The notes under the pieces: model-generated
Seen by the model: the letters and a program-made list of their open reading frames with translations, nothing else
The model's database searches: none
Told to the model about the DNA's origin: nothing
Assembly (NCBI GenBank): GCA_963702125.1
Contig: OY969716.1
Location: forward strand, 2,515,606 to 2,579,605
Direction: 5' to 3'
Source of the DNA: an uncultured Acidobacteriota bacterium
GTDB lineage: Bacteria > Acidobacteriota > Terriglobia > Acidiferrales > UBA7541
Length of the DNA stretch: 64,000 bases
Shown: positions 1 to 64,000 of the stretch, one piece after another
Layout of the letters: every line of letters starts with the position of its first letter
How positions within the stretch are numbered: the first letter of the stretch is position 1
Made by a program: the position numbers and the translations under genes

Positions 1-291
1 CCCGTTCGACTGCTGCTGAGGGAGCGGACTCGCCGCGCTGTCCGGCTTTTACTCTCCCCGCATGTGCTCTCCCCGGTTTTCGAAGGAGGAGCCCAGAAAA
101 TTCGGATCAATATAAGGACCGGGTCTTTGAATGTAGTACCGCGCTGGGTCGGTGCCAAATTCAAAATGATACAGATGTGTCTGACCCGATAAGGTCAAAC
201 GATTGAGGGCTGCTGGTTGTGGGCTCGAAGAGTGTGAACCCGTCCGCTGCGCGAAGGCAAGCGACTATTTCTCGCCCCGCCAGAAACAAAA

Positions 292-344
292 CGGCCGCGG
301 TATCCAGCGTCAGGGGACTCACTGATCGCCAAACACCGCGGCCG
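292..344 (-). terminator. Candidate lexA terminator (long-loop hairpin)
   Basis: 10-bp inverted repeat CGGCCGCGGT (292-301) / ACCGCGGCCG (335-344). On the minus strand it is followed by TTTTGTTTCTG. It lies just downstream of the lexA stop. The 33-nt loop is atypical. Confidence 0.35.
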
Positions 345-369
345 CAGTTCCGCTAGTGCGAACCTTTAT

Positions 370-993
370 TTAATATTTGCGAAGAACGCCAACCACGCGC
401 CCCTGAATCTTCACATCCGCCGCCGCCACCATAATCGGCGACATCGTTGAGTTCGCCGGCTGCAACCGCACCTTACCACCCGGCTCGCGATAGAAACGCT
501 TCACCGTCGCGTCGTCCTCGCCCACCAGCGCCACCACAATCTCGCCCGGATTCGCCACCTGCGTCGATTCCACCACGATGTAATCTCCGTCCAGGATGTG
601 ATCGTCGCGCATCGATTCGCCCTTCACCTGCAGCACGTACGTTCCCTGTCCGCGCGAAAAGTCCGCGAGCGAAATCGTCTCGTTCACTTCCACCGCTTCC
701 AGCGGACGGCCTGCAGCGATGCGGCCCGCAAGCGGCAGCTCGGACACCTGGCGGTCGAGCACCTGCTCGCGCACCGACTTCGGCAGCTGCAAAATCTCAA
801 TCGAGCGGCTCTGATTATAGCCGCGGCGCACGAAGCCCTTCTTCTCGAGCGTCGAAAGGTGCTTGTGCACGGTCGCGAGCGACGTCAGCTTCAGCGCGTG
901 CGCGATCTCCTCGAAACTCGGCGAGTAGCCGTTCTTGTTCAAAAATCCTACCAGGTAGTTGAGTACTTCTTTTTGCCGCTTCGTTAACGCCAT
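370..993 (-). CDS. lexA: LexA repressor (SOS regulator, S24 self-cleaving peptidase)
   Basis: 207 aa. The N-terminal winged HTH reads LTKRQKEVLNYL...SFEEIA. The C-terminal S24 region has VKGESM (catalytic Ser) and TVKRF (Lys). Confidence 0.95.
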   Translation of the reverse strand: MALTKRQKEVLNYLVGFLNKNGYSPSFEEIAHALKLTSLATVHKHLSTLEKKGFVRRGYNQSRSIEILQLPKSVREQVLDRQVSELPLAGRIAAGRPLEAVEVNETISLADFSRGQGTYVLQVKGESMRDDHILDGDYIVVESTQVANPGEIVVALVGEDDATVKRFYREPGGKVRLQPANSTMSPIMVAAADVKIQGRVVGVLRKY

Positions 994-1033
994 CGAACGC
1001 CCCTTTGGGTCGCAGTATCTAGCGCCACTATGG

Positions 1034-1051
1034 GCGAATCAAAAGCGAAAG
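1034..1051 (-). promoter_or_regulatory. Candidate LexA operator in the lexA promoter (direct repeat TTCGC-N6-TTCGC)
   Basis: The gene strand reads TTGAC-TTTCGCTTTTGATTCGCC-CATAGT. The repeat fills the 17-nt spacer between a -35-like TTGACT and a -10-like CATAGT, 41-58 nt upstream of the lexA ATG. Near-identical copies occur at 11171-11188 and 44500-44516. Confidence 0.45.
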
Positions 1052-1124
1052 TCAATGGTACTTAGGGACAGTTGCCCTTTTTATTTTTCAGTCCTAAAGG
1101 GCTATGGGTGTGGAACACGGGGAC

Positions 1125-2057
1125 TTAGGCGTTAGCGTTTCCGCCGTTGAATCCGCCGCGACGGCGCCGGTTTGGACGCCCCTTCAACGCAGCCGCAGGC
1201 GGCATCGAAGCTGACGTTGGCGACGTTGGAGTTACCGGAGAAGGAACCACCGAGAGAGTCTCGCGGATCGCGCGGATTTCCTGTTTCGATTCCTCCGCCG
1301 TGGCTTGCATGCGTTCGTACACTTTTTCGAGCAGCTGCTGCAGCGAATCGTCGAAATGCCGGCGCATTGTCACCGAGTGCTCATTCAGCTTTTCATCCAC
1401 GATTTCGCGAACCATCTCGCGCATCGAAAGATTCTGCCGCTCGCGGTAGCGGTCGCCACTCGGCGCCCGTTCCGTGCTGCGTTCATTTGATCTGTGCGGC
1501 ACGCTCTTCGCAGCCGCAGCCATCTCCGCCGTGAAATCCACTTCGTAAGCGTCGCTTACCGCTACCGAAGTCGGCACCAGCAACACCTGCTCGGCTTCGC
1601 CGCCGCGCCGTCCCGAACTGATCGGAGCCACCTTCGCTGTTTCGAGCTCCGGCTCGCTCTCGCGCGGTTCTTCCTCATCGCCCGGAAACGGAAACCAATC
1701 CGCAGGCGGCGCCACAAGGCTCCAGACATTCCCCGCCACTTCGAATTCCAATCCGATGTGATAGACGTCCTGATACGAACGCGGCCGCTGCACCCAAATC
1801 ACGCGCCCGCGCACCACGCGCGGCGGCAGCGTCTTGTGTGTGCGGTGCACTTCAATCGAAACGTGCGTGCCTTTGGGGACGTAGTGCACCGACTGGTATT
1901 TGCACCCGTAGCAGTTGACCATCACCGTGTGCGTGGACTCGCGGAAGTCCTGTCCGAGCGCGTCGGTGCCCGTCACCGTGATCGGCAACGACTTGATGAT
2001 TCGCGTGCTCCGGCGCTTCTCCGCGCCGGGCTGTTTCGCGTCCTCGTATTCGGTCAC
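1125..2057 (-). CDS. PilZ-domain protein (putative c-di-GMP receptor) with a long low-complexity C-terminal half
   Basis: The N-terminus (KRRSTRIIKSLPITVTG...THTVMVNCYGCKY) resembles the PilZ RxxxR ... D/NxSxxG layout. There is no other recognisable domain. Confidence 0.5.
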   Translation of the reverse strand: MTEYEDAKQPGAEKRRSTRIIKSLPITVTGTDALGQDFRESTHTVMVNCYGCKYQSVHYVPKGTHVSIEVHRTHKTLPPRVVRGRVIWVQRPRSYQDVYHIGLEFEVAGNVWSLVAPPADWFPFPGDEEEPRESEPELETAKVAPISSGRRGGEAEQVLLVPTSVAVSDAYEVDFTAEMAAAAKSVPHRSNERSTERAPSGDRYRERQNLSMREMVREIVDEKLNEHSVTMRRHFDDSLQQLLEKVYERMQATAEESKQEIRAIRETLSVVPSPVTPTSPTSASMPPAAALKGRPNRRRRGGFNGGNANA

Positions 2058-2378
2058 ACACTACTCCCAGGGGCTTTTCTCAATGCTAGCGCTTCCCGGG
2101 GAGACGCGAGATGAACCTTCCGAAACTGTGCGAAAAGGGTAAAGGTGGGTACGTATAGAACTAGACCGACGGTCAGGGGAAGGCAAGGGACCTTGCTCGT
2201 GCGAGAGGCCCGTGGATAGCCTGCCGCGCAGGCTGTTCTCTTTCGAAGGTCGCCACGCGTTACGTTGTGGCTTAAATCGTCGCACAGGCCAGCGAGCAGC
2301 AGAGCCTTCGTCCAGAGGCCACTCACGAGCCGAGGGAGATTTCTTCGATTTCGCCAACGCCGGGCGGCGATTTACCGC

Positions 2379-3053
2379 TCAATTCGCCCCGTGCGCAAGC
2401 GCCGGTTTCCTGTGCCGGAATCCAAAAAACCAAATGAGAAACGTGAGAATCGCAATTCCAATCAGTATGTCGAGGAACGTCCAGCCGTGCGCCACCACCA
2501 CCTCGAATATCTTCCGCCCGTACTTGGCTCCCAAATACGCTAGAATCGCGTAACGCGTCGCGCGCCCGATCGTCATTGCCAGTAGAAACTTCTGCGCCGG
2601 ATAGTCCATCGCGCCCGCCGCGATCGTAAACGGCACCATCGGGAACGGCGGCGGTAGCAGCGCCGGAATCGCGATCGAGCTAAAGCCATACTTCTCGAAA
2701 ATCCGGTTCACTTTTTTGATCGTCCGCGGCGAGAAGCGTTTGCTCATCGCCTTCTCGCCCTGCCTGCGCGCGATGCGAAACGTCAGGTACGCGCCCAGCA
2801 CCGACCCGATCGTTGCCATCACGGCGTAATAAATCCAAAGCTTCTTTTCGTGCGCGGAGAGAATAATCGTCATCGCATCCACGCTGCCCGGCACCGGGAT
2901 CACCGAGCTATCGATCACGCCGAGCAAAATCAGGCCCGGCCCTCCCAGGTGGAAGAACCAGTGCCGCACAGCGTGCGAAGTGGAGGTGTTCGGCGCTTTC
3001 CGCGCCTGCCCCTGCACGAGACTCAGAAAGTCCAATCTCATTTTTTTATGCAT
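2379..3053 (-). CDS. DedA/YqaA (VTT-domain) family inner-membrane protein
   Basis: 224 aa with multiple hydrophobic helices. GPGLILLGVIDSSVIPVPG and AIPALLPPPFPMVPFTIAAG are typical of the YqaA/DedA family. Confidence 0.6.
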   Translation of the reverse strand: MHKKMRLDFLSLVQGQARKAPNTSTSHAVRHWFFHLGGPGLILLGVIDSSVIPVPGSVDAMTIILSAHEKKLWIYYAVMATIGSVLGAYLTFRIARRQGEKAMSKRFSPRTIKKVNRIFEKYGFSSIAIPALLPPPFPMVPFTIAAGAMDYPAQKFLLAMTIGRATRYAILAYLGAKYGRKIFEVVVAHGWTFLDILIGIAILTFLIWFFGFRHRKPALAHGAN

Positions 3054-3379
3054 TCAAGCAGCAACACTAACGGCACGCTTTGGGGCGAAACGCGCCTCGA
3101 TATGCTAACCTACAAAAGAAGATGCACGAGCTTCATCCGTAGTCTTTGCACACGTGCCGCCCATGCACGCCAACGGTTTCCCGCCGAAGGCGCTGAGCAT
3201 CGGACGGCGCCTCGGATGATTCGCGCCGGCGTACCGACCGCTTAATGTTGAGACGCGCAGCTTGGACCTGCCGTTTCGACCGTTCGCGGTTCCTGCCGCA
3301 TCCTGCGAGACAATCCGCGCATCTTTCAAGTAGGCGGCTCTAGTGGTTTGCCATCTTAATTTTGAGGTCCTGACGACGA

Positions 3380-5239
3380 ATGGCTTCGACGATTACTGAA
3401 CCTCTGGTGCGCCGTCGCGAGACCGTCGAAAACGCGGTGATTCGCTTCTGCGGCGACTCGGGCGACGGCATGCAGATTACCGGCAGCCAGTTCACCAATA
3501 CGGCCGCCCTTTTCGGCAACGATCTCGCTACTTTCCCGGACTTCCCTGCCGAAATTCGCGCCCCTGCGGGCACGCTCCCGGGCGTCAGCGGTTTCCAGGT
3601 TCACTTTTCATCCACCGACGTTTTCACGCCGGGTGATGCGGTTGACGCGCTAGTCGCGATGAATCCCGCCGCGCTGAAGATGAATCTTGCCGACCTGAAG
3701 CCGAACGGCATCCTCATCGTCAACGTGGACCATTTCCTTGAAACCGATCTGCGCAAGGCGAACCAGACTGAGAACCCGCTCGAGAATCACACGCTCGACG
3801 GCTATCGCCTTTTCAAAGTCGAACTCACCAAGCTAACCCGCGCCGCGCTGAAGGATCTCGGTCTCGATACGAAAAGCATGGACCGGTGCAAAAACTTTTT
3901 TGCGCTCGGCATGTGCTACTGGCTCTACAACCGCTCGATGGAATCCACCGAGCGCTGGCTCAATGATAAATTCAAGAACAAGCCGATCCTCGTGCAGGCC
4001 AACCTGCTCGCCATGAAAGCCGGCTACGGCTACTGCGACGCGTCGGAATCGTTTCAAGTCACCTACGACATTCCGCCGGCGAAGCTCGAGCCCGGTCTCT
4101 ATCGAAACATCAGCGGCAACGCCGCTCTCGCTCTCGGATTCGTCGCCGCTTCGCAACAAGCGAAGACGCGATTGTTCCTCGGCTCGTACCCAATCACGCC
4201 GGCGTCCGACATTCTTCACGAGCTCGCGCAGTACAAGGATTTTGGCGTGATGACGTTCCAGGCCGAAGACGAAATCGCCGCGATCACCGCCGCCATCGGT
4301 GCTGCTTATGCTGGCGCGCTCGGCATCACCACTACGTCCGGCCCGGGCATGGCGCTCAAAACGGAAGCGCTCGGCCTCGCCGTCGCCGTCGAGCTACCTC
4401 TGGTCGTCTGCGACATTCAACGCGGCGGCCCGTCCACCGGCCTTCCTACGAAGACCGAGCAAGCAGACTTGCTCCAAGCGCTCTTCGGCCGCAACTCCGA
4501 AGCGCCGATTCCCGTTCTCGCTCCCGCCACGCCGGGCGATTGCTTCTGGATCGCGCTCGAAGCCAGCCGCATCGCCGTGAAATACATGGTGCCCGTCATC
4601 ATTCTTTCGGACGGCTATCTCGCCAATGGCGCCGAGCCCTGGAAAATTCCCACGCTCGCCGAGCTTCCCGAAATTCCAGTGCACTACGAAACGAATCCTG
4701 AAAATTTCCGCCCGTACCGCCGCGATCCCGAAACTCTCGCGCGCCCCTGGGCCATTCCCGGCACGCCCGGCCTCGAGCACCGCGTCGGCGGCATCGAGAA
4801 GCAGGACGTCACCGGCAACATCAGCTACGACCCGCTGAACCACGAGCACATGGTTCGCACGCGCGCCGAAAAAGTCGCGCGCATCGCTCAGGACATTCCA
4901 GACATCGTTCCCGAAGGCGACGCGCAAGGCGATGTGCTGATCGTCGGCTGGGGTTCCACCAGCGGCCCGATCACCGGCGCGATGAATACCCTGCGCGCGA
5001 AGGGCCACAAGATCGGCCACGTCCACCTGCGCCATTTGAATCCGTTCCCACGCAATCTCGGCGACGTACTGAAGCGCTACAAAAAAGTTCTGGTCCCTGA
5101 AATGAACATGGGCCAGCTCGTGATGCTGCTCCGCGCCAAATTCCTCGTGGACGCGATCGGCTACAACAAAATTCAGGGCAAACCGTTTAAGCAGTCCGAA
5201 ATCGAATTCAAGATCGAAGAAGTGCTCGGCGTTCTCTAG
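3380..5239 (+). CDS. korA: 2-oxoglutarate (2-oxoacid):ferredoxin oxidoreductase, alpha subunit
   Basis: 619 aa. The N-terminus VIRFCGDSGDGMQITGSQFT is the family signature. A cognate beta subunit follows directly. Confidence 0.9.
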   Translation: MASTITEPLVRRRETVENAVIRFCGDSGDGMQITGSQFTNTAALFGNDLATFPDFPAEIRAPAGTLPGVSGFQVHFSSTDVFTPGDAVDALVAMNPAALKMNLADLKPNGILIVNVDHFLETDLRKANQTENPLENHTLDGYRLFKVELTKLTRAALKDLGLDTKSMDRCKNFFALGMCYWLYNRSMESTERWLNDKFKNKPILVQANLLAMKAGYGYCDASESFQVTYDIPPAKLEPGLYRNISGNAALALGFVAASQQAKTRLFLGSYPITPASDILHELAQYKDFGVMTFQAEDEIAAITAAIGAAYAGALGITTTSGPGMALKTEALGLAVAVELPLVVCDIQRGGPSTGLPTKTEQADLLQALFGRNSEAPIPVLAPATPGDCFWIALEASRIAVKYMVPVIILSDGYLANGAEPWKIPTLAELPEIPVHYETNPENFRPYRRDPETLARPWAIPGTPGLEHRVGGIEKQDVTGNISYDPLNHEHMVRTRAEKVARIAQDIPDIVPEGDAQGDVLIVGWGSTSGPITGAMNTLRAKGHKIGHVHLRHLNPFPRNLGDVLKRYKKVLVPEMNMGQLVMLLRAKFLVDAIGYNKIQGKPFKQSEIEFKIEEVLGVL

Positions 5240-5263
5240 TTCGAACGCGTTCAGGAGAAACTG

Positions 5264-6292
5264 TTGGCCACAGATACACTGCCGATTTATAAGAAGCGCG
5301 ACTTTCAGACCGACCAGGAAATCCGCTGGTGCCCCGGCTGCGGCGACTATGCCATTCTCTCGGCCGTGCAGATGGTCTTCGCCGAACTCGGCGTGAAACG
5401 CGAGAACTTCGTTTTCATTTCCGGCATCGGCTGCTCCAGCCGTTTCCCGTATTACATGAACACGTTCGGCTTTCACACGATTCACGGTCGCGCGCCCGCG
5501 ATCGCCACCGGCGTGAAGCTTGTCCGCCCCGATCTCGACGTCTGGGTCGCGACCGGTGACGGCGATTCCCTTTCCATCGGCGGTAACCACACGATTCACA
5601 TGCTCCGCCGCAACGTCGGCCTGAAAGTTCTGATGTTCAACAACAAGATTTACGGCCTCACCAAGGGCCAGTATTCGCCCACGTCCGAAGTCGGAAAGAA
5701 AGCGAAGTCCACTCCCTTCGGCTCGGTCGATCGCCCGTTCCATCCGCTTTCCGTTGCGCTCGGCTCGGAAGCGACGTTTGTCGCGCGCTCCGTTGACGTC
5801 TTCCAGTCGCACCTGAAGGAAACTTTGAAGAAAGCCGCCGCGCATTCCGGCTCGGCCTACGTGGAAATTCTGCAGAACTGCAACATCTTCAACGACGGCG
5901 CGTGGGAAGCGCTCACCGAAAAAGAAACTCGCCATGACAACGTGCTCGAGCTCGTCCACGGCAAGCCGCTCGTCTTCGGCAAGAATCGCGATAAGGGCAT
6001 TCGCATGAAGGGCCTCGAACTTGAAGTCGTCACTCTCGGCAACGGAATCACCGAAGCCGACCTGCTCGTCCACAACGACAGCGATCCGAATCCGCTCTAC
6101 GCCTTCGCTCTCTCGCGCATGGACACGCTCGAAGGTTTCCCCACTCCCATCGGCGTCCTGCGCGGCATCGAAGGCACTCCGCGCTACGAAGACCTGATCA
6201 ACGACCAAATCAAAGAAGTCCAGGCCAAGCGCGGCAAAGGCGACCTAAGCAAACTCCTCCGCGCCGGCGACACCTGGGAAGTCCGCGCCTAA
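5264..6292 (+). CDS. korB: 2-oxoglutarate (2-oxoacid):ferredoxin oxidoreductase, beta subunit (TPP-binding)
   Basis: 342 aa with a TTG start. It carries WCPGCGDYAIL and the TPP motif GDGDSLSIGGNH. It starts 24 nt after korA. Confidence 0.9.
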   Translation: MATDTLPIYKKRDFQTDQEIRWCPGCGDYAILSAVQMVFAELGVKRENFVFISGIGCSSRFPYYMNTFGFHTIHGRAPAIATGVKLVRPDLDVWVATGDGDSLSIGGNHTIHMLRRNVGLKVLMFNNKIYGLTKGQYSPTSEVGKKAKSTPFGSVDRPFHPLSVALGSEATFVARSVDVFQSHLKETLKKAAAHSGSAYVEILQNCNIFNDGAWEALTEKETRHDNVLELVHGKPLVFGKNRDKGIRMKGLELEVVTLGNGITEADLLVHNDSDPNPLYAFALSRMDTLEGFPTPIGVLRGIEGTPRYEDLINDQIKEVQAKRGKGDLSKLLRAGDTWEVRA

Positions 6293-6342
6293 ACGCTGCG
6301 CGCGTGGGGTAGTCCCGCCTCGGGAGACTGCGCAACGCTGCT

Positions 6343-6364
6343 GAATTCGGCGAACGCCGAATTC
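6343..6364. repeat. 22-nt palindrome GAATTCGGCG-AA-CGCCGAATTC
   Basis: 10+10 perfect inverted repeat read directly from the sequence, about 50 nt downstream of the korB stop. No U-tract follows it. Confidence 0.7.
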
Positions 6365-6549
6365 ACACTGAGGAATGCCAGTGGCATGACGAAGTGCGTC
6401 CAACCCCAATGCCCTTTGCGACTAACGCGTGAGTCAACACTCACCCAAGACTTTGACGTCATCCAGAGGCCGATTCATCGGCCGAAGGATCCCTCTTCGC
6501 CTTCCGTCAACGCAATCGCATCGCCGACATCGAGTCCGCATTTGCGTTG

Positions 6550-6570
6550 CCTGTTCAGATGCTGAACAGG
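6550..6570. repeat. Hairpin CCTGTTCAG-ATG-CTGAACAGG
   Basis: 9-bp perfect stem with a 3-nt loop, in the korB-downstream non-coding tract. Confidence 0.6.
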
Positions 6571-6613
6571 GAAAGCCCTTGCTACCGGCGGAGCCAAGTA
6601 GCAAACTACCTTC

Positions 6614-6832
6614 ATGGCCAAGGTAACGAAAGGGATGCGGCGGGCTGCGAATCAAGCTGCGGACTTGATGATGGCTTCCTTGTCCCAATTTTCCGAGACT
6701 GAGCAGGAAAAGCGGGTTAAGGCCGTTGAGCGAATCGGCCTCAGCGTTTCTTCAAAGAAGCATAAAAAACCTTCAAAGCATTCTCATACCCGGGTGTCCC
6801 GGCCTTCAGTCCGACTTCGGACAGCATCCTGA
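6614..6832 (+). CDS. Hypothetical small protein (72 aa), doubtful
   Basis: The first ~45 aa look protein-like (KGMRRAANQAADLMMASLSQFSETEQEKRVKAVERIG). The 3' 92 nt overlap the convergent ORF 6741-6989, and the tail is basic and low-complexity. Confidence 0.25.
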   Translation: MAKVTKGMRRAANQAADLMMASLSQFSETEQEKRVKAVERIGLSVSSKKHKKPSKHSHTRVSRPSVRLRTAS

Positions 6833-6989
6833 CGTAGGCGTGGCTATCGGATTCCGCGATTGCCTTTAGCGCCTCGTTGGCGAGGCGTTTCCTTCTATCC
6901 TCTTCAGCGGTGTCGATTTTTCTCCGTCCGCGGCTTTTCTCTTCGCGCATCACGTCACGGACGTTTTTATCTTTCTCGTTACTTGTCAC
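6741..6989 (-). CDS. Hypothetical small charged helical protein (82 aa)
   Basis: Clean ATG ORF with helical, charged composition. No recognisable family. Confidence 0.4.
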   Translation of the reverse strand: MTSNEKDKNVRDVMREEKSRGRRKIDTAEEDRRKRLANEALKAIAESDSHAYVRMLSEVGLKAGTPGYENALKVFYASLKKR

Positions 6990-7046
6990 GGTGGCATAAC
7001 TCTACCCGCGAAGACCTCTATTTTGAAGTCTAATTACTGAGTCGAG

Positions 7047-8414
7047 CTACTGGTTGGATGTAGGCGCCGGAAACGGCGTAGCGACGGCGTTATTACTCGC
7101 AACCGCCGGCGTATTGTGCGCAGCACTCAGCGGCGGCATGATCGCATCCGCCGAATCTCGCGCCTCCGCAAACGCCGTCATGTCGCGCTTCGAAATCGGA
7201 TCACTCGGCGGCAGCGGCAGCCGCTCAAAATTCACAAAGTCCTTCCCCTTCTGAATCCGGAAATCGAGATGCGGCCCCGTCGCAAGGCCCGTCATCCCCA
7301 CAAGCCCGATCGTCTCGCCCTGCGCCACGTGCTCGCCGTTGTGAATCAGAATCCGCGAAAGGTGCATGTAGTACGTCGTGTATCCGTTCGTGTGCTGAAT
7401 CTCGATCAAGTTTCCCGCGCCGCCCTTCGGCCCCGCCCAGATCACGCGCCCTTCGCCAATCGTCTGCACCGGCGTGCCAGTCGGCGCCGCGTAATCGATT
7501 CCCAAATGCGGCCGGTATTCCTTCAAAATCGGATGGAAGCGCGCGTTTGAAAAGTGCGAAGTGATCACCGCCTGAAATTTCAGCGGCGAATGCAGAAACG
7601 CTTTCTTCATCGAGTGCCCGTCCGGCGTGTAATACGCAGGCGCGCCCGTCGGATCGTGGAACAGCACCGCGCGATACGTCCGCGGTCCGTTGTTGTACTC
7701 CGCCATCAAAATTTTCCCGTACGAACTGGTCTCGCCATTCGCGAGGATCTTCTTCTCCACCACCACGCGAAACGTGTCGCCTGGCCGCGGGTCCGTGTAG
7801 AAATCGAGGTCCCATCCAAAAATATCCGCGAGCCGCATCGCCAGTTCCGGCCGTTCGCCCGCATCGATCACCGCGTTGAAAAGCGATCCATGCACCTCGC
7901 CCGCCACGCCCTTTGTCGCCGTCTCGGACGGTATCGTCTGCACTTCGGCATGAAAGTCCGAGTGAGAGCCTCCGCCAGATGCCGAAGCCGCCGCAGGCGT
8001 GATGTGCAGCACGCGGTCCGCGTCGATGCGGTACCGAATCTCGCGCAACTCGCCCATCACCGTGCGACCCACCGAAAGCTGATTCCCCGCGCGCAAATGC
8101 CTCAAATCAAATACCGACTGCGCCGACGCCACCGCACGCGCCGCCAACTCCGGCGCCATCCCCAAATCCTGCAGCAACGCGTTGAACGGATGCCCGGCCG
8201 GCACAATCTTGTCCGTGAAAACCACCACGTTATCCTGGAAGCGATGCGTCTCCACGTGCGACGCCGCGATTTCCGAACTCAAATCCGCTTCCGCCGCCGA
8301 TCGCACGCGCATGGAATACAAAATCGTCGCAGCCGCGGCCACGATCAACACGCACCAAAGCGCCACGCGCACCGCGGTTGGCACCCGGCTTAGTTTCGTT
8401 TCCGTTTCCATCAT
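7047..8414 (-). CDS. M23 family metallopeptidase (peptidoglycan endopeptidase) with N-terminal membrane anchor
   Basis: HLGIDYAAPTGTPV ... YYMHLS ... GLVGMTGLATGPHLDFRI are the M23 HxxxD and HxH motifs. I place the start at the MMETETK methionines (8414), not the track's 8534. Confidence 0.85.
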   Translation of the reverse strand: MMETETKLSRVPTAVRVALWCVLIVAAAATILYSMRVRSAAEADLSSEIAASHVETHRFQDNVVVFTDKIVPAGHPFNALLQDLGMAPELAARAVASAQSVFDLRHLRAGNQLSVGRTVMGELREIRYRIDADRVLHITPAAASASGGGSHSDFHAEVQTIPSETATKGVAGEVHGSLFNAVIDAGERPELAMRLADIFGWDLDFYTDPRPGDTFRVVVEKKILANGETSSYGKILMAEYNNGPRTYRAVLFHDPTGAPAYYTPDGHSMKKAFLHSPLKFQAVITSHFSNARFHPILKEYRPHLGIDYAAPTGTPVQTIGEGRVIWAGPKGGAGNLIEIQHTNGYTTYYMHLSRILIHNGEHVAQGETIGLVGMTGLATGPHLDFRIQKGKDFVNFERLPLPPSDPISKRDMTAFAEARDSADAIMPPLSAAHNTPAVASNNAVATPFPAPTSNQ

Positions 8415-8573
8415 GTATGGCCAACGAGAATAGCAAGGGCGAAGGATTCGCGAAAAGAGAAATGGGACGAAATGCGCAAGCGAGTAAACCCCGATCAAGA
8501 TCGCGCAACGACGCGACTCCGACTCAACATTCACGCCAAATTTTTGAAGGAGATTAAACCACTCAATACAAAT

Positions 8574-9686
8574 TTACTGCGACGCGCCCGCAGGCATCGA
8601 CTGCGCCCGCTGCGCATTCTCGGCGAAATAATTCTTCTCGCGCAGCCCGTGATAAATCTGCCCGGCGATTCCCGAAGCCCGCGGCCCGCTCACCGAACGC
8701 GACCCGCCGCGAATCAGCACCACCAGCACGATTTTCGGATGCGCCTGGTCCGCGTACGAAACGAACCACCCGAGCCGCCCGCCGAGATTTTCGTCATTGC
8801 ACGTTCCGGTTTTTCCCAGCGACTGCTCGCCGTCCGGATCGTAGCTGCGCTTCGCCGTGCCGTACATCACCGCCGCCAGCATGCCTTCGCGCAAGTCCGG
8901 CAAGAGCGGCGCGATGTCCAGCTGCTGCTTCACGCGCGGGGTGAAATTCTCGCGCTCCGCTGAAGTGCGCGGGTACTGCAAATAATACTGTGTACCGCCA
9001 TTCGCGAGTGTGGCCACAAGCGACGCGAGTTGCAGCGGCGTCAAACGAATCCCTTCGCCGAAGCTCGACATGCGGCGCACGCCGCCATACGCCGGAGGCG
9101 CCGACGGTAGAAATCCCGGCTGTTCCTCGGGAATGTTGTAGCCCGCGCGCTGTCCGAGTCCCACTTCCGTCGCGTAGTTGTGCACGCGCGAAAATCCCAA
9201 TTCGCTGCCCACTTCCTCAAAATAAGTATTGTTCGAGTGCGCCATCGCCTCGGTCAAATCCATATACTTGCGGCGCCCGATCTTCAGCATCGTGTCGCGC
9301 GTGATCACGCCTTCTTCCAGGCCCGCCAGCGCGATCACCGGCTTGATCGTCGAGCACGGTTCGAAGCCCGACGAAAACGCCATCTTCTGATTCACGATTG
9401 TCAGGATGCGTCCGGTCGAAGGATCCATCGCCAGCACCGAGCCGTTCGAATGGCCGAGCGCATCAATCGCGAGTTGACGAATGACCGGATCGTCGTAGTC
9501 GGCCACGTCGCCCTTCGTGGGATCGACGGCCTTGTCCACGGTTCCGCGATGGTGTTTCTTCGAAGATGATTTTGTTGGAGTGCTGGCGGCAGGAATCGGA
9601 GCTGCTACGGCTGTGTTGGCCGCGCCGCTGACGAAAAATGAAAGCACAATTGCGAGAAACTGCGCTGAAGCTGGCTTGCGTCGCAT
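8574..9686 (-). CDS. Secreted penicillin-binding transpeptidase-domain protein
   Basis: Signal peptide, then the three motifs STIKP (SxxK), HSNN (SxN) and KTGT. At 370 aa it has no N-terminal dimerisation domain. Confidence 0.75.
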   Translation of the reverse strand: MRRKPASAQFLAIVLSFFVSGAANTAVAAPIPAASTPTKSSSKKHHRGTVDKAVDPTKGDVADYDDPVIRQLAIDALGHSNGSVLAMDPSTGRILTIVNQKMAFSSGFEPCSTIKPVIALAGLEEGVITRDTMLKIGRRKYMDLTEAMAHSNNTYFEEVGSELGFSRVHNYATEVGLGQRAGYNIPEEQPGFLPSAPPAYGGVRRMSSFGEGIRLTPLQLASLVATLANGGTQYYLQYPRTSAERENFTPRVKQQLDIAPLLPDLREGMLAAVMYGTAKRSYDPDGEQSLGKTGTCNDENLGGRLGWFVSYADQAHPKIVLVVLIRGGSRSVSGPRASGIAGQIYHGLREKNYFAENAQRAQSMPAGASQ

Positions 9687-9834
9687 CTAAGTCGTTTGGC
9701 CCTGCGCCGCCTGATTTCCGGCGCGATTGACTTAGTTTAAGGAAATGTTACGGCGCTGTGCAACTTCATTTGAGGCTAGCGTTCGAGAAAGCTACGCCTG
9801 ACCTTCCGTACAGTTCAGATTTTCTCAAAAAGAG

Positions 9835-9870
9835 AAACGGCGAAGGGCCTCGAAGGGCTCTTCGCCGTTT
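9835..9870 (-). terminator. recA rho-independent terminator (bidirectional hairpin)
   Basis: 11-bp stem AAACGGCGAAG / CTTCGCCGTTT, with T-runs on both strands. It lies 28 nt downstream of the recA stop. Confidence 0.6.
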
Positions 9871-9897
9871 TTATTCTGAGCCGTAAGCAGTGAAGCG

Positions 9898-11064
9898 TTA
9901 GCGCGACGAGCGCGAGCCGCCGCCGGCCGATGCCGCCTTGGCCGCCGTTTTCGCAGCTTCCGGCGCCACCTTGTGCGCATCGCCGTTCGGCTTGTGCGCG
10001 CCTTCCGCCTTCGCTGAGCCGTTGGCTTCCGCTTTTGCGGCTGTGCCATTCGTCTCGGCGCCGGCATGCGTGTTCGGCAGGCCGAGATGCTTGCGCAGCT
10101 CCTGCTCCATCTTGTTGCGGATATCGTGATTGTCCTTCAGGAACTGGCGCGCGTTGTCGCGGCCCTGTCCCAGCCGGTCCGTCTTGTACGAAATCCACGT
10201 GCCGGACTTCTCGAGGATGCCCGCGTTCACGCCGACGTCGATCAGGTCGCCTTCCCGCGAAACGCCTTCGCCATAAATAATGTCGAACTCGGCTTCGCGG
10301 AACGGCGCCGCCACCTTGTTCTTCACGATCTTGGCGCGCGTGCGCGAACCTACTACGCGATCCCCTTCCTTGATCGATTGCACGCGGCGAATATCCACGC
10401 GCACCGAAGCGTAGAACTTCAGCGCGCGGCCGCCCGTCGTCGTCTCCGGATTGCCAAACATCACGCCGATCTTTTCGCGGATCTGGTTGATGAAGATCAA
10501 GCAGGTGCGCGACTTCGCCACGATGCCCGTCAACTTGCGCAGCGCCTGGGACATCAAGCGCGCCTGCAACCCCATCTGCGCGTCGCCCATGTCGCCTTCG
10601 AGTTCAGCGCGTGGAACGAGCGCCGCCACCGAGTCCACCACGATGATGTCCACCGCGTTCGAACGGATCAGCGCTTCGGCGATTTCCAGCGCCTGTTCTC
10701 CATTGTCCGGCTGCGACACCAGCATATTGTCAACGTCCACTCCGAGCTTGCGCGCATAGACGGGATCGAGCGCGTGTTCCGCGTCGATGAACGCCGCTTG
10801 TCCGCCCAGCTTCTGCGCTTCGGCGATCACGTGCAGCGTGAGCGTCGTCTTACCGCCGGATTCCGGTCCGTACACTTCAATCACGCGTCCGCGTGGAAAG
10901 CCGCCCACTCCGAGAGCGGAGTCGATCGAAATCGAGCCGGTTGGAATCACACTCACGGGAACAAGAACGTCCTTGTTGCCCAGCCGCATGATCGAGCCCT
11001 TGCCGTACTGTTTCTCAATTTGAGAAATCGCGAGATCCAAATTCTTTGTTTTTTCGTCAGTCAT
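9898..11064 (-). CDS. recA: Recombinase RecA with an Ala/Lys/Gly-rich C-terminal tail
   Basis: 388 aa with Walker [10 protein letters not shown] and a full RecA core. It ends in a ~55-aa low-complexity tail. Confidence 0.97.
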
Positions 11065-11170
11065 CGAAGTGCCACCTCTGAAGTGTGTTGCGATTTAGCT
11101 GGGGTTGGGGGCTGCCAGAGTGTAACACCGCGCCCGGTGTCCCGCCATTTCTAGGGGCAGCGTAGCATAG

Positions 11171-11188
11171 GCGAAGATAAGGCGAAAG
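11171..11188 (-). promoter_or_regulatory. Candidate LexA operator in the recA promoter
   Basis: The gene strand reads GACC-TTTCGCCTTATCTTCGCC-TATGCT, the same TTCGC-N6-TTCGC period-11 repeat as at lexA. A -10-like TATGCT follows it, and it lies 107-124 nt upstream of the recA ATG. Confidence 0.4.
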
Positions 11189-11286
11189 GTCTTTTTTAAA
11201 ATTTTTTGGCGGTGTGCTGGATGGCTCGTTCCTGCTCATAGTACAGGCTTTAACGGCAAAAGCGCAGTTAGGGGCCGGTTTCGCCC

Positions 11287-12357
11287 TCACTGGTCGATCC
11301 TGTTCGTGCGCGTTAGCGATTCATAAATCGACTTCAAGAAGTCCGCCGCAATCGGCAATTTATTTCCAGGAAACCACGCGCGCCAAGCCTCGGGCATTCC
11401 GCGCGCGACGATCTCGGACTCCGAGCGTCCGGCGGCGATGTCCGCACGAACCTGATCGATCGTCAAATCAACCAGCTTCACGTACTGCGAAAGTTCGGCG
11501 CGATTCGATAACTCGGCGCTGTGGCCTGTAATGATGATCGTGTCGTCGTTGACTTGATCGCGGACAGCCGTGAGAGATTTCGCGATGCCGACCATGTCCG
11601 CGCCACTCGCAAGACTTCCCTTCCCGTCGTAAATGTCGCCTACGTGCACCACATTTGCATTTTTGAAATAGACGACCGAGTCGCCGTCGGTGTGCCCCGT
11701 CGCGTAGTGATCGAGTTCGATATCTTCGCCGTCGAAATGAATCGCCATCGAATCTTTGTATGTGATGCGCGGCAGGGCTTTCTGTGGGTATGGACCGATT
11801 GGCGTTTTCGTCCAGAACGGAGTCTGCGCCGTACTCATTCGCTTGAGCACATTTTCCTGCGCGACGATTACGGCGTCGGGTCCGTAGATTTCGTTGCCGC
11901 CCACGTGGTCGTAGTGCCAATGCGTGTTGATCAAAAATTTCACGGGCTTGCCGCCGAATTCATCGAGCGTTTTCTTCACAATCGGCGCCGCGACGGCTTC
12001 GGGATGATCGACGAGCAGAAGTCCCTCGGGCCCATCGAGAATCAGCACCTTATTAATATCCTCGGGCGTGGTGATCAGCAGCAGCGTCAAGTTCCCGCGC
12101 AGCTTCACCGTCTTCGTAGTCGCCTTCGAGTAGTCGGTAGTCCCCGGCTGCGCGAAAAGCACCGGCGCGAAAAGCAACGCGACCAGTGCAAGTAGCGCAG
12201 GCAATCCTGCCTGTGGGCGAACGGCGCGGGGCAATCCCCGCGCTGTTCGCCGGTTTCCTCTTCGCACTCCAAAACGTAACAAAGCAAAAGCCGTCGCTGC
12301 GCGCGCAGCGACACAGGCAGGATTGCCTATGCTACTTACCGACGACGGCCTACGCAT
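11287..12357 (-). CDS. MBL-fold metallo-hydrolase, probably exported
   Basis: HWHYDHVGGN (HxHxDH) plus downstream His/Asp ligands, with a hydrophobic signal-like segment LLALVALLFAPVLFAQ. The true start is uncertain; the track start overlaps the hbd 3' end by 8 nt. Confidence 0.75.
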   Translation of the reverse strand: MRRPSSVSSIGNPACVAARAATAFALLRFGVRRGNRRTARGLPRAVRPQAGLPALLALVALLFAPVLFAQPGTTDYSKATTKTVKLRGNLTLLLITTPEDINKVLILDGPEGLLLVDHPEAVAAPIVKKTLDEFGGKPVKFLINTHWHYDHVGGNEIYGPDAVIVAQENVLKRMSTAQTPFWTKTPIGPYPQKALPRITYKDSMAIHFDGEDIELDHYATGHTDGDSVVYFKNANVVHVGDIYDGKGSLASGADMVGIAKSLTAVRDQVNDDTIIITGHSAELSNRAELSQYVKLVDLTIDQVRADIAAGRSESEIVARGMPEAWRAWFPGNKLPIAADFLKSIYESLTRTNRIDQ

Positions 12358-13210
12358 ATTTGTAAAAGCCTCGGCCGGACTTGCGGCCTAGCCAGCCTGC
12401 GGCGACGTATTTGCGCAGCAAAGGACACGCGCGGTATTTCGGATCGCCGAAACCGTTTTGGAGCACGTCGAGAATGTTCACGCACACGTCGAGGCCGATG
12501 AAGTCGGCGAGCTCGAGCGGGCCCATCGGATGATTCATGCCCATCTTCATCACGGCATCCACAGCTTCCGGCGTCGCGACGCCCTCCATCACCGCATAGG
12601 CCGCCTCGTTGATCAGCGGCATCAGCACGCGATTCGAAACAAATCCCGGCGCGTCGTTCACCGCCACCGGCTTCTTTTCAAGCTTTTCGCACAGCGACGT
12701 GATCGTTGCGAACGTCTCATCGCTGGTGGCGAGGCCGCGAATCACTTCCACCAGCTGCATCACCGGGACGGGGTTCATGAAATGCATGCCGATGAAGCGC
12801 TCGGGGCGCGAAGTTTTCGCCGCCAGCTCGGTGATCGATATAGAGGATGTGTTGCTCGCAAGAATCGCGCCGGGTTTCAGCGCCGCGTCCACTTCCTTGA
12901 GGAGCCGCACTTTCAAATCGAGCTGCTCGGGCACGGCTTCAACGGCTAGATCGGCCGCGCTGAGCTCGCTTGTTCCGGTGGTCGGCTTGATCCGCGCCAG
13001 CACCACAGGCTTATCGACTTCCGCGAGTTTTCCTTTTTTCACTTCGCGGTCGAGATTCTTCGAAATCGTCTCGATCCCGCGATCGAGAAAACGCTGCTCC
13101 ACGTCGCGCAAAATCACTTTATAGCCGGAGCGCGCAAACACGTGCGCGATCCCGTTTCCCATGGTCCCCGCGCCCAGCACGGCCACGATCTTAATCGAGT
13201 CCACCGGCAT
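12350..13210 (-). CDS. hbd: 3-hydroxybutyryl-CoA (3-hydroxyacyl-CoA) dehydrogenase
   Basis: 286 aa. It has the NAD-binding VAVLGAGTMGNGIA motif and family-typical length and sequence throughout. Confidence 0.9.
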   Translation of the reverse strand: MPVDSIKIVAVLGAGTMGNGIAHVFARSGYKVILRDVEQRFLDRGIETISKNLDREVKKGKLAEVDKPVVLARIKPTTGTSELSAADLAVEAVPEQLDLKVRLLKEVDAALKPGAILASNTSSISITELAAKTSRPERFIGMHFMNPVPVMQLVEVIRGLATSDETFATITSLCEKLEKKPVAVNDAPGFVSNRVLMPLINEAAYAVMEGVATPEAVDAVMKMGMNHPMGPLELADFIGLDVCVNILDVLQNGFGDPKYRACPLLRKYVAAGWLGRKSGRGFYKYA

Positions 13211-13299
13211 GAATCCTCCGAAACTTACACCGCCTACGGGAACACACGACGCGAATCTTCGTCAAGCAAGTCCACCGCCTGGCGCATATACTGCCCGCC

Positions 13300-13797
13300 A
13301 TGGTGAACCTCAAAAAGCTTCTCGCGTCTCACAGGCGGCGTCTCGTCGCCCTGGCTTCCACCGCGGCTCTGTTGCTCAGCGCCGGCTACTTCTATCTGTA
13401 CGGCCAGGACAAGTCCGGCTTCCCCGACGGATTTGACGCCGTGCAAGCTGCGCCCCACAGCCACAAAGTTATTTTTGAGAACGATCTGGTCCGCGTGCTC
13501 GAAGTCACGATTCCGCCACCGGGAACCACCGAACCGATGCACCACCATCGCTGGCCGGGATTTTTCCTGAGTTGGGATACCGGCGGCGGCGCGCCGCACG
13601 TTCGCTATCACACCGCGGACGGAAAAGTCCGCGACCAGCCGGCCGACGACGCACCGCGGCATCCCGGAAAATGGGATGTCCGGTGGATGAAGCCTGAACC
13701 GATGCACGCGATCGAAGTGGTTGACGCTCCCGCGAGTGCAACTCCGCAGCCCGGAGATCCGCCTCTGCTTCGCATTGAAATCAAATGTCATCCGTGA
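13300..13797 (+). CDS. Hypothetical exported protein (possible cupin-like fold)
   Basis: 165 aa with an N-terminal hydrophobic anchor and a His cluster (PMHHHRWPG). No firm family assignment. Confidence 0.4.
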   Translation: MVNLKKLLASHRRRLVALASTAALLLSAGYFYLYGQDKSGFPDGFDAVQAAPHSHKVIFENDLVRVLEVTIPPPGTTEPMHHHRWPGFFLSWDTGGGAPHVRYHTADGKVRDQPADDAPRHPGKWDVRWMKPEPMHAIEVVDAPASATPQPGDPPLLRIEIKCHP

Positions 13798-13814
13798 CTT
13801 CGACGCGCTGAAAC

Positions 13815-14477
13815 TCATTCCGGCAACAATTTGAACCAGTAGTATGTGGAAATGTCGCGATACGGCGTCGTCAAAAAAGCGATCACCTCGCGGTTCACCA
13901 CGTCCGGCTGTTCCATGGCCACGAAATGCGTGGCGCCCGGCACGATCCACAGCTGGGCGTGCGGCAGATTCTGATACAGCGAAATCGTTTGGTCGATTTT
14001 GATTCCGTCGTGGTCACCGGCCACCACCAGCACGGGCGTCTGGATCGTACGCAGTTGCGCCACGGTGATGTTGGGATATTTGTCCATCAGGTCTTGCAGC
14101 CTCTTATGCACTTCGGGTGTCGGTTTCGGCCACGATTTCGCCGCCTCGGCGATGGCCGCTTTGGTGCTTTGGACGCGAGGGTCGTCCATCTGAATCGGGG
14201 CGTGATTGTCCGGAGCTTCGTAATCCACGTGCGTGTAATTCGCGCCGAAGGTGATGAGCTTCTTCACCTGTTCCGGGTGCGCGAGCGCCAGCTCGAGGCC
14301 GATGTTTCCGCCGTCGCTCCAGCCGAGCACGTTGACGCTGCCAAGATGAAGCTGCGTGATCAAGGCGCTCATGTCGGAAGCCATCAGCGCGTAGGTGATC
14401 TCGGCGCCCGAGTCTGTGGATTTGCCCTGAGCGTCGAATTGTGCGGTTTGTACGGGAACACAGGGCGCGAGATCGCG
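13815..14477 (-). pseudogene. 5'-truncated alpha/beta-hydrolase gene
   Basis: The nucleophile elbow GWSDGG and the C-terminal half are intact. The frame is open upstream of the first ATG (14384) only to a TGA at 14478-14480. The oxyanion-hole HG segment, roughly the first 60-80 aa, is absent in every frame upstream. Confidence 0.5.
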
Positions 14478-15087
14478 TCAAGGGTGAGTGAAAAGTCCCA
14501 ATAAGGCGGGCGGATGAGATGGGTGGGGTACGGTTTTGTGGTGTGTTGCGTGGTCGAGCGGTGGCTAGGCTACCGCACTGCGGGAAAGGCGTGTCATACG
14601 GGCGCCGAGAAAGGGCTGGGATTGTGCGAGCAGAGTTCACGGAGGGGTGGGCGGCGATGCGCCTGCCCGCAGAGCGGGACTGCCGCACGGGGTAAGGGCG
14701 AGTCCTGTGATTTGTGTCATTTAGTGCCGATTGGAACCGGTCCCCTCCGTTTGTTTTCTTGAAGTTACATCGGATTCTAATCGTACGAGATGTCGATTAG
14801 AAAAAGCTTTCTCGTGTAGATTGCGGGGAATACGTAGGTAAAGGTGCGGATGGATGGACTGAGCGGAGAGGGGCGACTTACCGGTGGGAGTGCGTCCGGC
14901 GCCAGAGAAAGTGCGGGCGCGTGGCATGCGAGGTTGCGATGGAGCGTCAATTCAGCCCCGGCCGCATATAACTCACAAGTAATAGTTTGTAAAGGTAACA
15001 AACGCGATTGACCGTAAGAAAAAGGTGAAGGGATTGGGGGGACGAGCCAACCGGCCCGGGCAGGCGTATGGGCAACGCGGGCGGAAA

Positions 15088-15663
15088 TCAGTCTCGCGCG
15101 GTGTAAACGCTTGTACCAGATTGGGAATAGATGGCGGCGCCTTCGCCGGACGGAATCGGCGTCAAATTGAGCGTTGCGAAAGCCAAATGCGAGGAATACA
15201 GATTCTCGGCGCGGAAATAATAAATGCGGGAGGCTTTCGCGTGAAGAACCGTGACACCGAAAATCAATTTTTGAGAAATCGTCGGCGGGACTTGCCAGGC
15301 GGCGCACAGATGGTAGTCGCCGGGATCGAGCGTCGCGCGGAAATAAGCTTTGTGGCGCGTGGCGCCGATCCACGAGCCGTCCACGGCCCACTTCACTATG
15401 GGATATGTGTGGTGCGAGGAGTTGAAGCGGTCGTCTTGCACGAAATAGACGATAGCTTTGCCGGGAACGGCGGCGGGAGCAGGCGCTTTGGATTTGGCGA
15501 GTACGACTTGGAAGGATTCGGAGATGGGGCCGCAGCTTGACGGAACTTCGAATTGGGATGGCGACGCAGGAGTAGCAGCGGGCGGCGCGTTTGATGACCC
15601 GCTTTGAGCGAGCGTGCTGGCTGCGAAGAGTAGTGCGACGGCGGTGGTTGCGATGCGATTCAT
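15088..15663 (-). CDS. Hypothetical exported protein (DUF2846-like)
   Basis: 191 aa with signal peptide MNRIATTAVALLFAASTLAQ. A beta-rich C-terminal domain contains IYYFRAE. The family assignment is from memory. Confidence 0.45.
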   Translation of the reverse strand: MNRIATTAVALLFAASTLAQSGSSNAPPAATPASPSQFEVPSSCGPISESFQVVLAKSKAPAPAAVPGKAIVYFVQDDRFNSSHHTYPIVKWAVDGSWIGATRHKAYFRATLDPGDYHLCAAWQVPPTISQKLIFGVTVLHAKASRIYYFRAENLYSSHLAFATLNLTPIPSGEGAAIYSQSGTSVYTARD

Positions 15664-15749
15664 ACGTGACCCGTTGAGTGGCGCGCTGCTCGGCGAGTTG
15701 CGGCCGCGAGTTCAGGATACAACGGACGGCGCTGCGGCGCGCGCGGGGA

Positions 15750-16421
15750 TTATGCCGGAGGCGACGCGTCCAAGATTTCGCGGACGACTTCGCGGGCGCG
15801 CTTTTCGTCGGACGGGAGGACGAAGATTGGATTCGGTTTGGGCGCTGCGGCTGGCCCGTTCGAGTGGGCGCCGGAATCGCCGGCGGATGCTTCGGGGGTG
15901 TCGAGGTGCGTGGCGCAGCCAATGCCCACATTGGTGAGGCATTCGACCAGCGTGTTGTGCAGCTCAACATCATCGCCGTGCCAGACTTCGACGGTGGCGT
16001 CGTCGGGATTGAAGTCGGCGGGGACGACGTCGTCGGGCAGATACGCGTCGTCACCATCCTCGGCGGCAAGGGGAATTTCCACCGACTTCTCGTACTCGTC
16101 GAACGCTTTGTCGGCTAGCGCGTGGTATTCGGGCTTGACGAGAATGAGTGTCTGGCGCCTCCCGAGCTCAGGCAGTGAAATATTTCGTTCGACTTCGCTG
16201 TGCGGCACTCCGGCGGCGTCCAGGATGGCCAGAATCGTGGCCAGATCTCCGTCTTCGCCGACGACATCGTAGACGTCCGGACTCTTCGATTGCTCGATCG
16301 CGCGATTGAGCGCGTCGTCGGGACTGACGGGACCAGGAAGATCAGCGACGAGATCGACGCCGCAGCCGGAACAAGTGGTAAAGCCGTGGCGATATTCGGA
16401 ACGGCATTCGGGACAGAACAT
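15750..16421 (-). CDS. Hypothetical acidic protein with N-terminal zinc ribbon
   Basis: MFCPECRSEY...CSGCG gives a CxxC-N14-CxxC layout. The rest is acidic and soluble. Confidence 0.5.
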   Translation of the reverse strand: MFCPECRSEYRHGFTTCSGCGVDLVADLPGPVSPDDALNRAIEQSKSPDVYDVVGEDGDLATILAILDAAGVPHSEVERNISLPELGRRQTLILVKPEYHALADKAFDEYEKSVEIPLAAEDGDDAYLPDDVVPADFNPDDATVEVWHGDDVELHNTLVECLTNVGIGCATHLDTPEASAGDSGAHSNGPAAAPKPNPIFVLPSDEKRAREVVREILDASPPA

Positions 16422-16519
16422 TTTTTGCGTGGCCGCCTAGGTACGGGATAACTGGGCGCGAAGAAAATAGCATACGGCGCGGCGGCGCGCGAGTCGCGCC
16501 GCGTGGGGCGTGGCAATCG

Positions 16520-16966
16520 CTACGAGGCACGCGTCTTCGTGGAGGGTTTCTTGCGGGTGCTGCGGAGGTCGGCGAGGGCGTGGTGGTGAGCCATTACGAT
16601 CACGTCGCGGAGTGACGTGGGATTGAGGGTGGAGAGGCGGGCCAGGACCCACGGGTAGTTCACGTAGTGGTCGGTGAGGAAGTAGGTGTCGGGATCGGAT
16701 TCGATGAGCGCGTCGCGGTCGTCGATTGGGCAGCGGAGGACCAGCGTGTCGTCATCTTCGCGGAGGCGGATGAAGAGCGCGCCATGGACTTTCAGCGCGG
16801 CGGTGCCGTAGGAGACGCCGTCCTCGACGCCTTCGAGCGTATGCGCGATTTGGCGGACGCGGTCAAACTCGCGCGGCGCGGGGCGGTGTTCGATCGGACG
16901 CGATGCGCGCGATGGTTTTTCGCGCGTTGCGGATTTGGCGGTGCGTTTTGATTTTTTGGGTGGCAT
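16520..16966 (-). CDS. MmcQ/YjbR-like protein
   Basis: 148 aa. The pattern GVEDGVSYGTAALKVHGALFIRL...LVLRC...DHYVNYPWVLARL resembles the YjbR family. It has basic N- and C-terminal tails. Confidence 0.4.
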   Translation of the reverse strand: MPPKKSKRTAKSATREKPSRASRPIEHRPAPREFDRVRQIAHTLEGVEDGVSYGTAALKVHGALFIRLREDDDTLVLRCPIDDRDALIESDPDTYFLTDHYVNYPWVLARLSTLNPTSLRDVIVMAHHHALADLRSTRKKPSTKTRAS

Positions 16967-17005
16967 GAGTTCCCTGCTAGCGGATTTTACTTTGGGGCAG
17001 CGTGA

Positions 17006-18040
17006 CTACTGCCAAAAATATACGCTGAGTTCTTTCGACGGGACGAAGTCGGTGAGTTTGGCCGAGAAGCGGTGTTCGTCGAGCCGCGTAACCAGACCGT
17101 TCCAGCAGAACGAAGTTGGCAGCGGGCCGTCCGGCGGGACGCCGTTCGCGTCAACGATCAGCTCGAAATCGTGAATCGGCGTCTTCGAAGTGTTCGCGGA
17201 CGTGAGAATGTAATCCACGGTGGTTGCGAAGCGAAATCCACTACCGGTTTGTTGCCCGAGTTTCTTGGCTTCGGACGGTTCGACGCACGCCTGATCAACG
17301 AACACGGCAACACCCTTTTCTCCTTGCTCCGTTCCCCGCTTCACCTGCGCGCGATATTTGGGATCGAAGTACTCAACCGGCACCTGCGCAGACCCGGCCA
17401 CAGGCATGTATTCGTGGCGGATATGGACAGTCGCGCCGGCGGGAAAAATTTGGTCCCAGTAATAGAGTTTACGGACCTTCCAGTCGGGCCAGTAGTGGTC
17501 GTGCTAATCGTGATCGACCAATCTCAATGCGACGAGCCAGTCCCGTTGCGGTTGCGAAAGTGCGTACAACCCAACAGGAGGCCGTCCGGTGATGAACTGA
17601 TCGGGGTCAAAAACGCCGGCGAGGCCTTCGACGTCGATTTTCATCGAACGAAGCAACGCGTAGTAATCCTTACCGTGCCGCTCGGCGCGGACCTCGGTTT
17701 TGTGTGCGATTGGCGCGCCGTTCACCGACACCTGAAAATTTGGAAAGTTCGGAATGCGTTCGTCGTAAATCTTGTCACAGCTGTACGTCGGAATTGGGAA
17801 AGCGACGGTCGTGGTGACGTCGGAAGCGGTTTCGTTGACAAAATCGAAGTCCACGGAAACTTTTCCCGCGGCAGCGATGGTGAGGACTTCTTTCTGCATG
17901 GTGATGCGGGGTTCTTTGCGGAGGACGATGCCGCCCGCGGCTACGGAGGCGGCGCCGTCGTCGGCGTGGAGGGCGGCGGTGAAGGTTGCGAGTGCGATCA
18001 CGGCCGTTGCGAGTGTTAGGTTGCGGGAGTATGCGCGCAT
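17006..18040 (-). pseudogene. DUF4424-like exported protein interrupted by an in-frame TAG
   Basis: ORFs 17504-18040 and 17006-17407 are in the same frame. The only break is TAG at 17504-17506 (..LVDHD*HDHYWPDWKV..), and the 32 codons between stop and next ATG read as normal protein. The joined length is about 344 aa. Confidence 0.5.
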
Positions 18041-18155
18041 AGTTCCCTTTTGGGGATTGTACTGCGGCGTAATCGAGATGGCGAGAGGTGGGATTGTGGA
18101 AGGTTCACAGACTGACAGTCTATGTTACAGCTCGCTGCGCTCGCCCAAGGAGTCG

Positions 18156-19952
18156 CTAAGAGACGATGACGGCGCGGAACATGCCGGCTTCCAGGTGGTA
18201 GAGGAGGTGGCAGTGGTAGGCCCAGTGGCCGGGGGTGTCGGCGCTGACTAGGTAACTCAACTTTTCGGCGGGCTTCAGGCTGATGGTGTGTTTGTAGGGG
18301 AGGTAGGCGCCGTTGCCGTTCTCGAGTTCGCCCCACAGGCCGTGGAGATGAATTGGGTGCTCCATCATCGTGTCATTAATAAGGATGATTCGGAGGCGTT
18401 CGCCGAGCTTCATGCGCACGGGTTCGGCGTTGGGGTATGCGAAGCCGTCGAAGCCCCAGATGTACCGGCTCATGTTGCCGGTGAGATGCAGTTCGATTTC
18501 GCGGCTCGGCGGGCGACCATCAACGCCGGGGAAAAGTGCACGGAGATCGGCGTAGGAGAGGACCCGGCGGCCGTTGTCCCGCACGCCGTCACCCGGATCG
18601 GCGAGACGCGGCTGCGGATTTGCGGCGACGGACGAGATGCTTGGCCCGATTTTGATGGGAACGGAATCCCTCTGCACCACGGGCACCGGCGTGCCCGGCG
18701 CCGGTATAAATCGCGGAGTGTGAGGTCCGGGTTGAGGGAGCGGTTCGATGCCGAAAATTTCCGGGCGCGTGATGTAGAACGGGTGATGCATCACACGCAC
18801 ACCGTGATTCCCTGCCGCGTGCATCGAGTGCATGTCTGACTTTGCGGGCATGGACGACATTTGAGACTGGTCACCCATCGACTTACCCATTTCAAGCATC
18901 GTGCGCGTCGGGACTGGATCCATCGGCGGAATTTCGGCGGTCATGCCGCGTTTCGGCGCGAGAGTTCCGCGCGCGTAAGCGCCGCGCGACAGCGGCTGCA
19001 CGAAAATCGTGTACGCGCGATCGGCGTCTGGTTTGACGATCACGTCGTAGCACTCCGCCGTAGCCATCCGAAATTCGTCCACTTCCACGGGGACGATGGC
19101 ATTGCCGTCGGCGGCGACGACGGTCATTTTCAAACCGGGGATACGGACATCGAAGTAGGTCATCGCGGAGCCGTTGATAAAGCGAAGGCGGACGCGCTGG
19201 CCCGGCTCGAACAGCGCGGTCCAATTCGCCAGCGGCGGTTTTCCGTTGATCAAGTAGGTGTACACGGACGCGCCGACATCGGCGAGGTCGGGGCCGGCGT
19301 TTTTGTTGGGTCCACTTCCCTTCAGCAAACTCGCGTAAATCGTGTCGGGATTTTCGTCGGACCAATCGGACAGCATCACGACGTAATCGCGATCGTAGGC
19401 GATGGGATCGGCGGAATCCGGATCGATGATCAGCGCGCCGGCGTGGCCGAGTTGCTCCTGGAAATCGCTGTGGCTGTGATACCAGTAGGTGCCGCTCTGT
19501 CGAACGGGAATGCGGTAAATAAAAGTTTCGCCAGACGCAATGCCGGCGAAGCTGAGGCCGGGGACGCCGTCCATTTCGGACGATGCGCGAATGCCGTGCC
19601 AGTGAATCGAGCTGGATTGAGCGAGCTTGTTAGTGACCGCGATCGTGACGTCGTCGCCCTGGCGCCAGCGGAGAGTGGGGCCGGGATGCGTGCCGTTGAT
19701 CGCGATGACGGGCGCGGGCTTGCCGGTGATGTTGGTGGTGAGTTGCTCGATGGTGAGATCGAAGTGAGTGCCGGTGAGGACTGTGGGCTCGCCGGCTTCG
19801 CGTGACTTGTCGAGCGTGGGTGTGGCGTGCAAGATGCCGCGAGGAAACGCGGAGACGATTCCGGCGGCGGCGATTCCCTGCACGAAACGGCGGCGCGTCA
19901 CGTGTTGCAGCGGCGCGGGCGGCTCGACGGCTGGGCGGCGTCTTCGAGACAC
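18156..19952 (-). CDS. Tat-exported multicopper oxidase (CopA/PcoA type)
   Basis: Twin-arginine signal TRRRFVQGIAAAG. Copper ligand motifs HWHG, HSH, HPIHLHG and HCHLLYHLEAGM are present. It also has a Met/His-rich insert (MGKSMGDQSQMSSMPAKSDMHSMH). Confidence 0.9.
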   Translation of the reverse strand: MSRRRRPAVEPPAPLQHVTRRRFVQGIAAAGIVSAFPRGILHATPTLDKSREAGEPTVLTGTHFDLTIEQLTTNITGKPAPVIAINGTHPGPTLRWRQGDDVTIAVTNKLAQSSSIHWHGIRASSEMDGVPGLSFAGIASGETFIYRIPVRQSGTYWYHSHSDFQEQLGHAGALIIDPDSADPIAYDRDYVVMLSDWSDENPDTIYASLLKGSGPNKNAGPDLADVGASVYTYLINGKPPLANWTALFEPGQRVRLRFINGSAMTYFDVRIPGLKMTVVAADGNAIVPVEVDEFRMATAECYDVIVKPDADRAYTIFVQPLSRGAYARGTLAPKRGMTAEIPPMDPVPTRTMLEMGKSMGDQSQMSSMPAKSDMHSMHAAGNHGVRVMHHPFYITRPEIFGIEPLPQPGPHTPRFIPAPGTPVPVVQRDSVPIKIGPSISSVAANPQPRLADPGDGVRDNGRRVLSYADLRALFPGVDGRPPSREIELHLTGNMSRYIWGFDGFAYPNAEPVRMKLGERLRIILINDTMMEHPIHLHGLWGELENGNGAYLPYKHTISLKPAEKLSYLVSADTPGHWAYHCHLLYHLEAGMFRAVIVS

Positions 19953-20203
19953 AAGATTTTCCTTCGGAGCGTAGCGGTGCGGTGACTGGCGGAAATTAGA
20001 AACGAATGTGGAGCGATGCGCAAGGTGCGATTGTTACGTGTCGAGGCAATTGTGTGCTGTGGTTGGCGCGCGTGGCGGGGCGGTGGCGCCGCGAACGCGG
20101 CAGCCACAGCAGTCCGGGAGAACCGTTGGATGCGAGGCGTTGGAGTGAAATTTCTGGAGTGATTGGAGTGGTTGGGCACGACTCGTAGTGCAAAGCGAAA
20201 GGC

Positions 20204-20227
20204 ACACAGGCCAACTCCAGCCTGTGT
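20204..20227 (-). terminator. Candidate thiolase terminator
   Basis: 8-bp stem ACACAGGC/GCCTGTGT with an 8-nt loop. On the minus strand CCTTTCGCTTTGC follows. It lies about 45 nt downstream of the stop. Confidence 0.4.
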
Positions 20228-20271
20228 CACTCTCTGCCGGATCGGGCGAGGTGAGAGCAGACGACCGCGAC

Positions 20272-21456
20272 CTACATGCGTTCGACGGCTAGGGCTACGG
20301 CGTTGCCGCCGCCTAGGCAGAGGGCGGCGATGCCGCGCTTGAGGTTGCGGCGCTCGAGTTCGTAGAGCAGCGTGACGAGGACGCGGGCGCCGGATGCGCC
20401 GATGGGGTGGCCGAAGGCGACGGCGCCTCCGTTCACATTTACTTTTTCGGGATTCAGGCGCAGCTCGCGCGTGACGGCGATGGCGGCGACGGCGAAGGCC
20501 TCGTTGAGTTCGTAAAGATCGACGTCCTTGTCGCGGTCCCAGCCGGTCTTCGCGAGAATTTTTTCTACGGCATCGACGGGCGCCATCATCACCCATTTCG
20601 GTTCTACGCCGCTGACGGCTTGCGCCACGATGCGCGCCATCGGCTTTTTGCCGAGCTTCGAGGCGGTGGCTTCGCTGGTGACGATGAGAGCGGCGGCGCC
20701 GTCGTTGGTGCCCGGCGCGTTCCCGGCTGTGACGGTGCCGTCTTTTTTAAACGCGGGCTTCAGCTTGGCGAGCGCTTCGAGCGAGGTGTCTTCGCGCGGC
20801 GATTCGTCCTTCGAGATGACAATCGGGTCGCCCTTCTTCTGCGGAATTTCGACGGGAACGATTTGCGACGAGATCCAGCAGGACTTCATCGCGCGAATCG
20901 CTTTTTGGTGGCTGGCGAAGGCGAACTGATCCTGCTCCTCGCGCGTGATTTTGTATTTTTCGGCGACGTTCTCGCCGGTGATGCCCATGTGGTAGTTCTC
21001 GTAGGCGTCCCAGAGGCCGTCGTTGATCATCGAGTCGGTGACTTCTTGATTGCCGAGGCGGAAGCCGGTCCGCGCGTTTTTCAAAAGGTACGGGCAATTG
21101 GACATCGATTCCATGCCGCCGGCGACGACCATTTCGGATTCGCCGAGCGTGACGGCTTGCGCGGCGAGCGCGACGGATTTCAGGCCCGAGCCGCAGACTT
21201 TATTAATGGTCATGGCGGCGACACGCGGGGCGAGGCCGGCTTTCAGCGCAGCCTGGCGCGCGGGATTCTGGCCGAGGCCGGCTTGGACCACGTTGCCCAT
21301 GATGGCTTCGTCCACGGTGGCGGCGTCAATGCCGGCGCGGCTGACGGCTTCGGCGATGGCTTTGGCGCCGAGTTCGGGCGCGGAAAGCGGCGCGAGGCCT
21401 CCCATAAATTTGCCGATGGGGGTGCGGACGGCGCTGAGGATGACAGGGCGTTCCAT
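20272..21456 (-). CDS. Acetyl-CoA C-acetyltransferase (thiolase II)
   Basis: 394 aa with active-site [10 protein letters not shown] and C-terminal [10 protein letters not shown] and CLGGG motifs. Confidence 0.95.
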
Positions 21457-21476
21457 GTGGCGAGTCTCCTGAGGCT

Positions 21477-21534
21477 AGAAGGAAATTTTATACGAGCTAT
21501 AAGTATAGGCGCGGGGCGATGAGGCGGTCAATTT
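21477..21534 (-). promoter_or_regulatory. Thiolase promoter module (copy R1 of a 58-nt repeat)
   Basis: The minus strand reads TTGACC-N18-TATACT about 45 nt upstream of the thiolase ATG, with an AGGAG RBS in between. TATAC-N9-GTATA overlaps the -10. A second copy lies at 22339-22396. Confidence 0.5.
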
Positions 21535-21637
21535 TCCCTTGTTCAAGAGCGTTTCGGTACGCCGCTGATGATTGACTCCATCCGGAGCGATCCCTATAAT
21601 CGCGCCGCGATATTGACTCTATACGAAATGCAGACGT

Positions 21638-22237
21638 ATGAAATTCATACGCGCCGCTATTCTTGCAGCGCTCATTCTTACTGCCGCGCAAGCGCAAGAG
21701 CCGGCGCAGGAAGCGTCGACGCCGAAGGCCGATAGCGTCGTCAATAGTGACACATCTTGGTTCGACGATTGTCTGGCGCTGCAATACAAGCTGCCGGACG
21801 GATGGGAATTTCGGAATGCGGCGGCAAAACCGGTCCAAGAGTCGAACAAACAGAAGCTTCTGTTCAGAACGCGAAAGGAAAATGCGGACGGAGCTCGCGA
21901 GTCGGTGGAGGTGGACCTTGTCGAGGCTCCGCTTCAGCACCCGATTCTGGAGCGTCTTGCGGCGCTCTTTGCGCTAACCTATTTCCAGACAAGCGGCAGC
22001 AAAATCACCAGAGACGCCTATTCCGTGAAAGTTGCGAAACGGAATTTTGGCCGAAGCGATCTAAGCAACGGCGACAAAATGCGCGCGGTAGTGGTGACTT
22101 GGTATCGCGGATACGCCGTGCTGTCATGGGCATCCGCGGGGTCGTCCCAAAGTCTCGACGACGCTGTGAACTCTTTGAATTCACTAACCTTTGGCGAAGA
22201 CAAACGGACAGCGGACTGTTTGAGTGCGGCGGATTAG
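21638..22237 (+). CDS. Hypothetical secreted protein
   Basis: 199 aa with signal peptide MKFIRAAILAALILTAAQAQ. No recognisable domain. Confidence 0.5.
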   Translation: MKFIRAAILAALILTAAQAQEPAQEASTPKADSVVNSDTSWFDDCLALQYKLPDGWEFRNAAAKPVQESNKQKLLFRTRKENADGARESVEVDLVEAPLQHPILERLAALFALTYFQTSGSKITRDAYSVKVAKRNFGRSDLSNGDKMRAVVVTWYRGYAVLSWASAGSSQSLDDAVNSLNSLTFGEDKRTADCLSAAD

Positions 22238-22338
22238 CCGAGCACGGCGGATGAACGGGCCGCGCGGAAAAGCAAGATGGCCCGGACTATGCGGTGGCGA
22301 TGGCGGCCGGTTTTCTGCGCGACGAGGCTGCGAGAGCC

Positions 22339-22396
22339 AGAAGGAATTTTTATAAGAGCTACACGTATAGGACTGGGTGTCGGGCGCGGTCAATTT
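22339..22396 (-). repeat. Copy R2 of the 58-nt thiolase-promoter module
   Basis: It aligns without gaps to 21477-21534 at 44/58 identities, and 29 of the first 33. It retains TTGACC-N18-TATACG on the minus strand. Confidence 0.6.
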
Positions 22397-22714
22397 GCTG
22401 AGGCGTAGCTTGGAGAGCGTCAGCAGAAGCGCCATCACAAAGAACAGAAGCTCTTAGTAATTTCATTGACAATATACATGCAGAAGTACACAGTTGTTGC
22501 TGACCTGGGACGCTTCACTTTGCCTTAACCCATCAAGGTTACCTGATCCACCCCTCGCCATCTGATCTACCCGGCAACAACTAGCTCCGCGCGAGAATAA
22601 ACGCAGCGGCACCCGCTTTATGTAACCGTCCGATTGAACGTCCAACCTGGGCCAGCTTCTCAAAGGCTGGGCTCGAACGTGAACGTGGCGTTATTAAGCC
22701 ACAGGAGCAAACAA

Positions 22715-22870
22715 ATGAAAGATGCTAAATCAACGAAATGCGAGCACCCGGTGTGTTCGTGTGTCGTCACTTCCGGTAAATATTGCAGCGCCGCCTGCGA
22801 AGCCATGGAAAAAACGCCCGACATCGACTGCTCGTGCAGCCATTCGGTTTGTAAGGGCAAAACGTCCTAG
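22715..22870 (+). CDS. Bacterial metallothionein (BmtA/SmtA-like)
   Basis: 51 aa with 8 Cys and 2 His. The pattern KCEHPVCSCVV...YCSAACE...DCSCSHSVCKG parallels SmtA (KCACEPCLCNV...YCSEAC...GCGHTGCNC). An AGGAG RBS lies 8 nt upstream of the ATG at 22715. The track's longer ORF starts at 22634. Confidence 0.6.
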   Translation: MKDAKSTKCEHPVCSCVVTSGKYCSAACEAMEKTPDIDCSCSHSVCKGKTS

Positions 22871-22930
22871 CAATTGGGAATAGGCAAGATATTCGTGGGA
22901 GAAATTGAAAGGCCCGAAAAAAGGAGATTT

Positions 22931-23182
22931 ATGTCAAAGCAATCCGCAGAGCATCACACGAAAGCCGCAGAGCACCTCGAGCACGCAGCGAAACATCACA
23001 AGGAAGCAGCAAAGCACCATGAGTCCGGCCACGCAGAGACTGCGGCACACCACGCTCATCTAGCGCACGGTCACACACAGTTCGCAAACCACCACGCAGG
23101 CGAAGCTGCCAAGTCCCACATTGCCGACCACAATGCGTCGAAGTCCACAACCGACGAAAAGGCTAAAGCGACGAAGGCGTAG
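22931..23182 (+). CDS. Histidine-rich small helical protein (putative metal-binding)
   Basis: 83 aa, about 20 of them His, arranged as repeated AAxHH/HHxxAA units (EHHTKAAEHLEHAAKHHKEAAKHHESGHAETAAHHAHLAHGH). AAGGAG lies upstream of the ATG at 22931. Confidence 0.55.
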   Translation: MSKQSAEHHTKAAEHLEHAAKHHKEAAKHHESGHAETAAHHAHLAHGHTQFANHHAGEAAKSHIADHNASKSTTDEKAKATKA

Positions 23183-23318
23183 TGAGCGGCTCGGCGGGAA
23201 TCCAGCCCAGCCCGCCCGCCGCGGTTCCTGCGAGCCCGCCGCTTCAACAAGCGTGGAATTTCGCAGTGCTTATGCGCGTCGTGCTGGTCACTAAACACGA
23301 GAAAACTTGGGGGTAGCA

Positions 23319-23549
23319 ATGGCTTCACCTGTCGATCCACTCTGCAATTCCTGGCAGCATCTGTATCAGCAGACGTGTTCCGAAACGAATTCTGAAAAGT
23401 TGCCGGGATTAGTCTCTCGGTTGGAAGACGCCATACTGCTGCGCCAAACCGAACTCGTCACAAGCGCGGACCATCGCGAAGAGCGAATTGCGATGAGGCT
23501 CGCGTCGATAGCGGTCCTGCGAATTAAGACTTACGAACTGGGTCGATAG
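23319..23549 (+). CDS. Small paralogue A (76 aa), unknown function
   Basis: First of three tandem same-strand genes. All share W-x9-E-x2-S-x-KL-x7-E-x5-R-x2-E in an ungapped alignment. Confidence 0.5.
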   Translation: MASPVDPLCNSWQHLYQQTCSETNSEKLPGLVSRLEDAILLRQTELVTSADHREERIAMRLASIAVLRIKTYELGR

Positions 23550-23582
23550 GTTCGCACGATCCATAAGCCGCACGGAGATTCA

Positions 23583-23819
23583 ATGTACACATGGGAACGC
23601 GCAGTTCAGCTCGCGATTAGTGAAACGCAAAGCACCAAATTGCACGGAGCAATTTTGGATGCGGAGGCACTCATCTTCACGCGTGGCATCGAGCTTTCAT
23701 CGGAGAGCCGCAAGCATAGCGTTGCTGTGGAACGGGCCGCGATGGAGATCGCGAGTGAAAAGCTATCGAACCTGAAGGCGACGATGATGAAGTGGCCGTC
23801 GCCGGATTTCGTCCGGTAA
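23583..23819 (+). CDS. Small paralogue B (78 aa), unknown function
   Basis: WERAVQLAISETQSTKLHGAILDAEALIFTRGIEL aligns without gaps to A and C. It starts 33 nt after A. Confidence 0.5.
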   Translation: MYTWERAVQLAISETQSTKLHGAILDAEALIFTRGIELSSESRKHSVAVERAAMEIASEKLSNLKATMMKWPSPDFVR

Positions 23820-23860
23820 CGGATTTGATTTGATGAAGTGGTTGAAACACGGAGGCCCGG

Positions 23861-24091
23861 ATGCAAGCAGTGTCAGGTTACTCGTGGGAACGGATTTGCC
23901 GCGCCGCTGAAACTGAGCGAGACTCGCTGAAGTTGAGAGATCGAATACGCGAGGCCGAGCGCACCCTATCCTACCGGTCACAGGAAATTCGCGGATGTTC
24001 CGAAGGCGAAGAAGAAACTCGTGCGATTCGTGATGCATCCGACCGCCTTCGATTCATCGCTACGGAACGGTTGGAACCTTCAGACCGATAG
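23861..24091 (+). CDS. Small paralogue C (76 aa), unknown function
   Basis: WERICRAAETERDSLKLRDRIREAERTLSYRSQEI aligns without gaps to A and B. It starts 41 nt after B. Confidence 0.5.
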   Translation: MQAVSGYSWERICRAAETERDSLKLRDRIREAERTLSYRSQEIRGCSEGEEETRAIRDASDRLRFIATERLEPSDR

Positions 24092-24392
24092 CTCAGCGCC
24101 CCGCAGGTTCGCTCGAACTTCAACTGGAGACGTTGGCCAGTTATATTTGCCGCTGGCTGCTTGTTTCTCAGGATTGTGCAAATGATTCGTCGCGCTGGAT
24201 GCAGGGCGCGCAGGCGTGCGCTAAAAACGCGCGCGCGGCGGCGGGAGTGCGTGTAGAATTTTCGGCGTAGCCGTGTAGTGGCGACGTTTCTTCCACCTTG
24301 TAGCGCGTGCTTGACGCGTACTGCTCGGTTGGCCCCTTTGAGACGTTTCTAACATTTCCCGACAAAGCGATGTGTGTGTGCGGAGGACGCGT

Positions 24393-25238
24393 ATGGCGCA
24401 TTGGGGCCGGAGTGTAATTGGGGCGGTGGCGGGCGTCGTGGCGATGGGGTGCGCTGCTCGGCCTGTGGCGCAGGATTTGGCGAACCGGAAGCAGATTCTC
24501 GCCGACGCGAAGGCGGCGCAATACAGTTTGTTGCACGAGGGGATGCAATCGCTCCGCTGCACGGCAACGTTCGATTGGGTGAGGTTTCTTGATTGGAGCG
24601 GGCCGCAGGACGGGTCAGACAAGGCGATTCTCGCGTCGCTCGCGGCGTCGCACTACGAGGTGACGATCGACGACGCGGGGACGCCGGCGGTTGCGTCGGT
24701 GACGGGTGCGATGCCGGCGAATGCGACCGATGCCAACGCGGTGCTCGGCGAAATCGAAGGCATGCGGCACACGCTGGAATCACTGCTGAACGCGTGGACC
24801 GGCTACATGGCGGCGACGGTGCTGCCGCCCGGCGACGTGGACATTCATATGGTCGAAAGCGGCGGCACGTATTACCTGAAATATTTCATCGGCGACACGT
24901 CGTTTGCGATCGACATGAACGCGAAGTATGAGATGGCGCGCGTGTGGGAGAAAGACACGAAAAGCATGAGCGAAATTCATCCCGCGTTTGACGCGACGCC
25001 GAAGGGATTCGTGCTGAAGGGATACGAGGGCAGCTTCGAGAGCTATGAGAAGAACCGCACTACGACGGCGAAGCTGACGCTCGAGTACGAAACCGTGGAC
25101 GGGCTGCTGGTGCCGCAGACGCTGACGGAACTGGTTCCCGGCAAGCGCGGGACAGACACGGGCAAATTTGTATTCCAGGATTACAAGATTACGAAACGGG
25201 CGGCCGCATCGGGCGCGGCCAGTGGCGTGACGCGCTAA
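24393..25238 (+). CDS. Hypothetical exported protein (possible LolA-like fold)
   Basis: Signal/lipobox-like AGVVAMGCAARP with beta-rich sequence. GGAGGA lies upstream of the ATG at 24393. Confidence 0.45.
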   Translation: MAHWGRSVIGAVAGVVAMGCAARPVAQDLANRKQILADAKAAQYSLLHEGMQSLRCTATFDWVRFLDWSGPQDGSDKAILASLAASHYEVTIDDAGTPAVASVTGAMPANATDANAVLGEIEGMRHTLESLLNAWTGYMAATVLPPGDVDIHMVESGGTYYLKYFIGDTSFAIDMNAKYEMARVWEKDTKSMSEIHPAFDATPKGFVLKGYEGSFESYEKNRTTTAKLTLEYETVDGLLVPQTLTELVPGKRGTDTGKFVFQDYKITKRAAASGAASGVTR

Positions 25239-25245
25239 CGCGGGG

Positions 25246-27786
25246 TCATAGAGGCAGGTTCAGTTTCTTGAGGAGCGAGGCCCAGCGCGGGTCGGAGTGG
25301 AGCGAGTCGAAGGCTGGGAAGCGGATGACGGCGGTGAGCTCGTCGTCTTTGTCCACGAGGGCCTGATTGAGCAGCTCGAAAGCTTTGTCGCGATTGCCTG
25401 CCAGAGCGTGGGCGGCTGCGGCATTCGCGGGAAGATCACCGACGCTACTGGCGTCCATCAGCGCCGCGTATCCCTGAGCGTCCGGCGACCAGGTTCGGGA
25501 CGCTGAGGCCTCACCGCGAGCCCCGGCTTTCCGGATCGTCGCGATCGCGTCGGCCCACTGGCCCTGCATCGCCTGGAACTGCGAAAGATAGAAAAAGCCA
25601 GGGACGAAGTTCGGATCGCGCTCGAAAACTTTGTCGAATTCCTGGCGCGCTTCGGGGTATTTGTGCGCGTCGATGAGCGTCAGCGCGTAGTTCGTTCGAA
25701 TGATCGACGCCAGCGGATCGAGCGCGAGAGCGAGGCGGAACTGGTCCTCGGCCTCGTCGAGCTTGTTCATCGGCATCAGGTAGTTGAAAGCGTAAAAGTA
25801 GTGCGCGGCGGAGTTATTGGGATTGAGTTCGATGGCGCGTCGAAATTCGCGTTCTGCCTCGCTCCAATTCCACACTTGCGCGAGCGCACTGCCGCGCGCG
25901 ACGTGCGCTTCGGAGCTGGTGTCGTCAAGCTCGACGGCTTTCCTGGAGGCTTCATCGGCAAGCGCTAACGCCTGCGCCGGGGGAATGAGCCGACCGTAAC
26001 CCGACGCCACAATATAGCTGGTCGAAAGCCCCGACCAAGCGAGCGAATAATTGGGATCAGCGGCGACGGCCTGCTTGAAGAGGTCCACACTTTTGAGGAT
26101 TCCGGGTTTGGTGCGGCCGTAGAGCTGCTGCTGCCCCTCGAGGTAGAGCCGGTACGCTTCGGGATTCGAAGTCCCGGCGTTGCCGAGATTTGCGTGTGAC
26201 GCGGATGTGTGCGGCTGAAGCTTATTTGCGACGTCGCGTGTGATGTCGCTCTGCACCTGCGTGACGTCGGCCATTTTTCTTTCGTAGTGGCCGCCCCACA
26301 TTTCGGAGCCGTCGCTGGCGTTCACGAGGTCGGCCTGGACGGCGACGGTGTCACCGTGTTGCGTGACGCGGCCGACGAGGAGCGCGCCGACGTTGAGCGC
26401 TTTGCCGATTTTTTGCGGGTCGTCTTCGTTATTTTTGAAGCGGAAGACGGTGCTGCGCGCCATCACTTTCACATCGGGCAGCTGCGAAAGCGTGCCGATG
26501 AGGCTTTCGGTGAGGCCGTCGCTCAGGTATTCGATGTTGGGGTCGGACGTCGTATTGACGAACGGCAGGACGGCGATGGAGGTGACTTTCGTTTCCGGCG
26601 CGCGGCCGCGGAGGAAATAGTAAGACGCAGCGGCGACGGCAACGATCGCGATTGCGGCGACAGCGAGCCACAACATTTTCGAGGATCTTGGCGCGGGTGC
26701 GATGGAGCTGGTGTTGCCGGCTTGAGTTGCGGCGGGCGACGATACGTGTGACGCCGAGCCAGCAATCGCGGTGGCGGATGAAGATGCAGCGCTGATCGGC
26801 GCGGACGATGCGGGGCCGGAGTCGAGCGCGAGGCTTGCGCTTGACGTGGCGGGATCGGCGACGCGCGAGGAGCGGCCGGAATCGAGTTCGCGTTTGAGGC
26901 GCGCGAGGTCGGTTCGAATGTCTTTCGCGGATTGGTAACGGAGCGAGCGATCCGTTTCGAGCGCTTTATCGATGATGTGCTCGAGGCCCGCGGGAATTTC
27001 GGGATTGAGGCGGACGGCTTGGATGTAGGTGCCGTCGAGAATCGATTTGAAGATGACGGCGGACGTCTCGCCGCGGAACGGCAGCGAGGCGGTGGCCATC
27101 TCGTACAACACGGCGCCGAAGGAAAAAAGATCGGAGCGGCCGTCGAGTTCCTTGCCGCGGACTTGCTCGGGCGACATGTAAGCGACGGTGCCCATGGTGC
27201 TACCGGGACTGGTAAGGTGTTCGGCGCCCGCATCGGCGCGCGTTGCGCCCTGGGTCGCGTCGGACGCGATCCGCGAAGCGGAGCTTGCGCCGTCGGTGAA
27301 GGTGACCTTCGCGAGACCGAAGTCGAGAATTTTCGCGTGGCCGCGCTTGGTAACGAAAATGTTGGCGGGCTTGATGTCGCGATGGACAATGCCTTCGGAG
27401 TGCGCGGCGTCGAGCGCATCGGCGATGTCGATGGCGAGCGTAAGCAGATCTTCGGTGTCGAGCGGGCGGCCGGAGATGCGGTGCTTGAGCGTTTGCCCGT
27501 CGAGAAATTCCATGGCGATGAAGGCCTGGCCGTCTTGCTCGCCGATGTCGTAAATGGTGCAGATGTTGGGGTGATTGAGCGCCGAGGCGGCCTGGGCTTC
27601 GCGCTGGAAGCGGGCGAGAGCTTGCGGGTCGCGCGCGACGTCTGCCGGGAGAAATTTCAGCGCGACGAAGCGGCGGAGGCGCGAATCTTCGGCTTTGTAA
27701 ACGACACCCATGCCGCCACCGCCGAGTTTTTCCACGATTCGGTAGTGCGAGATGGTCTGGCCGATGGGCCGTTCTGGGTCCGGCAT
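25246..27786 (-). CDS. Membrane Ser/Thr protein kinase with periplasmic domain and C-terminal TPR repeats
   Basis: Hanks kinase motifs [25 protein letters not shown] and YMSPE. These are followed by an S/A-rich linker, one TM helix, a TolB-N-like module and several TPR units. Confidence 0.9.
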
Positions 27787-27994
27787 GTGCGAGAGAGTTT
27801 AGAAGCACAGGTGGCGGCAGTCAAATTTTTGGCGCGAAGGGGAAAGTGGAAACGGGGCGGCGGCTTGCGTCCCCTCGACATATTGCGACTTACGCATCAG
27901 GGCTCGAGAGTTCGATTAATTCGGAGGTTAGCGTGCGAGTTTCGTTTTATCTCGCGTCGAAACGCTGGATAATGATATTTAGAGTGAGTCGTGG

Positions 27995-29062
27995 ATGAAC
28001 AGAATTTCCGGACCCCAATTGATATTTCCAACTATGGAAAGAATTGAGAACCCGTGGCGCGTATCTTCTTTAGAAACTGAGCGCATAGGGGAAATTTCGT
28101 CAACGGGCTTGGCGACTGTCGAAGTGTGCGCAGGCGCTGGCGGACAGGCACTGGGATTCGAGAATGCAGGGTTTGAGCACGCCGCGCTTGTTGAGATCGA
28201 CCAGCATGCCTGTGCCACTTTGAAACATAACCGGCCGAACTGGAACGTTCGTAATGACGACCTCTCGAAGTTCAAAGGGAGACCGTACCGCGGAGTCGAT
28301 TTAGTCTCCGGCGGGCTGCCGTGCCCACCCTTCTCTATTGCAGGAAAGCAATTGGGCGACGGCGATGAGCGAAATTTGTTTCCCGCGATGATCCGTCTCG
28401 TCGATGAAATCCGGCCTCAGGGAGTGATGATCGAGAATGTCCGCGGCATACTGGATCCACGATTCGACGACTACAGAGCGCTGATCAGTTCCTCATTCCG
28501 CAAACTTGGGTTTGATACCGGTTGGAAGATGATGAACGCCTCCGATTTCGGAGTTCCTCAGCTCCGCCCACGAGTGGTATTCGTTGCACTTAAGAAGCGC
28601 TACTCGAGCAACTTCTCATGGCCGCGAGCACTTTCAGGCGCAACGACAACGGTTGCCGAAACAATTGCAGATCTCATCGCGGAACACGGGTGGAAGGGCC
28701 AAAAGGCTTGGTTGGCAAAGTCTCAGCGAATTGCTCCTACGGTGGTGGGTGGCTCTCTGAAACACGGTGGACCCGATCTTGGACCTACGCGAGCCCGGAA
28801 AGCGTGGGCGGAGCTTGGAGTGGACGGGCTCGGAATCGCAAATGATGCACCTTCACGCGACTTTAAAGGAATGCCGAGGTTAACGGTAAGAATGGTCGCC
28901 AGAATTCAAGGATTCCCGGACAATTGGCATTTCGTAGGTAAGAAAACACAGACCTACCGGCAGGTCGGTAACGCATTTCCTCCGCCGTTTGCACGCGCAC
29001 TAGCACAGAGCCTTCGCGACTGTTTGTTATCTGCGAAAGCGCGCTTTGTAGCGGCGGGTTAG
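27995..29062 (+). CDS. dcm: DNA (cytosine-5)-methyltransferase
   Basis: Motif I is EVCAGAGGQALG, motif IV is GGLPCPPFS, motif VI is ENV and motif X is QVGNAFPPPFA. The start may instead be the ATG at 28034. Confidence 0.9.
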   Translation: MNRISGPQLIFPTMERIENPWRVSSLETERIGEISSTGLATVEVCAGAGGQALGFENAGFEHAALVEIDQHACATLKHNRPNWNVRNDDLSKFKGRPYRGVDLVSGGLPCPPFSIAGKQLGDGDERNLFPAMIRLVDEIRPQGVMIENVRGILDPRFDDYRALISSSFRKLGFDTGWKMMNASDFGVPQLRPRVVFVALKKRYSSNFSWPRALSGATTTVAETIADLIAEHGWKGQKAWLAKSQRIAPTVVGGSLKHGGPDLGPTRARKAWAELGVDGLGIANDAPSRDFKGMPRLTVRMVARIQGFPDNWHFVGKKTQTYRQVGNAFPPPFARALAQSLRDCLLSAKARFVAAG

Positions 29063-29105
29063 TCGTCTGGTAGACAAACTCTCCCCGCGCCGTCGAAGCG
29101 CCAAC

Positions 29106-29483
29106 ATGGCGCGCATTCGGGCGAAGAACACCAAGCCAGAGCTTCTCGTAAGGAAGCTGCTATCGAAACTCGGTTACAGATACCGGCTGCACGTCGCACA
29201 TCTTCCTGGCAGGCCAGATCTCGTTTTCAAATCACGGCGGAAAATCATCGAAGTGCGCGGATGTTTTTGGCATTGTCACGGCAGATGCATCGACTCTCAC
29301 GTTCCAAAGTCTCGCCGCTCGTACTGGAAGCCCAAGCTAATTTCCAACGTTCGACGGGACCGCCGGAATTTAGTAGCGCTCCGAAAATCCAAGTGGAAAG
29401 TGCTCGTCGTGTGGGAATGTGAGGTTTTGAAGCACGGCACCGAGCTGGGCGCCAGATTGACTAAATTTCTGGGCCCAGCCTGA
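29106..29483 (+). CDS. vsr: Very-short-patch repair endonuclease
   Basis: NTKPELLVRKLL...LPGRPDLVF...VRGCFWHCHG match Vsr. Family-like residues (SPRRRSAN) are encoded in frame upstream of the first ATG. Confidence 0.85.
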   Translation: MARIRAKNTKPELLVRKLLSKLGYRYRLHVAHLPGRPDLVFKSRRKIIEVRGCFWHCHGRCIDSHVPKSRRSYWKPKLISNVRRDRRNLVALRKSKWKVLVVWECEVLKHGTELGARLTKFLGPA

Positions 29484-29486
29484 CTT

Positions 29487-30302
29487 TCAAACTTTCTTGT
29501 TTCGTTTTTCGCGATCCTTCTCGAATTGTCTGATCGCCGCAGTCGGGTTCTCGGGCCACGGTTTCCAAGCCTTCAGTACGTAATCTGCCTGCTTACGGCC
29601 GCTCGGCGATTTGTACAGGACTGTGCCGATCCTCCAGCCAATCACGGGATAGCGAAGTTCGCGGAGGCGCTTGTGCCAATCATCTTGGTCTGCCACAACC
29701 GCCAACCAAACGGACGGAGTCCGCCTGTCTATTCCGACAGCCTTCAAGAGTTCCCCGAGGCGGACATGAACGCTCGGATCGCCCATCGACCTCTTCATTA
29801 CGGACGACTCGACGTTCAGTGAGTCAAAAAAAGCCTTCTTTCCGGAATTGCATCGATCGCAAACGGCCCACAAATTTGAAGGATCGTTGCTGCCTCCCCA
29901 TTCCCTTGGGCGTTTGTGATCGACGACCAACCGGACACCATGCTCGTCGACGCTTTCTCCGCACATCTGACATCGGCGCCGAGAGAGGTGAAGGATCTCA
30001 GCACGGATGCGCTGACTGATCTCGCCTTCATCAGTGATTTTCTTCTTAGGGCCTATTAGCTTGTAGACAAGAATCCGTCGTTCCTTGCCGTCAACGACTT
30101 CGGTTCGAAACTGCTTTTCGATGTGGAACCATTTGTATAGATCGCGCTTTCTGCGATCCAAATGAGTCTGTTCGTCGGATCTCAAGCCCTGCTTTTCGAG
30201 TTCGCGCCGGATTTCTCCGCTCGACACGCCCTCTGGAAAGCTGACCATGATCTCGACGATTCGCTGATGTATCGATCCCGGCTTGCTCTTCTTCGCGCTC
30301 AC
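29487..30302 (-). CDS. HNH nuclease, probable restriction endonuclease partner of the Dcm methyltransferase
   Basis: The HNH core is CQMCG...VVDHKRPREWGGSNDPSNLWAVCDRCNSGK, flanked by wHTH-like N- and C-terminal regions. It is convergent with vsr across a 3-nt gap. Confidence 0.7.
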   Translation of the reverse strand: MSAKKSKPGSIHQRIVEIMVSFPEGVSSGEIRRELEKQGLRSDEQTHLDRRKRDLYKWFHIEKQFRTEVVDGKERRILVYKLIGPKKKITDEGEISQRIRAEILHLSRRRCQMCGESVDEHGVRLVVDHKRPREWGGSNDPSNLWAVCDRCNSGKKAFFDSLNVESSVMKRSMGDPSVHVRLGELLKAVGIDRRTPSVWLAVVADQDDWHKRLRELRYPVIGWRIGTVLYKSPSGRKQADYVLKAWKPWPENPTAAIRQFEKDREKRNKKV

Positions 30303-30416
30303 ACAGCTCCCAAGCGGCCCGCAAGTAGCATCCTGATACGTGATGCAGTCTAATATCGAAGTGGAGAAAACGAAAGTTGTGCACGCGGGATTTTAGGGAC
30401 TTGGAGAAAACCAATC

Positions 30417-30446
30417 GGGGCGACGCATTTTAAAATGCGTCGCCCC
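30417..30446 (-). terminator. Rho-independent terminator (30-nt perfect palindrome)
   Basis: GGGGCGACGCATTTT/AAAATGCGTCGCCCC. On the minus strand GATTGGTTTTCTCC follows. It lies 25 nt downstream of the stop of gene 30471-31634. Confidence 0.75.
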
Positions 30447-30470
30447 GTTCTACGTTTGCTGAGCTGGAAA

Positions 30471-31634
30471 TTAGAAGCTGATTTTTAGGATTTGTCCGTT
30501 GTTGCCTACGAACCAGCCGGCGTGCGGATTCGCGAAGGCGACGCCCCAATTGCCGCTGACGCCGGGAATCGTGTACCAGGTGTGGCCTTCGTCAGGCGAC
30601 CACGCGGCGGGACCGGAGCTGAAATCGGGCTGCGTCTCGGCGGTGATCACGACGTAGTGTTCGAACTCCCAGTCTTGCAGCAAGCCCCAGAAAGTGTCAC
30701 CACTGAAAAAATCCCAGTAGTAGCCTTCGTCGTTGAGGCGCTGTCCGCGCACGTAGGCGAGGCAGAAAATCGCGCCATCGACGGGCGGCTTGTTGGTGAG
30801 CGTCCAGGTCTGGCCGCCGTCGTCGGACGTGGCAACGTCGGCAGCGGAATTATCGGAAAGATCGCCGCCGCCTACGATGCCGTGGCGCGAATCGCGGAAC
30901 GCGACCGAAGTTCCACCCGCGCTGGGATTGCTGACGAGCGGCGTGTTGTAGGCCTTCCAACTGTTGCCGCCGTCGCGCGTCGCGAGAATGCGCGCGGTGT
31001 CTGCACCGCCGGTGGCGATGTATGCGTTCGAAAGGCCCTGCGTGCTGATGCAGGTGCCGCTCGAGGAGAAGGACGCTTCGCCGGAAAGCGCGGGCGGCAT
31101 TCTCGAGGCGATCGAATTCCAAGTCTTGCCGCCGTTGGTGGTGCGAAGTTCCGGGAAGACGCCGTTCACGGAATCGCTGTGCGCCAGACCGCGCTCGGGC
31201 GTCCAGAACGCGAAGCAGTCGTAGAAGGCGTTCGGATTCTGGTTGGTGAACTGGACGGACCAGGTCTTGCCGCCGTCTTCGGTTTTGTAAATTTGAAAAT
31301 TGTCGGGATCGTTGCCGATGGAAAGCAGGTAGGCGATTTTGTCGCTCACGCCCTGCACGTCGCGGAATTGAAGCTGGTCGGCGCCGGGAACGACGCCGGA
31401 CTTCCAGGTCTTGCCGCCGTTGGTAGTGACGACGTAAGTGCCGCCGGTGCCTGCCGCCCACACGACATTTTCGTTCACGGGGCTGACGGCGATGAGCAGC
31501 TGCGTGGTGCCGGAATTTTGCACGGTGATTTTGGGCTGCGGAAGTTTTTCGCCACCGCCGCCACCTGCCGCGGCGAAGCCGGCCGACGCGCAAACTGCGG
31601 ACGCGACAGCGATTAATGCAAAACGCTTGAACAT
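30471..31634 (-). CDS. Secreted BNR/Asp-box repeat beta-propeller protein (Ycf48/sialidase-like)
   Basis: Six Asp-box-like units are present: TNGGKTW (twice), TEDGGKTW, TRDGGNSW, SDDGGQTW and SPDEGHTW. The signal peptide begins at MFKRFALIAV, the ATG at 31634 with a GGGAGG RBS. Confidence 0.7.
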   Translation of the reverse strand: MFKRFALIAVASAVCASAGFAAAGGGGGEKLPQPKITVQNSGTTQLLIAVSPVNENVVWAAGTGGTYVVTTNGGKTWKSGVVPGADQLQFRDVQGVSDKIAYLLSIGNDPDNFQIYKTEDGGKTWSVQFTNQNPNAFYDCFAFWTPERGLAHSDSVNGVFPELRTTNGGKTWNSIASRMPPALSGEASFSSSGTCISTQGLSNAYIATGGADTARILATRDGGNSWKAYNTPLVSNPSAGGTSVAFRDSRHGIVGGGDLSDNSAADVATSDDGGQTWTLTNKPPVDGAIFCLAYVRGQRLNDEGYYWDFFSGDTFWGLLQDWEFEHYVVITAETQPDFSSGPAAWSPDEGHTWYTIPGVSGNWGVAFANPHAGWFVGNNGQILKISF

Positions 31635-31886
31635 TGAATTCCTCCCGGGATGGTGGGACTGAGGCTGGTGCCGCGGAGTATAGGTTGCGTGCGTGAGTGG
31701 AGTCAACGCTGCGTTGGGATGGCGGATGGAGTCGCGAAAAAGGGACCACCCGCGCGGCTGCTTATGTCGGACGCCGATTGAACGTCAGTGCGTCACCACC
31801 GAAGCATTCACCGCTGCTCTGTCGCGCTGTAGTTGTGATCCGATATAGACTCCGCTACGACGCAACTCCGCATAAGTGAGGTCAAC

Positions 31887-32924
31887 TTGACCACTCAGAA
31901 CCCCGACACTTTCGCTGAGATCCACGTTCCTACGCCCGACGAAATCCGTGCACTACATGAAGAAAGTGTTCGGATTATGTCCATTCTCATGCCGTACGCG
32001 TTAAGCCAGATGCGGGAAGCGTATCAAAGCGTGCCTGGACAGACGCATGGGCGCTTCGTTCACTACACGTCGGCAGAGGCAGCGCTGAAAATCATTCAGA
32101 CGAAACGGCTTTGGATGCGAAACACAAATTGCATGGCTGACTACCGCGAGGTACAGCATGGGTTCGACATTTACAAAAGCTATTTTCAGAACGAGGCAAA
32201 TCGCAAAGCATTCGACGAGGCGTTCGATGCGTGTTCGGCGGGGCTCGCGAAAGAAGCCCTCGCCTCCTTTGACAATTGGTGGAACGATCTGAGGTTGAAC
32301 ACCTACATCTCGTCCGTCTCGAAGCACTCCGACGATGAAGATCTGCATGGGCGGCTTTCGATGTGGCGGGCGTTCGGGGGTGGCACACGAGTTGCAATCG
32401 TTCTCCGGATTCCGTACGTGTCCGGCGCGGCATATGCCTTGGCTCTGAGTTTCAGCCCGGTAGCTTACCTTTCGTCTGCGAAAGCACACGAGGCCATGGA
32501 TCAAGTGCTCGCGAATGTTCGAGCCAACCGCGACTACTTATCGGCTCTGCCGCGCGAGGGCCTTGTGCGTTTGGTTCATCACATGCTCGCCGCAGGCATA
32601 GTATGTTTGAAACACGAAGGCTTCCACGAGGAACGCGAGTGGCGAGCCATGTATACGCCGACGCGTTGGTCATCTCCGCTGATCGAAACGTCCACTGAAG
32701 TGATTGCGGGCGCGCCGCAGTTGATTCACAAGATTCCGCTGGATGGCAGTGTTTCGCCACTCGTAGCGGACATCGATCTCGGGCAAGTATTTGATCGTCT
32801 GATTGTAGGTCCGACTCAGTACGCGTATCCGATTTGTAGGGCGCTTGCGAAAGCACTTTCGGCTGCGGGCGTTGCGGATGCGCACGCCCGTGTGCGCTTT
32901 TCAGAAATTCCGCTACGCGCGTAG
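31887..32924 (+). CDS. DUF2971-like protein
   Basis: 345 aa with a TTG start. FVHYTSAEAALKIIQTKRLWMRNTNCMADYREVQHG resembles the DUF2971 N-terminal signature (YHYTS..L..IL....LW.S....NDP.E). Confidence 0.45.
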   Translation: MTTQNPDTFAEIHVPTPDEIRALHEESVRIMSILMPYALSQMREAYQSVPGQTHGRFVHYTSAEAALKIIQTKRLWMRNTNCMADYREVQHGFDIYKSYFQNEANRKAFDEAFDACSAGLAKEALASFDNWWNDLRLNTYISSVSKHSDDEDLHGRLSMWRAFGGGTRVAIVLRIPYVSGAAYALALSFSPVAYLSSAKAHEAMDQVLANVRANRDYLSALPREGLVRLVHHMLAAGIVCLKHEGFHEEREWRAMYTPTRWSSPLIETSTEVIAGAPQLIHKIPLDGSVSPLVADIDLGQVFDRLIVGPTQYAYPICRALAKALSAAGVADAHARVRFSEIPLRA

Positions 32925-32974
32925 CAGTGGCAACGGCATCTCCGACGACACTTGTATCTTTTACGGCATCGGGG

Positions 32975-33139
32975 CTATTCGACTGTCCGCGATGTTCGCC
33001 GGTGGAGGGTGAAGCCGGGGATTTCCGTGATACATTTCTCTTCGTTACCCAGGAATGAGGCAATCTTGCGGGCCAGTTCAGAGCCCAACACCCGGGTCGG
33101 ATTTGCCTTCACAGTGGCGGGTACTCTCGATTTATTCAT
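32975..33139 (-). pseudogene. Remnant of an AraC-family regulator (N-terminal ~54 codons only)
   Basis: My own translation gives MNKSRVPATVKANPTRVLGSELARKIASFLGNEEKCITEIPGFTLHRRTSRTVE*. The ...ITEIPGFTLHRRT.. segment matches the AraC_N ligand-domain start. It is divergent from the NTF2-like/AKR operon, the usual position for such regulators. Confidence 0.3.
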
Positions 33140-33294
33140 CTCACAGCCTGCAAGTCGCTTCTAAAAATAGCCTCTTCTCTGCATGAACGCCATTGGCTTT
33201 TCGCGCGACAAGAGGAATGGGCAATAAGTAGGCAGGATCGGGCTACCAGTTGACGGCCCTTCGCCCATAAATTCCAAGATGCAAGGGAACCAAA

Positions 33295-33834
33295 ATGAAC
33301 ACGCGCATCCTGGAGAGAGCTATGAAAACCTTGGCCCGAGTTGTGGGCTTATTTTTCTTAACGATGAGTGCGGGATCACTCTACGCACAGCAGTCGCCAC
33401 AACCGCCGACGGAGACGATAAAGACTGCAGCAACTCATACACCCGAGGAACAGGAGGTCATCGATCTCTCAAACATGAAATGGGATTGGATGGCAAACAA
33501 GAAGGTCGATTCCTTGGAGACCCTATTTGATGACAAAGCTATGTTCACTCACATGGGAGGGACGTGGGGAAAAACCCAGGAACTAGCTACCATTAAAAGC
33601 GGTGGCATCTGGTACAAAAAAACTGCGGTTTACGCAGTGGATGCTCGCATATTTGGCAACGCAGCCATCCTGCTCGAAGACATTGATTTGCAGGCCGTAG
33701 TAGGCGAGCACGAAGTCACCAATCCTTTTATGGTGACTGAGGTGTATATCAAGATTGATGGCAAATGGAAGCTCGCCCAACTCACCTTCTCGCATCTGCT
33801 TCGGGCAGTGAAAATGAGTGGCAAAGAGAACTAA
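33295..33834 (+). CDS. NTF2-like (DUF4440/SnoaL-like) exported protein
   Basis: 179 aa with a signal peptide. The WDWMANKKVDSLETLFDDKAMFTHMGG...KIDGKWKLAQLTFS pattern fits the family. Confidence 0.6.
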   Translation: MNTRILERAMKTLARVVGLFFLTMSAGSLYAQQSPQPPTETIKTAATHTPEEQEVIDLSNMKWDWMANKKVDSLETLFDDKAMFTHMGGTWGKTQELATIKSGGIWYKKTAVYAVDARIFGNAAILLEDIDLQAVVGEHEVTNPFMVTEVYIKIDGKWKLAQLTFSHLLRAVKMSGKEN

Positions 33835-34830
<996 letters not shown>

Positions 34831-35027
34831 TTCGGAAATTGGCTTCGCTCGCCTTTACTCGCCTGATCAGTCCGGGGCGCGCCACTTATCATTCATGGGC
34901 GCGATAGCCTAGATCAGCGGACCATTCACGATCTCGACGCGCGGGTGGTCCCTTTTTCTCGCCCCTATACGCCATCCCAACGCAACGCTGCCCCAGTCGT
35001 ATCCTATGGAGAGAGGTGCCGAAATAG

Positions 35028-35564
35028 ATGTCTGAAAACTTCCATGAGAATGACAGTGCTGACGAGCGGTTGGCGGCGCTCCGGGATTCTGTTCCGCGAG
35101 TATTCCCGTCCTTTGTCTATCAAGGGGCAGTGACACGCTTCGACGGTGAGTGGCTACCGGAGTTGACTGAGGAGAACGCGATTCTGGACGACGACAAGTT
35201 TTTGTACGAAGAGTTGCTTGGCCGACAGTGGACCGAAGTTCCCAGAGATGTTGTGCACGCCATACCCGCGTTATTTGTGCTTCTAACGCACGAAGCGTTA
35301 GTGGCTTTTCTGCCAGCATGGATTATGGGTGCTCTTGAAGCCATCAACGGCAAAAATGAAGTGCGAGAATATTTCATATATGCGTTCAGTCCAAGTCAGG
35401 AGACATCGCTGAAAGAGTTTGAGCTAGGCATGCTTCGCGCGCTGAATGCGGACCAGCGACCGTTGGTACGCTCACTCTTGATGGAATTTGCTCAAAGGGA
35501 AGAGAGCGAATACGTCCGCGGTCAAGCGTCCGCCGCGGTGAAATTCATTGACGAGAACTTTTGA
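35028..35564 (+). CDS. Hypothetical protein
   Basis: 178-aa ATG ORF with acidic composition. No recognisable family. Confidence 0.4.
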   Translation: MSENFHENDSADERLAALRDSVPRVFPSFVYQGAVTRFDGEWLPELTEENAILDDDKFLYEELLGRQWTEVPRDVVHAIPALFVLLTHEALVAFLPAWIMGALEAINGKNEVREYFIYAFSPSQETSLKEFELGMLRALNADQRPLVRSLLMEFAQREESEYVRGQASAAVKFIDENF

Positions 35565-35739
35565 CGCGACGCACACGCCTGATAATGGCGTTAATCAGGA
35601 GTCAGTGACGCGGCGACAGTACGGAGATAAGATGAGCGGCGGTCGTTAGCCCGTAAAATTGAGAACCATTTTGTTTGGAAAAACGGTATTGCGCGCGCCT
35701 ACTGTGCCGTAGCCAGAGGCAGCGAAGGGAAGGCAGTGC

Positions 35740-36765
35740 TTGTACTTTGACCGGCGCAGTTTCCTCGCATCGGCCGTCGTGGGCCTCGATGCTTTCCGTC
35801 GTAGATTCGCTTTGTTCGACGCTGACCAGCAACCCAACAGTTTGAGGAAGGAGTCTATGACTGATATTCCGGAGATTCCGCTGACATCCCACCATCGCGT
35901 TGCAGCCGATGGGGGGAATGTGTTCTATCGCGAAGCCGGGCCTGCCGATGCGCCGGTGGTTCTGTTGCTGCATGGATTTCCCACGTCTTCGTTTCAGTAC
36001 CGGGAGTTGATCCCACGACTTGCCGACCGATATCGCGTGATCGCTCCAGACCTGCCCGGCTTTGGCTTCACCGAAGTTCCTGCAGAGCGCGATTACAAGT
36101 ACACGTTCGACGCGTTGGCGAAGACGATCTTCGCCTTCACTAACGCGCTCAAACTCAGCAGCTACGCAATGTATGTGTTCGACTATGGAGCGCCCACAGG
36201 CTTCCGCTTGGCGTTGATGGCTCCCGAGCGTGTGACCGCCATCGTGTCCCAGAACGGCAACGCTTATGAGGAAGGCCTGGGCGACGCGTGGCAGCCGATC
36301 CAACGCTACTGGCGAGAGCCCACTCTGGAGCATCGAAATGCGATTCGCGCCGGCCTGACGCTCGAAGGAATGCGTCACGAATATTCCGTCAGAATCCCAG
36401 ACCCCAGCTTGATCAGCCCGGAAGGCTACACCCTCGATGCAGCCTTACTGGCACGACCCGGCAATGTCGATATTCAACTCGATCTTTTCCTCAACTATGC
36501 GGACAACGTGAAACTGTACCCGAGGTTTCAAGAATACTTTCGAACCGCGAAACCTCCGCTGCTTGCGATATGGGGCAAGTTCGACCCGTACTTTATTCCT
36601 GCGGGAGCCGAAGCGTTCAAGCGAGACATCCCGACCGCGACGGTCAAATTCCTTCCAACGGGACACTTCGCGCTGGAGACTCACTTGCAGGAGATTGCCA
36701 TCGCGATGCGAGAGTTTCTGAGGGAACACAGCGAGAAGTCCCTGTCTGGAAAGCGTGTCGTCTAA
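35740..36765 (+). CDS. Alpha/beta hydrolase (epoxide hydrolase/haloalkane dehalogenase-like), possibly Tat-exported
   Basis: LLLHGFPTSSFQYR, the nucleophile region VFDYGAP and a C-terminal GHFALE. With the TTG start at 35740 the N-terminus reads DRRSFLASAVVG. An alternative start is the ATG at 35858. Confidence 0.8.
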   Translation: MYFDRRSFLASAVVGLDAFRRRFALFDADQQPNSLRKESMTDIPEIPLTSHHRVAADGGNVFYREAGPADAPVVLLLHGFPTSSFQYRELIPRLADRYRVIAPDLPGFGFTEVPAERDYKYTFDALAKTIFAFTNALKLSSYAMYVFDYGAPTGFRLALMAPERVTAIVSQNGNAYEEGLGDAWQPIQRYWREPTLEHRNAIRAGLTLEGMRHEYSVRIPDPSLISPEGYTLDAALLARPGNVDIQLDLFLNYADNVKLYPRFQEYFRTAKPPLLAIWGKFDPYFIPAGAEAFKRDIPTATVKFLPTGHFALETHLQEIAIAMREFLREHSEKSLSGKRVV

Positions 36766-36767
36766 GG

Positions 36768-37196
36768 TCAACCTTTCTGAGCTTCGAAGCCGTAGCGTAT
36801 GGCGCCTTCGAGTGCATCGATGTTGATGTCGTTTAGGGTTTTGAAGCGGATGCGATAGCCGGTGACGCTGGCTTTGCCGATTGTTTTTCCGAAGGTGCGG
36901 GCCAGGTATTTCTTATCTTTGAGGCCCATCAGATAGACGGAAATTCCGGTTGCGTTCGCGCTCACGCCAATTTGAAAAAAGTCGCGCGTTTTTCCGTCGG
37001 CATATTTGATTGTGTAGTTCCCATAGCCGAGAGTCGGATTCGAAACGGTTTTACCTTTGCTGTCTTTCCCGTCGGAAAACCACAGCTTGCATCGCGGTGA
37101 CGCGCGGAGCACGAGCCGGTGCAAGTGCTGCATGTCGGTGCGTTTGGGTTCAGGCTGGTCAGCGACGTATTTCTTGATCTGATCTTTTGTATTCAT
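36768..37196 (-). CDS. DUF1801 (YdhG-like) protein
   Basis: MNTKDQIKKYVADQPEPKRTDMQHLHRLVL... is a typical DUF1801 N-terminus. I place the start at the internal ATG 37196. Confidence 0.6.
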   Translation of the reverse strand: MNTKDQIKKYVADQPEPKRTDMQHLHRLVLRASPRCKLWFSDGKDSKGKTVSNPTLGYGNYTIKYADGKTRDFFQIGVSANATGISVYLMGLKDKKYLARTFGKTIGKASVTGYRIRFKTLNDINIDALEGAIRYGFEAQKG

Positions 37197-37343
37197 CCGT
37201 TCTGCTCCCCTGACCACCTGGAAATTCTCGAACCTTTCCGGCGTTAAGTTTGCCCCTACACCACAGCGTCGAACGGTCGAATCGGAAATCGACAAACGAC
37301 CGCGGAAATTCGCCACGGCGGCGTGGAGGATCCAGGGCCGTTG

Positions 37344-37721
37344 TCAGGTCGCTGTAGGCGTGGCTGGGGCCGACGCGGGAGTTGGCGCGGCTACGATCGC
37401 GAGAATTGCTGCGGCGCGCGCTTGGAGCGGCTCGGCTTCTGTGGGTCGATTGAGTTTCCGCAGCAGCGCGGCGTAGTTGGTCAGCGCGTCGGCGGCGTCG
37501 GCGTTTTGAGGGTAGATGCATTTCGACCAGACTTCGAGCGAGCGTTTGTAGAGAGCTTCCGACTCTTCGAACTTCCCTTCGTCGCGGAGCAGCGTCGCGT
37601 AGTTGTCCAGCATTCGAGTCAGGTTCGGATACCCCGCGACCAAGGGGAGGTGTTGCGTCATGTCGAGCGCGCTTTTGAAGAAATCTGAATTGTAGATAAT
37701 CTTAAATGTCTGCTCGTTCAT
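37344..37721 (-). CDS. Small TPR-repeat protein
   Basis: Two TPR_10/12-like units (NLTRMLDNYATLLRDEGKFEESEALYKRSLEV; ADALTNYAALLRKLNRPTEAEPL). Confidence 0.5.
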   Translation of the reverse strand: MNEQTFKIIYNSDFFKSALDMTQHLPLVAGYPNLTRMLDNYATLLRDEGKFEESEALYKRSLEVWSKCIYPQNADAADALTNYAALLRKLNRPTEAEPLQARAAAILAIVAAPTPASAPATPTAT

Positions 37722-37898
37722 TTATGTTGTTTGGTTCCGGTCAGAATATAAGTTGAAATATTGAGATTTGTCGAGTCGTCCGAATGACTTTTGGCCTCCG
37801 AACTTCTGAGAGAGCTTGGTCGCACCGGATGCGCATTCAATCCAGGGCGAGACTAGCTTTTCAGTCGTTGCGCTCTGAGCGAAAGGCACGAAAAGAGA

Positions 37899-39671
37899 TC
37901 AGAACGCGAAGCGAACGCCGATCGTCGGCGCGACGTTAGTCGGGTGCAAATACGGAACGCCGGGGCCGTGTGGAATGGCGATGGCCAAGCCGCCGGTGAC
38001 GACGGAGTAGGCTACGCCGACGTAGCCGTCAACGCGTTTCGTGAAGTGATGATCGGCATAGAGAGACAACTCGTCTAGCGTACCGGAGCATGCGCTGCGA
38101 AAACCCGCAACGGCGTCGCACTCGGACGGGACGCGAAACGTATTCTGGCGCTGCTGATACCACGCGAGGGTGAGGTCTGTCTTCGTGCGGTAGGTATATT
38201 TCGCGCCGGCCCACCAGATTTTCAGTTTCTTTTCGGAATCGAGGTTGTTGTCTTCGACGCCGCTCAAGATGTATTCGCCCTGATCGGTGGCGCCGACGCC
38301 GAGCGGCTCGTGCGGATTGTTCTGCCAGATGAATTCGATGCCGCCGTAAAACTTGAACGGATCCCACGAATATTTGCCGGCGAACATCACCGCATCGTTG
38401 TCCGTGACGATGCCGTAGAGCGTGCCGCTCGGATCGACCACGTTGTCGCCGGTGATCGGGTTCGTATTGATGCTGTTGGTGGTGGATTGATATGGCTGGG
38501 TCGGGCTCTGCGGGCCGAGCAGCGGGTTCAGCACGCTGATCGCCTGGTTGTAGTGCTGGCCCACGATGTCCGCCGAGAAGCGGCCGTGCTCGCCTCCAAC
38601 GTCGAAGCCGTAAGCGTTGTTGTGCGCTTGTTCCGGCGTGCAATCGGCCGCCGTCCACGTTGCGGACGCGGAATAGCATCCACCGGAACCGTTCGCGAAT
38701 TTGTACATCGCGCCGAAGTGGAAATCTCGGTACGCGATGCGGTATTTCAGGGCGTCGTCCCAGCGACTGTCGTCGGTATCGCCTCCGCCGGCCATCGTGC
38801 CGTTGTAACCGATGTAAGAAAATCCGTAGCCGCCGCCGACCGGATCGTATTGAAGCATTGCGTCTGTGCCGAGCGAGCGCTGGCGGCCGAAGGTAATCGT
38901 GCCGAATCGATCGGACGCGATGCCGCCGTAGTATTCGTCGTTGAAGGGCTGGCCGGCGCGGGCGCCGTCGATCGCCATTGAATACGCGGCGCGTGGAAGG
39001 CCGTTGTTCACGGTGTTGGTTTTCGGCGCGTCGGCGAGCAGGCCGGACTGAGGATTGATGCCAGTGGACGCGTTGAACACCACGGCCCAGCCCGGCGCGA
39101 ACTCTTCCCTGCCGCGAACGCCGAGGCCGGTCTGCTGGAGATTGTTTGGCGCGATGAGGAAGCGAGACTGATTCGCGTTGCGATTGACGAGCGATTCGCC
39201 TTCGTAGTTGTTTCCGTTCACCGGCATGCCGTGGCTCACCCAGCCGACGCCGACGTCATACGCACCATACACCGTGATGCCGTGCCATGTGAGCGTGCAA
39301 TCCGTGGTGGTGAACTCGAGTCCGCTCGCGCAAACGTCAGCGGCTTTCGGATGAAGGATGAAATCCGCCGTGCCTCGGGCATCGACCGGATCAATCATCA
39401 ATGTTTCACCGCCGAATCCTTGCTTCCACGCTCGCACTTCCAATCGCCCCGCAGGCAAACCAGTGACACCATAGAAGCCTTGGTCGTCGGTGACCGCGTT
39501 GACCGATTCCGACGTGTCTAGAATTTTCACCGTGATAGTCACGCCCGCAAGCGCAGCCCCGGCTTGATTCCGCACTGTGCCGTGAATCATCACGCCGGTT
39601 TGCGCCAACGCTGCTCGCGGAACGAGGAAATACAAAGACAATGCGGCCACAGAAAGTAAAAAGGCTCTCAC
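37899..39671 (-). CDS. Outer-membrane porin-like beta-barrel with N-terminal carboxypeptidase-regulatory-like domain
   Basis: Signal peptide, then IHGTVRNQAGAALAGVTITV...DDQGFYGVTGLPAGRLEV. An aromatic/Gly-rich barrel follows, ending in GVRFAF. Confidence 0.7.
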   Translation of the reverse strand: MRAFLLSVAALSLYFLVPRAALAQTGVMIHGTVRNQAGAALAGVTITVKILDTSESVNAVTDDQGFYGVTGLPAGRLEVRAWKQGFGGETLMIDPVDARGTADFILHPKAADVCASGLEFTTTDCTLTWHGITVYGAYDVGVGWVSHGMPVNGNNYEGESLVNRNANQSRFLIAPNNLQQTGLGVRGREEFAPGWAVVFNASTGINPQSGLLADAPKTNTVNNGLPRAAYSMAIDGARAGQPFNDEYYGGIASDRFGTITFGRQRSLGTDAMLQYDPVGGGYGFSYIGYNGTMAGGGDTDDSRWDDALKYRIAYRDFHFGAMYKFANGSGGCYSASATWTAADCTPEQAHNNAYGFDVGGEHGRFSADIVGQHYNQAISVLNPLLGPQSPTQPYQSTTNSINTNPITGDNVVDPSGTLYGIVTDNDAVMFAGKYSWDPFKFYGGIEFIWQNNPHEPLGVGATDQGEYILSGVEDNNLDSEKKLKIWWAGAKYTYRTKTDLTLAWYQQRQNTFRVPSECDAVAGFRSACSGTLDELSLYADHHFTKRVDGYVGVAYSVVTGGLAIAIPHGPGVPYLHPTNVAPTIGVRFAF

Positions 39672-39842
39672 AGGCTCTCCGTGCGTTTAGGGTCGGGTGA
39701 AGTCGAGGATCGTTCGAAACGACGACGATGTGCGAATCTATACGACCTTTTTAGCGATGTCAAAACGATTCACACTCTTTTTGTGCCAATCGGGACTACC
39801 GCGGGAAGGAAATTGTACGGGAACTCCGTGCAGGAGAGGGTA

Positions 39843-40256
39843 TTACAGGCGGACGATCATCACTTCGGTGGACTTGACCAGCGCGGCCACGGTCTGCCCT
39901 TTTTTCAAGCGCAACTCCCGAACCGCATCGGAAGTGATGATCGAGGTGATGCGCTGGCCGCCGATGGAGATGGCGACCTGCGCGATCAGGCCGTCCATTT
40001 TAATGTCGGTGACGCGGCCTACGAGCTGGTTGCGTCCGCTGATGCGGCGGAAGTTGGTGCGGCGCTCGGAGACTTCCCCTTGCTCGCTGGCGCGGTAGAG
40101 ATAGCGGTCGATTTCTTTCTCGGGGATGCGATGGTGGCCGCCGGCCGTCTTCACGGTGCGAATTTGCTTTTTGTAGATCCACTGTTTGAGCGTGGGGTAG
40201 CTGATGCCCAGCACCTGGGCAGCTTCGCGCGGCGTGAAGAGTTTGGCGGTCGGCAT
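39843..40256 (-). CDS. Excisionase/MerR-type HTH fused to a TOBE (Mop) oxyanion-binding domain
   Basis: The HTH is FTPREAAQVLGISYPTLKQWIYKKQIR...GGHHRIP. The TOBE-like part is SGRNQLVGRVTDIKMDGLIAQVAISIGGQRITSIITSDAVRELRLKKGQTVAALVKSTEVMI. Confidence 0.7.
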   Translation of the reverse strand: MPTAKLFTPREAAQVLGISYPTLKQWIYKKQIRTVKTAGGHHRIPEKEIDRYLYRASEQGEVSERRTNFRRISGRNQLVGRVTDIKMDGLIAQVAISIGGQRITSIITSDAVRELRLKKGQTVAALVKSTEVMIVRL

Positions 40257-40387
40257 TGTCGTAATGCTGCGGCGTTCAGTGCTGCGTCTCGCTCGTCCGA
40301 GGCGAGTTGAGTAGTGATGCTATGCTCCGGCCGCGCGCGGTGTCAATCGAACGAGTTGTGCGGCTGGCGCGCTGAGCGGCAGCCAAA

Positions 40388-41113
40388 TCACCAGCCCATC
40401 TGGCGCATGCGCTCCTGAATGATTTCGGAGTAGTGAACCATGTGGCCGGGGCGGCGCTTGAGCGGAAGCGGAAGGATGGCGGCGAGTTCGGCGCCCTGCT
40501 GGCGGTCGATCGCGCGCGGTGCGATGTGGAAATAGTAGTGAGAGGCTGCGTCCGCGCCATAGACCGCGGGTCCCCATTCGAGGACGTTGAGATACAGCTC
40601 GAGGATGCGCTGCTTACCGAGGACGAATTCGGCGACGGGTACGAGCGTAAACTCCGCGCCTTTGCGCAGAAACGAGCGCCCGGTGCCGAAGAAGATATTT
40701 TTGACAAGTTGTTGGGTAATGGTGGAGCCGCCGCGAAGCTTGGCGCCCTCCACGTCGTCCTGCGCGGCCTTTTCAATGGCGTCCCAATCGAAGCCGTGAT
40801 GCTGGTAGAAGCGCGCGTCTTCGGCGGCGATTACGGCGTGCTGGAAGTCCAGGGAGATTTGAGCGAGCGGCACGAAATCATAGTGCTCGACATACGGCTT
40901 GCCGTGGATCGACGACTGCAAGTGGCGCTGCATATGGACGGCAGTCGTGGGCGGATCGATCCATTTGAGACCGACGAGCGCGATCACTCCGAGAAGCCAG
41001 AGCGCCAGAAGAATGAGCAGAATCCATTTCACGACGAAGCGGAACGTGATTTTGGGCGAGGGCCGGTGCGAAGCGCGTTGCGGCGGCAGCGGCTGGTCGG
41101 GAGTTTCGGGCAC
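40388..41113 (-). CDS. mtgA: Monofunctional biosynthetic peptidoglycan transglycosylase
   Basis: AVIAAEDARFYQHHGFDW, GGSTITQQLVKN and RILELYLNVLEWG are present, with an N-terminal TM anchor. Confidence 0.9.
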   Translation of the reverse strand: MPETPDQPLPPQRASHRPSPKITFRFVVKWILLILLALWLLGVIALVGLKWIDPPTTAVHMQRHLQSSIHGKPYVEHYDFVPLAQISLDFQHAVIAAEDARFYQHHGFDWDAIEKAAQDDVEGAKLRGGSTITQQLVKNIFFGTGRSFLRKGAEFTLVPVAEFVLGKQRILELYLNVLEWGPAVYGADAASHYYFHIAPRAIDRQQGAELAAILPLPLKRRPGHMVHYSEIIQERMRQMGW

Positions 41114-41200
41114 GCTTCAGGATAATCGTGCGCGGCGAATTGCCCAAGAGCCGAAACGACAGGCAATACTTGCCTACTCGACTCACTAAGCTACTGCGCC

Positions 41201-42475
41201 CTATCGGAAAATCATGAGATCGATTGCATCGGCGATGGCCTGGTAGCCGGCGTCGTTCGGATGAAGGTGATCGGGTGACGCATAGCGTGGCGCGAGTTGC
41301 GACGGGTGCTTCGGATCGCGCACGACGGCGTCGATGTCGATCACAGCGTCAAACGCGTGGCTCGAGCGAATCCACTGGTTCACGGCCTGGCGGATTTTTT
41401 CTTTTTCGTCGTTGTGATAGCCGGGGACGACGACGCCTTCCGACGGCGAGATGGTGCAGCCGATGAGGCGAAGGCCGTGGACGTGGGCGCGCGCGATGAG
41501 CTGCTGGTAGCCGGCGATGATGTCGTCGGCTGTGGGCGCATTTTCGGGCGGTGCGAGAGCCAGGTCGCCGAGCTTGGCACCGGGAAAACCGATGTCGTTG
41601 GTGCCTTCGATGACGATCACGTCCGAGACGCCGGGAATCGCAATGGCATCGCGAGTGAAGCGCGCGAGCGCGGAAACGCCGAAACTATTAAGCGGGGCGT
41701 CGTTGAGCAACCGGCTGCCAGCGATGCCTTCGTTCACTACGGCGAACTGCGTCGAGGATTTGGACGCATCGAGGCGGCGGTAGAGGTCGTTCGAGAAATC
41801 GAGATCTTTTCCGCGCGTGGTGCCGTCGCCATCGACGAGCGAATCGCCGAACGCGACAATCACGCGTCGGTTTTGTTGTGCGGGCACGAGCACGGCGCTG
41901 AGGAAGATCGAGCTGTCCGATTCTTTCCCGCCTTGTATCGAAGTGTCGCCGGTGTGGTCGCCTGGCGGCGAGATTACGACTTTCCTCAGCGAAAACGAAT
42001 GCCACGTGACGGAAGCGGGGTGCTTCGGGAAATAAAGGCTGACGCTGATTTCCGTGCCGCGGGACACCGGAAATGCGATCGAGTCGCTGAGCGCGAGTGC
42101 GCCGGCAGCGAGAAGGATGGATGCCTTACCGCCGTTGAACGTGACGGGATGGATCGATCCCGCTGCAACACCAGCCGTGCCATCGGCGACGCCGACTGTT
42201 ACTTTTCCGATCAGAACCGGAGCGGCGCCGAATTCGTTCGAGAGGCGCAGACGGATTTGTTCGCCGCCTAGAGTGATACGCGCGCGTTCGCGGACGGTTT
42301 GATTATCGAGCTTGAGCAACGGCTCATCGGGATCGGGGTCGGAGGCTTGCTGGCTCGCCGTCCATGTGGCGATCCACTTGGGTTGCTGCTGAGCCGTTGC
42401 GAAATGCGGGAAAGAAAGAACGAAAAAAATCAGGGCGAACTTCAGTGCAAAGGTAAATCGAATCGTCAGGGGCAT
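41201..42475 (-). CDS. Secreted SGNH/GDSL-family hydrolase
   Basis: Signal peptide, an N-terminal beta domain, then VAFGDSLVDGDG (block I) and a C-terminal DHLHPNDAGY (block V). Confidence 0.75.
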   Translation of the reverse strand: MPLTIRFTFALKFALIFFVLSFPHFATAQQQPKWIATWTASQQASDPDPDEPLLKLDNQTVRERARITLGGEQIRLRLSNEFGAAPVLIGKVTVGVADGTAGVAAGSIHPVTFNGGKASILLAAGALALSDSIAFPVSRGTEISVSLYFPKHPASVTWHSFSLRKVVISPPGDHTGDTSIQGGKESDSSIFLSAVLVPAQQNRRVIVAFGDSLVDGDGTTRGKDLDFSNDLYRRLDASKSSTQFAVVNEGIAGSRLLNDAPLNSFGVSALARFTRDAIAIPGVSDVIVIEGTNDIGFPGAKLGDLALAPPENAPTADDIIAGYQQLIARAHVHGLRLIGCTISPSEGVVVPGYHNDEKEKIRQAVNQWIRSSHAFDAVIDIDAVVRDPKHPSQLAPRYASPDHLHPNDAGYQAIADAIDLMIFR

Positions 42476-42588
42476 GCGTTCTCATTGTCGTCGGCCGGGC
42501 CGTTTTTTTTGAAATCGGACGGTGTGCGAGTTCGCACATCGCACTCGCCGGACACGTGGCGAGTTTACTGCTCCGGTCGTTCGACGTA

Positions 42589-43260
42589 TCAAATGAGATT
42601 TTGTTTCTGAAGTTGTTCCACAACGAGCTTCGCGACAGAACTGATCGCGGACGCGGGAGAGCGCGGATCGACGATGTTGCTCGTACCCGTCCACGCGAGC
42701 TGGCCATCGCCGGGCGCGGTGGAATACAACGCGGTTTCGATTTGCGCTTTGGTATCGGTGGTCATGTAGCCGGGCGTGTAAACGACAGGCGTGACGGCGG
42801 TGTAATAGCCGTAGAAGTTGACGAGTTCAGGCGGAAGCTGGAGGGCGTCGCCGGGAATGTAATTGTGCGTCTTTTTGTATTTTGTGAGGTGCGCGACGAG
42901 GATCGCGTCGAAGTGCTGCTCCTCGACGATCTCGCGAAGCTGCGCTTGAGGAATGGGCGTCGCGTCCGGACGCGCCAGGTAAACGTAACTCTGGACGGCG
43001 GTGAGACCGGGGTGCGTGAGCGTCGCGGTCATAACGTCTTCGAAGTCGGCGCGTCGGGCGGCCTGGCCATTGACGGCAAGGACGAGAATATTTTTGAAGG
43101 CGCTGCCGTTGTAGGTGGGATTGCGCCACGAGAATGCGAGCTTCGTGCCGGCCGACGCGGTGAGCGCCGTGGCAATCAATGCGAGAGCGATTACCGCTGC
43201 GCACATCGAGCCGCGGCGGCGAGATGGCTGCGATGCTGCGTTACGATTGGCGCGCTTCAT
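42589..43260 (-). CDS. Hypothetical exported protein/lipoprotein
   Basis: The start is placed at MKRANRN.. (43260), followed by the hydrophobic segment MCAAVIALALIATALTASAG. No firm family. Confidence 0.45.
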   Translation of the reverse strand: MKRANRNAASQPSRRRGSMCAAVIALALIATALTASAGTKLAFSWRNPTYNGSAFKNILVLAVNGQAARRADFEDVMTATLTHPGLTAVQSYVYLARPDATPIPQAQLREIVEEQHFDAILVAHLTKYKKTHNYIPGDALQLPPELVNFYGYYTAVTPVVYTPGYMTTDTKAQIETALYSTAPGDGQLAWTGTSNIVDPRSPASAISSVAKLVVEQLQKQNLI

Positions 43261-43358
43261 GACACTCCCCTGAGGTCTAGCGCACGCAACGAGCGTTTGC
43301 GTCCGCGCACCTTGTGTGACATTGATAGCACGAACTCTAAGTAATCGATAGGAGCGCG

Positions 43359-44495
43359 ATGGCGCAAAAAAAGAGTGCACGGAGGATGAAGGAGATCCGG
43401 ACGCGCGAGGCTTTCGATGCAGTGCGCGGCAAGCTGCAATGGACGGCGGTGAAGGGGCTCGATCTAGCCGACGTAACGCTGGCGCAATGGAAGCGCGCGG
43501 CAATCGAGCAGACGTATTTTCTCGGTTGCGCGTTCAAGAATCGCGCCGTGGGAAACTATCTGCTGGATCGCGGCGCGGTGCTGCTGACGCGATTCCCCGC
43601 CACGATGTATAACCCGTTTCGCGCGGAACTGTACACGCCGGACGAGTTGGAGCAGCGCGTCGAGGGGCTCAACGGCGCGCGATCCACGCGGGATCACGCG
43701 ATCTACGAGGAGTATTTGGCGAAGGGGCGGCTGTCGCCGGATGTGATCGAGGCGCTCACGCGGCGGATTCACGACGACTCGATCGACGATGCAATCGAAG
43801 CGCTGATCGCGCGGGAAGGCGCGCTGCGCATGGTGGGCTTCATGGGCGGATCGGCCGTCGAGCGGGGCGACGAGTGGTACAGGAAGGCTGCGGAGACGGC
43901 GCGGCTCGTGGCGCGCGGGGGACAATTTATTATGAGCGGCGGCGGCCCGGGAATGATGGAGGCCGCGAATCTGGGCGCTTATTTCTCGGCCGCGCATTTT
44001 GGCGAGAACGACTTGAGCGCCGCGATCGATATTCTGGCCACGGCGGCGGAATACGATCACCCGAAATGGCGCGCGCGGACGCACGCGGTGAGAAAGAAAT
44101 TTCCACGAGGCGCGGCGAGCCTGGGAGTGCCGACGTGGTTCTATGGGCAGGAGCCGACGAATTCATTTGCGACGCACATTGCGAAATATTTCGACAACAG
44201 CATTCGCGAGGGCGGGCTATTAATGATGTCGCTGGGCGGGGTGGTGTTCGCGCCCGGCAGCGCCGGCACGCTGCAGGAAATTTTCATGGACGCGGAACAG
44301 AATTTCTACGCGACGGGCGGGTACCACAGCCCAATGGCGTTCCTAGGCGTGCGGCAGTGGGAGATGGATACGCCGGTGTTTTCGCTGGTGAAGCAGACGG
44401 CGAGCGACGCGAACCGGGACATGCTCTTCATTTCGGATTCACCCGCGGAAATTGCACAATTTCTCGCCGGGACGAAGCCGCGGAAGAAACGGTGA
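43359..44495 (+). CDS. Long LOG-family (TIGR00730-like) nucleotide-binding protein
   Basis: SGGGPGMMEAANLGA and FAPGSAGTLQEIF correspond to the LOG GGGxGxM and PGGxGTxxE motifs. An N-terminal extension of about 150 aa precedes them. Confidence 0.65.
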   Translation: MAQKKSARRMKEIRTREAFDAVRGKLQWTAVKGLDLADVTLAQWKRAAIEQTYFLGCAFKNRAVGNYLLDRGAVLLTRFPATMYNPFRAELYTPDELEQRVEGLNGARSTRDHAIYEEYLAKGRLSPDVIEALTRRIHDDSIDDAIEALIAREGALRMVGFMGGSAVERGDEWYRKAAETARLVARGGQFIMSGGGPGMMEAANLGAYFSAAHFGENDLSAAIDILATAAEYDHPKWRARTHAVRKKFPRGAASLGVPTWFYGQEPTNSFATHIAKYFDNSIREGGLLMMSLGGVVFAPGSAGTLQEIFMDAEQNFYATGGYHSPMAFLGVRQWEMDTPVFSLVKQTASDANRDMLFISDSPAEIAQFLAGTKPRKKR

Positions 44496-44499
44496 GACG

Positions 44500-44516
44500 C
44501 TTCGCTTTAGATTCGC
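44500..44516 (+). promoter_or_regulatory. Candidate LexA operator upstream of the helicase-nuclease gene
   Basis: GACG-CTTCGCTTTAGATTCGCC-CT lies 61-77 nt upstream of the ATG. It matches the gene-strand lexA site at 15 of 17 positions. Confidence 0.4.
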
Positions 44517-44576
44517 CCTTGGCGTTTCTGATAGACTGACGAGGCAGCCAACAGCGCGGACCGCGAAAAAGAGACG

Positions 44577-47500
44577 ATGAGCGACGCGAAGACAAACGAA
44601 ATTGGGTTGAATGCCGCGCAGCGTGCGGCAGTGGAGCATGTCGATGGTCCACTGCTTGTGGTGGCTGGCGCCGGTACCGGCAAGACGCGCGTGATCATCG
44701 AGCGCATCCGGACGCTGCTGGAATCGCAACCGCACCTCACCGGCGAAAATATTCTGGGGCTGACGTTCACCGATAAGGCAGCCGGCGAAATGACGTCGCG
44801 CGTTAAAAAGGCCATCGGCGAACGCGCTGAAGGCTTATCGCTGAGCACGTTCCACAAATTCTGCCTCGATAAAATCCTCAAAACCGTGCGGCCGGACGTG
44901 CAAGCGATCGAGCCGATCGACTACCGGATTTTGCTACGACGAAACATCGCCGAGCTGGACCTGAAACACTTCCGGCGCTTGCAGGATCCGGGCGAGTTCA
45001 TTGGCGATTTCGAGGGCTTTTTTTCGCGATGCCAGGACGAATTGGTCTCGCCGGACGATTACGAGAAATTTGCAGCGGAGATGCGGAGGAATCACGAGGC
45101 GACGCGGGCGGAGCTCGAAGCCGACGCTCTGGACGAAGCAGAGCTGGAAGTGGCGAAGCAGGAAGAGCTGGCGCGCGTGTACCGCGTGAGTGAGCGCTTG
45201 CTGCGCGAACGGAACTTGCTCACCTTTGGCGCGCAGATCGCGGAGTCCGTGGCCGCGCTGAAGAACGATCCTGAGCTGCGCGCGAAAGTGCGCGACCAGT
45301 ATAAATACATTTTGGTGGATGAATTCCAGGATACGAACATCGCGCAGCTTGAACTGCTGTGGCTGCTCGCGGGCGAGCACCGCAACATCGTCGCGGTGGG
45401 CGACGACGACCAGGCGATCTACCGTTTCCGCGGCGCGTCATTCGGCAGCTTCACGATTTTTCTGGAGCGCTTCTGCGGAGTGACCGGCGCGAAGAACGCG
45501 CCGAAGGCCGGCGACTTCCTCGTATCGCTTTCGCAAAACTACCGCTCCACGAAGCGGATTCTGCGCGTTGCGGGCAAGCTGATCTCCCACAACGAAAAAT
45601 CGCCGCTGCTGCCGAAGAAAAATCTGGCGACCGAAAACATCGAGGGCGAGCGCGTGCGCATCGCTGAGTTTGGCGCAGCGAATGAAGAAGCGGAATGGGT
45701 GGCGGGCGAGATCGAGCGGCTTCACGAGAAAGGCGTGCAGTGGCGGTCGATCGCGGTGCTTTACCGCAAGCACACGCACCGCAGCGACCTGCTGAGCGTG
45801 CTGCGACGGCGCGAGATTCCGTTTGTGATCAAGAAGTTTTCGATTCTGACGAGCACGATCGTCAAGGATCTGTTCGCCTGGCTGCGAATCACCGGCAAGC
45901 CGCGCGACAACGTGGCGTGGGCGCGCGTGCTGGGGGCCCCGTACTGGGGGCTCGAGCCGAAGGACCTGGTGCGGCTGGCGGAGCGCGCGGCGAAGAACAA
46001 GCGGCCGCTTGGCGACGAAGTTGCAGTCTCGAAAGACGAAGCGCCGTTCAACCGCGAAGGGGTGCGGTTGGGCGAACTGGTCGCGCTGCTCGAAACGCTG
46101 CGCGCCAGCTCGTGGCGGAAAGTGGCGACCGAGCTAGTGGACGAATTGATCCAAGGGCTGGGCCTCGCGCCGCTGCCGACGGACCAGGACCGCTACTATC
46201 TCGAGCGGTTCGCGAGCTTCGTGAAGGATTGGCAGCGCAAGAGCGAAGGCAAGAAGCTTGCCGACTTTCTCGAATACCTCGAATATTTTTACGAAGCGGG
46301 CGGCGACGTGTGTCTCGAAGAGGAAATGACGGACGACGCGGTAAACCTGATGACGGTGCACGCGGCGAAGGGACTCGAATTCCCGCACGTTTTTATTTTG
46401 CGGCTCACGCATCGCGACTTCCCTTCCGGCGCGCGCAAGCCGGTGTTCGAATTCCCGAGCGAGTTGATGAAGGAGCAGCAGCCGCAGTTCGATTACCAGC
46501 GCGAGGAAGAACGCCGGCTTTTTTACGTGGCGCTCACGCGCGCGAGGCAACGGCTGACGCTTTCGACGGTGCTGAACAAGCGGCTGAAACTTTCGCCGTT
46601 CTTCGAGGATTTCCTGGAGGACGCGAAGATCAAGCAGCAGGACGTGCATCAATTCGAAGCGAAGGTGGATCTGCCCGCGCTGCCGGAGACGACGGGTCCC
46701 GAAGCGAACACGGCGGTGCCGACGCAACTCTTCGGGCCCGCGAGCGAGACGACGCGGGCGTATTCGCGCGTAGCCATATGGGCGAAAGCGTTTCACCCGC
46801 CGCGACCGGAGCCGCTGCAACTGAGTTCATCGGCGATCGATTGCTACGAGCGCTGCCCGCAGAAATACCTGTTCCAGTATTCGTGGTCGATTCCGGGCGG
46901 GCCGCACGCGATGGCGACGTTTGGAAACGTGATGCACACAACCGTGCGCGAAATGGTGGAAGAGATAGGCAAGCGCAAGAAAATCACGCTCGCGGAAGTG
47001 AATGCGATTTACGACCGGCACTGGTCGGACTCGGGCTTTATCGACGAATACCACAAAGAGGAATACAAGAAGGAAGGACGGCGGCAGATCGAGGAATTCT
47101 GGAGGAAATACTCAGCGGCTCCGGCGGATGTGGTCCATCTCGAAAAGAAATTCGAGCTGCCGATGGATAACGACGTGATCGTCACGGGGCGTATCGACCA
47201 GATCAACCGGATCAACGGAAAGAAAGTCGAGATCATCGACTACAAAACCGGCAAAGCGAAAGACAAGAAAGCGGCAGCAAAGGATCTGCAACTCGGCATC
47301 TACGCGCTCGCGGCGGAAGAAATTCTGGAACTGAAACCGGAGAAGCTGGTGCTGTACAGCCTGACCTCGAACGAAGCGGTGGAATCGACGCGCGACGCGA
47401 AGGCGCTGAAGGAAACCCGGGAGCGGATCGCGGAGGTCGCGGACTTGATTCGCGCGCGTGATTTCAACGCAAAACCCGGCTTTGGCTGCAAGTTTTGCGA

Positions 47501-47579
47501 CTACAAGCCGATTTGCCCGTCGCATGAGCAGTTGGTTTCGATTCGCGGCGCGGCCGATACGGCGATCGCCGAAAACTAA
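44577..47579 (+). CDS. UvrD/PcrA-type superfamily-1 helicase fused to a C-terminal PD-(D/E)XK (RecB/Cas4-like) nuclease
   Basis: 1000 aa. Walker A is GAGTGKT, motif II is VDEFQDT, and further helicase motifs include VHAAKGLEF. The C-terminal about 250 aa carry YERCPQKY, GRIDQI, EIIDYKTGK and CKFCDYKPICP (four Cys). Confidence 0.85.
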   Translation: MSDAKTNEIGLNAAQRAAVEHVDGPLLVVAGAGTGKTRVIIERIRTLLESQPHLTGENILGLTFTDKAAGEMTSRVKKAIGERAEGLSLSTFHKFCLDKILKTVRPDVQAIEPIDYRILLRRNIAELDLKHFRRLQDPGEFIGDFEGFFSRCQDELVSPDDYEKFAAEMRRNHEATRAELEADALDEAELEVAKQEELARVYRVSERLLRERNLLTFGAQIAESVAALKNDPELRAKVRDQYKYILVDEFQDTNIAQLELLWLLAGEHRNIVAVGDDDQAIYRFRGASFGSFTIFLERFCGVTGAKNAPKAGDFLVSLSQNYRSTKRILRVAGKLISHNEKSPLLPKKNLATENIEGERVRIAEFGAANEEAEWVAGEIERLHEKGVQWRSIAVLYRKHTHRSDLLSVLRRREIPFVIKKFSILTSTIVKDLFAWLRITGKPRDNVAWARVLGAPYWGLEPKDLVRLAERAAKNKRPLGDEVAVSKDEAPFNREGVRLGELVALLETLRASSWRKVATELVDELIQGLGLAPLPTDQDRYYLERFASFVKDWQRKSEGKKLADFLEYLEYFYEAGGDVCLEEEMTDDAVNLMTVHAAKGLEFPHVFILRLTHRDFPSGARKPVFEFPSELMKEQQPQFDYQREEERRLFYVALTRARQRLTLSTVLNKRLKLSPFFEDFLEDAKIKQQDVHQFEAKVDLPALPETTGPEANTAVPTQLFGPASETTRAYSRVAIWAKAFHPPRPEPLQLSSSAIDCYERCPQKYLFQYSWSIPGGPHAMATFGNVMHTTVREMVEEIGKRKKITLAEVNAIYDRHWSDSGFIDEYHKEEYKKEGRRQIEEFWRKYSAAPADVVHLEKKFELPMDNDVIVTGRIDQINRINGKKVEIIDYKTGKAKDKKAAAKDLQLGIYALAAEEILELKPEKLVLYSLTSNEAVESTRDAKALKETRERIAEVADLIRARDFNAKPGFGCKFCDYKPICPSHEQLVSIRGAADTAIAEN

Positions 47580-47615
47580 GCGGGCAAGACTCGCGCATCA
47601 AGCACAAAAGAAAAA

Positions 47616-47646
47616 GGGCGCTGCGTTCCGGCAGCGCCCTTTTTTA
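47616..47646 (+). terminator. Rho-independent terminator of the helicase-nuclease gene
   Basis: GGGCGCTGC-GTTCCG-GCAGCGCCC followed by TTTTTTATTT. Confidence 0.8.
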
Positions 47647-47808
47647 TTTCGGGTTGGTTCCGCGCAGTTTCTGGAACGTTCTCCCCGGCGACTCAGCAGC
47701 GTTTGCGCGCGCTTCCATCGTCAAAACGAGTTTTCAATGGCGCGCAAGTTTAGTCAAGAAATATAAATTCCGCGGCGTTGTTGACTTGGAAAAAATTCCG
47801 TGAGCCGT

Positions 47809-49035
47809 TTAGTGCAATCCGCTCTGGTAATAGCCGTCGCGCGTCATCACTTCCAGATTCGGCCGGCGAACGCGAACTTCGATGGTGTGGTAGTCCCTGG
47901 TGCGGTCAGTATCCTGCGGCGAGAACGTGATCGTGTACTGATTGCGCGCCTGCTCGGTGACGTTCGGATAGAGATTCTGCAGGCCGCGGTCCTTCGAAGA
48001 ATAAAAAGTATCGCCGCCGGACTTGCCTGCGTACTTCTCGAGGCGCAGCGTCTGCTTTTGCAGGAACGCGTGGCCGACGGAAATGGAATACACCGAGACG
48101 TCATTGGTGAGCAACAGCTGCAAGGTCTGATCGAAGCTGTGCGTATTGTTGTGGGAATTGTTGCCGTCGGAAATCAGGAAAATGATTTTGCGGCGATCGC
48201 GGCCGCGGCCCTTGAGCATTTCCGCGGCGTCGTAAATCGCGTCGTCCATGTCTTTGTGCGGCGGTTCCTGGCGCACGCCGAGCGGAGTGGGTTGGCCGGT
48301 CTCGGTGCTCTTGCCGTTCGCGGTGGGTCCGGCGGTGAGCGGGCCGCCCACGGGACTGCCGGGCATATGCGAATCGAGTTCGAGGCGCTTGAGCTTGGTA
48401 TAGAGCTGGTCGTTGTTGAACGAAAAATCCGAGATCACGTTGGTGAATTCGTTGTAGGTGACCAGCGCGACTTCGTCCGCCGGGCCGAAGCCCGCGGAAA
48501 TCGCGGTGAGGCTCTTCTGAACTTCGTCGGCCGATTTGATCGAGAGGTCGTTGTCGATCAGGACGACGGCCGACAACGGAAACGGGTCGGACGTGAAGAA
48601 AATGATCTGCTGCTCGACGTTGTCGCAAAAAACGCGAAACTCATCGCGTTGCAGGTCGCCGATCAACGCGCCGTCGTGATTTTTCACCGTCACGGGAACG
48701 ATTACGAGGTCGGACCGGACGCGAATTCGGTTGCGCATGTCGTTCTGCGCGGCTTGGTTGGCCGGCTGCGACACGCCGGTTTGCGGCTGCGGCGTTTGCG
48801 CAGCGGGCGCCTGCGTGGGAATCTGCGGCGTGGCCGCCGGTGGCGTGAGCGGCGGGGCGGATTGCGCGGGCGCCGTCTGGCCAGGCTGTACCGGAGGCTT
48901 CTGTGAATTATTCTGGGAATTGTCCTGCTGCGGTTCCTGAGCGTGCGCTGCGGCGGCGCCGAATAGGAATATAATGGCGACGGCGGTGGCGATTCTCGCT
49001 GCGGACTTCTTTACGGCCGTCAGGGCTGGCATCAT
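47809..49035 (-). CDS. Secreted VWA-domain protein, acidobacterial VWFA-related family (paralogue 1)
   Basis: Signal peptide from MMPALTAV, then a Q/P-rich linker and a beta domain (VPVTVKNHDGALIGDLQRDEFRVFCDNVEQQI). A VWA domain with MIDAS-like DNDLS follows. The shared C-terminus reads YHTIEVRVRRPNLEVMTRDGYY. Confidence 0.7.
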   Translation of the reverse strand: MMPALTAVKKSAARIATAVAIIFLFGAAAAHAQEPQQDNSQNNSQKPPVQPGQTAPAQSAPPLTPPAATPQIPTQAPAAQTPQPQTGVSQPANQAAQNDMRNRIRVRSDLVIVPVTVKNHDGALIGDLQRDEFRVFCDNVEQQIIFFTSDPFPLSAVVLIDNDLSIKSADEVQKSLTAISAGFGPADEVALVTYNEFTNVISDFSFNNDQLYTKLKRLELDSHMPGSPVGGPLTAGPTANGKSTETGQPTPLGVRQEPPHKDMDDAIYDAAEMLKGRGRDRRKIIFLISDGNNSHNNTHSFDQTLQLLLTNDVSVYSISVGHAFLQKQTLRLEKYAGKSGGDTFYSSKDRGLQNLYPNVTEQARNQYTITFSPQDTDRTRDYHTIEVRVRRPNLEVMTRDGYYQSGLH

Positions 49036-49217
49036 TCTCGGGATCTCGCTCCGGACCAATTGAACGCGTTCGGTAATCAGCGGGTGCTGAAGCGCGAGAA
49101 TCCGGCCGAACATCCGGAAACGCGTTGGGCGCATCGTACCAGAACGCTATCGGTTCGCGCGCCTGAAGTTCGACGCGCGGTCGGCACGGATAAGTTGCAT
49201 CCACGGAGGATTATACA

Positions 49218-50279
49218 ATGCGGCGCAGCAGCCTGACGGCGGGGATTTTCGCGGTGGCTCTCACCGGGTACGCCGCGATTACGTCCGTACCCGCGGCGAA
49301 GAGCGCCCAGCCTGTGGCGGCGCCGCTGCGACGGCCGGCTTCTTTTCTGAAGCTGGCGTCGGGACGAATCGTCGCGCAGCAACAAGGGCAAGAGCCGCAA
49401 AGCGGCCAGGGGCTGCAAGTCGTTACGAACGTGGTGAACGTGTTCGCGACTGTGCGTGACAAGAAGCATGGCATCATCAGCGACCTGACCAAGGAAGATT
49501 TCAAGGTTTTCGAGGACGGGCAGGAACAGAAAATCGCGTTCTTTTCGAAAGAAGTGGATATGCCCATCACGCTCGGCCTTTTGATCGACACCAGCGCGAG
49601 CATGGACCGCATGATCGACGCGGAGCAGGATACGGCGTCGCGATTCCTGCGGGAGGTGATGCGGCCGAAGGACGAGGCCATGGTGATCACGTTTGATTTC
49701 GACGTGGACCTGTTGGCCGATTTCACCTCGGATACCGGGGTGCTGTCTCGGGCAATTCACAGCGCGCGCGTGAATTCGGTGGGTGGCGGCGGCGTAGTGA
49801 CGCCGGGGACGATTCCCGGCGGCCAGGGCGGCGGCACGAATTTGTACGATGCGATCTATCTGGCGACGCACGACGAACTTTCGACACAAGCGGGGCGCAA
49901 AGGCGTGATCATCATGACGGACGCCGAAGATACAGGCAGCAAACTGAGGTTGCAGGACGCGATTGAGGCGGCGCAGCGCTCGGACGCCGTGATTCACGTG
50001 ATGCTGATCACAGACCGGATGGCGACGTTTGGCACAGGCCCGGGCGTGGCCCGGAAGATGGCGGAAGACACGGGCGGGCGCGTGATCGAAGTGCGGAACG
50101 AAAGTTCGCTGGAGAAAGCGTTCGACGAAATTTCGCAGGAGCTGCGGTCGCAGTACGTGCTGGGCTATTACCCGACGAATATCAAGCGGGATGGGACGTT
50201 CCGAAAGATCACCGTGGAAGTCACGCGGCCCGATGCAAAGATCCTGGCGCGCAAGGGCTACTACGCGCCGTTCCGGTAA
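49218..50279 (+). CDS. Secreted VWA-domain protein, same family (paralogue 2)
   Basis: VFATVRDKKHGIISDLTKEDFKVFEDGQEQKI, LLIDTSASM and C-terminal FRKITVEVTRPDAKILARKGYYAP. Confidence 0.75.
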   Translation: MRRSSLTAGIFAVALTGYAAITSVPAAKSAQPVAAPLRRPASFLKLASGRIVAQQQGQEPQSGQGLQVVTNVVNVFATVRDKKHGIISDLTKEDFKVFEDGQEQKIAFFSKEVDMPITLGLLIDTSASMDRMIDAEQDTASRFLREVMRPKDEAMVITFDFDVDLLADFTSDTGVLSRAIHSARVNSVGGGGVVTPGTIPGGQGGGTNLYDAIYLATHDELSTQAGRKGVIIMTDAEDTGSKLRLQDAIEAAQRSDAVIHVMLITDRMATFGTGPGVARKMAEDTGGRVIEVRNESSLEKAFDEISQELRSQYVLGYYPTNIKRDGTFRKITVEVTRPDAKILARKGYYAPFR

Positions 50280-50416
50280 TACAGACCAATTTTCTAGATG
50301 AAACCGCTTGGCGATAAAGCAGAGAATTTCATTACGATGATGCTTCAACTTTTCCTGTCCGTTGACTGGCAGCGGCAGGAGTTCTCTGCAATCGAGCCAT
50401 TGATGTTCCCGTCGTT

Positions 50417-51172
50417 ATGAGATCAATTCAGCCTCGGGGAAAGCCCCGGCCATTCGCAGATGGAGTGTCGCGTCTGACGCGGCGATGGACGATTCCGTTT
50501 TTCGCTATCGATTGGTTCTGCGAATGGGCCGCGTACTACCTCGGACACTGGAACTTCCTCGAAGTTCTCGAATATCTGAGCAGTTTCGGCGTTCTGGTTG
50601 CCGTTATCTTTTATTTTTCCGAGTCCGGCGATCGCGTGAAACAGCGCCACTACCAAGCCTGGCAGGTGGTTAACACAGCGCAGGGCAAGGGCGGAAGCGG
50701 AGGCAGAATCGAAGCGCTTCAGGAACTCAACGCAGACGGAGTGCCGCTCATCGGCGTTGACGCATCAGGAGCATTCCTTCAGGGAATCAAGCTTGACGGC
50801 GCAAAGTTGGTTCGGGCGAATTTCAGTGCGGCGGATTTGCGAAACAGCGAGTTTCGCAAAGCGGATCTCGAGGACGCCAACCTGCGCTCCGCAAATCTTC
50901 GCAACAGCGACCTTCGCTCAACGAACCTCGAGGGTGCGGACCTCACCGAAAGCGATCTGACCCACGCCGACCTAAGCAACTCTCGATTGAGCCGGGGTAA
51001 CCTCGAAGGCGCCGATCTTACCGAAGCGAATCTCGCCGGCATAAGCTGGAAAGAGCTTGCGAGCGTAAAAGGCGCAAACATCTACGGCGTAAAGAACGCT
51101 CCGAACGGATTCGTCGAGTGGGCCACGCAGCACGGCGCAGTTAACTCAGCGCCTGTTGCGCCCGCCGAGTAG
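50417..51172 (+). CDS. Membrane-anchored pentapeptide-repeat protein
   Basis: Two N-terminal hydrophobic helices, then more than 20 consecutive A(D/N)LxX pentapeptides (ANFSAADLRNSEFRKADLEDANLRSANLRNSDLRSTNLEGADL...). Confidence 0.8.
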   Translation: MRSIQPRGKPRPFADGVSRLTRRWTIPFFAIDWFCEWAAYYLGHWNFLEVLEYLSSFGVLVAVIFYFSESGDRVKQRHYQAWQVVNTAQGKGGSGGRIEALQELNADGVPLIGVDASGAFLQGIKLDGAKLVRANFSAADLRNSEFRKADLEDANLRSANLRNSDLRSTNLEGADLTESDLTHADLSNSRLSRGNLEGADLTEANLAGISWKELASVKGANIYGVKNAPNGFVEWATQHGAVNSAPVAPAE

Positions 51173-51178
51173 CCGCCT

Positions 51179-52252
51179 TTAATTCCCGGGCTTGCTTGGC
51201 GCGACGAGGGGGTTCGTGTTTTCGGGGGGCTTGGCGAAGTAGCCTTTGCGGCTGCGGACGTCGAGGTTTTTGCGGTCGGTCTGAATTTCGATGGTGCGGT
51301 ACTTCCCATCGGCCTGCGGATTGGTGGGACGGTACGCGATGAAATACTGGCTTCGCAGTTCGTTGCCGATGTCGGTGAACGACTGCGCGAGGTCCTCCAC
51401 CTTATAGGGGTAGAAAACGCGGCCGCCGCTCTGGACGGAAAACTTCTCGAGAACCTGATCGCCGGGTTCGAGGTGCATTTTGTGCGGTTTATCGCCGCTG
51501 ATGGAGAGCCAGTCGGTGTTGGTGCTCACGCAATAAATTGCAGCCTCCGCGCGAATCGCGGCTTCGAGTGAATCGCTCAGCGCGTGGTCGCTGAGATTGT
51601 CGTTGCCGTCGCTGATCACCACCAACACGCGGCGAATCTCGGCGTTCTGCCCGCGCGGCAGCGGCGGGCTCACCAGCTTTTCGGTGGCGCGGTAGATCGC
51701 GTCGTTCAGCGCCGTGCCGCCGCCGGCTCGCTGCTTGCGGATCGCGTCGGTCAGCATCGCCAGGTCGCCGGTCCAATCCTGAATCACGTCCGGCTCATTA
51801 TCAAACGTCATGATGAACGCCTGATCTTTGTTGCGGCGGATGACGCTCTGCAAAAAATCGAGCGCTGCCTCTTTTTCGAATTCGAGGCGCGGACGAATAC
51901 TGTTGGACGTATCGAGCAGCACGCCGATGCGCAGCGGCAGATCGGTTTCGCGGCCGAAGTAAGCGATGTCCTGTATCTGGCCGTCTTCAAGGATGCGGAA
52001 GTCGGACTTGTCGAGGTTGGTGACAAATTCGTGATGGTGATCCATCACTGTGGCGACCAAGTGGACCAGGCCGGTCGTCGTGCGGATCGTCGGCGGAGCC
52101 TGGCCTTGAATCTGCGCGGGTGGAGTCTGGTCTTGAGGCTTGGGGGCGCTTTGATTCGCGGGCGATGCAGGCGGTGGTGGCGGCTGCTGTTGTGCGAAGG
52201 CGGCAACGCTTGCGGCGAGCAGAACTGCGGCGAGAATGAACGGCCTTCGCAT
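51179..52252 (-). CDS. Secreted VWA-domain protein, same family (paralogue 3)
   Basis: Signal peptide from MRRPFILAAV (ATG 52252), LVATVMDHHHEFVTNLDKSDFRILEDGQIQDI, LLDTSNSI and C-terminal YRTIEIQTDRKNLDVRSRKGYFA. Confidence 0.75.
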   Translation of the reverse strand: MRRPFILAAVLLAASVAAFAQQQPPPPPASPANQSAPKPQDQTPPAQIQGQAPPTIRTTTGLVHLVATVMDHHHEFVTNLDKSDFRILEDGQIQDIAYFGRETDLPLRIGVLLDTSNSIRPRLEFEKEAALDFLQSVIRRNKDQAFIMTFDNEPDVIQDWTGDLAMLTDAIRKQRAGGGTALNDAIYRATEKLVSPPLPRGQNAEIRRVLVVISDGNDNLSDHALSDSLEAAIRAEAAIYCVSTNTDWLSISGDKPHKMHLEPGDQVLEKFSVQSGGRVFYPYKVEDLAQSFTDIGNELRSQYFIAYRPTNPQADGKYRTIEIQTDRKNLDVRSRKGYFAKPPENTNPLVAPSKPGN

Positions 52253-52272
52253 GGAGTGAGGTACCAACACGA

Positions 52273-53406
52273 TTATAGGAAGTCCTTGAGAGCGGCGTCA
52301 ATTGTAGCCACGCTCGAACCGGTAGCGCGGGCGAGGCGGTAAAGGTAGTCGCGCAGCGCTTGGGGCAGAGGCGCGCGGAATTCGACGCGCTTGCCAGTGA
52401 GGGGATGGTCGAACGCGAGCCGCGCGGCGTGCAAGAAATTGCGCCCGAGCGGCGGGAGCAATTCCCTGCCGATGCGTTCCTGGCGCGGCGCACCGTAAAC
52501 CGTATCGCCCACCACCGGCGCGCCGAGCGCGGAAAAGTGAACGCGAATCTGGTGCGTGCGTCCGGTGTGAAGATCGGCCTCGACAAACGAAAAGCCGTCA
52601 AACCTGAGGCGCATGCGCCAATCGGTGCGCGCCTCCCGGCCTTCGCGGCGGCGCGCCGTCATACGCGAGCGGCGCTTGATGTCGCGCGCGATCGGCAGCT
52701 CGATCGTACCGGACTCCGCGTCGAACCGGCCATGAAGCAGCGCGATGTAGGTTTTCTGAATGCGCCGCTCGCGAAACTCGTCCACGAGCTTTTCGTGCGC
52801 CGCGTTTGTAAGCGCGACGAGGATCAGGCCCGACGTGTCTTTATCGAGACGATGAACGATGCCGGGACGGAGCGGGCCGCCGAGCGTCGAAAGCTTCTCG
52901 GCGCCAAAGCGATGGAGCAGCGCGGCGACCAGCGTGCCGGTGTCTTCGCCGGCGCCGGGATGCACGATCATGCCTGCGGGCTTGTTAATGACGGCGATTT
53001 GCTCGTCGGCGTACACGATGTCGAGCGGGAGATTTTCAGCTTCCACGCCGATGGGACGGTGCTCGGGAATTTCGACGACGACCGTCTCGCCCTCCTCGAG
53101 GCGATGCGAGGCTTTCTTTGCGCCGCTATCCACGCGAACGCGGCCTTCGTCGATCAGATTCTGGATCTGGTTGCGGCTGATGTGCTGGACGCGTGCAGTG
53201 AGAAAGCGGTCGAGGCGCTCGCCTGCGCTTTGTGCATCAACGGCGAATTCGTGGGTTCCCGCAACCGGGTACTGCGGCTCGCTGTCGGTCGAGTGGAGCG
53301 CGGGCGGGTCGTCGCCAGACTCGTGGTCAGAGCCGGCATCGAATTCAGAGTCGGCGAGTTCTTCGCCGTCTTCAAACTCTTCTTCGTATTCGGGTTCGCG
53401 GGGCAT
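52273..53406 (-). CDS. rluD: 23S rRNA pseudouridine synthase (RluD family) with acidic N-terminal extension
   Basis: S4 domain, HRLDKDTSGL catalytic motif and HQIRVH. About 60 acidic residues precede the S4 domain. Confidence 0.9.
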   Translation of the reverse strand: MPREPEYEEEFEDGEELADSEFDAGSDHESGDDPPALHSTDSEPQYPVAGTHEFAVDAQSAGERLDRFLTARVQHISRNQIQNLIDEGRVRVDSGAKKASHRLEEGETVVVEIPEHRPIGVEAENLPLDIVYADEQIAVINKPAGMIVHPGAGEDTGTLVAALLHRFGAEKLSTLGGPLRPGIVHRLDKDTSGLILVALTNAAHEKLVDEFRERRIQKTYIALLHGRFDAESGTIELPIARDIKRRSRMTARRREGREARTDWRMRLRFDGFSFVEADLHTGRTHQIRVHFSALGAPVVGDTVYGAPRQERIGRELLPPLGRNFLHAARLAFDHPLTGKRVEFRAPLPQALRDYLYRLARATGSSVATIDAALKDFL

Positions 53407-53433
53407 CGGTGTGTGTTCGGCGGCGTGTGAATT

Positions 53434-54246
53434 CTAATTTGCGTGAGCTTCGAGCGGGCGCGCAGCGTTTGGATTTCGGAGGCCGCGCCACCACAACAAC
53501 GTTCCCGCCAGAATGAAAATGATGCTGGTGATCTGCATCAGCGAAATCCGGTCATGAAAGAGCAGCGTGCGCCCTGGATCGCCGCGGAAAAATTCGATCG
53601 TGCCGCGTTCGACGCCATAAAGAAACATGTACGCGCCGAAAATCTGGCCGGCAAATCGCTGGCGCTTCCATAGCCAATTCAAGAAAATGAAATTGCAAAG
53701 TTCGAGAAACGCTTCGTAGAGCTGCGTCGGATGAATGTGCACGCCGAGCGGAGTGCCGGCGAGCTTCTCGGCCACTGGATTCGTGAATACCACCGACCAT
53801 GGCACCTCGGTCGGCTTTCCATAGCAGCAGCCCGCCGCAAAACAGCCCAGCCGGCCGATCGCATGGCCGAGCGGGAGCGATGCCGTGCAAATGTCAAACG
53901 TGCGCAGGAAATTCATGCGCTGGAAGTGCGTGTAGAGAAAAATCGTGCCGATAGCGCCGACCAGGCCGCCGTAGAACGTGCCGCCGGACTGAAACGTGTT
54001 GATGCTGAAGATTTCGCGCGGGTTCGCGGCGTAAAAGCTCCAGTCGCTCAGAATCAGCCACACTTTAGCCACCATGAGCGCGGCGAGCACCATGTAGATG
54101 CCCATGTTCCAAAGATTTTCAGGATTGATGCCAACCTGCGGCGCGAGGTGGCGTCCCCAAAACAAACTCAGCAGCACGCCCGTGGCGACGAGTACGCCGT
54201 AGCTGTAAACCTGAAATTCGCCGATGTGGAAAAGTATGGGATGCAT
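53434..54246 (-). CDS. lgt: Prolipoprotein diacylglyceryl transferase
   Basis: The start is at MHPILFHIGEF (54246). GRLGCFAAGCCYGKP and HPTQLYE are present. Confidence 0.9.
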   Translation of the reverse strand: MHPILFHIGEFQVYSYGVLVATGVLLSLFWGRHLAPQVGINPENLWNMGIYMVLAALMVAKVWLILSDWSFYAANPREIFSINTFQSGGTFYGGLVGAIGTIFLYTHFQRMNFLRTFDICTASLPLGHAIGRLGCFAAGCCYGKPTEVPWSVVFTNPVAEKLAGTPLGVHIHPTQLYEAFLELCNFIFLNWLWKRQRFAGQIFGAYMFLYGVERGTIEFFRGDPGRTLLFHDRISLMQITSIIFILAGTLLWWRGLRNPNAARPLEAHAN

Positions 54247-54248
54247 AG

Positions 54249-54791
54249 CTAGTCGATACCCTGTGTAGGATGCGCCCGGTCGCGGAAGAGTTCCACGATT
54301 ACCAGGAGCGCGCCGATCACGATCGCCGAATCCGCGACGTTGAACGTGTACCAGTGGTACGAGCCGACGTGGAAGTCGATAAAGTCGGTGACGCTCCGCC
54401 GGACGAGGCGATCGAACACGTTGCCGACGGCGCCGCCCAGAATTAACGCGATGCCGCATTCACCCAGCGCGGCGCCGGCACGGCCCGTAACGAGCAGCCA
54501 CACGAGCAACGCGATCACCAGCAACGAAAATCCGATCAGCAGCGGCGCGCGCCACGGGTTCGCCGAATCGGCAAAGATCCCGAACGCGACGCCGGGATTG
54601 CTGGTGTGCATCAGGTTCAGAACTCCCGGAATGAGGACGTGGATCGATCCAGGCTGCGTCCGGTGCTCGACCCAGTATTTGCTCAACTGATCGGCAGCGA
54701 GCGCGCCAATCGCGAGGCCGGCGAGCAGAAGTCGGCTGGCACTCGATCGAGCGCGTAATGAATTGGATGCGGGTTCGCTCGAGCGCGGCAT
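54249..54791 (-). CDS. lspA: Lipoprotein signal peptidase II
   Basis: DQLSKYWV, NPGVAFG, VGNVFDR and FNVADSAI are present. Its ATG overlaps the ileS TGA as ATGA. Confidence 0.9.
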   Translation of the reverse strand: MPRSSEPASNSLRARSSASRLLLAGLAIGALAADQLSKYWVEHRTQPGSIHVLIPGVLNLMHTSNPGVAFGIFADSANPWRAPLLIGFSLLVIALLVWLLVTGRAGAALGECGIALILGGAVGNVFDRLVRRSVTDFIDFHVGSYHWYTFNVADSAIVIGALLVIVELFRDRAHPTQGID

Positions 54792-57658
54792 CAAGGTTTC
54801 AGCGTGATGGGCGGCAATCCGGTGGTGCGCTCGATTTCCTCGAGAGCCGCGACACAGCGCTCGCAGACCGTGGGGAAATCGGAGTTTTCGCCGACGTGCG
54901 TAGAGAAATTCCAGCAGCGTTCGCACTTTGTTCCGTCCGCGCGCGCCACCAGAATTTTTAGTCCCGCCAGATTCGCGGCCGCAACGGCGCCCGGCGCATC
55001 GCCTTCCACAACATCGACCTGCGAAACAATGAAGAGGCCCGCAAGGAATTTCGCGTACTTGCGCAAGGATGCAAGCAAATCGCCCGTCGCCGCCAGCGTC
55101 ACGCGAGCTTCAAGGTTCGTGCCGATCGTCTTCGCAGCGCGCACCGGCTCGAGCGCCTTCAGCACTTCCTCGCGCACCACGAGCAAGCGTGCCCAATCCT
55201 TCGACCGCTGGGCATCGAGCGCCGCTTCCAGTTCCGCCGGCGGCGTAAACATCGTCATGTGAATGCTCGCCGGATCGGACGCCGCGCGCGGCACAAACTT
55301 CCAGATTTCCTCGGCCGTAAACACCAGCGTCGGCGCGATGAGCCGCAACAACGTATTCAGAATGCGATACACGGCCGTCTGCGCGGAGCGGCGGCCGACG
55401 TTCTTCGGCGCGAACGTGTAGAGCCGGTCTTTGAGCACGTCGAAATAAAAGGCGCTCAGGTCCACCGTGCAGTAATCGTGCAGCGCGTGGTAAATGCGGT
55501 GAAATTCGAAATTCTTGTACCACTCGAGGCACTGGCTCGCGAGTTCGCCGGTGCGGCGGATCATCCACGCGTCGAGTTCCCACAGCTCGGAATCGGCGAC
55601 CAGATCCTTCGCAGGATCGAAGCCCTCGAGATTGCCGAGCGCGAAGCGAAACGTATTGCGAATCTTGCGATACGCCTCGGCCAGCTGCGTCATCATCGCT
55701 TCGGAGATGCGCATGTCCCCCGTGTAATCCTGCGAGACGACCCAAATGCGCAGCAGGTCCGCGCCCCACTTCGCGGAAATCTCGGCGGGATAAATCGCGT
55801 TGCCGAGCGACTTCGACATCGGCGCGCCTTTTTCGTCCAGCGTCCAGCCGTGAGTAACTACCTGCTTATAAGGAGAAGACCCGCGCGTGCCGATGCCGAC
55901 CAGCAGCGAACTCTGAAACCAGCCGCGGAATTGGTCGGGGCCTTCGAGATATACGTCGGCGGGCCAGTGCTGATTGTCGCGCGTCAGCACGGCGAGATGC
56001 GTCGAGCCGGAGTCGAACCACACGTCCAGAATGTCGGACTCTTTGCGAAATTTCGACGAGCCGCAGGCGCACTTCGTACCCGCAGGCAGCAATTGTTCGG
56101 AAGTATGCGTGAACCACGCGTCCGCGCCTTCTTTTTCGAAGAACGGCAACACGCCGCGCAACGCTTTGAAATCCTTGAGCTGCTTGCCGCAATCCTCGCA
56201 GTAAAAAACGATCAGCGGCACGCCCCAGAAACGCTGGCGGGAGATGCACCAGTCCGGACGGCCCGCGACCATTTCTTTCATCCGGTCGTGGCCCCAGGCG
56301 GGCATCCACTTCACTTTTTCGATTTCGCTGAGCGCAGCCTCGCGCAGCGGACGCGCGCTCGGCGCCGGAACGTTGGCATTCCCGTTGTCCATCTGAATGA
56401 ACCACTGCTCGGTGGCGCGGAAAATCACCGGATTGTGGCAGCGCCAGCAGTGCGGATAGCTGTGCGTGATTTTGCGTTCGCCCACCAACATGCCGCGCTG
56501 CTTCAAAATCCCGATGACGATCGGGTTCGATTCGAAGACGGTCTTGCCTTTGTACTCCGGCAAGCCTTCCGTGAAGCGGCCTTCGTTGTCCTGCGGCGCG
56601 TAGGATTCCAGGCCGTAGCGCTGGCCGGTGCGGAAGTCGTCCGCACCGTGCCCGGGCGCCGTATGCACCACGCCGCTGCCTTGATCGAGCGTCACGTAAT
56701 CGGCGAGCACGCCGGGCACGGAGTATTCGAGAAATGGATGATGGAACTGGATGTTCTCCAGTTGCTTGCCGTCGTAGGTGGCGAGCGTGCCGCGCACTTC
56801 GAAGCCGAGTTCAGCCGCAACAGCCGCGAGCCGATCTTCCGCGAGAATCAGCTTCCCTACCGACGTATCGGCGAGCACGTAGCGAAACTCGGGGTGGAAC
56901 GCGAGCGCGCGGTTCGCGGGCAGCGTCCAGGGAGTCGTCGTCCAGATCAGCGCGTTCGCATCGGCGGGCAGTCCGAGGGCTTTCGATTTATCTCCCGGCG
57001 TGAGCGGAAACTTCACCCAGATCGACGGGCTGGTGTGGTCTTCGTACTCCACTTCCGCTTCAGCGAGTGCGGTGTGGTCGTAGATGCACCAGTAAACCGG
57101 CTTCAAGCCGCGGTAAACGTAACCCTTCTCGTAGAAATCCAGAAACGCGCCGGCGATCGAAGCTTCGTCGCGAAAATCCATGGTGAGGTACGGACGATCC
57201 CACTGCCCGAAAACACCCAGCCGGCGAAACTCCACTTTGTGATTCTCAACAAACGCTGCCGCAAACTTGCGGCACATTTGGCGAAACTCAGCCGCCGAAA
57301 CTTTGGAAGTCTTGCCGCCCAGCTCCTTTTCGACTTTCGTCTCAATCGGCAGCCCGTGGCAGTCCCAACCTGGGACGTACGGCGAACGAAACCCGGCCAT
57401 GGTCTTGGACTTCACGACCATGTCTTTCACCACTTTATTCAGACCGGTGCCGAGGTGGATTTCGCCCGTCGGGTACGGCGGCCCGTCATGCAGCACGAAA
57501 AGAGGCGCGCTCGCGCGCGATTCCAGGATTCGCTCGTACAGGCGCGAGGTCTCCCATTCGACCAATTGGGCAGGCTCGCGCTCCGGCAGGCGCGCCTTCA
57601 TCGCGAAATCGGTTTTGGGCAGGTTCAGAGTCTTCTTAAGGTCAAACTGTTTGGCCAT
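54791..57658 (-). CDS. ileS: Isoleucine--tRNA ligase (type 1, C-terminal zinc finger)
   Basis: 955 aa with a HIGH-region PPYPTGEIHLG, KMSKS as PMSKSLGN, and C-terminal CERCW...CERC. Confidence 0.97.
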   Translation of the reverse strand: MAKQFDLKKTLNLPKTDFAMKARLPEREPAQLVEWETSRLYERILESRASAPLFVLHDGPPYPTGEIHLGTGLNKVVKDMVVKSKTMAGFRSPYVPGWDCHGLPIETKVEKELGGKTSKVSAAEFRQMCRKFAAAFVENHKVEFRRLGVFGQWDRPYLTMDFRDEASIAGAFLDFYEKGYVYRGLKPVYWCIYDHTALAEAEVEYEDHTSPSIWVKFPLTPGDKSKALGLPADANALIWTTTPWTLPANRALAFHPEFRYVLADTSVGKLILAEDRLAAVAAELGFEVRGTLATYDGKQLENIQFHHPFLEYSVPGVLADYVTLDQGSGVVHTAPGHGADDFRTGQRYGLESYAPQDNEGRFTEGLPEYKGKTVFESNPIVIGILKQRGMLVGERKITHSYPHCWRCHNPVIFRATEQWFIQMDNGNANVPAPSARPLREAALSEIEKVKWMPAWGHDRMKEMVAGRPDWCISRQRFWGVPLIVFYCEDCGKQLKDFKALRGVLPFFEKEGADAWFTHTSEQLLPAGTKCACGSSKFRKESDILDVWFDSGSTHLAVLTRDNQHWPADVYLEGPDQFRGWFQSSLLVGIGTRGSSPYKQVVTHGWTLDEKGAPMSKSLGNAIYPAEISAKWGADLLRIWVVSQDYTGDMRISEAMMTQLAEAYRKIRNTFRFALGNLEGFDPAKDLVADSELWELDAWMIRRTGELASQCLEWYKNFEFHRIYHALHDYCTVDLSAFYFDVLKDRLYTFAPKNVGRRSAQTAVYRILNTLLRLIAPTLVFTAEEIWKFVPRAASDPASIHMTMFTPPAELEAALDAQRSKDWARLLVVREEVLKALEPVRAAKTIGTNLEARVTLAATGDLLASLRKYAKFLAGLFIVSQVDVVEGDAPGAVAAANLAGLKILVARADGTKCERCWNFSTHVGENSDFPTVCERCVAALEEIERTTGLPPITLKP

Positions 57659-57773
57659 GTAAGGGCGCTAAAGCCTTTCTCCACAGCGATTCAAAGTAGT
57701 TGCGGGACACGATGCGAACCCAAGATCGAAGCACAAGCAGCGGTTGCGTCGCGGTAAAAAGATGCAGACCGTA

Positions 57774-57793
57774 TGTTACAATGGTTTTGTAAC
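57774..57793 (+). promoter_or_regulatory. Extended -10-like TGTTACAAT overlapping inverted repeat GTTACAA-N5-TTGTAAC
   Basis: Read directly in the ileS/tonB-like divergent intergenic region, about 100 nt upstream of the ATG at 57885. Confidence 0.3.
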
Positions 57794-57884
57794 GGTGTCA
57801 GCCTTAGGGGGGCGGACATCCTTTTTTGGAGGGATGCGTCTAAGATTTTGTAAGTGTGTTTGCTGCAGTCTTAGGCGGACTGAC

Positions 57885-59099
57885 ATGACCGAACTGAGCT
57901 CCATCGCTTACCAGCCCAAGCCCGAACCCGTCGTCGATCCGAACGACACCACGCCGAAGCTGCGCCTCGGGCACTTCAAAGCTCCCACGCAAGATTCGAG
58001 ATGGAAGATGTTCGTCTCGAACATAAAAGAATTCATGACCGAGCGTCCTGTGAAGATCAAGGGCGCGAAGCCAACCGGGTTCGACAATCCGGGATTCGGC
58101 GACAGCTTCAAAGACAACCTGAAAGAATTTTGGAAGCCGGATGTGCGCGGGAACGTGAACTCCGACCTCCTCGTCGATTGGAACCAGAATTTTGGCGGCA
58201 CATGGCAGAACATCAAAGACTGGCTGAATCCACCGAAGCAAGCTCCTTGGAAAGGCACCAGCAAGCCGATCGCGGTGAAAGACATCTGGTCGAAAGATAC
58301 GCAATTCACGCGCGTGCAGGCCATGTCGCTGGTGTTCCACGTCGTGATCGTCGTGCTGCTCGTGCTGCCCTTCATCCACGAACTGATGTCGCCCGGCGTG
58401 ACCAACGCCAAATCGAACGTTGAAGTCACGGACATTTCCGAATACTTGAAGAAGCTGCCTCCCAGCGCGAAACCGGCGGGGGGCGGTGGTGGTGGCGGTG
58501 CGCACGAACTGCTCCCTGCAACGAAGGGCAAGGCGCCAAAGTTTGCTATGACGCAGTTCACGCCGCCGAAAGCCATCACCAACCCGAATGCGGCGCTGAA
58601 GATGACTCCGACGCTGCTCGGCCCTCCGGATTTGAACCTCAAACAACCGGACGCCAAGAATTGGGGCGACCCGCTCGGCAAGGTACTCAACGATTCCAAC
58701 GGCAGTGGCGGTGGCAACGGCATCGGCTCGGGCAACGGCACGGGCGTGGGCAGCGGTAACGGCGCTGGCCTCGGACCCGGTGAAGGTTACGGCACGGGGG
58801 GCGGCGTCCCAGGTGCGGGAACCGGCGGCTACGGCATGCCGGCCTGCGTGTACTGCCCGCAAGCGGAATATTCTGACGAAGCCGTCAAGGCGAAGTACCA
58901 GGGCACCGTGTATCTGATCGCGACGATCACCGCGGAAGGCAAAGCCACCGACATCCAGGTGGTGAAAGGCATGGGCCTCGGTCTCGACGAAAAGGCGATC
59001 GCCGCTGTGCGCACATGGCGCTTCACGCCGGCACGCGGCCCCAACGGGCAGCCTGCTTCGGTGCGCCAGACGATCGAAGTACAGTTCCGGCTGTTCTAA
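57885..59099 (+). CDS. TonB-family energy transducer (Gly-rich linker variant)
   Basis: One TM helix (MSLVFHVVIVVLLVLPF). The C-terminal TonB domain reads YSDEAVKAKYQGTVYLIATITAEGKATDIQVVKGMGLGLDEKAIAAVRTWRFTPA. The start is placed at ATG 57885. Confidence 0.7.
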   Translation: MTELSSIAYQPKPEPVVDPNDTTPKLRLGHFKAPTQDSRWKMFVSNIKEFMTERPVKIKGAKPTGFDNPGFGDSFKDNLKEFWKPDVRGNVNSDLLVDWNQNFGGTWQNIKDWLNPPKQAPWKGTSKPIAVKDIWSKDTQFTRVQAMSLVFHVVIVVLLVLPFIHELMSPGVTNAKSNVEVTDISEYLKKLPPSAKPAGGGGGGGAHELLPATKGKAPKFAMTQFTPPKAITNPNAALKMTPTLLGPPDLNLKQPDAKNWGDPLGKVLNDSNGSGGGNGIGSGNGTGVGSGNGAGLGPGEGYGTGGGVPGAGTGGYGMPACVYCPQAEYSDEAVKAKYQGTVYLIATITAEGKATDIQVVKGMGLGLDEKAIAAVRTWRFTPARGPNGQPASVRQTIEVQFRLF

Positions 59100-59200
59100 C
59101 CGCACCCGCTTCTACATTCGAATCCAGAAGCTCCACCACGTAACAAATTGGGTGTACCGTAACGACCACTGCGTCCGGGGGCGTTTGCGCTTCTGCTAGC

Positions 59201-60055
59201 ATGGTCGCTATGAAATTTACGTTTCGCACTTTTCTACCGGCTGTCCTCTTAACGGTCTGCGCCTTCCCGTCGCACGCACAGAATGGCTCGATTGAATTCG
59301 ACGCGCACATCCGCGCATCGGCGGGCGACGACGAGCCTGTGCGCGGCACCAATTTCTACCTTCTGCGCAAAAGCTACGCGGATATCGGTGTCGAAGCCGC
59401 GGCCAAGGTGCCCCCGCCTGACATGAACGAGTTCATCGACAAGCTCGACGTCTCGCGGCCGCTGAAAACCTGGATGAAGAAAAACAAGTGTGTGCACCTC
59501 TCCGGCGAAGCTTTCGTGAAGCTGATCACGCCGGACGATATGATCGTGGTCCCCGAGTTTTACAACACCTATCTCGATCGGCTGAAAGGCGATCAAACGC
59601 TGACGCTTCCGAAAGCGCATTTCAGCGAAAAAGATAAAGAAAAAGATCCGTCGAAGTACGAAGAAGGCGTCGCCGAATACAAAAAACAGATCAAAGAATT
59701 TTTGATCGCCAATCCGACCACCACTGACGGGCTCGGCCTCGGGCTGGAAGATATCGATCCCGGACATAAGTGGGACGTGCTGGTCACCAAAAACAAAGGC
59801 GTGCTGGACCACGAAACCACTATGCTCGCCGAAGGCAAATATCTTGCCGCGGAAACCAAGACCGACCTCGACGGACGCGGCTATTTCCGGGGCATTCCCG
59901 CCGGAAACTACTGGATCAGCACGCTGGATGTGGACGCCCTCGTGGGCGAGGAACACGAACGCTGGGACACGCCGCTTGCGGTGACTCCCGATCGCCAGGC
60001 CTACATCGCGCTTTCGAATATCAATGCCGTGCAACCTGCTGGAACCAACCCCTAA
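59201..60055 (+). CDS. Hypothetical secreted protein with C-terminal CarboxypepD_reg-like segment
   Basis: Signal peptide FLPAVLLTVCAFPSHAQ, and ..TDLDGRGYFRGIPAGNYWIST near the C-terminus. Confidence 0.45.
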   Translation: MVAMKFTFRTFLPAVLLTVCAFPSHAQNGSIEFDAHIRASAGDDEPVRGTNFYLLRKSYADIGVEAAAKVPPPDMNEFIDKLDVSRPLKTWMKKNKCVHLSGEAFVKLITPDDMIVVPEFYNTYLDRLKGDQTLTLPKAHFSEKDKEKDPSKYEEGVAEYKKQIKEFLIANPTTTDGLGLGLEDIDPGHKWDVLVTKNKGVLDHETTMLAEGKYLAAETKTDLDGRGYFRGIPAGNYWISTLDVDALVGEEHERWDTPLAVTPDRQAYIALSNINAVQPAGTNP

Positions 60056-60073
60056 TAGAACCTGATAGAATCG

Positions 60074-60676
60074 GTGTCCGTGCCCGACCTTCCAATCACT
60101 GAATCCATCGCGATGCTGGCGATGGAAAATTCGAAGATGCGCTACGATGCCGCGCGCGACATTTACGCGGCCGGCGTGGCCATGTGCGAGCCTGCGATTG
60201 AGGAATGGCGCACCGATCGCGAGTTCGATGAGCTGCTGGTCCGCTCGCCGCACGAATTTTCACCGTGGCGCACCGTGGTGGGCATCGCGGTGAAACCGGA
60301 AACCTTCGAAGCGATCCGCAAAGCCAACGATTCGCCGGCGCTGGCGGACGTGCCTCCCGACCAGGAAGCGCGTGAATTTGAGATTCGCTGCCCGGCAGGC
60401 ACCGAGATCGACGTGCTGACCACGCGCGATGGAAGCAGCGCCGGTCCGATTGGAAAATTTGTCGAGAAGTTCGGCGAAGGCATCCAGCAGATCGAGGTTT
60501 ACGTGCTCGACGTGGATCGCGCCACCGCCATTTTGCATTCGCGGTTCGGCGTGATCTCGATCTATCCGAAAGCGCGGCCGGGGGCCGATAACACGCGCAT
60601 CAACTTCTTCCTCGCCAAAGGGCCGGGCGACAAAAAAGTACTGATCGAGCTGGTGGAAGCGAAATCGGGCGAGTAG
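60074..60676 (+). CDS. VOC-superfamily (glyoxalase/epimerase-like) protein with extra N-terminal region
   Basis: The C-terminal half (GPIGKFVEKFGEGIQQIEVYVLDVDRATAILHSRFG...INFFLAKGPGDKKVLIELVE) resembles methylmalonyl-CoA epimerase/VOC modules. The start (GTG 60074) is uncertain. Confidence 0.45.
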   Translation: MSVPDLPITESIAMLAMENSKMRYDAARDIYAAGVAMCEPAIEEWRTDREFDELLVRSPHEFSPWRTVVGIAVKPETFEAIRKANDSPALADVPPDQEAREFEIRCPAGTEIDVLTTRDGSSAGPIGKFVEKFGEGIQQIEVYVLDVDRATAILHSRFGVISIYPKARPGADNTRINFFLAKGPGDKKVLIELVEAKSGE

Positions 60677-60812
60677 TCGCGCGCAACTGCCCTGCCGGGC
60701 TCGTCCCAGCCTTAACGGGCCATTCATTCCCCGCGTGTTACACTTTCACCAGTTCAAGCGTTATATCCAGTGAATCCTCTCTTCCCACGCATTAATCCAC
60801 AGGAGTGTGCCG

Positions 60813-61343
60813 ATGGGCTTTGTAAGCGAAATTGAACCAGCACAGGCCGGGCCGGAGCTGAAGGGAATCTACCGCAACCTCGAGCAGGGGCTGGGATTTC
60901 TGCCGCATTACTTCATGTCGCTGGGCGCGAAACCGAAAGTGATCGAAGCGCAGCTGGCGATGGACGACGCGATCATGAGCGACGGCGCCTTGACCAAGCT
61001 GGTGAAAGAGCAGGTTGCCGTGGTGGTGAGCAGCATTAATTCGTCGTCCTACTGCGTGAAATTTCACATGGAGCTTCTGCGGCGATTCGGAATCGACCGC
61101 GCGATGGAAAAGAAGCTCACCACGGATTACGAAAGCGGCCCGTTTGAGCCGAAGGTGAAGGCGCTGTTTCGCTTCGCGGAGAAGCTCACCAAAACGCCGG
61201 ACGACATTTTGCAGAAAGACATCGACGCGCTGAAGGAAGCCGGCTGGGACGACGCGGCGATTCGCGAAGTCGTGCTCACAGTCGCGTACTTCGGATACAT
61301 CAACCGCGTATCGCTCGGCCTCGGACTCGTAACGGATTTCTAA
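60813..61343 (+). CDS. Carboxymuconolactone decarboxylase/AhpD-like peroxidase-related protein
   Basis: NLEQGLGFLPHYFMSLGAKP, SSINSSSYCVKFH and VAYFGYINRVSLGLG are present. The ATG at 60813 is 8 nt after AGGAG. Confidence 0.7.
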   Translation: MGFVSEIEPAQAGPELKGIYRNLEQGLGFLPHYFMSLGAKPKVIEAQLAMDDAIMSDGALTKLVKEQVAVVVSSINSSSYCVKFHMELLRRFGIDRAMEKKLTTDYESGPFEPKVKALFRFAEKLTKTPDDILQKDIDALKEAGWDDAAIREVVLTVAYFGYINRVSLGLGLVTDF

Positions 61344-61380
61344 CGCCGATTTTCAGGCCGAGAGCGCGCGCAATCTCGCG

Positions 61381-64000
61381 CTATTCGCCGCTTTGCTCGA
61401 TCAGCTTGGCCACCAGCGCGGTCCAGCCCGTCTGGTGGCTCGCGCCGAGGCCCTCGCCCGTATCCCCGTTGAAATACTCGTAGAACAAAATCAAATCGCG
61501 CCAGTTCGGATCTTTCTGGAAAAGATCCACGTTGCCGTACACCGCACGGCGGCCGTCGCGCCGCAGGAACAGGCACAAAAGCCGGTGCGAGATGTCGCGC
61601 GCCACTTCCCACAGCGTCTTCTGCGCGCCCGAACGCATCGGGTACTCGACTTTAAACTCGTCGCCGTAGTAGTAGTGCACCCGCTGCAGCGATTCGATCA
61701 TCAGGAAATTCAGCGGAAACCAAATCGGGCCGCGCCAGTTCGAATTGCCTCCAAAAAGATCGGAGTTCGATTCGGCCGGCTCGTAATCCACCGAAGCCGC
61801 TCGCGCGCCGACCTGCAACGAAAACGGATGATCCTTGTGGAATTTCGATAACGCGCGGATGCCGTGCGGCGAGAGAAATTCATTCTCGTCGAAAACGTAT
61901 TTGTAGATGCGCTCGAGCTTGCTGCGATTTGCGATGGTGAGCAGCAGACGCGCGCCCTTGGGCGTCGATTGGCTCATATCCACGTGATCGGAAAAATCCG
62001 GGTTGTGCGCCATGAACCACTGCATGCGTTTGCGGAAGCTCGGCAGCCGTTCGAGGTCTTCGGGCTCGAAAGTTTCGACGGCGAAAAGTGGAATCAGTCC
62101 GACCATCGACCGCACCTTCATCGGAAGTTTCGTAGTCGCGCCCAGGTGCAGCACGTCGTAGTAAAAGCCGTCGGTGTCGTCCCACAGGCCGATGCCGGAT
62201 TCGCCCATCGATTCCGCGCCGATGTCGTTCATCGCCTGTGCGATGTAAACGAAGTGCTCGAAAAATTTGCTGGCCACATCTTCGTAAGCCGGATCTTCGC
62301 GCGCGAGTTCCAGCGAAATTGCCAGCATGTCCAGGCAGAACATGGCCATCCAGCTGGTGCCATCCGATTGCTCGATGAAATTCCCTGGCCCGAGTGGCGT
62401 CGAACGGTCGAACACGCCGATATTATCGAGACCCAGGAAGCCGCCTTCGAACACGTTGCGGCCCTCCGGGTCTTTGCGATTGACCCACCACGTGAAATTC
62501 ATCAGCAACTTATGAAACACCCGTTCGAGGAAATTGCGGTCTTCCTTCCCTTCCACGCGGCCGGCAATTTTGTAAACGCGCCAAGTAGCCCACGCCATCA
62601 CCGGCGGATTCACATCTGAAAAATTCCACTCGTACGCCGGAATTTGCCCGTTCGGGTGCATGTACCACTCGCGATGGAACAGAACCAGCTGCTCCTTCGC
62701 GAATTCCGGATCGATCAGCGCCATCGAGACGCAATGAAACGCAAGGTCCCACGACGCGTACCAGGGATACTCCCATTTGTCCGGCATCGAGATCACATCG
62801 GAGTTATACAAATGCGTCCACTCGTGATTGCGGCCGTAGTAGCGGCTCGGGTCGGGCTTGGGCTGCGTCGAATCCCCTTCGAGCCAGCGGCGCACGTCGT
62901 AGTGGTACGACTGTTTGCACCACAAGAGGCCCGCCAGCGCCTGCCGGTGAACGCGGCGCGCATCTTCACTGAGATTTGGATCGATGCGCTTGGCGTAGAA
63001 CTCGTCGGCTTCCTTGATGCGCTGCTCGAACGTGGCTTCAAAGCCGGCGTTGAAATAGGCGGACGCCGGCTGCGCGGCCGGAACGATTTTCTGATCCGTG
63101 AGGCGAAGCTTGATCGTCTGGCACTGGCCCGGCTGAATCGTCATCGAATAATGCGCCGCGAATTTTGTGCCCGCATGGTCGGGGTTGATACAGCCCTGCT
63201 CTTTATCGACCAGGTAGCGGTGAAACGCGTCCTTCACAAACGGCGAAACGCTTTTCTGGCCGTAGAGACGCTCATTGTTGGTCTCGTTTTCGGTGAAGAG
63301 CGGCTCGGGATTTCCTTCGCAGAGCAACCAGCGCTTGCCGTAGTGAAATTCATCCATCTCGAGCAGCACGCCGCCTTCTACGCCATCCACCTGCACCACT
63401 TGCGGCCGCTCGTATTCGTCGCCCCAATCCCACCGGTTGCGGAACCACAGCGTAGGCAGCAAGTGGAGCGGCGCCGCTTCCGGGCCGCGATTGCACGCCG
63501 TGATTTTGATCAGGATGTCTTCGCCATTCACCTTCGCGTACTCGATGAAAATATCGAAGTAGCGGTTCTCGTTGAACACGCCCGTATCGATCAGCTCGTA
63601 TTCCGGCTGCAGCCGGCTGCGGCTCCGATTTTCGTCCACCAGATGATCGTAGGGAAATTCAGCCTGCGGATATTTGTACAGATATTTCAGGTATGAACTC
63701 GTCGGCGTCGCGTCGAGGTAGTAGTAATACTCCTTCACATCCTCCCCGTGATTCCCTTCCTTGTTCGTCAAGCCAAACAGGCGCTCTTTCAGGATCGGGT
63801 CTTTTTCATTCCACATCGCGAGAGCGAAGCAGATGTGCTGGTGCCGGTCGCAGATGCCGCCGATGCCGTCCTCGCCCCACCGGTATGCGCGCGAACGCGC
63901 CATGTCATGCGGGAAATAATTCCACGCGTCGCCATTCGCGCTGTAGTCCTCGCGAACCGTGCCCCACTGGCGCTCCGACAGGTACGGCCCCCAGCGCTTC
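61381..64000 (-). CDS. GH63-like (MGH1-like) glycoside hydrolase, 5' end outside the window
   Basis: More than 870 aa. The frame stays open upstream of the track's ATG to the window edge (..[45 protein letters not shown]..). That sequence is the family's conserved N-terminal region. Confidence 0.8.

Follow-up and report, generated by a model that had tools for sequence, protein, structure and literature searches.

LexA is a textbook case of a regulator that has exchanged its binding motif time and again in evolution, and every newly defined LexA motif helps to reconstruct how this motif has evolved. The direct repeat GTTC-N7-GTTC, with a period of 11 nt, is the LexA box of Alphaproteobacteria (PMC3323433, PMC8565304, PMC12700426). 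An example of this box, GTTCCATATAAGTTC, precedes the lexA gene of Sphingomonas, in whose promoter the classic alphaproteobacterial form reads GTTCCATATAAGTTCC. The GTTC-N7-GTTC box has reportedly been described for Acidobacterium capsulatum as well, in the study of Mazon et al. 2006 (Microbiology 152:1109). In the Gram-positive Cheo box, CGAAC-N4-GTTCG, the half-sites are inverted and separated by a 4-nt gap, and boxes of this type precede the Bacillus lexA gene. Another direct-repeat LexA motif, TTACACATATTTTWTACATA, has been defined in Balneolaeota by comparative genomics and confirmed by EMSA, and the LexA regulon of this group includes lexA, recA and a helicase (PMC7739468). In a literature search, TTCGC direct repeats were not linked to LexA in any paper found, and no SOS regulon for Acidobacteriota was found beyond the 2006 study.

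The window analysed here, a 64,000-nt stretch of DNA from an uncultured bacterium of the acidobacterial order Acidiferrales, contains three perfect copies of the 17-nt sequence TTCGCYTYNNNTTCGCC, all of them intergenic, which face lexA, recA and a gene for a UvrD-type helicase/PD-(D/E)XK nuclease. The motif consists of two TTCGC half-sites in the same orientation, with a period of 11 nt (one helical turn), separated by a T-rich spacer in which one T is fixed, and the aligned sites of relatives give the consensus TTCGC-Y-T-Y-N3-TTCGCC. The three copies lie at 1033..1049 on the (-) strand before lexA (TTCGCTTTTGATTCGCC, two TTCGC half-sites 11 nt apart), at 11170..11186 on the (-) strand before recA (TTCGCCTTATCTTCGCC) and at 44501..44517 on the (+) strand before the helicase-nuclease gene (TTCGCTTTAGATTCGCC). 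We propose, with a probability of roughly 85% and on the basis of sequence comparison, that this motif is the SOS operator (LexA box) of the Acidiferrales lineage. The initial annotation had quoted the three sites and named the three genes that they precede; the sequences are found as quoted at lexA, recA and the helicase gene, and Pfam and NCBIfam agree on the gene identities. The aligned sites of relatives also match its description of the core, in which TTC is retained and continued by GC, whereas the 5' G of GTTC is not conserved. The GAC that it had aligned 5' of each site has to be dropped, since in relatives this triplet lies outside the motif and is unconserved beyond lexA, where it belongs to the -35 box.

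Could a short repeat have come to stand in three intergenic regions by chance? The bare repeat TTCGC-N6-TTCGC leaves some room for this explanation, as its enrichment within the window is only marginal (four matches against 1.15 expected, with 5 of 100 shuffles reaching four). The full motif refutes it, however: TTCGCYTYNNNTTCGCC with at most one mismatch has exactly three matches in the window against 0.40 expected, none of 100 shuffles reaches three, and the site recurs in every related lexA and recA promoter that could be compared, as detailed below. Chance co-occurrence is therefore given practically no weight. Window matches to the extended consensus with two mismatches all lie within ORFs, and Rfam and tRNA scans of the window gave no matches.

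The lexA gene (370..993, (-) strand) encodes a presumed repressor of 207 aa with LexA_DNA_bind and Peptidase_S24 domains, which scores 203.5 bits against NCBIfam TIGR00498 (cut-off 111). The cleavage site Ala94-Gly95 and the catalytic residues Ser127 and Lys165 are all present, and A94, G95, S127 and K165 are invariant in an alignment with the LexA proteins of E. coli and Sphingomonas. The encoded protein is a genuine LexA of the cleavable type. The sequence of its recognition helix, SLATVHKH(L/I), does not vary among 120 homologues that otherwise diverge to an overall identity of 76%, much as the DNA motif stays unchanged. The gene is preceded by a sigma-70-type promoter (1027..1055, (-) strand) composed of TTGACT (1055-1050), a 17-nt spacer and CATAGT (1032-1027), and a strict sigma-70 scan finds this one promoter at lexA against 0.1 expected in shuffles. 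That the repeat fills the spacer between TTGACT and CATAGT had been remarked at the outset, and the coincidence is indeed exact. With at most one mismatch, the motif is present in 82 of 82 lexA promoters, and in 80 of 80 related promoters of this gene the exact repeat TTCGC-N6-TTCGC is flanked by a TTGAC -35 box on one side and a -10 box on the other, both of which are kept while the leader and the upstream DNA vary freely. The repeat TTCGC-N6-TTCGC is also present at the lexA gene of locus L182, the product of which is 76% identical.

The exact fit into the lexA spacer, together with the T-rich stretch between the half-sites, might suggest that what is conserved is promoter architecture only (a spacer, an UP-like or discriminator element, or DNA shape) and that no protein binds there. 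This explanation is very improbable, because sigma-70 spacers are not as a rule conserved in sequence and because four gene families without any relation to each other share the 17-mer, at varied distances from -35-like elements and in both orientations, while a motif scan of the window did not find it at the other promoters. Furthermore, in four related loci (L049, L072, L074 and L080) one base has been lost between the -35 box and the repeat, with the spacing of the repeat unchanged. Since this loss falls outside the repeat and the internal spacing is kept, the repeat is constrained as a unit and not as promoter filler.

A second conserved block lies just 5' of the lexA -35 box (window 1058-1071, (-) strand). 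It reads (A)CCTGTCC-N3-(A/G)GTAC(C/T)A, with variants of the form GTACAG(G)TG(A/T)CC-N3-AGTAC, and most of the 79 distinct lexA promoters compared from relatives have it. This CTGTCC-N3-RGTAC block has a single copy in the window and does not occur at the recA or helicase promoters; it could be the site of a second regulator or an UP-like element.

At recA (9898..11064, (-) strand; PF00154, E = 7e-140), the operator is directly followed by the -10-like box TATGCT (11169-11164) and lies about 105 nt before the gene start. Among recA promoters with enough upstream DNA, 35 of 35 (14 distinct sequences) have the site with at most one mismatch. In relatives it is located 100-169 nt before the start and mostly reads TTTGC-TTTTTS-TTCGCC, followed by a -10-like box. 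The motif is thus conserved upstream of lexA and recA orthologues alike, as had been anticipated for an SOS operator, and the flanking sequences have diverged. A possible third half-site, TACGC (11160..11164, (-) strand), continues the 11-nt period beyond the second half-site of recA; it is weak and shows partial conservation among relatives. The strict sigma-70 scan did not call a promoter at recA or at the helicase gene of the window. Within the recA leader, which is approximately 105 nt long, a hairpin-like element is conserved, CC(C/G)CCTAGAAATGGCGGG (window about 11135-11155, (-) strand); it is also present in L090 and matches no Rfam family.

The third gene (44577..47579, (+) strand) encodes a protein of 1000 aa with UvrD-helicase, UvrD_C and PDDEXK_1 domains, i.e., a PcrA/UvrD-type SF1 helicase core with a C-terminal Cas4/AddB-like PD-(D/E)XK nuclease domain. 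Its operator is located in the gap of 81 nt that separates it from the upstream gene, and 60 nt lie between the operator and the ATG. Of 84 orthologous helicase promoters, which come from metagenomes and belong to genes with 49-72% protein identity, 41 have the site with at most one mismatch, among them orthologues as distant as 50% identity. In six helicase promoters (L106, L108, L110, L111, L112 and L118) the 17-mer runs in the reverse orientation and covers the -35 region (GGCGAAnnAAAAGCGTAA). The genes divergent from these sites are not conserved, and the opposite-strand site therefore probably serves the helicase gene, which could be controlled from either orientation. In four of these six promoters TTCCGC abuts the -10 box, and at that position L111 and L112 read TTTCACG and TTTCTGCG, respectively. 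A second UvrD-helicase/PD-(D/E)XK gene occurs in another Acidiferrales lineage (L179-L183, 2.4-5.7 kb region), about 4.5 kb upstream of recA, with split or frameshifted copies in L180 and L181. The operator was not recognisable at any examined member of this paralogue group.

An unbiased scan of all related DNA revealed a fourth target class, a PF05163 DinB-family gene of the Ca. Acidiferrum lineage, at which 13 of 17 promoters have the site with at most one mismatch and the promoter reads CTTGACA(A)-TTCGCYTTTTNTTCGCC-TANNAT. The window and the related loci together make up 2.40 Mb, in which the motif has 190 matches when one mismatch is allowed; 170 of these are found no more than 330 nt upstream of a member of the four families lexA, recA, helicase-nuclease and DinB-family damage-inducible gene. 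The remaining 20 are close to chance level (about 15 expected from shuffles). These counts are inflated by shared ancestry, because all relatives belong to a single order (Ca. Acidiferrales / Acidiferrum). The motif is therefore not spread at a similar density outside these four promoter classes, and the original proposal of a candidate SOS operator common to lexA, recA and the helicase-nuclease gene is supported by its density as well as by its conservation. In L142 (2581-3907) and sister loci of Ca. Acidiferrum, the DinB-family gene with the operator and a DUF1572/DinB_2 gene are transcribed away from each other, and the DUF1572/DinB_2 gene is followed by that for the helicase-nuclease. In another lineage (contig of P0073) a DinB_2 gene directly follows recA. 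Such placements near the helicase-nuclease gene and recA point to a repeated clustering of DinB-superfamily genes with SOS genes.

The sample behind these counts is narrow in its taxonomy. The genome scan yielded only Acidiferrales relatives, with at least 86% identity, and 80 assemblies, nearly all of which are labelled Acidobacteriota or Ca. Acidiferrales, encode a LexA that shares 86-96% identity with the window protein. Protein searches with RecA, a distant helicase and the 76%-identical LexA returned Acidiferrales-type proteins only, except for three deposit labels from other groups, and an acidobacterial lexA was not found in the plasmid collection. The contigs found with each query protein were near-identical, so that each look-up added one lineage. 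The regulon is drawn from four families only, in DNA that does not include uvrA, polymerase IV, imuA-imuB-dnaE2 or ruvAB, and clustering the genes that adjoin weaker intergenic sites gave no further solid family. The consensus has 14 specified bases, for which thousands of chance matches are expected in metagenomes or viral contigs. In this order of Acidobacteria, which is abundant in soil and peat and known here from metagenome assemblies only, the motif represents a precise, testable operator that permits SOS regulon prediction in hundreds of metagenome-assembled genomes. It also defines a first core regulon for the order, composed of lexA, recA, the helicase-nuclease gene, the DinB-family gene and perhaps an M23 peptidase.

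The presence of the motif in the lexA, recA and helicase promoters and its retention across the order make it very probably a LexA site; that LexA is the protein that binds it, and that binding means repression, we infer from association with the motif, its position in the promoters and its conservation. The simplest model would be a standard SOS circuit in which LexA binds head-to-tail, as in alphaproteobacterial LexA. Because the half-sites are co-oriented and one helical turn apart, both lie on one face of the DNA, on which a LexA dimer would set its two winged-helix domains head-to-tail. The predicted operator either covers the -35/-10 spacer or adjoins the -10 box, as it does at recA, at the DinB-family gene and in many helicase promoters, where TAnnnT comes immediately after the second half-site. 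This position, exactly in the lexA spacer or against a -10-like box, is repressor geometry, and LexA bound over the spacer or at the -10 box would deny RNA polymerase access to the lexA, recA and helicase-nuclease promoters, as well as to that of the DinB-family gene in sister lineages. Upon DNA damage, RecA filaments would trigger self-cleavage of LexA at Ala94-Gly95, leading to derepression. The target set, consisting of lexA (autoregulation), recA, a recombination-type helicase-nuclease and the PF05163 DinB-family gene, is a classic SOS set.

Direct repeats with a period of 10-11 nt are typically also read by winged-helix response regulators of the OmpR/PhoB type, and the motif might be the operator of such a protein, or of some other damage or stress regulator, with LexA binding elsewhere. 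The LexA assignment is one by association, and the CTGTCC-N3-RGTAC block at lexA could be a separate protein site. However, its location, either in the spacer of the promoter or at the -10 box, is that of a repressor and differs from the -35-proximal or upstream position of such activators, and the targets begin with lexA itself and recA in every genome. Moreover, both GTTC-N7-GTTC and GAAC-N4-GTTC are missing from these promoters, so that no other LexA operator of those two kinds is visible there. A regulator other than LexA is consequently considered unlikely.

Taken as a LexA operator, the Acidiferrales motif has much in common with the GTTC-N7-GTTC box, as both are direct repeats with an 11-nt period and a TTC in each half, located at lexA and recA promoters, and the Acidiferrales host and A. 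capsulatum are acidobacteria of one class. Its core nevertheless differs from the box published for that species. Among 36 lexA sites, the 5' G that precedes TTC in GTTC is found once in the first half and 11 times in the second half; it is also in the minority at the recA, helicase and DinB-family sites, and is absent before either TTCGC half-site in the three operators of the window. Conversely, the 3' GC (GCC in the second half) is invariant in the Acidiferrales motif and does not occur in the Sphingomonas form given above. Exact GTTC-N7-GTTC has four matches in the window against 2.8 expected, all of them in ORFs and none at SOS promoters. The motif would thus work like the alphaproteobacterial box but lacks its defining GTTC feature; it may be a lineage variant of that box, as the initial annotation had suggested. 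That TTCGC-N6-TTCGC is a new form of the known direct-repeat type of LexA operator is well supported. The Balneolaeota motif is likewise a direct repeat, but it is unrelated in sequence and comes from another phylum, and it has been confirmed by EMSA whereas the Acidiferrales motif is predicted.

The LexA protein itself also differs in some features from its alphaproteobacterial counterpart. The window LexA does not have the long linker insertion of alphaproteobacterial LexA, and its recognition helix reads SLATVHKHL against SKSGVHRLI in the alphaproteobacterial protein of Sphingomonas. The DNA-binding domain is 43% identical to that of Sphingomonas LexA and 43% identical to that of Bacillus LexA, and judged from its sequence the protein is not specifically alpha-like, with a recognition helix that looks more Gram-positive-like and resembles the Bacillus one (SLATVHKHLSTLEKKG in the window versus SSSTVHGHLARLETKG in Bacillus). 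The half-site core TTCG is also common to the Cheo box and the Acidiferrales motif (GTTCG versus TTCGC), although the Acidiferrales half-sites are arranged head-to-tail with a 6-nt gap and not inverted with a 4-nt gap as in Cheo boxes. GAAC-N4-GTTC has two matches in the window against 1.5 expected, neither of which is near lexA, recA or the helicase gene. These similarities allow the tentative, and on balance rather doubtful, suggestion that the motif is not a drifted GTTC-N7-GTTC box and arose independently, by re-arrangement of Gram-positive-type half-sites (with their TTCG core and a Bacillus-like helix) from head-to-head to head-to-tail. If this were true, LexA would have switched from a palindrome to a direct repeat more than once while keeping its half-site specificity, and lateral acquisition from Alphaproteobacteria by Acidobacteria would need to be revisited. 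With a Gram-positive-like helix and a site architecture that looks alphaproteobacterial, this LexA may represent a natural intermediate for the reading of direct repeats by a LexA dimer.

A possible weaker operator lies in the window at 8438..8454 on the (-) strand (TTCGCGAATCCTTCGCC, with the fourth exact TTCGC-N6-TTCGC of the window at 8439-8454). It directly precedes a TGCTATTCT box (8435-8427) that belongs to an M23-peptidase gene and resembles the extended -10 box of recA promoters. The M23-peptidase ORF (7047-8534, (-) strand) is over-extended, as its homologues have 436-454 aa and the likely start is the ATG at 8414. The reading of 8439-8454 as a chance match inside this ORF was rejected because the homologues place the site in the promoter region. 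The same arrangement of a site and an adjoining TGCTATTCT-type box is found in L090 and L003, and a similar site (at most one core mismatch) occurs before the M23-peptidase gene in 13 of 32 distinct lineages, located 66-108 nt before the aligned gene region in about eight distinct promoters and elsewhere in three others. The M23-peptidase gene is therefore a possible fifth target with a weaker operator; an alternative reading of the site is a weak hairpin, GCGAA-TCC-TTCGC. This gene is also part of a row formed by recA, a gene for a PF00905 transpeptidase-domain protein and the gene for the Csd3_N2/M23 peptidase (window 7047-11064, (-) strand; L081-L096 and L179-L183), which is conserved both here and at the other recA loci compared, as far as their contigs extend over it. 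This gene order may be a sign that the damage response is connected with functions in the cell wall or in division.

Follow-up and report, generated by a model that had tools for sequence, protein, structure and literature searches.

A run of three small open reading frames in a 64-kb stretch of acidobacterial DNA (the window, meaning here the whole stretch that was analyzed) raises the question of what kind of protein is encoded in three consecutive, mutually similar copies, and what these proteins do. An original prediction, made from the sequence alone, described the three as tandem paralogues of a diversifying family that might comprise adaptors, anti-sigma-like modulators or antitoxin-like binders. 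The checks it proposed included a profile search for further copies and an examination of the coding signature, with a dN/dS ratio of about 1 as the sign of its absence. Here, these two checks were combined with structure prediction and a comparison of related loci to infer the family, the genomic context and the probable function of these genes.

Conserved genes in a tandem array

The three genes (ORF1, ORF2 and ORF3; Table 1) follow one another on the same strand with gaps of 33 nt (23550-23582) and 41 nt (23820-23860), as originally described. An alternative TTG start of ORF1 at 23307, upstream of the ATG, would give a product of 80 aa. Shine-Dalgarno-like motifs precede all three starts: a G-rich GGGGG ending 6 nt 5' of the ATG of ORF1, and GGAG and GGAGG, each 6 nt 5' of the ATG, in ORF2 and ORF3, respectively. 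Both the start positions and these motifs are conserved in related loci, and the succession of 76-, 78- and 76-aa genes with identical spacing recurs in L053-L060 and L002. A 4.98-Mb NCBI contig encodes a protein identical to ORF2 (P0003). When each gene was compared with 4-8 orthologues, the identities were 77-96% for ORF1, 67-95% for ORF2 and 70-95% for ORF3, and the respective dN/dS ratios were 0.06-0.14, 0.05-0.13 and 0.08-0.22; the overall range of 0.05-0.22 is far from the value of about 1 named above.

Table 1. Positions of the genes and of the upstream element within the window
Feature	Position	Strand	Description
Upstream element	22457..22564	+	~105 bp, conserved; putative shared promoter/operator or leader
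Cys-rich gene	22715..22870	+	51 aa, 10 Cys, metallothionein-like; cassette gene 1; ATG after AGGAG
His-rich gene	22931..23182	+	83 aa, repeated HH..AA.H motifs; cassette gene 2
ORF1	23319-23549	+	76 aa, ATG start; family member, predicted three-helix bundle
ORF2	23583-23819	+	78 aa; family member, C-terminal W-P motif of the family retained
ORF3	23861-24091	+	76 aa; family member, highest charge among the three
Probable lipoprotein gene	24372-25238		Downstream of the trio
Hanks-type Ser/Thr kinase gene	25246-27786	-	Downstream of the trio

These data also bear on the reading of the three ORFs as non-genes, that is, chance ORFs or remnants of repeated non-coding sequence. Such an origin would suit the weak codon-usage scores of ORF1 and ORF3, neither of which was picked by a log-odds gene caller, and the lower GC content of the 21.4-24.4 kb segment. 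It is effectively refuted by the dN/dS ratios far under 1 in all three ORFs, the thousands of same-length homologues, the conserved starts and Shine-Dalgarno-like motifs, the confidently predicted fold and an Rfam search of the 21-26 kb region, upstream element included, that gave no match. ORF1-3 are real, conserved genes.

The motif proposed for the three products, W-(E/Q)-x8-E-x2-S-x-K-L-x7-E-x5-R-x2-E-(L/I), is present in all of them, and the invariant columns of their alignment include W12, E22, S25, K27, L28, E36, R42, E45, E55, A58 and A62. The pairwise identity is only 27-34%; Smith-Waterman scores nevertheless reach 55-72, whereas shuffled sequences average about 25 (z = 6.2-10.7), the observed scores were attained by 0 of 2000 shuffles, and one family HMM finds all three, which bears out the tandem paralogy. 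The proposed diversification did not hold up. Since every paralogue has its own orthologues and a low dN/dS ratio, the duplication is old and the paralogues evolve under purifying selection.

A large acidobacterial family of small helical proteins

In the window, the family HMM detected exactly three copies, ORF1-3, with scores of 85-117, 75-105 and 76-110 bits, respectively. The exhaustive profile search yielded 2419 representatives (clusters at 50% identity) at E<=1e-3, 186 of them reaching E<=1e-10, and all hits bearing a taxonomic label came from Acidobacteriota. Both genomes and single loci contain many copies: among the related loci, arrays of 2-5 family genes are frequent, and two family domains are joined in one chain in 7 of the top 150 representatives.

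The family proteins are cytoplasmic, mostly acidic and hydrophilic, and about 75-90 aa long. Among 151 members at most 70% identical to each other, W is found in 100%, E19 in 98%, E33 in 97%, R39 in 99% and E52 in 100%, accompanied by a hydrophobic core. The resulting signature, W...E.D..KL...AE.AI..R..EL...ER.A...A...L...L.WP, can be placed on the predicted helices: W opens helix 1; E(T)D marks the junction of helices 1 and 2 and is followed by K-L; A-E-x-A-I-x-x-R-x-x-E-L lies in helix 2; and E-R opens helix 3, followed by A...L...L and the C-terminal L-x-W-P. At these columns, ORF1-3 have W, E, L, E, R, E/L, E, A and L, which places them in the family. The signature residue D21 is replaced by N in ORF1 and by Q in ORF2; only ORF2 ends in W-P, ORF3 having E-P and ORF1 ending before that position.

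No family of Pfam, NCBIfam, PADLOC or PHROGs matched ORF1-3 or 71 diverse members above threshold, and no match was recurrent. The best profile-library match was DUF7706, found in 2 of the 71 members at E = 0.0034 against a cut-off of 27 bits. It was treated as a chance match, as were FliX, Dodecin, Syntaxin_2 and HscB, all of them weak and confined to one or two proteins each. The sequence-profile search of PDB gave nothing below E = 0.086, tblastn against plasmid and phage collections found no family copies, and a literature search found no description of the family. ORF1-3 thus belong to a large family of soil Acidobacteria that is described in no database searched, in line with the original statement that they could not be assigned to any characterized family. 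The 151 members share no conserved His or Cys column, so metal binding by the family itself was rejected, and no catalytic or cofactor signature was seen in the proteins.

The proteins had been expected to be all-helical, and the AlphaFold2 model of ORF1 consists of three helices (residues 9-21, 28-46 and 53-72; mean pLDDT 83). The predicted fold of ORF1-3 is a confident yet generic three-helix bundle. A fold search of PDB gave no match at E<=0.001; the best had E = 1.5, with 8-12% identity. Generic bundles such as the Legionella effector Lpg2328, GAT domains, SNARE Habc-like domains and de novo mini-binders align with TM-scores of at most 0.66 (rmsd 2.6-3.0 Å across about 71-73 residues), a likeness in shape alone that carries no functional information. 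The invariant W, E, R and E residues could be purely structural.

Two known classes of small helical proteins were considered as identities and rejected. Hpt proteins are four-helix bundles in which helix 2 bears an invariant phospho-accepting His; the family has three helices and no conserved His, the maximum being 35% at one loop position, where ORF2 and ORF3 lack it. WXG100/ESAT-6 proteins are helical hairpins of about 100 aa with W-x-G in the turn, encoded by paired genes in a type VII secretion neighborhood; in the family, the conserved W begins helix 1 instead of lying in a turn, there is no Pfam match, and no secretion genes were seen nearby.

The cassette and its upstream element

ORF1-3 lie between metal-type genes and the genes for an exported protein and a Ser/Thr kinase, a neighborhood that the original prediction had described correctly. 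Upstream, they form the distal part of a cassette of about 1.65 kb in which a 105-bp element is followed by the metallothionein-like gene, the His-rich gene and the trio. That the trio is tied to these metal-type genes and to an element shared with Hsp20 genes had been missed at that stage, as had the very large size of the family.

The only Pfam match of the Cys-rich protein is PF02069, the prokaryotic metallothionein family, whose Cys/His pattern binds a Zn/Cd cluster; the match is full-length and, at 10.3 bits (E = 0.85), far under the 33-bit threshold. Its K-C...C-x-C-x-V...Y-C-S-x-A-C pattern resembles that of SmtA/BmtA. Orthologues of the Cys-rich gene adjoin family genes in L001, L004, L006, L007, L009 and L053. 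The His-rich protein matches no Pfam family and has orthologues in L001, L004, L006 and L007; its gene ends 136 nt before ORF1. L053, otherwise 90.7% identical, has no His-rich gene, the window segment 22871-23287 being an indel, and its similarity to the window stops 9 nt past the ORF3 stop codon. No repeats that would be a sign of mobility were found to flank the cassette.

The conserved blocks of the element are ATTGACAAT, GCACAC(T/A)GT, GACYTGGGA, TTCACTTYGCCTTAA and GGTTACCTGANCCACCCCTCGCCA. By blastn and nhmmer, the window has a single copy, and the element also occurs in 9 types of related locus. In the window, as in L053 and L009, it stands 5' of a Cys-rich gene and family genes; it lies directly 5' of an ORF1 orthologue in L002, and 5' of Hsp20 (PF00011, E = 9e-24) in L004, L006, L007 and L016/17. 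A structured RNA was not supported (fold z = -0.53; compensatory change in 1 of 15 predicted pairs). The promoter scan revealed no sigma70-type site, with terminator-like hairpins at chance frequency, and by eye neither sigma54, sigma32 or sigmaE spacings nor a Crp/FNR palindrome could be fitted to the element. Its sub-motifs were not found 5' of more distant family genes, and the 64-kb window contains no Hsp20, receiver or Crp-like regulator genes. The cassette may be co-transcribed from the element to ORF3. Since the element also precedes Hsp20 in relatives, the trio would be switched on together with a stress regulon.

A possible explanation of this context, only slightly less probable than the one proposed below, is that the family consists of stress-protective, CsbD-like effectors made in bulk with Hsp20, metallothionein-like and His-rich proteins and acting directly, e.g., by holding or shielding clients, buffering metals, or stabilizing membranes or nucleic acids. 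The element in common with Hsp20, the physical linkage, in several genomes, with the genes for the Cys-rich and His-rich proteins, the many copies per genome and locus, the acidic, hydrophilic character of the proteins and the absence of a receiver neighbor from most arrays are all consistent with such effectors. However, the compact, confidently predicted fold and the few residues invariant in 151 diverse members fit a specific binding surface better than bulk protection, and a conserved His or Cys for metal is missing. Bulk effectors would also leave unexplained the receiver enrichment, the fusion protein and the recurrent Crp-like regulator described below.

Family genes and their neighbors in related loci

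Several family genes adjoin genes for receiver (REC) domain proteins. A family gene lies directly 5' of a receiver-only gene of about 110-145 aa in L008, L011, L037 and L062, is divergently adjacent to a receiver-only gene in L043, and stands beside a REC-MEDS gene in L023; the L062 case turned up after the receiver hypothesis was formed. On non-redundant loci, with crude gene calls of our own, REC genes accounted for 5 of the 49 genes adjacent to a family gene versus 3 of 195 non-adjacent ones (odds ratio 7.3, Fisher p = 0.009), a moderate enrichment; about 80% of the arrays have no receiver neighbor. A fusion of an N-terminal family domain with REC (P0067) occurs on 24 contigs from several samples. 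The N-terminal half of its AlphaFold2 model has the same three-helix fold, whereas the REC half, because of a shallow alignment, has pLDDT below 50, and the model carries no interface information. Adjacency and fusion suggest the family as a candidate receiver-domain partner, in the sense of a functional class and not of homology.

One Crp/Fnr-like regulator (cNMP_binding and HTH_Crp_2), with 56-83% identity between loci, is encoded no more than a few kb from family genes in six independent groups of loci (L004-7, L016/17, L024, L027-30, L049-52 with two copies, and L053-60). It lies directly 5' of the element in L053 and is divergent from a family gene in L028. The recurrence of the same orthologous regulator near family genes could mean that the family proteins are its co-factors, which would tune the regulon (Hsp20, the cassette) as anti- or co-activators, with different inputs provided by the paralogues. 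We regard such a role as quite improbable: the regulator is absent from the 64-kb window, no family-Crp fusion occurs among the top 150 representatives, the element shows no recognizable Crp/FNR-type palindrome on inspection, and the adjacency fits equally well if the regulator merely controls these genes.

The neighborhoods do not support the other roles proposed originally. Anti-sigma factors are encoded beside an ECF sigma gene and bind sigma regions 2 and 4. Of the related loci examined by Pfam annotation, one alone (L049) has an ECF sigma gene within 4 kb, and an anti-sigma identity (NepR-, zf-HC2- or RsrA-like) was rejected, as the translations and a Pfam scan of the neighbors revealed no sigma gene beside the trio. 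Antitoxin- or immunity-like binders, each neutralizing a toxin, would likewise be small helical proteins, and immunity genes also occur as tandem arrays of divergent paralogues; at L021, moreover, an RHH-type gene and a second gene, which we take from their sequences to be an antitoxin-Doc toxin pair, lie just upstream. This identity is nonetheless very improbable and was rejected: no toxin-like gene adjoins the trio or recurs in about 27 related locus groups, the low dN/dS ratios and stable orthologues are unlike those of arms-race genes, and there are no PADLOC or PHROG matches and no plasmid or phage copies.

Proposed function

The element common to the trio and Hsp20, together with relatives that adjoin or are fused to receivers, points to small stress-signaling adaptors. 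We tentatively propose that ORF1-3 are protein-binding adaptors of a stress regulon, coupling a phosphorelay to the stress response. Among the roles named in the original prediction, that of an adaptor or modulator is still the best guess, with some support from these relatives. According to this proposal, the trio would be induced with the stress regulon through the 105-bp element, as would Hsp20 in the relatives. The absence of a catalytic or cofactor signature suggests that the family proteins work through contacts with other proteins. Given the frequency of tandem arrays and of fusions of two family domains, the partners to consider first are the family proteins themselves (ORF1-3 with each other). 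Next come, for the family as a whole, NarL-class single-domain receiver proteins, for which the adaptors might serve as output partners that link the phosphorelay to the stress response. By analogy, the trio may use the same partners as its relatives, though without a receiver gene nearby; the relatives from which these partners are transferred are only about 30-40% identical to the trio.

A broader version of this proposal, which we consider unlikely, holds that the family is an unrecognized output or adaptor class for single-domain (NarL-class) response regulators. Its members would bind receivers in a phosphorylation-dependent manner, in trans in the trio and in cis in P0067, and couple phosphorelays to an Hsp20/metal-protein regulon under a dedicated Crp-like regulator. 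Such a class would have multiple paralogues in each genome and would have expanded throughout those Acidobacteriota that have been sampled.

Significance

Acidobacteriota rank among the most abundant bacteria of soils, and their stress and signaling biology is, to our knowledge, almost unstudied. For a family that numbers at least 2400 clusters (50% identity), the present analysis provides a profile, a predicted fold and a residue signature, as well as three candidate partners: single-domain receivers, a Crp-like regulator and an Hsp20-type promoter element. Should the link to receivers be true, it would answer the question of how receiver-only response regulators give an output and would define a phylum-specific stress module; were the broader output-class version also correct, this would be an acidobacterial general-stress signaling module without a described counterpart. 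If the link is false, the family would be a marker of a conserved stress cassette (Hsp20, metallothionein-like, His-rich), and the 105-bp element would even then be a candidate for the first defined stress promoter/operator in the lineage.

Comparison with known systems

Small proteins acting on receivers are known from other bacteria. The Spo0E family comprises aspartyl-phosphate phosphatases that form a two-helix hairpin with an SQELD motif supplying the catalytic Asp, whereas IraP, IraD and IraM are anti-adaptors or 'connectors' acting on RssB; proteins of these types are often stress-induced. The acidobacterial family resembles them in its 60-90 aa size class, its all-helical character and its stand-alone small genes, and in adjoining or being fused to receiver-only proteins, which makes receiver binding a candidate function here. 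It differs in showing no sequence relationship to them, with no Pfam match in 71 members at E<=0.1, and, unlike Spo0E, in forming a predicted three-helix bundle without SQELD. A Spo0E-like identity (PF09388) was rejected on the basis of the missing Pfam match, a PDB sequence search without a match at E<=10, and the three helices. A partial R-x-Q-E-L occurs in the family, followed by variable residues; its Q is found in 58% of members and is missing from ORF1 and ORF2.

Another parallel is the PhyR-NepR partner switch, which acts in the general stress response of alphaproteobacteria. Like PhyR, P0067 has a helical domain N-terminal to the receiver, small helical partners are encoded nearby, and there is a link to a stress regulon. 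At the N-terminus, P0067 has a three-helix bundle of 75 residues where PhyR has a sigma-like sigma2-sigma4 domain; an EcfG-type sigma factor or NepR is not evident, and no homology was detected.

CsbD-like general stress proteins (PF05532) and comparable small proteins of stress regulons are helical as well. The family has another signature, no Pfam match and a link to receiver genes that has no CsbD counterpart. It is similar to them in consisting of helical proteins of 60-80 aa, in having several paralogues per genome, and in its linkage with classical stress genes.

Coding status and age of the tandem genes

ORF1, ORF2 and ORF3, the three tandem small genes studied here, were described in the original prediction as paralogues separated by gaps of 33 and 41 nt. 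Their coordinates bear this out, their pairwise identity is 27–34%, and Smith-Waterman z-scores are 6.2–10.7, the observed score being reached by none of 2000 shuffles. The alignment of the three proteins contains one small indel and the common residues W, E, S, K-L, E, R, E, E, A and A-S; the residue pattern proposed earlier is present exactly as stated. A Shine-Dalgarno-like motif lies ~6 nt before each start (GGGGG, hence G-rich, in ORF1, GGAG in ORF2 and GGAGG in ORF3), and scanning the 64-kb window with the HMM of the family to which ORF1-3 belong identified these three copies only.

Orthologues were found in related Acidobacteriota contigs (loci denoted by L-numbers): for ORF1 in L001, L002, L004-L007 and L053, for ORF2 in L001, L002, L009 and L053, and for ORF3 in L002, L009 and L053. 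Every orthologue comparison gave a dN/dS of 0.05–0.22 (Nei-Gojobori), with 11 synonymous and 3 non-synonymous differences between ORF1 and its L053 counterpart, and 20.5 and 4.5, respectively, for ORF2. The 76-78-76 aa trio, its spacing unchanged, is kept in L053-L060 at 90.7% nucleotide identity and also in L002 at ~70%. The low dN/dS and the conserved trio therefore place the family under purifying selection, and ORF1-3 are real genes from an old duplication. The earlier description of the family as "diversifying" does not hold, since dN/dS is low in all comparisons and each paralogue has its own orthologues. Two weak signals speak against coding, namely poor codon-usage scores of ORF1 and ORF3 with a crude gene caller and a GC content of 54–57% in the 21.4–24.4 kb segment versus 61–65% in its flanks; that the ORFs are not genes is extremely improbable.

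A conserved cassette around the trio

Comparison with relatives revealed a conserved unit that exceeds the trio: a cassette of a ~105-bp non-coding element, a Cys-rich gene, a His-rich gene and ORF1-3 (see the table). The window and L053 are collinear at 22452-22870 (87% identity) and 23288-24100 (90.7%), separated by a 417-nt indel (window 22871-23287) that holds the His-rich gene, so that in L053 the Cys-rich gene is followed directly by ORF1. The similarity ends 9 nt past ORF3, and outside the cassette the two sequences differ throughout: in L053 the cassette is preceded by a Crp-like regulator and followed by an alpha/beta-hydrolase, and in the window an exported 199-aa protein precedes it and a probable lipoprotein plus a Ser/Thr kinase come after it. 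The cassette thus spans 1.65 kb with unlike flanks in the two genomes; flanking repeats were not found around it. A 74-nt direct repeat (21461-21534 and 22323-22396; 72% identity, AT-rich core GAAGGAA.TTTTATA.GAGCTA.A.GTATAGG) encloses the exported-protein gene (21638-22237), its second copy ending ~60 nt 5' of the element.

Prokaryotic metallothionein is the sole Pfam match of the Cys-rich protein, far below threshold. The minus strand upstream (17504-19952) carries genes for a DUF4424 protein (17504-18040) and a multicopper oxidase (18156-19952), which lie 3.4–5.8 kb from the trio and 2.8–5.2 kb from the Cys-rich gene. With these two genes and those for the Cys-rich and His-rich proteins, the neighborhood has a metal-handling flavor. 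A restriction-modification-type islet at 27995-30302 has a GC content lowered to 52–56% and atypical codon use.

L001 and L061 come from one common sequencing sample, ERR11630394. ORF2 and ORF3 of L061 are identical to those of the window, and L001 holds a second, 78% identical array (His-rich gene, ORF1', ORF2', then an unrelated 165-aa gene); therefore the source organism probably has at least two arrays, which suggests that the cassette underwent a segmental duplication inside a single genome.

Coordinates of cassette components and associated features (positions without a locus number refer to the window)
Feature	Location	Strand	Remarks
Conserved element	22457-22564		first part of cassette
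Cys-rich gene	22715-22870		51 aa; follows element
His-rich gene	22931-23182		83 aa; between Cys-rich gene and ORF1-3
ORF1	23319-23549	+	76 aa from ATG; alternative TTG at 23307 possible
ORF2	23583-23819	+	78 aa
ORF3	23861-24091	+	76 aa
C-5 cytosine methylase	27995-29062		PF00145; in islet
Vsr mismatch endonuclease	29106-29483		in islet
HNH endonuclease	29487-30302	-	in islet
Element copies	L002 4247-4353; L009 7249-7353; L053 4010-4115	
Element copies	L004 7179-7288; L006 7173-7282; L007 1584-1691; L016 326-426	-
Crp/Fnr-like regulators	L004 4577-5254; L005 6193-6900; L028 5046-5720; L024 11500-12177; L016 2655-2989	-
Crp/Fnr-like regulators	L049 3421-4134 and 4634-5263; L053 2945-3667
Membrane protein, 115-116 aa	L004 8527-8874; L005 8493-8843; L006 8506-8856; L007 2996-3343	-
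Membrane protein, 115-116 aa	L053 1339-1689

The upstream element and Hsp20

The element was found once per locus (nhmmer). In the window, L009 and L053 it lies ahead of the Cys-rich and family genes, in L002 immediately ahead of the ORF1 orthologue, and in L004, L006, L007 and the more distant L016/17 ahead of an Hsp20 gene. Hsp20 identity was confirmed by PF00011 in L006 and L016, and follows for L004 and L007 from 93–94% identity to the L006 protein. A disrupted remnant is present in L005, where a long C-rich tract (CCCCCCCCTCCCCCCCCACCCCCCC, ~7070-7130, minus strand) breaks up the Hsp20 gene downstream of the element after ~40 codons; the tract may be prone to slippage or an artefact of assembly. 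The order along one strand in L004-L007 is family gene, element, Hsp20, Cys-rich gene, His-rich gene and Crp-like regulator, the ORF1 orthologue being divergent from that group.

Nucleotide identity of the element (73–87%) is above that of the surrounding coding sequence. It has no 3-nt periodicity and no Rfam match, RNA structure is without support (fold z = -0.53; compensatory change in 1 of 15 predicted pairs), and no sigma-factor spacing could be fitted to it. We read the element as a DNA-level promoter/operator or sequence-specific leader that would be common to a small stress regulon, and as a candidate stress promoter/operator of Acidiferrales-like bacteria; we infer co-transcription of ORF1-3 from the element. 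Given this company, the family might itself consist of protective stress proteins that act directly, of a CsbD-like character; this rival reading is possible though somewhat unlikely.

Family size, signature and predicted fold

A word-indexed search returned close relatives only, the labelled ones being "Candidatus Acidiferrales" (Acidiferrales is an order within the class Terriglobia) or "uncultured Acidobacteriota". Searched exhaustively with HMMER, a set of 1.84 billion representatives yielded 2419 members at E<=1e-3, of which 186 reach E<=1e-10; almost all are 73–125 aa long. Among 151 members with mutual identity <=70%, the signature has W in 100%, then E (98%) with D (85%) where helices 1 and 2 join, and L (92%); helix 2 contributes E33 (97%), A (86%), R39 (99%) and L (83%), and helix 3 has E52 (100%) at its start. 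A (97%), L (93%) and again L (97%) come next, along with a C-terminal W/F-P whose P is kept in 87%. Most members are acidic (pI <7 in 88%, median 5.5).

The family is undescribed: the original prediction could not assign ORF1-3 to any characterised family, no matching family was found in Pfam, NCBIfam, PADLOC or PHROG profile searches, and there was no match in a PDB sequence search, no copy in plasmid and phage collections (tblastn with one representative, P0052) and no description in the literature searched. The all-helical prediction agrees with the AlphaFold2 model of ORF1 (71-sequence alignment), a three-helix bundle with helices 9-21, 28-46 and 53-72 (mean pLDDT 83, pTM 0.68), a compact bundle on which the invariant W, E, R and E are placed. 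Foldseek against the PDB retrieved generic helical bundles only (best E 1.5, TM-score <=0.66, identity 8–12%); the predicted fold is confident and uninformative on function. Conserved His or Cys, nucleotide-binding and catalytic motifs are absent from the family.

Recurrent neighbors of the family

The context survey covered ~27 locus groups, kept independent by blastn dereplication. Three neighbors of family genes recur in it: single-domain NarL-class receivers (REC), a Crp/Fnr-like regulator and other family members. A family gene lies immediately 5' of a 112–144-aa REC gene in L008 (order family-REC-family), L011, L037 and L062 (family-family-REC), the L062 case having turned up only after the receiver hypothesis was formed, and is divergently adjacent to a single-domain REC gene in L043. 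Across 24 representative loci, REC genes account for 5 of 49 genes flanking family genes versus 3 of 195 others (odds ratio 7.3, Fisher p = 0.009). In P0067, a 212-aa member, the family domain is N-terminal to a receiver with an acidic pocket and phospho-acceptor Asp; this fusion lineage is represented by 24 contigs from several samples, and the REC half is poorly modelled by AlphaFold. HisKA_3-type kinase genes occur near family genes in L037 and L062. A different receiver architecture, a REC-MEDS protein (receiver and MEDS sensory domain), is encoded in L023 (1319-2371) ~700 nt downstream of a family gene.

The Crp/Fnr-like regulators (cNMP_binding and HTH_Crp_2 domains) form one orthologous group, 56–83% identical between loci. 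In six locus groups they are encoded no more than a few kb from family genes, and they recur at such distances from Hsp20 and the element as well. They are a candidate master regulator of the module; that the family acts as a co-factor of this regulator is improbable. Arrays of 2–5 family copies are common and two family domains share one chain in 7 of the top 150 representatives, which suggests that paralogues act together. The 64-kb window contains no REC, Crp-like or Hsp20 gene.

A conserved 115–116-aa membrane protein with 2–3 predicted TM segments and no Pfam family above threshold travels with family genes in close relatives of the window; none lies beside the trio in the window.

Proposed role and comparison with known systems

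As the most economical reading, we tentatively propose a protein-binding module that may take part in a phosphorelay in the role of modulator, adaptor or output partner. Such a protein would be made under stress and would act by binding its own paralogues and, family-wide, receiver-only response regulators; the P0067 fusion would be the cis version of this arrangement. The broader proposal, a phylum-wide class of single-domain response regulator output partners connected to a stress regulon of Hsp20 and metal proteins, is rather doubtful. An antitoxin or immunity function, lacking a toxin partner, is very improbable.

Every known class against which the family was compared was rejected: the sigma- and toxin-partner classes, as no sigma or toxin partner gene was found, and also membership in Hpt (different fold, conserved His absent from the family) and in Spo0E (no profile match, different fold, SQELD motif absent). 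The domain order of P0067 is like that of PhyR. At best, the proposed module would work like the small helical receiver-binding proteins, namely Spo0E phosphatases, Ira anti-adaptors and PhyR/NepR, and its likely role is akin to known kinds of small regulators.
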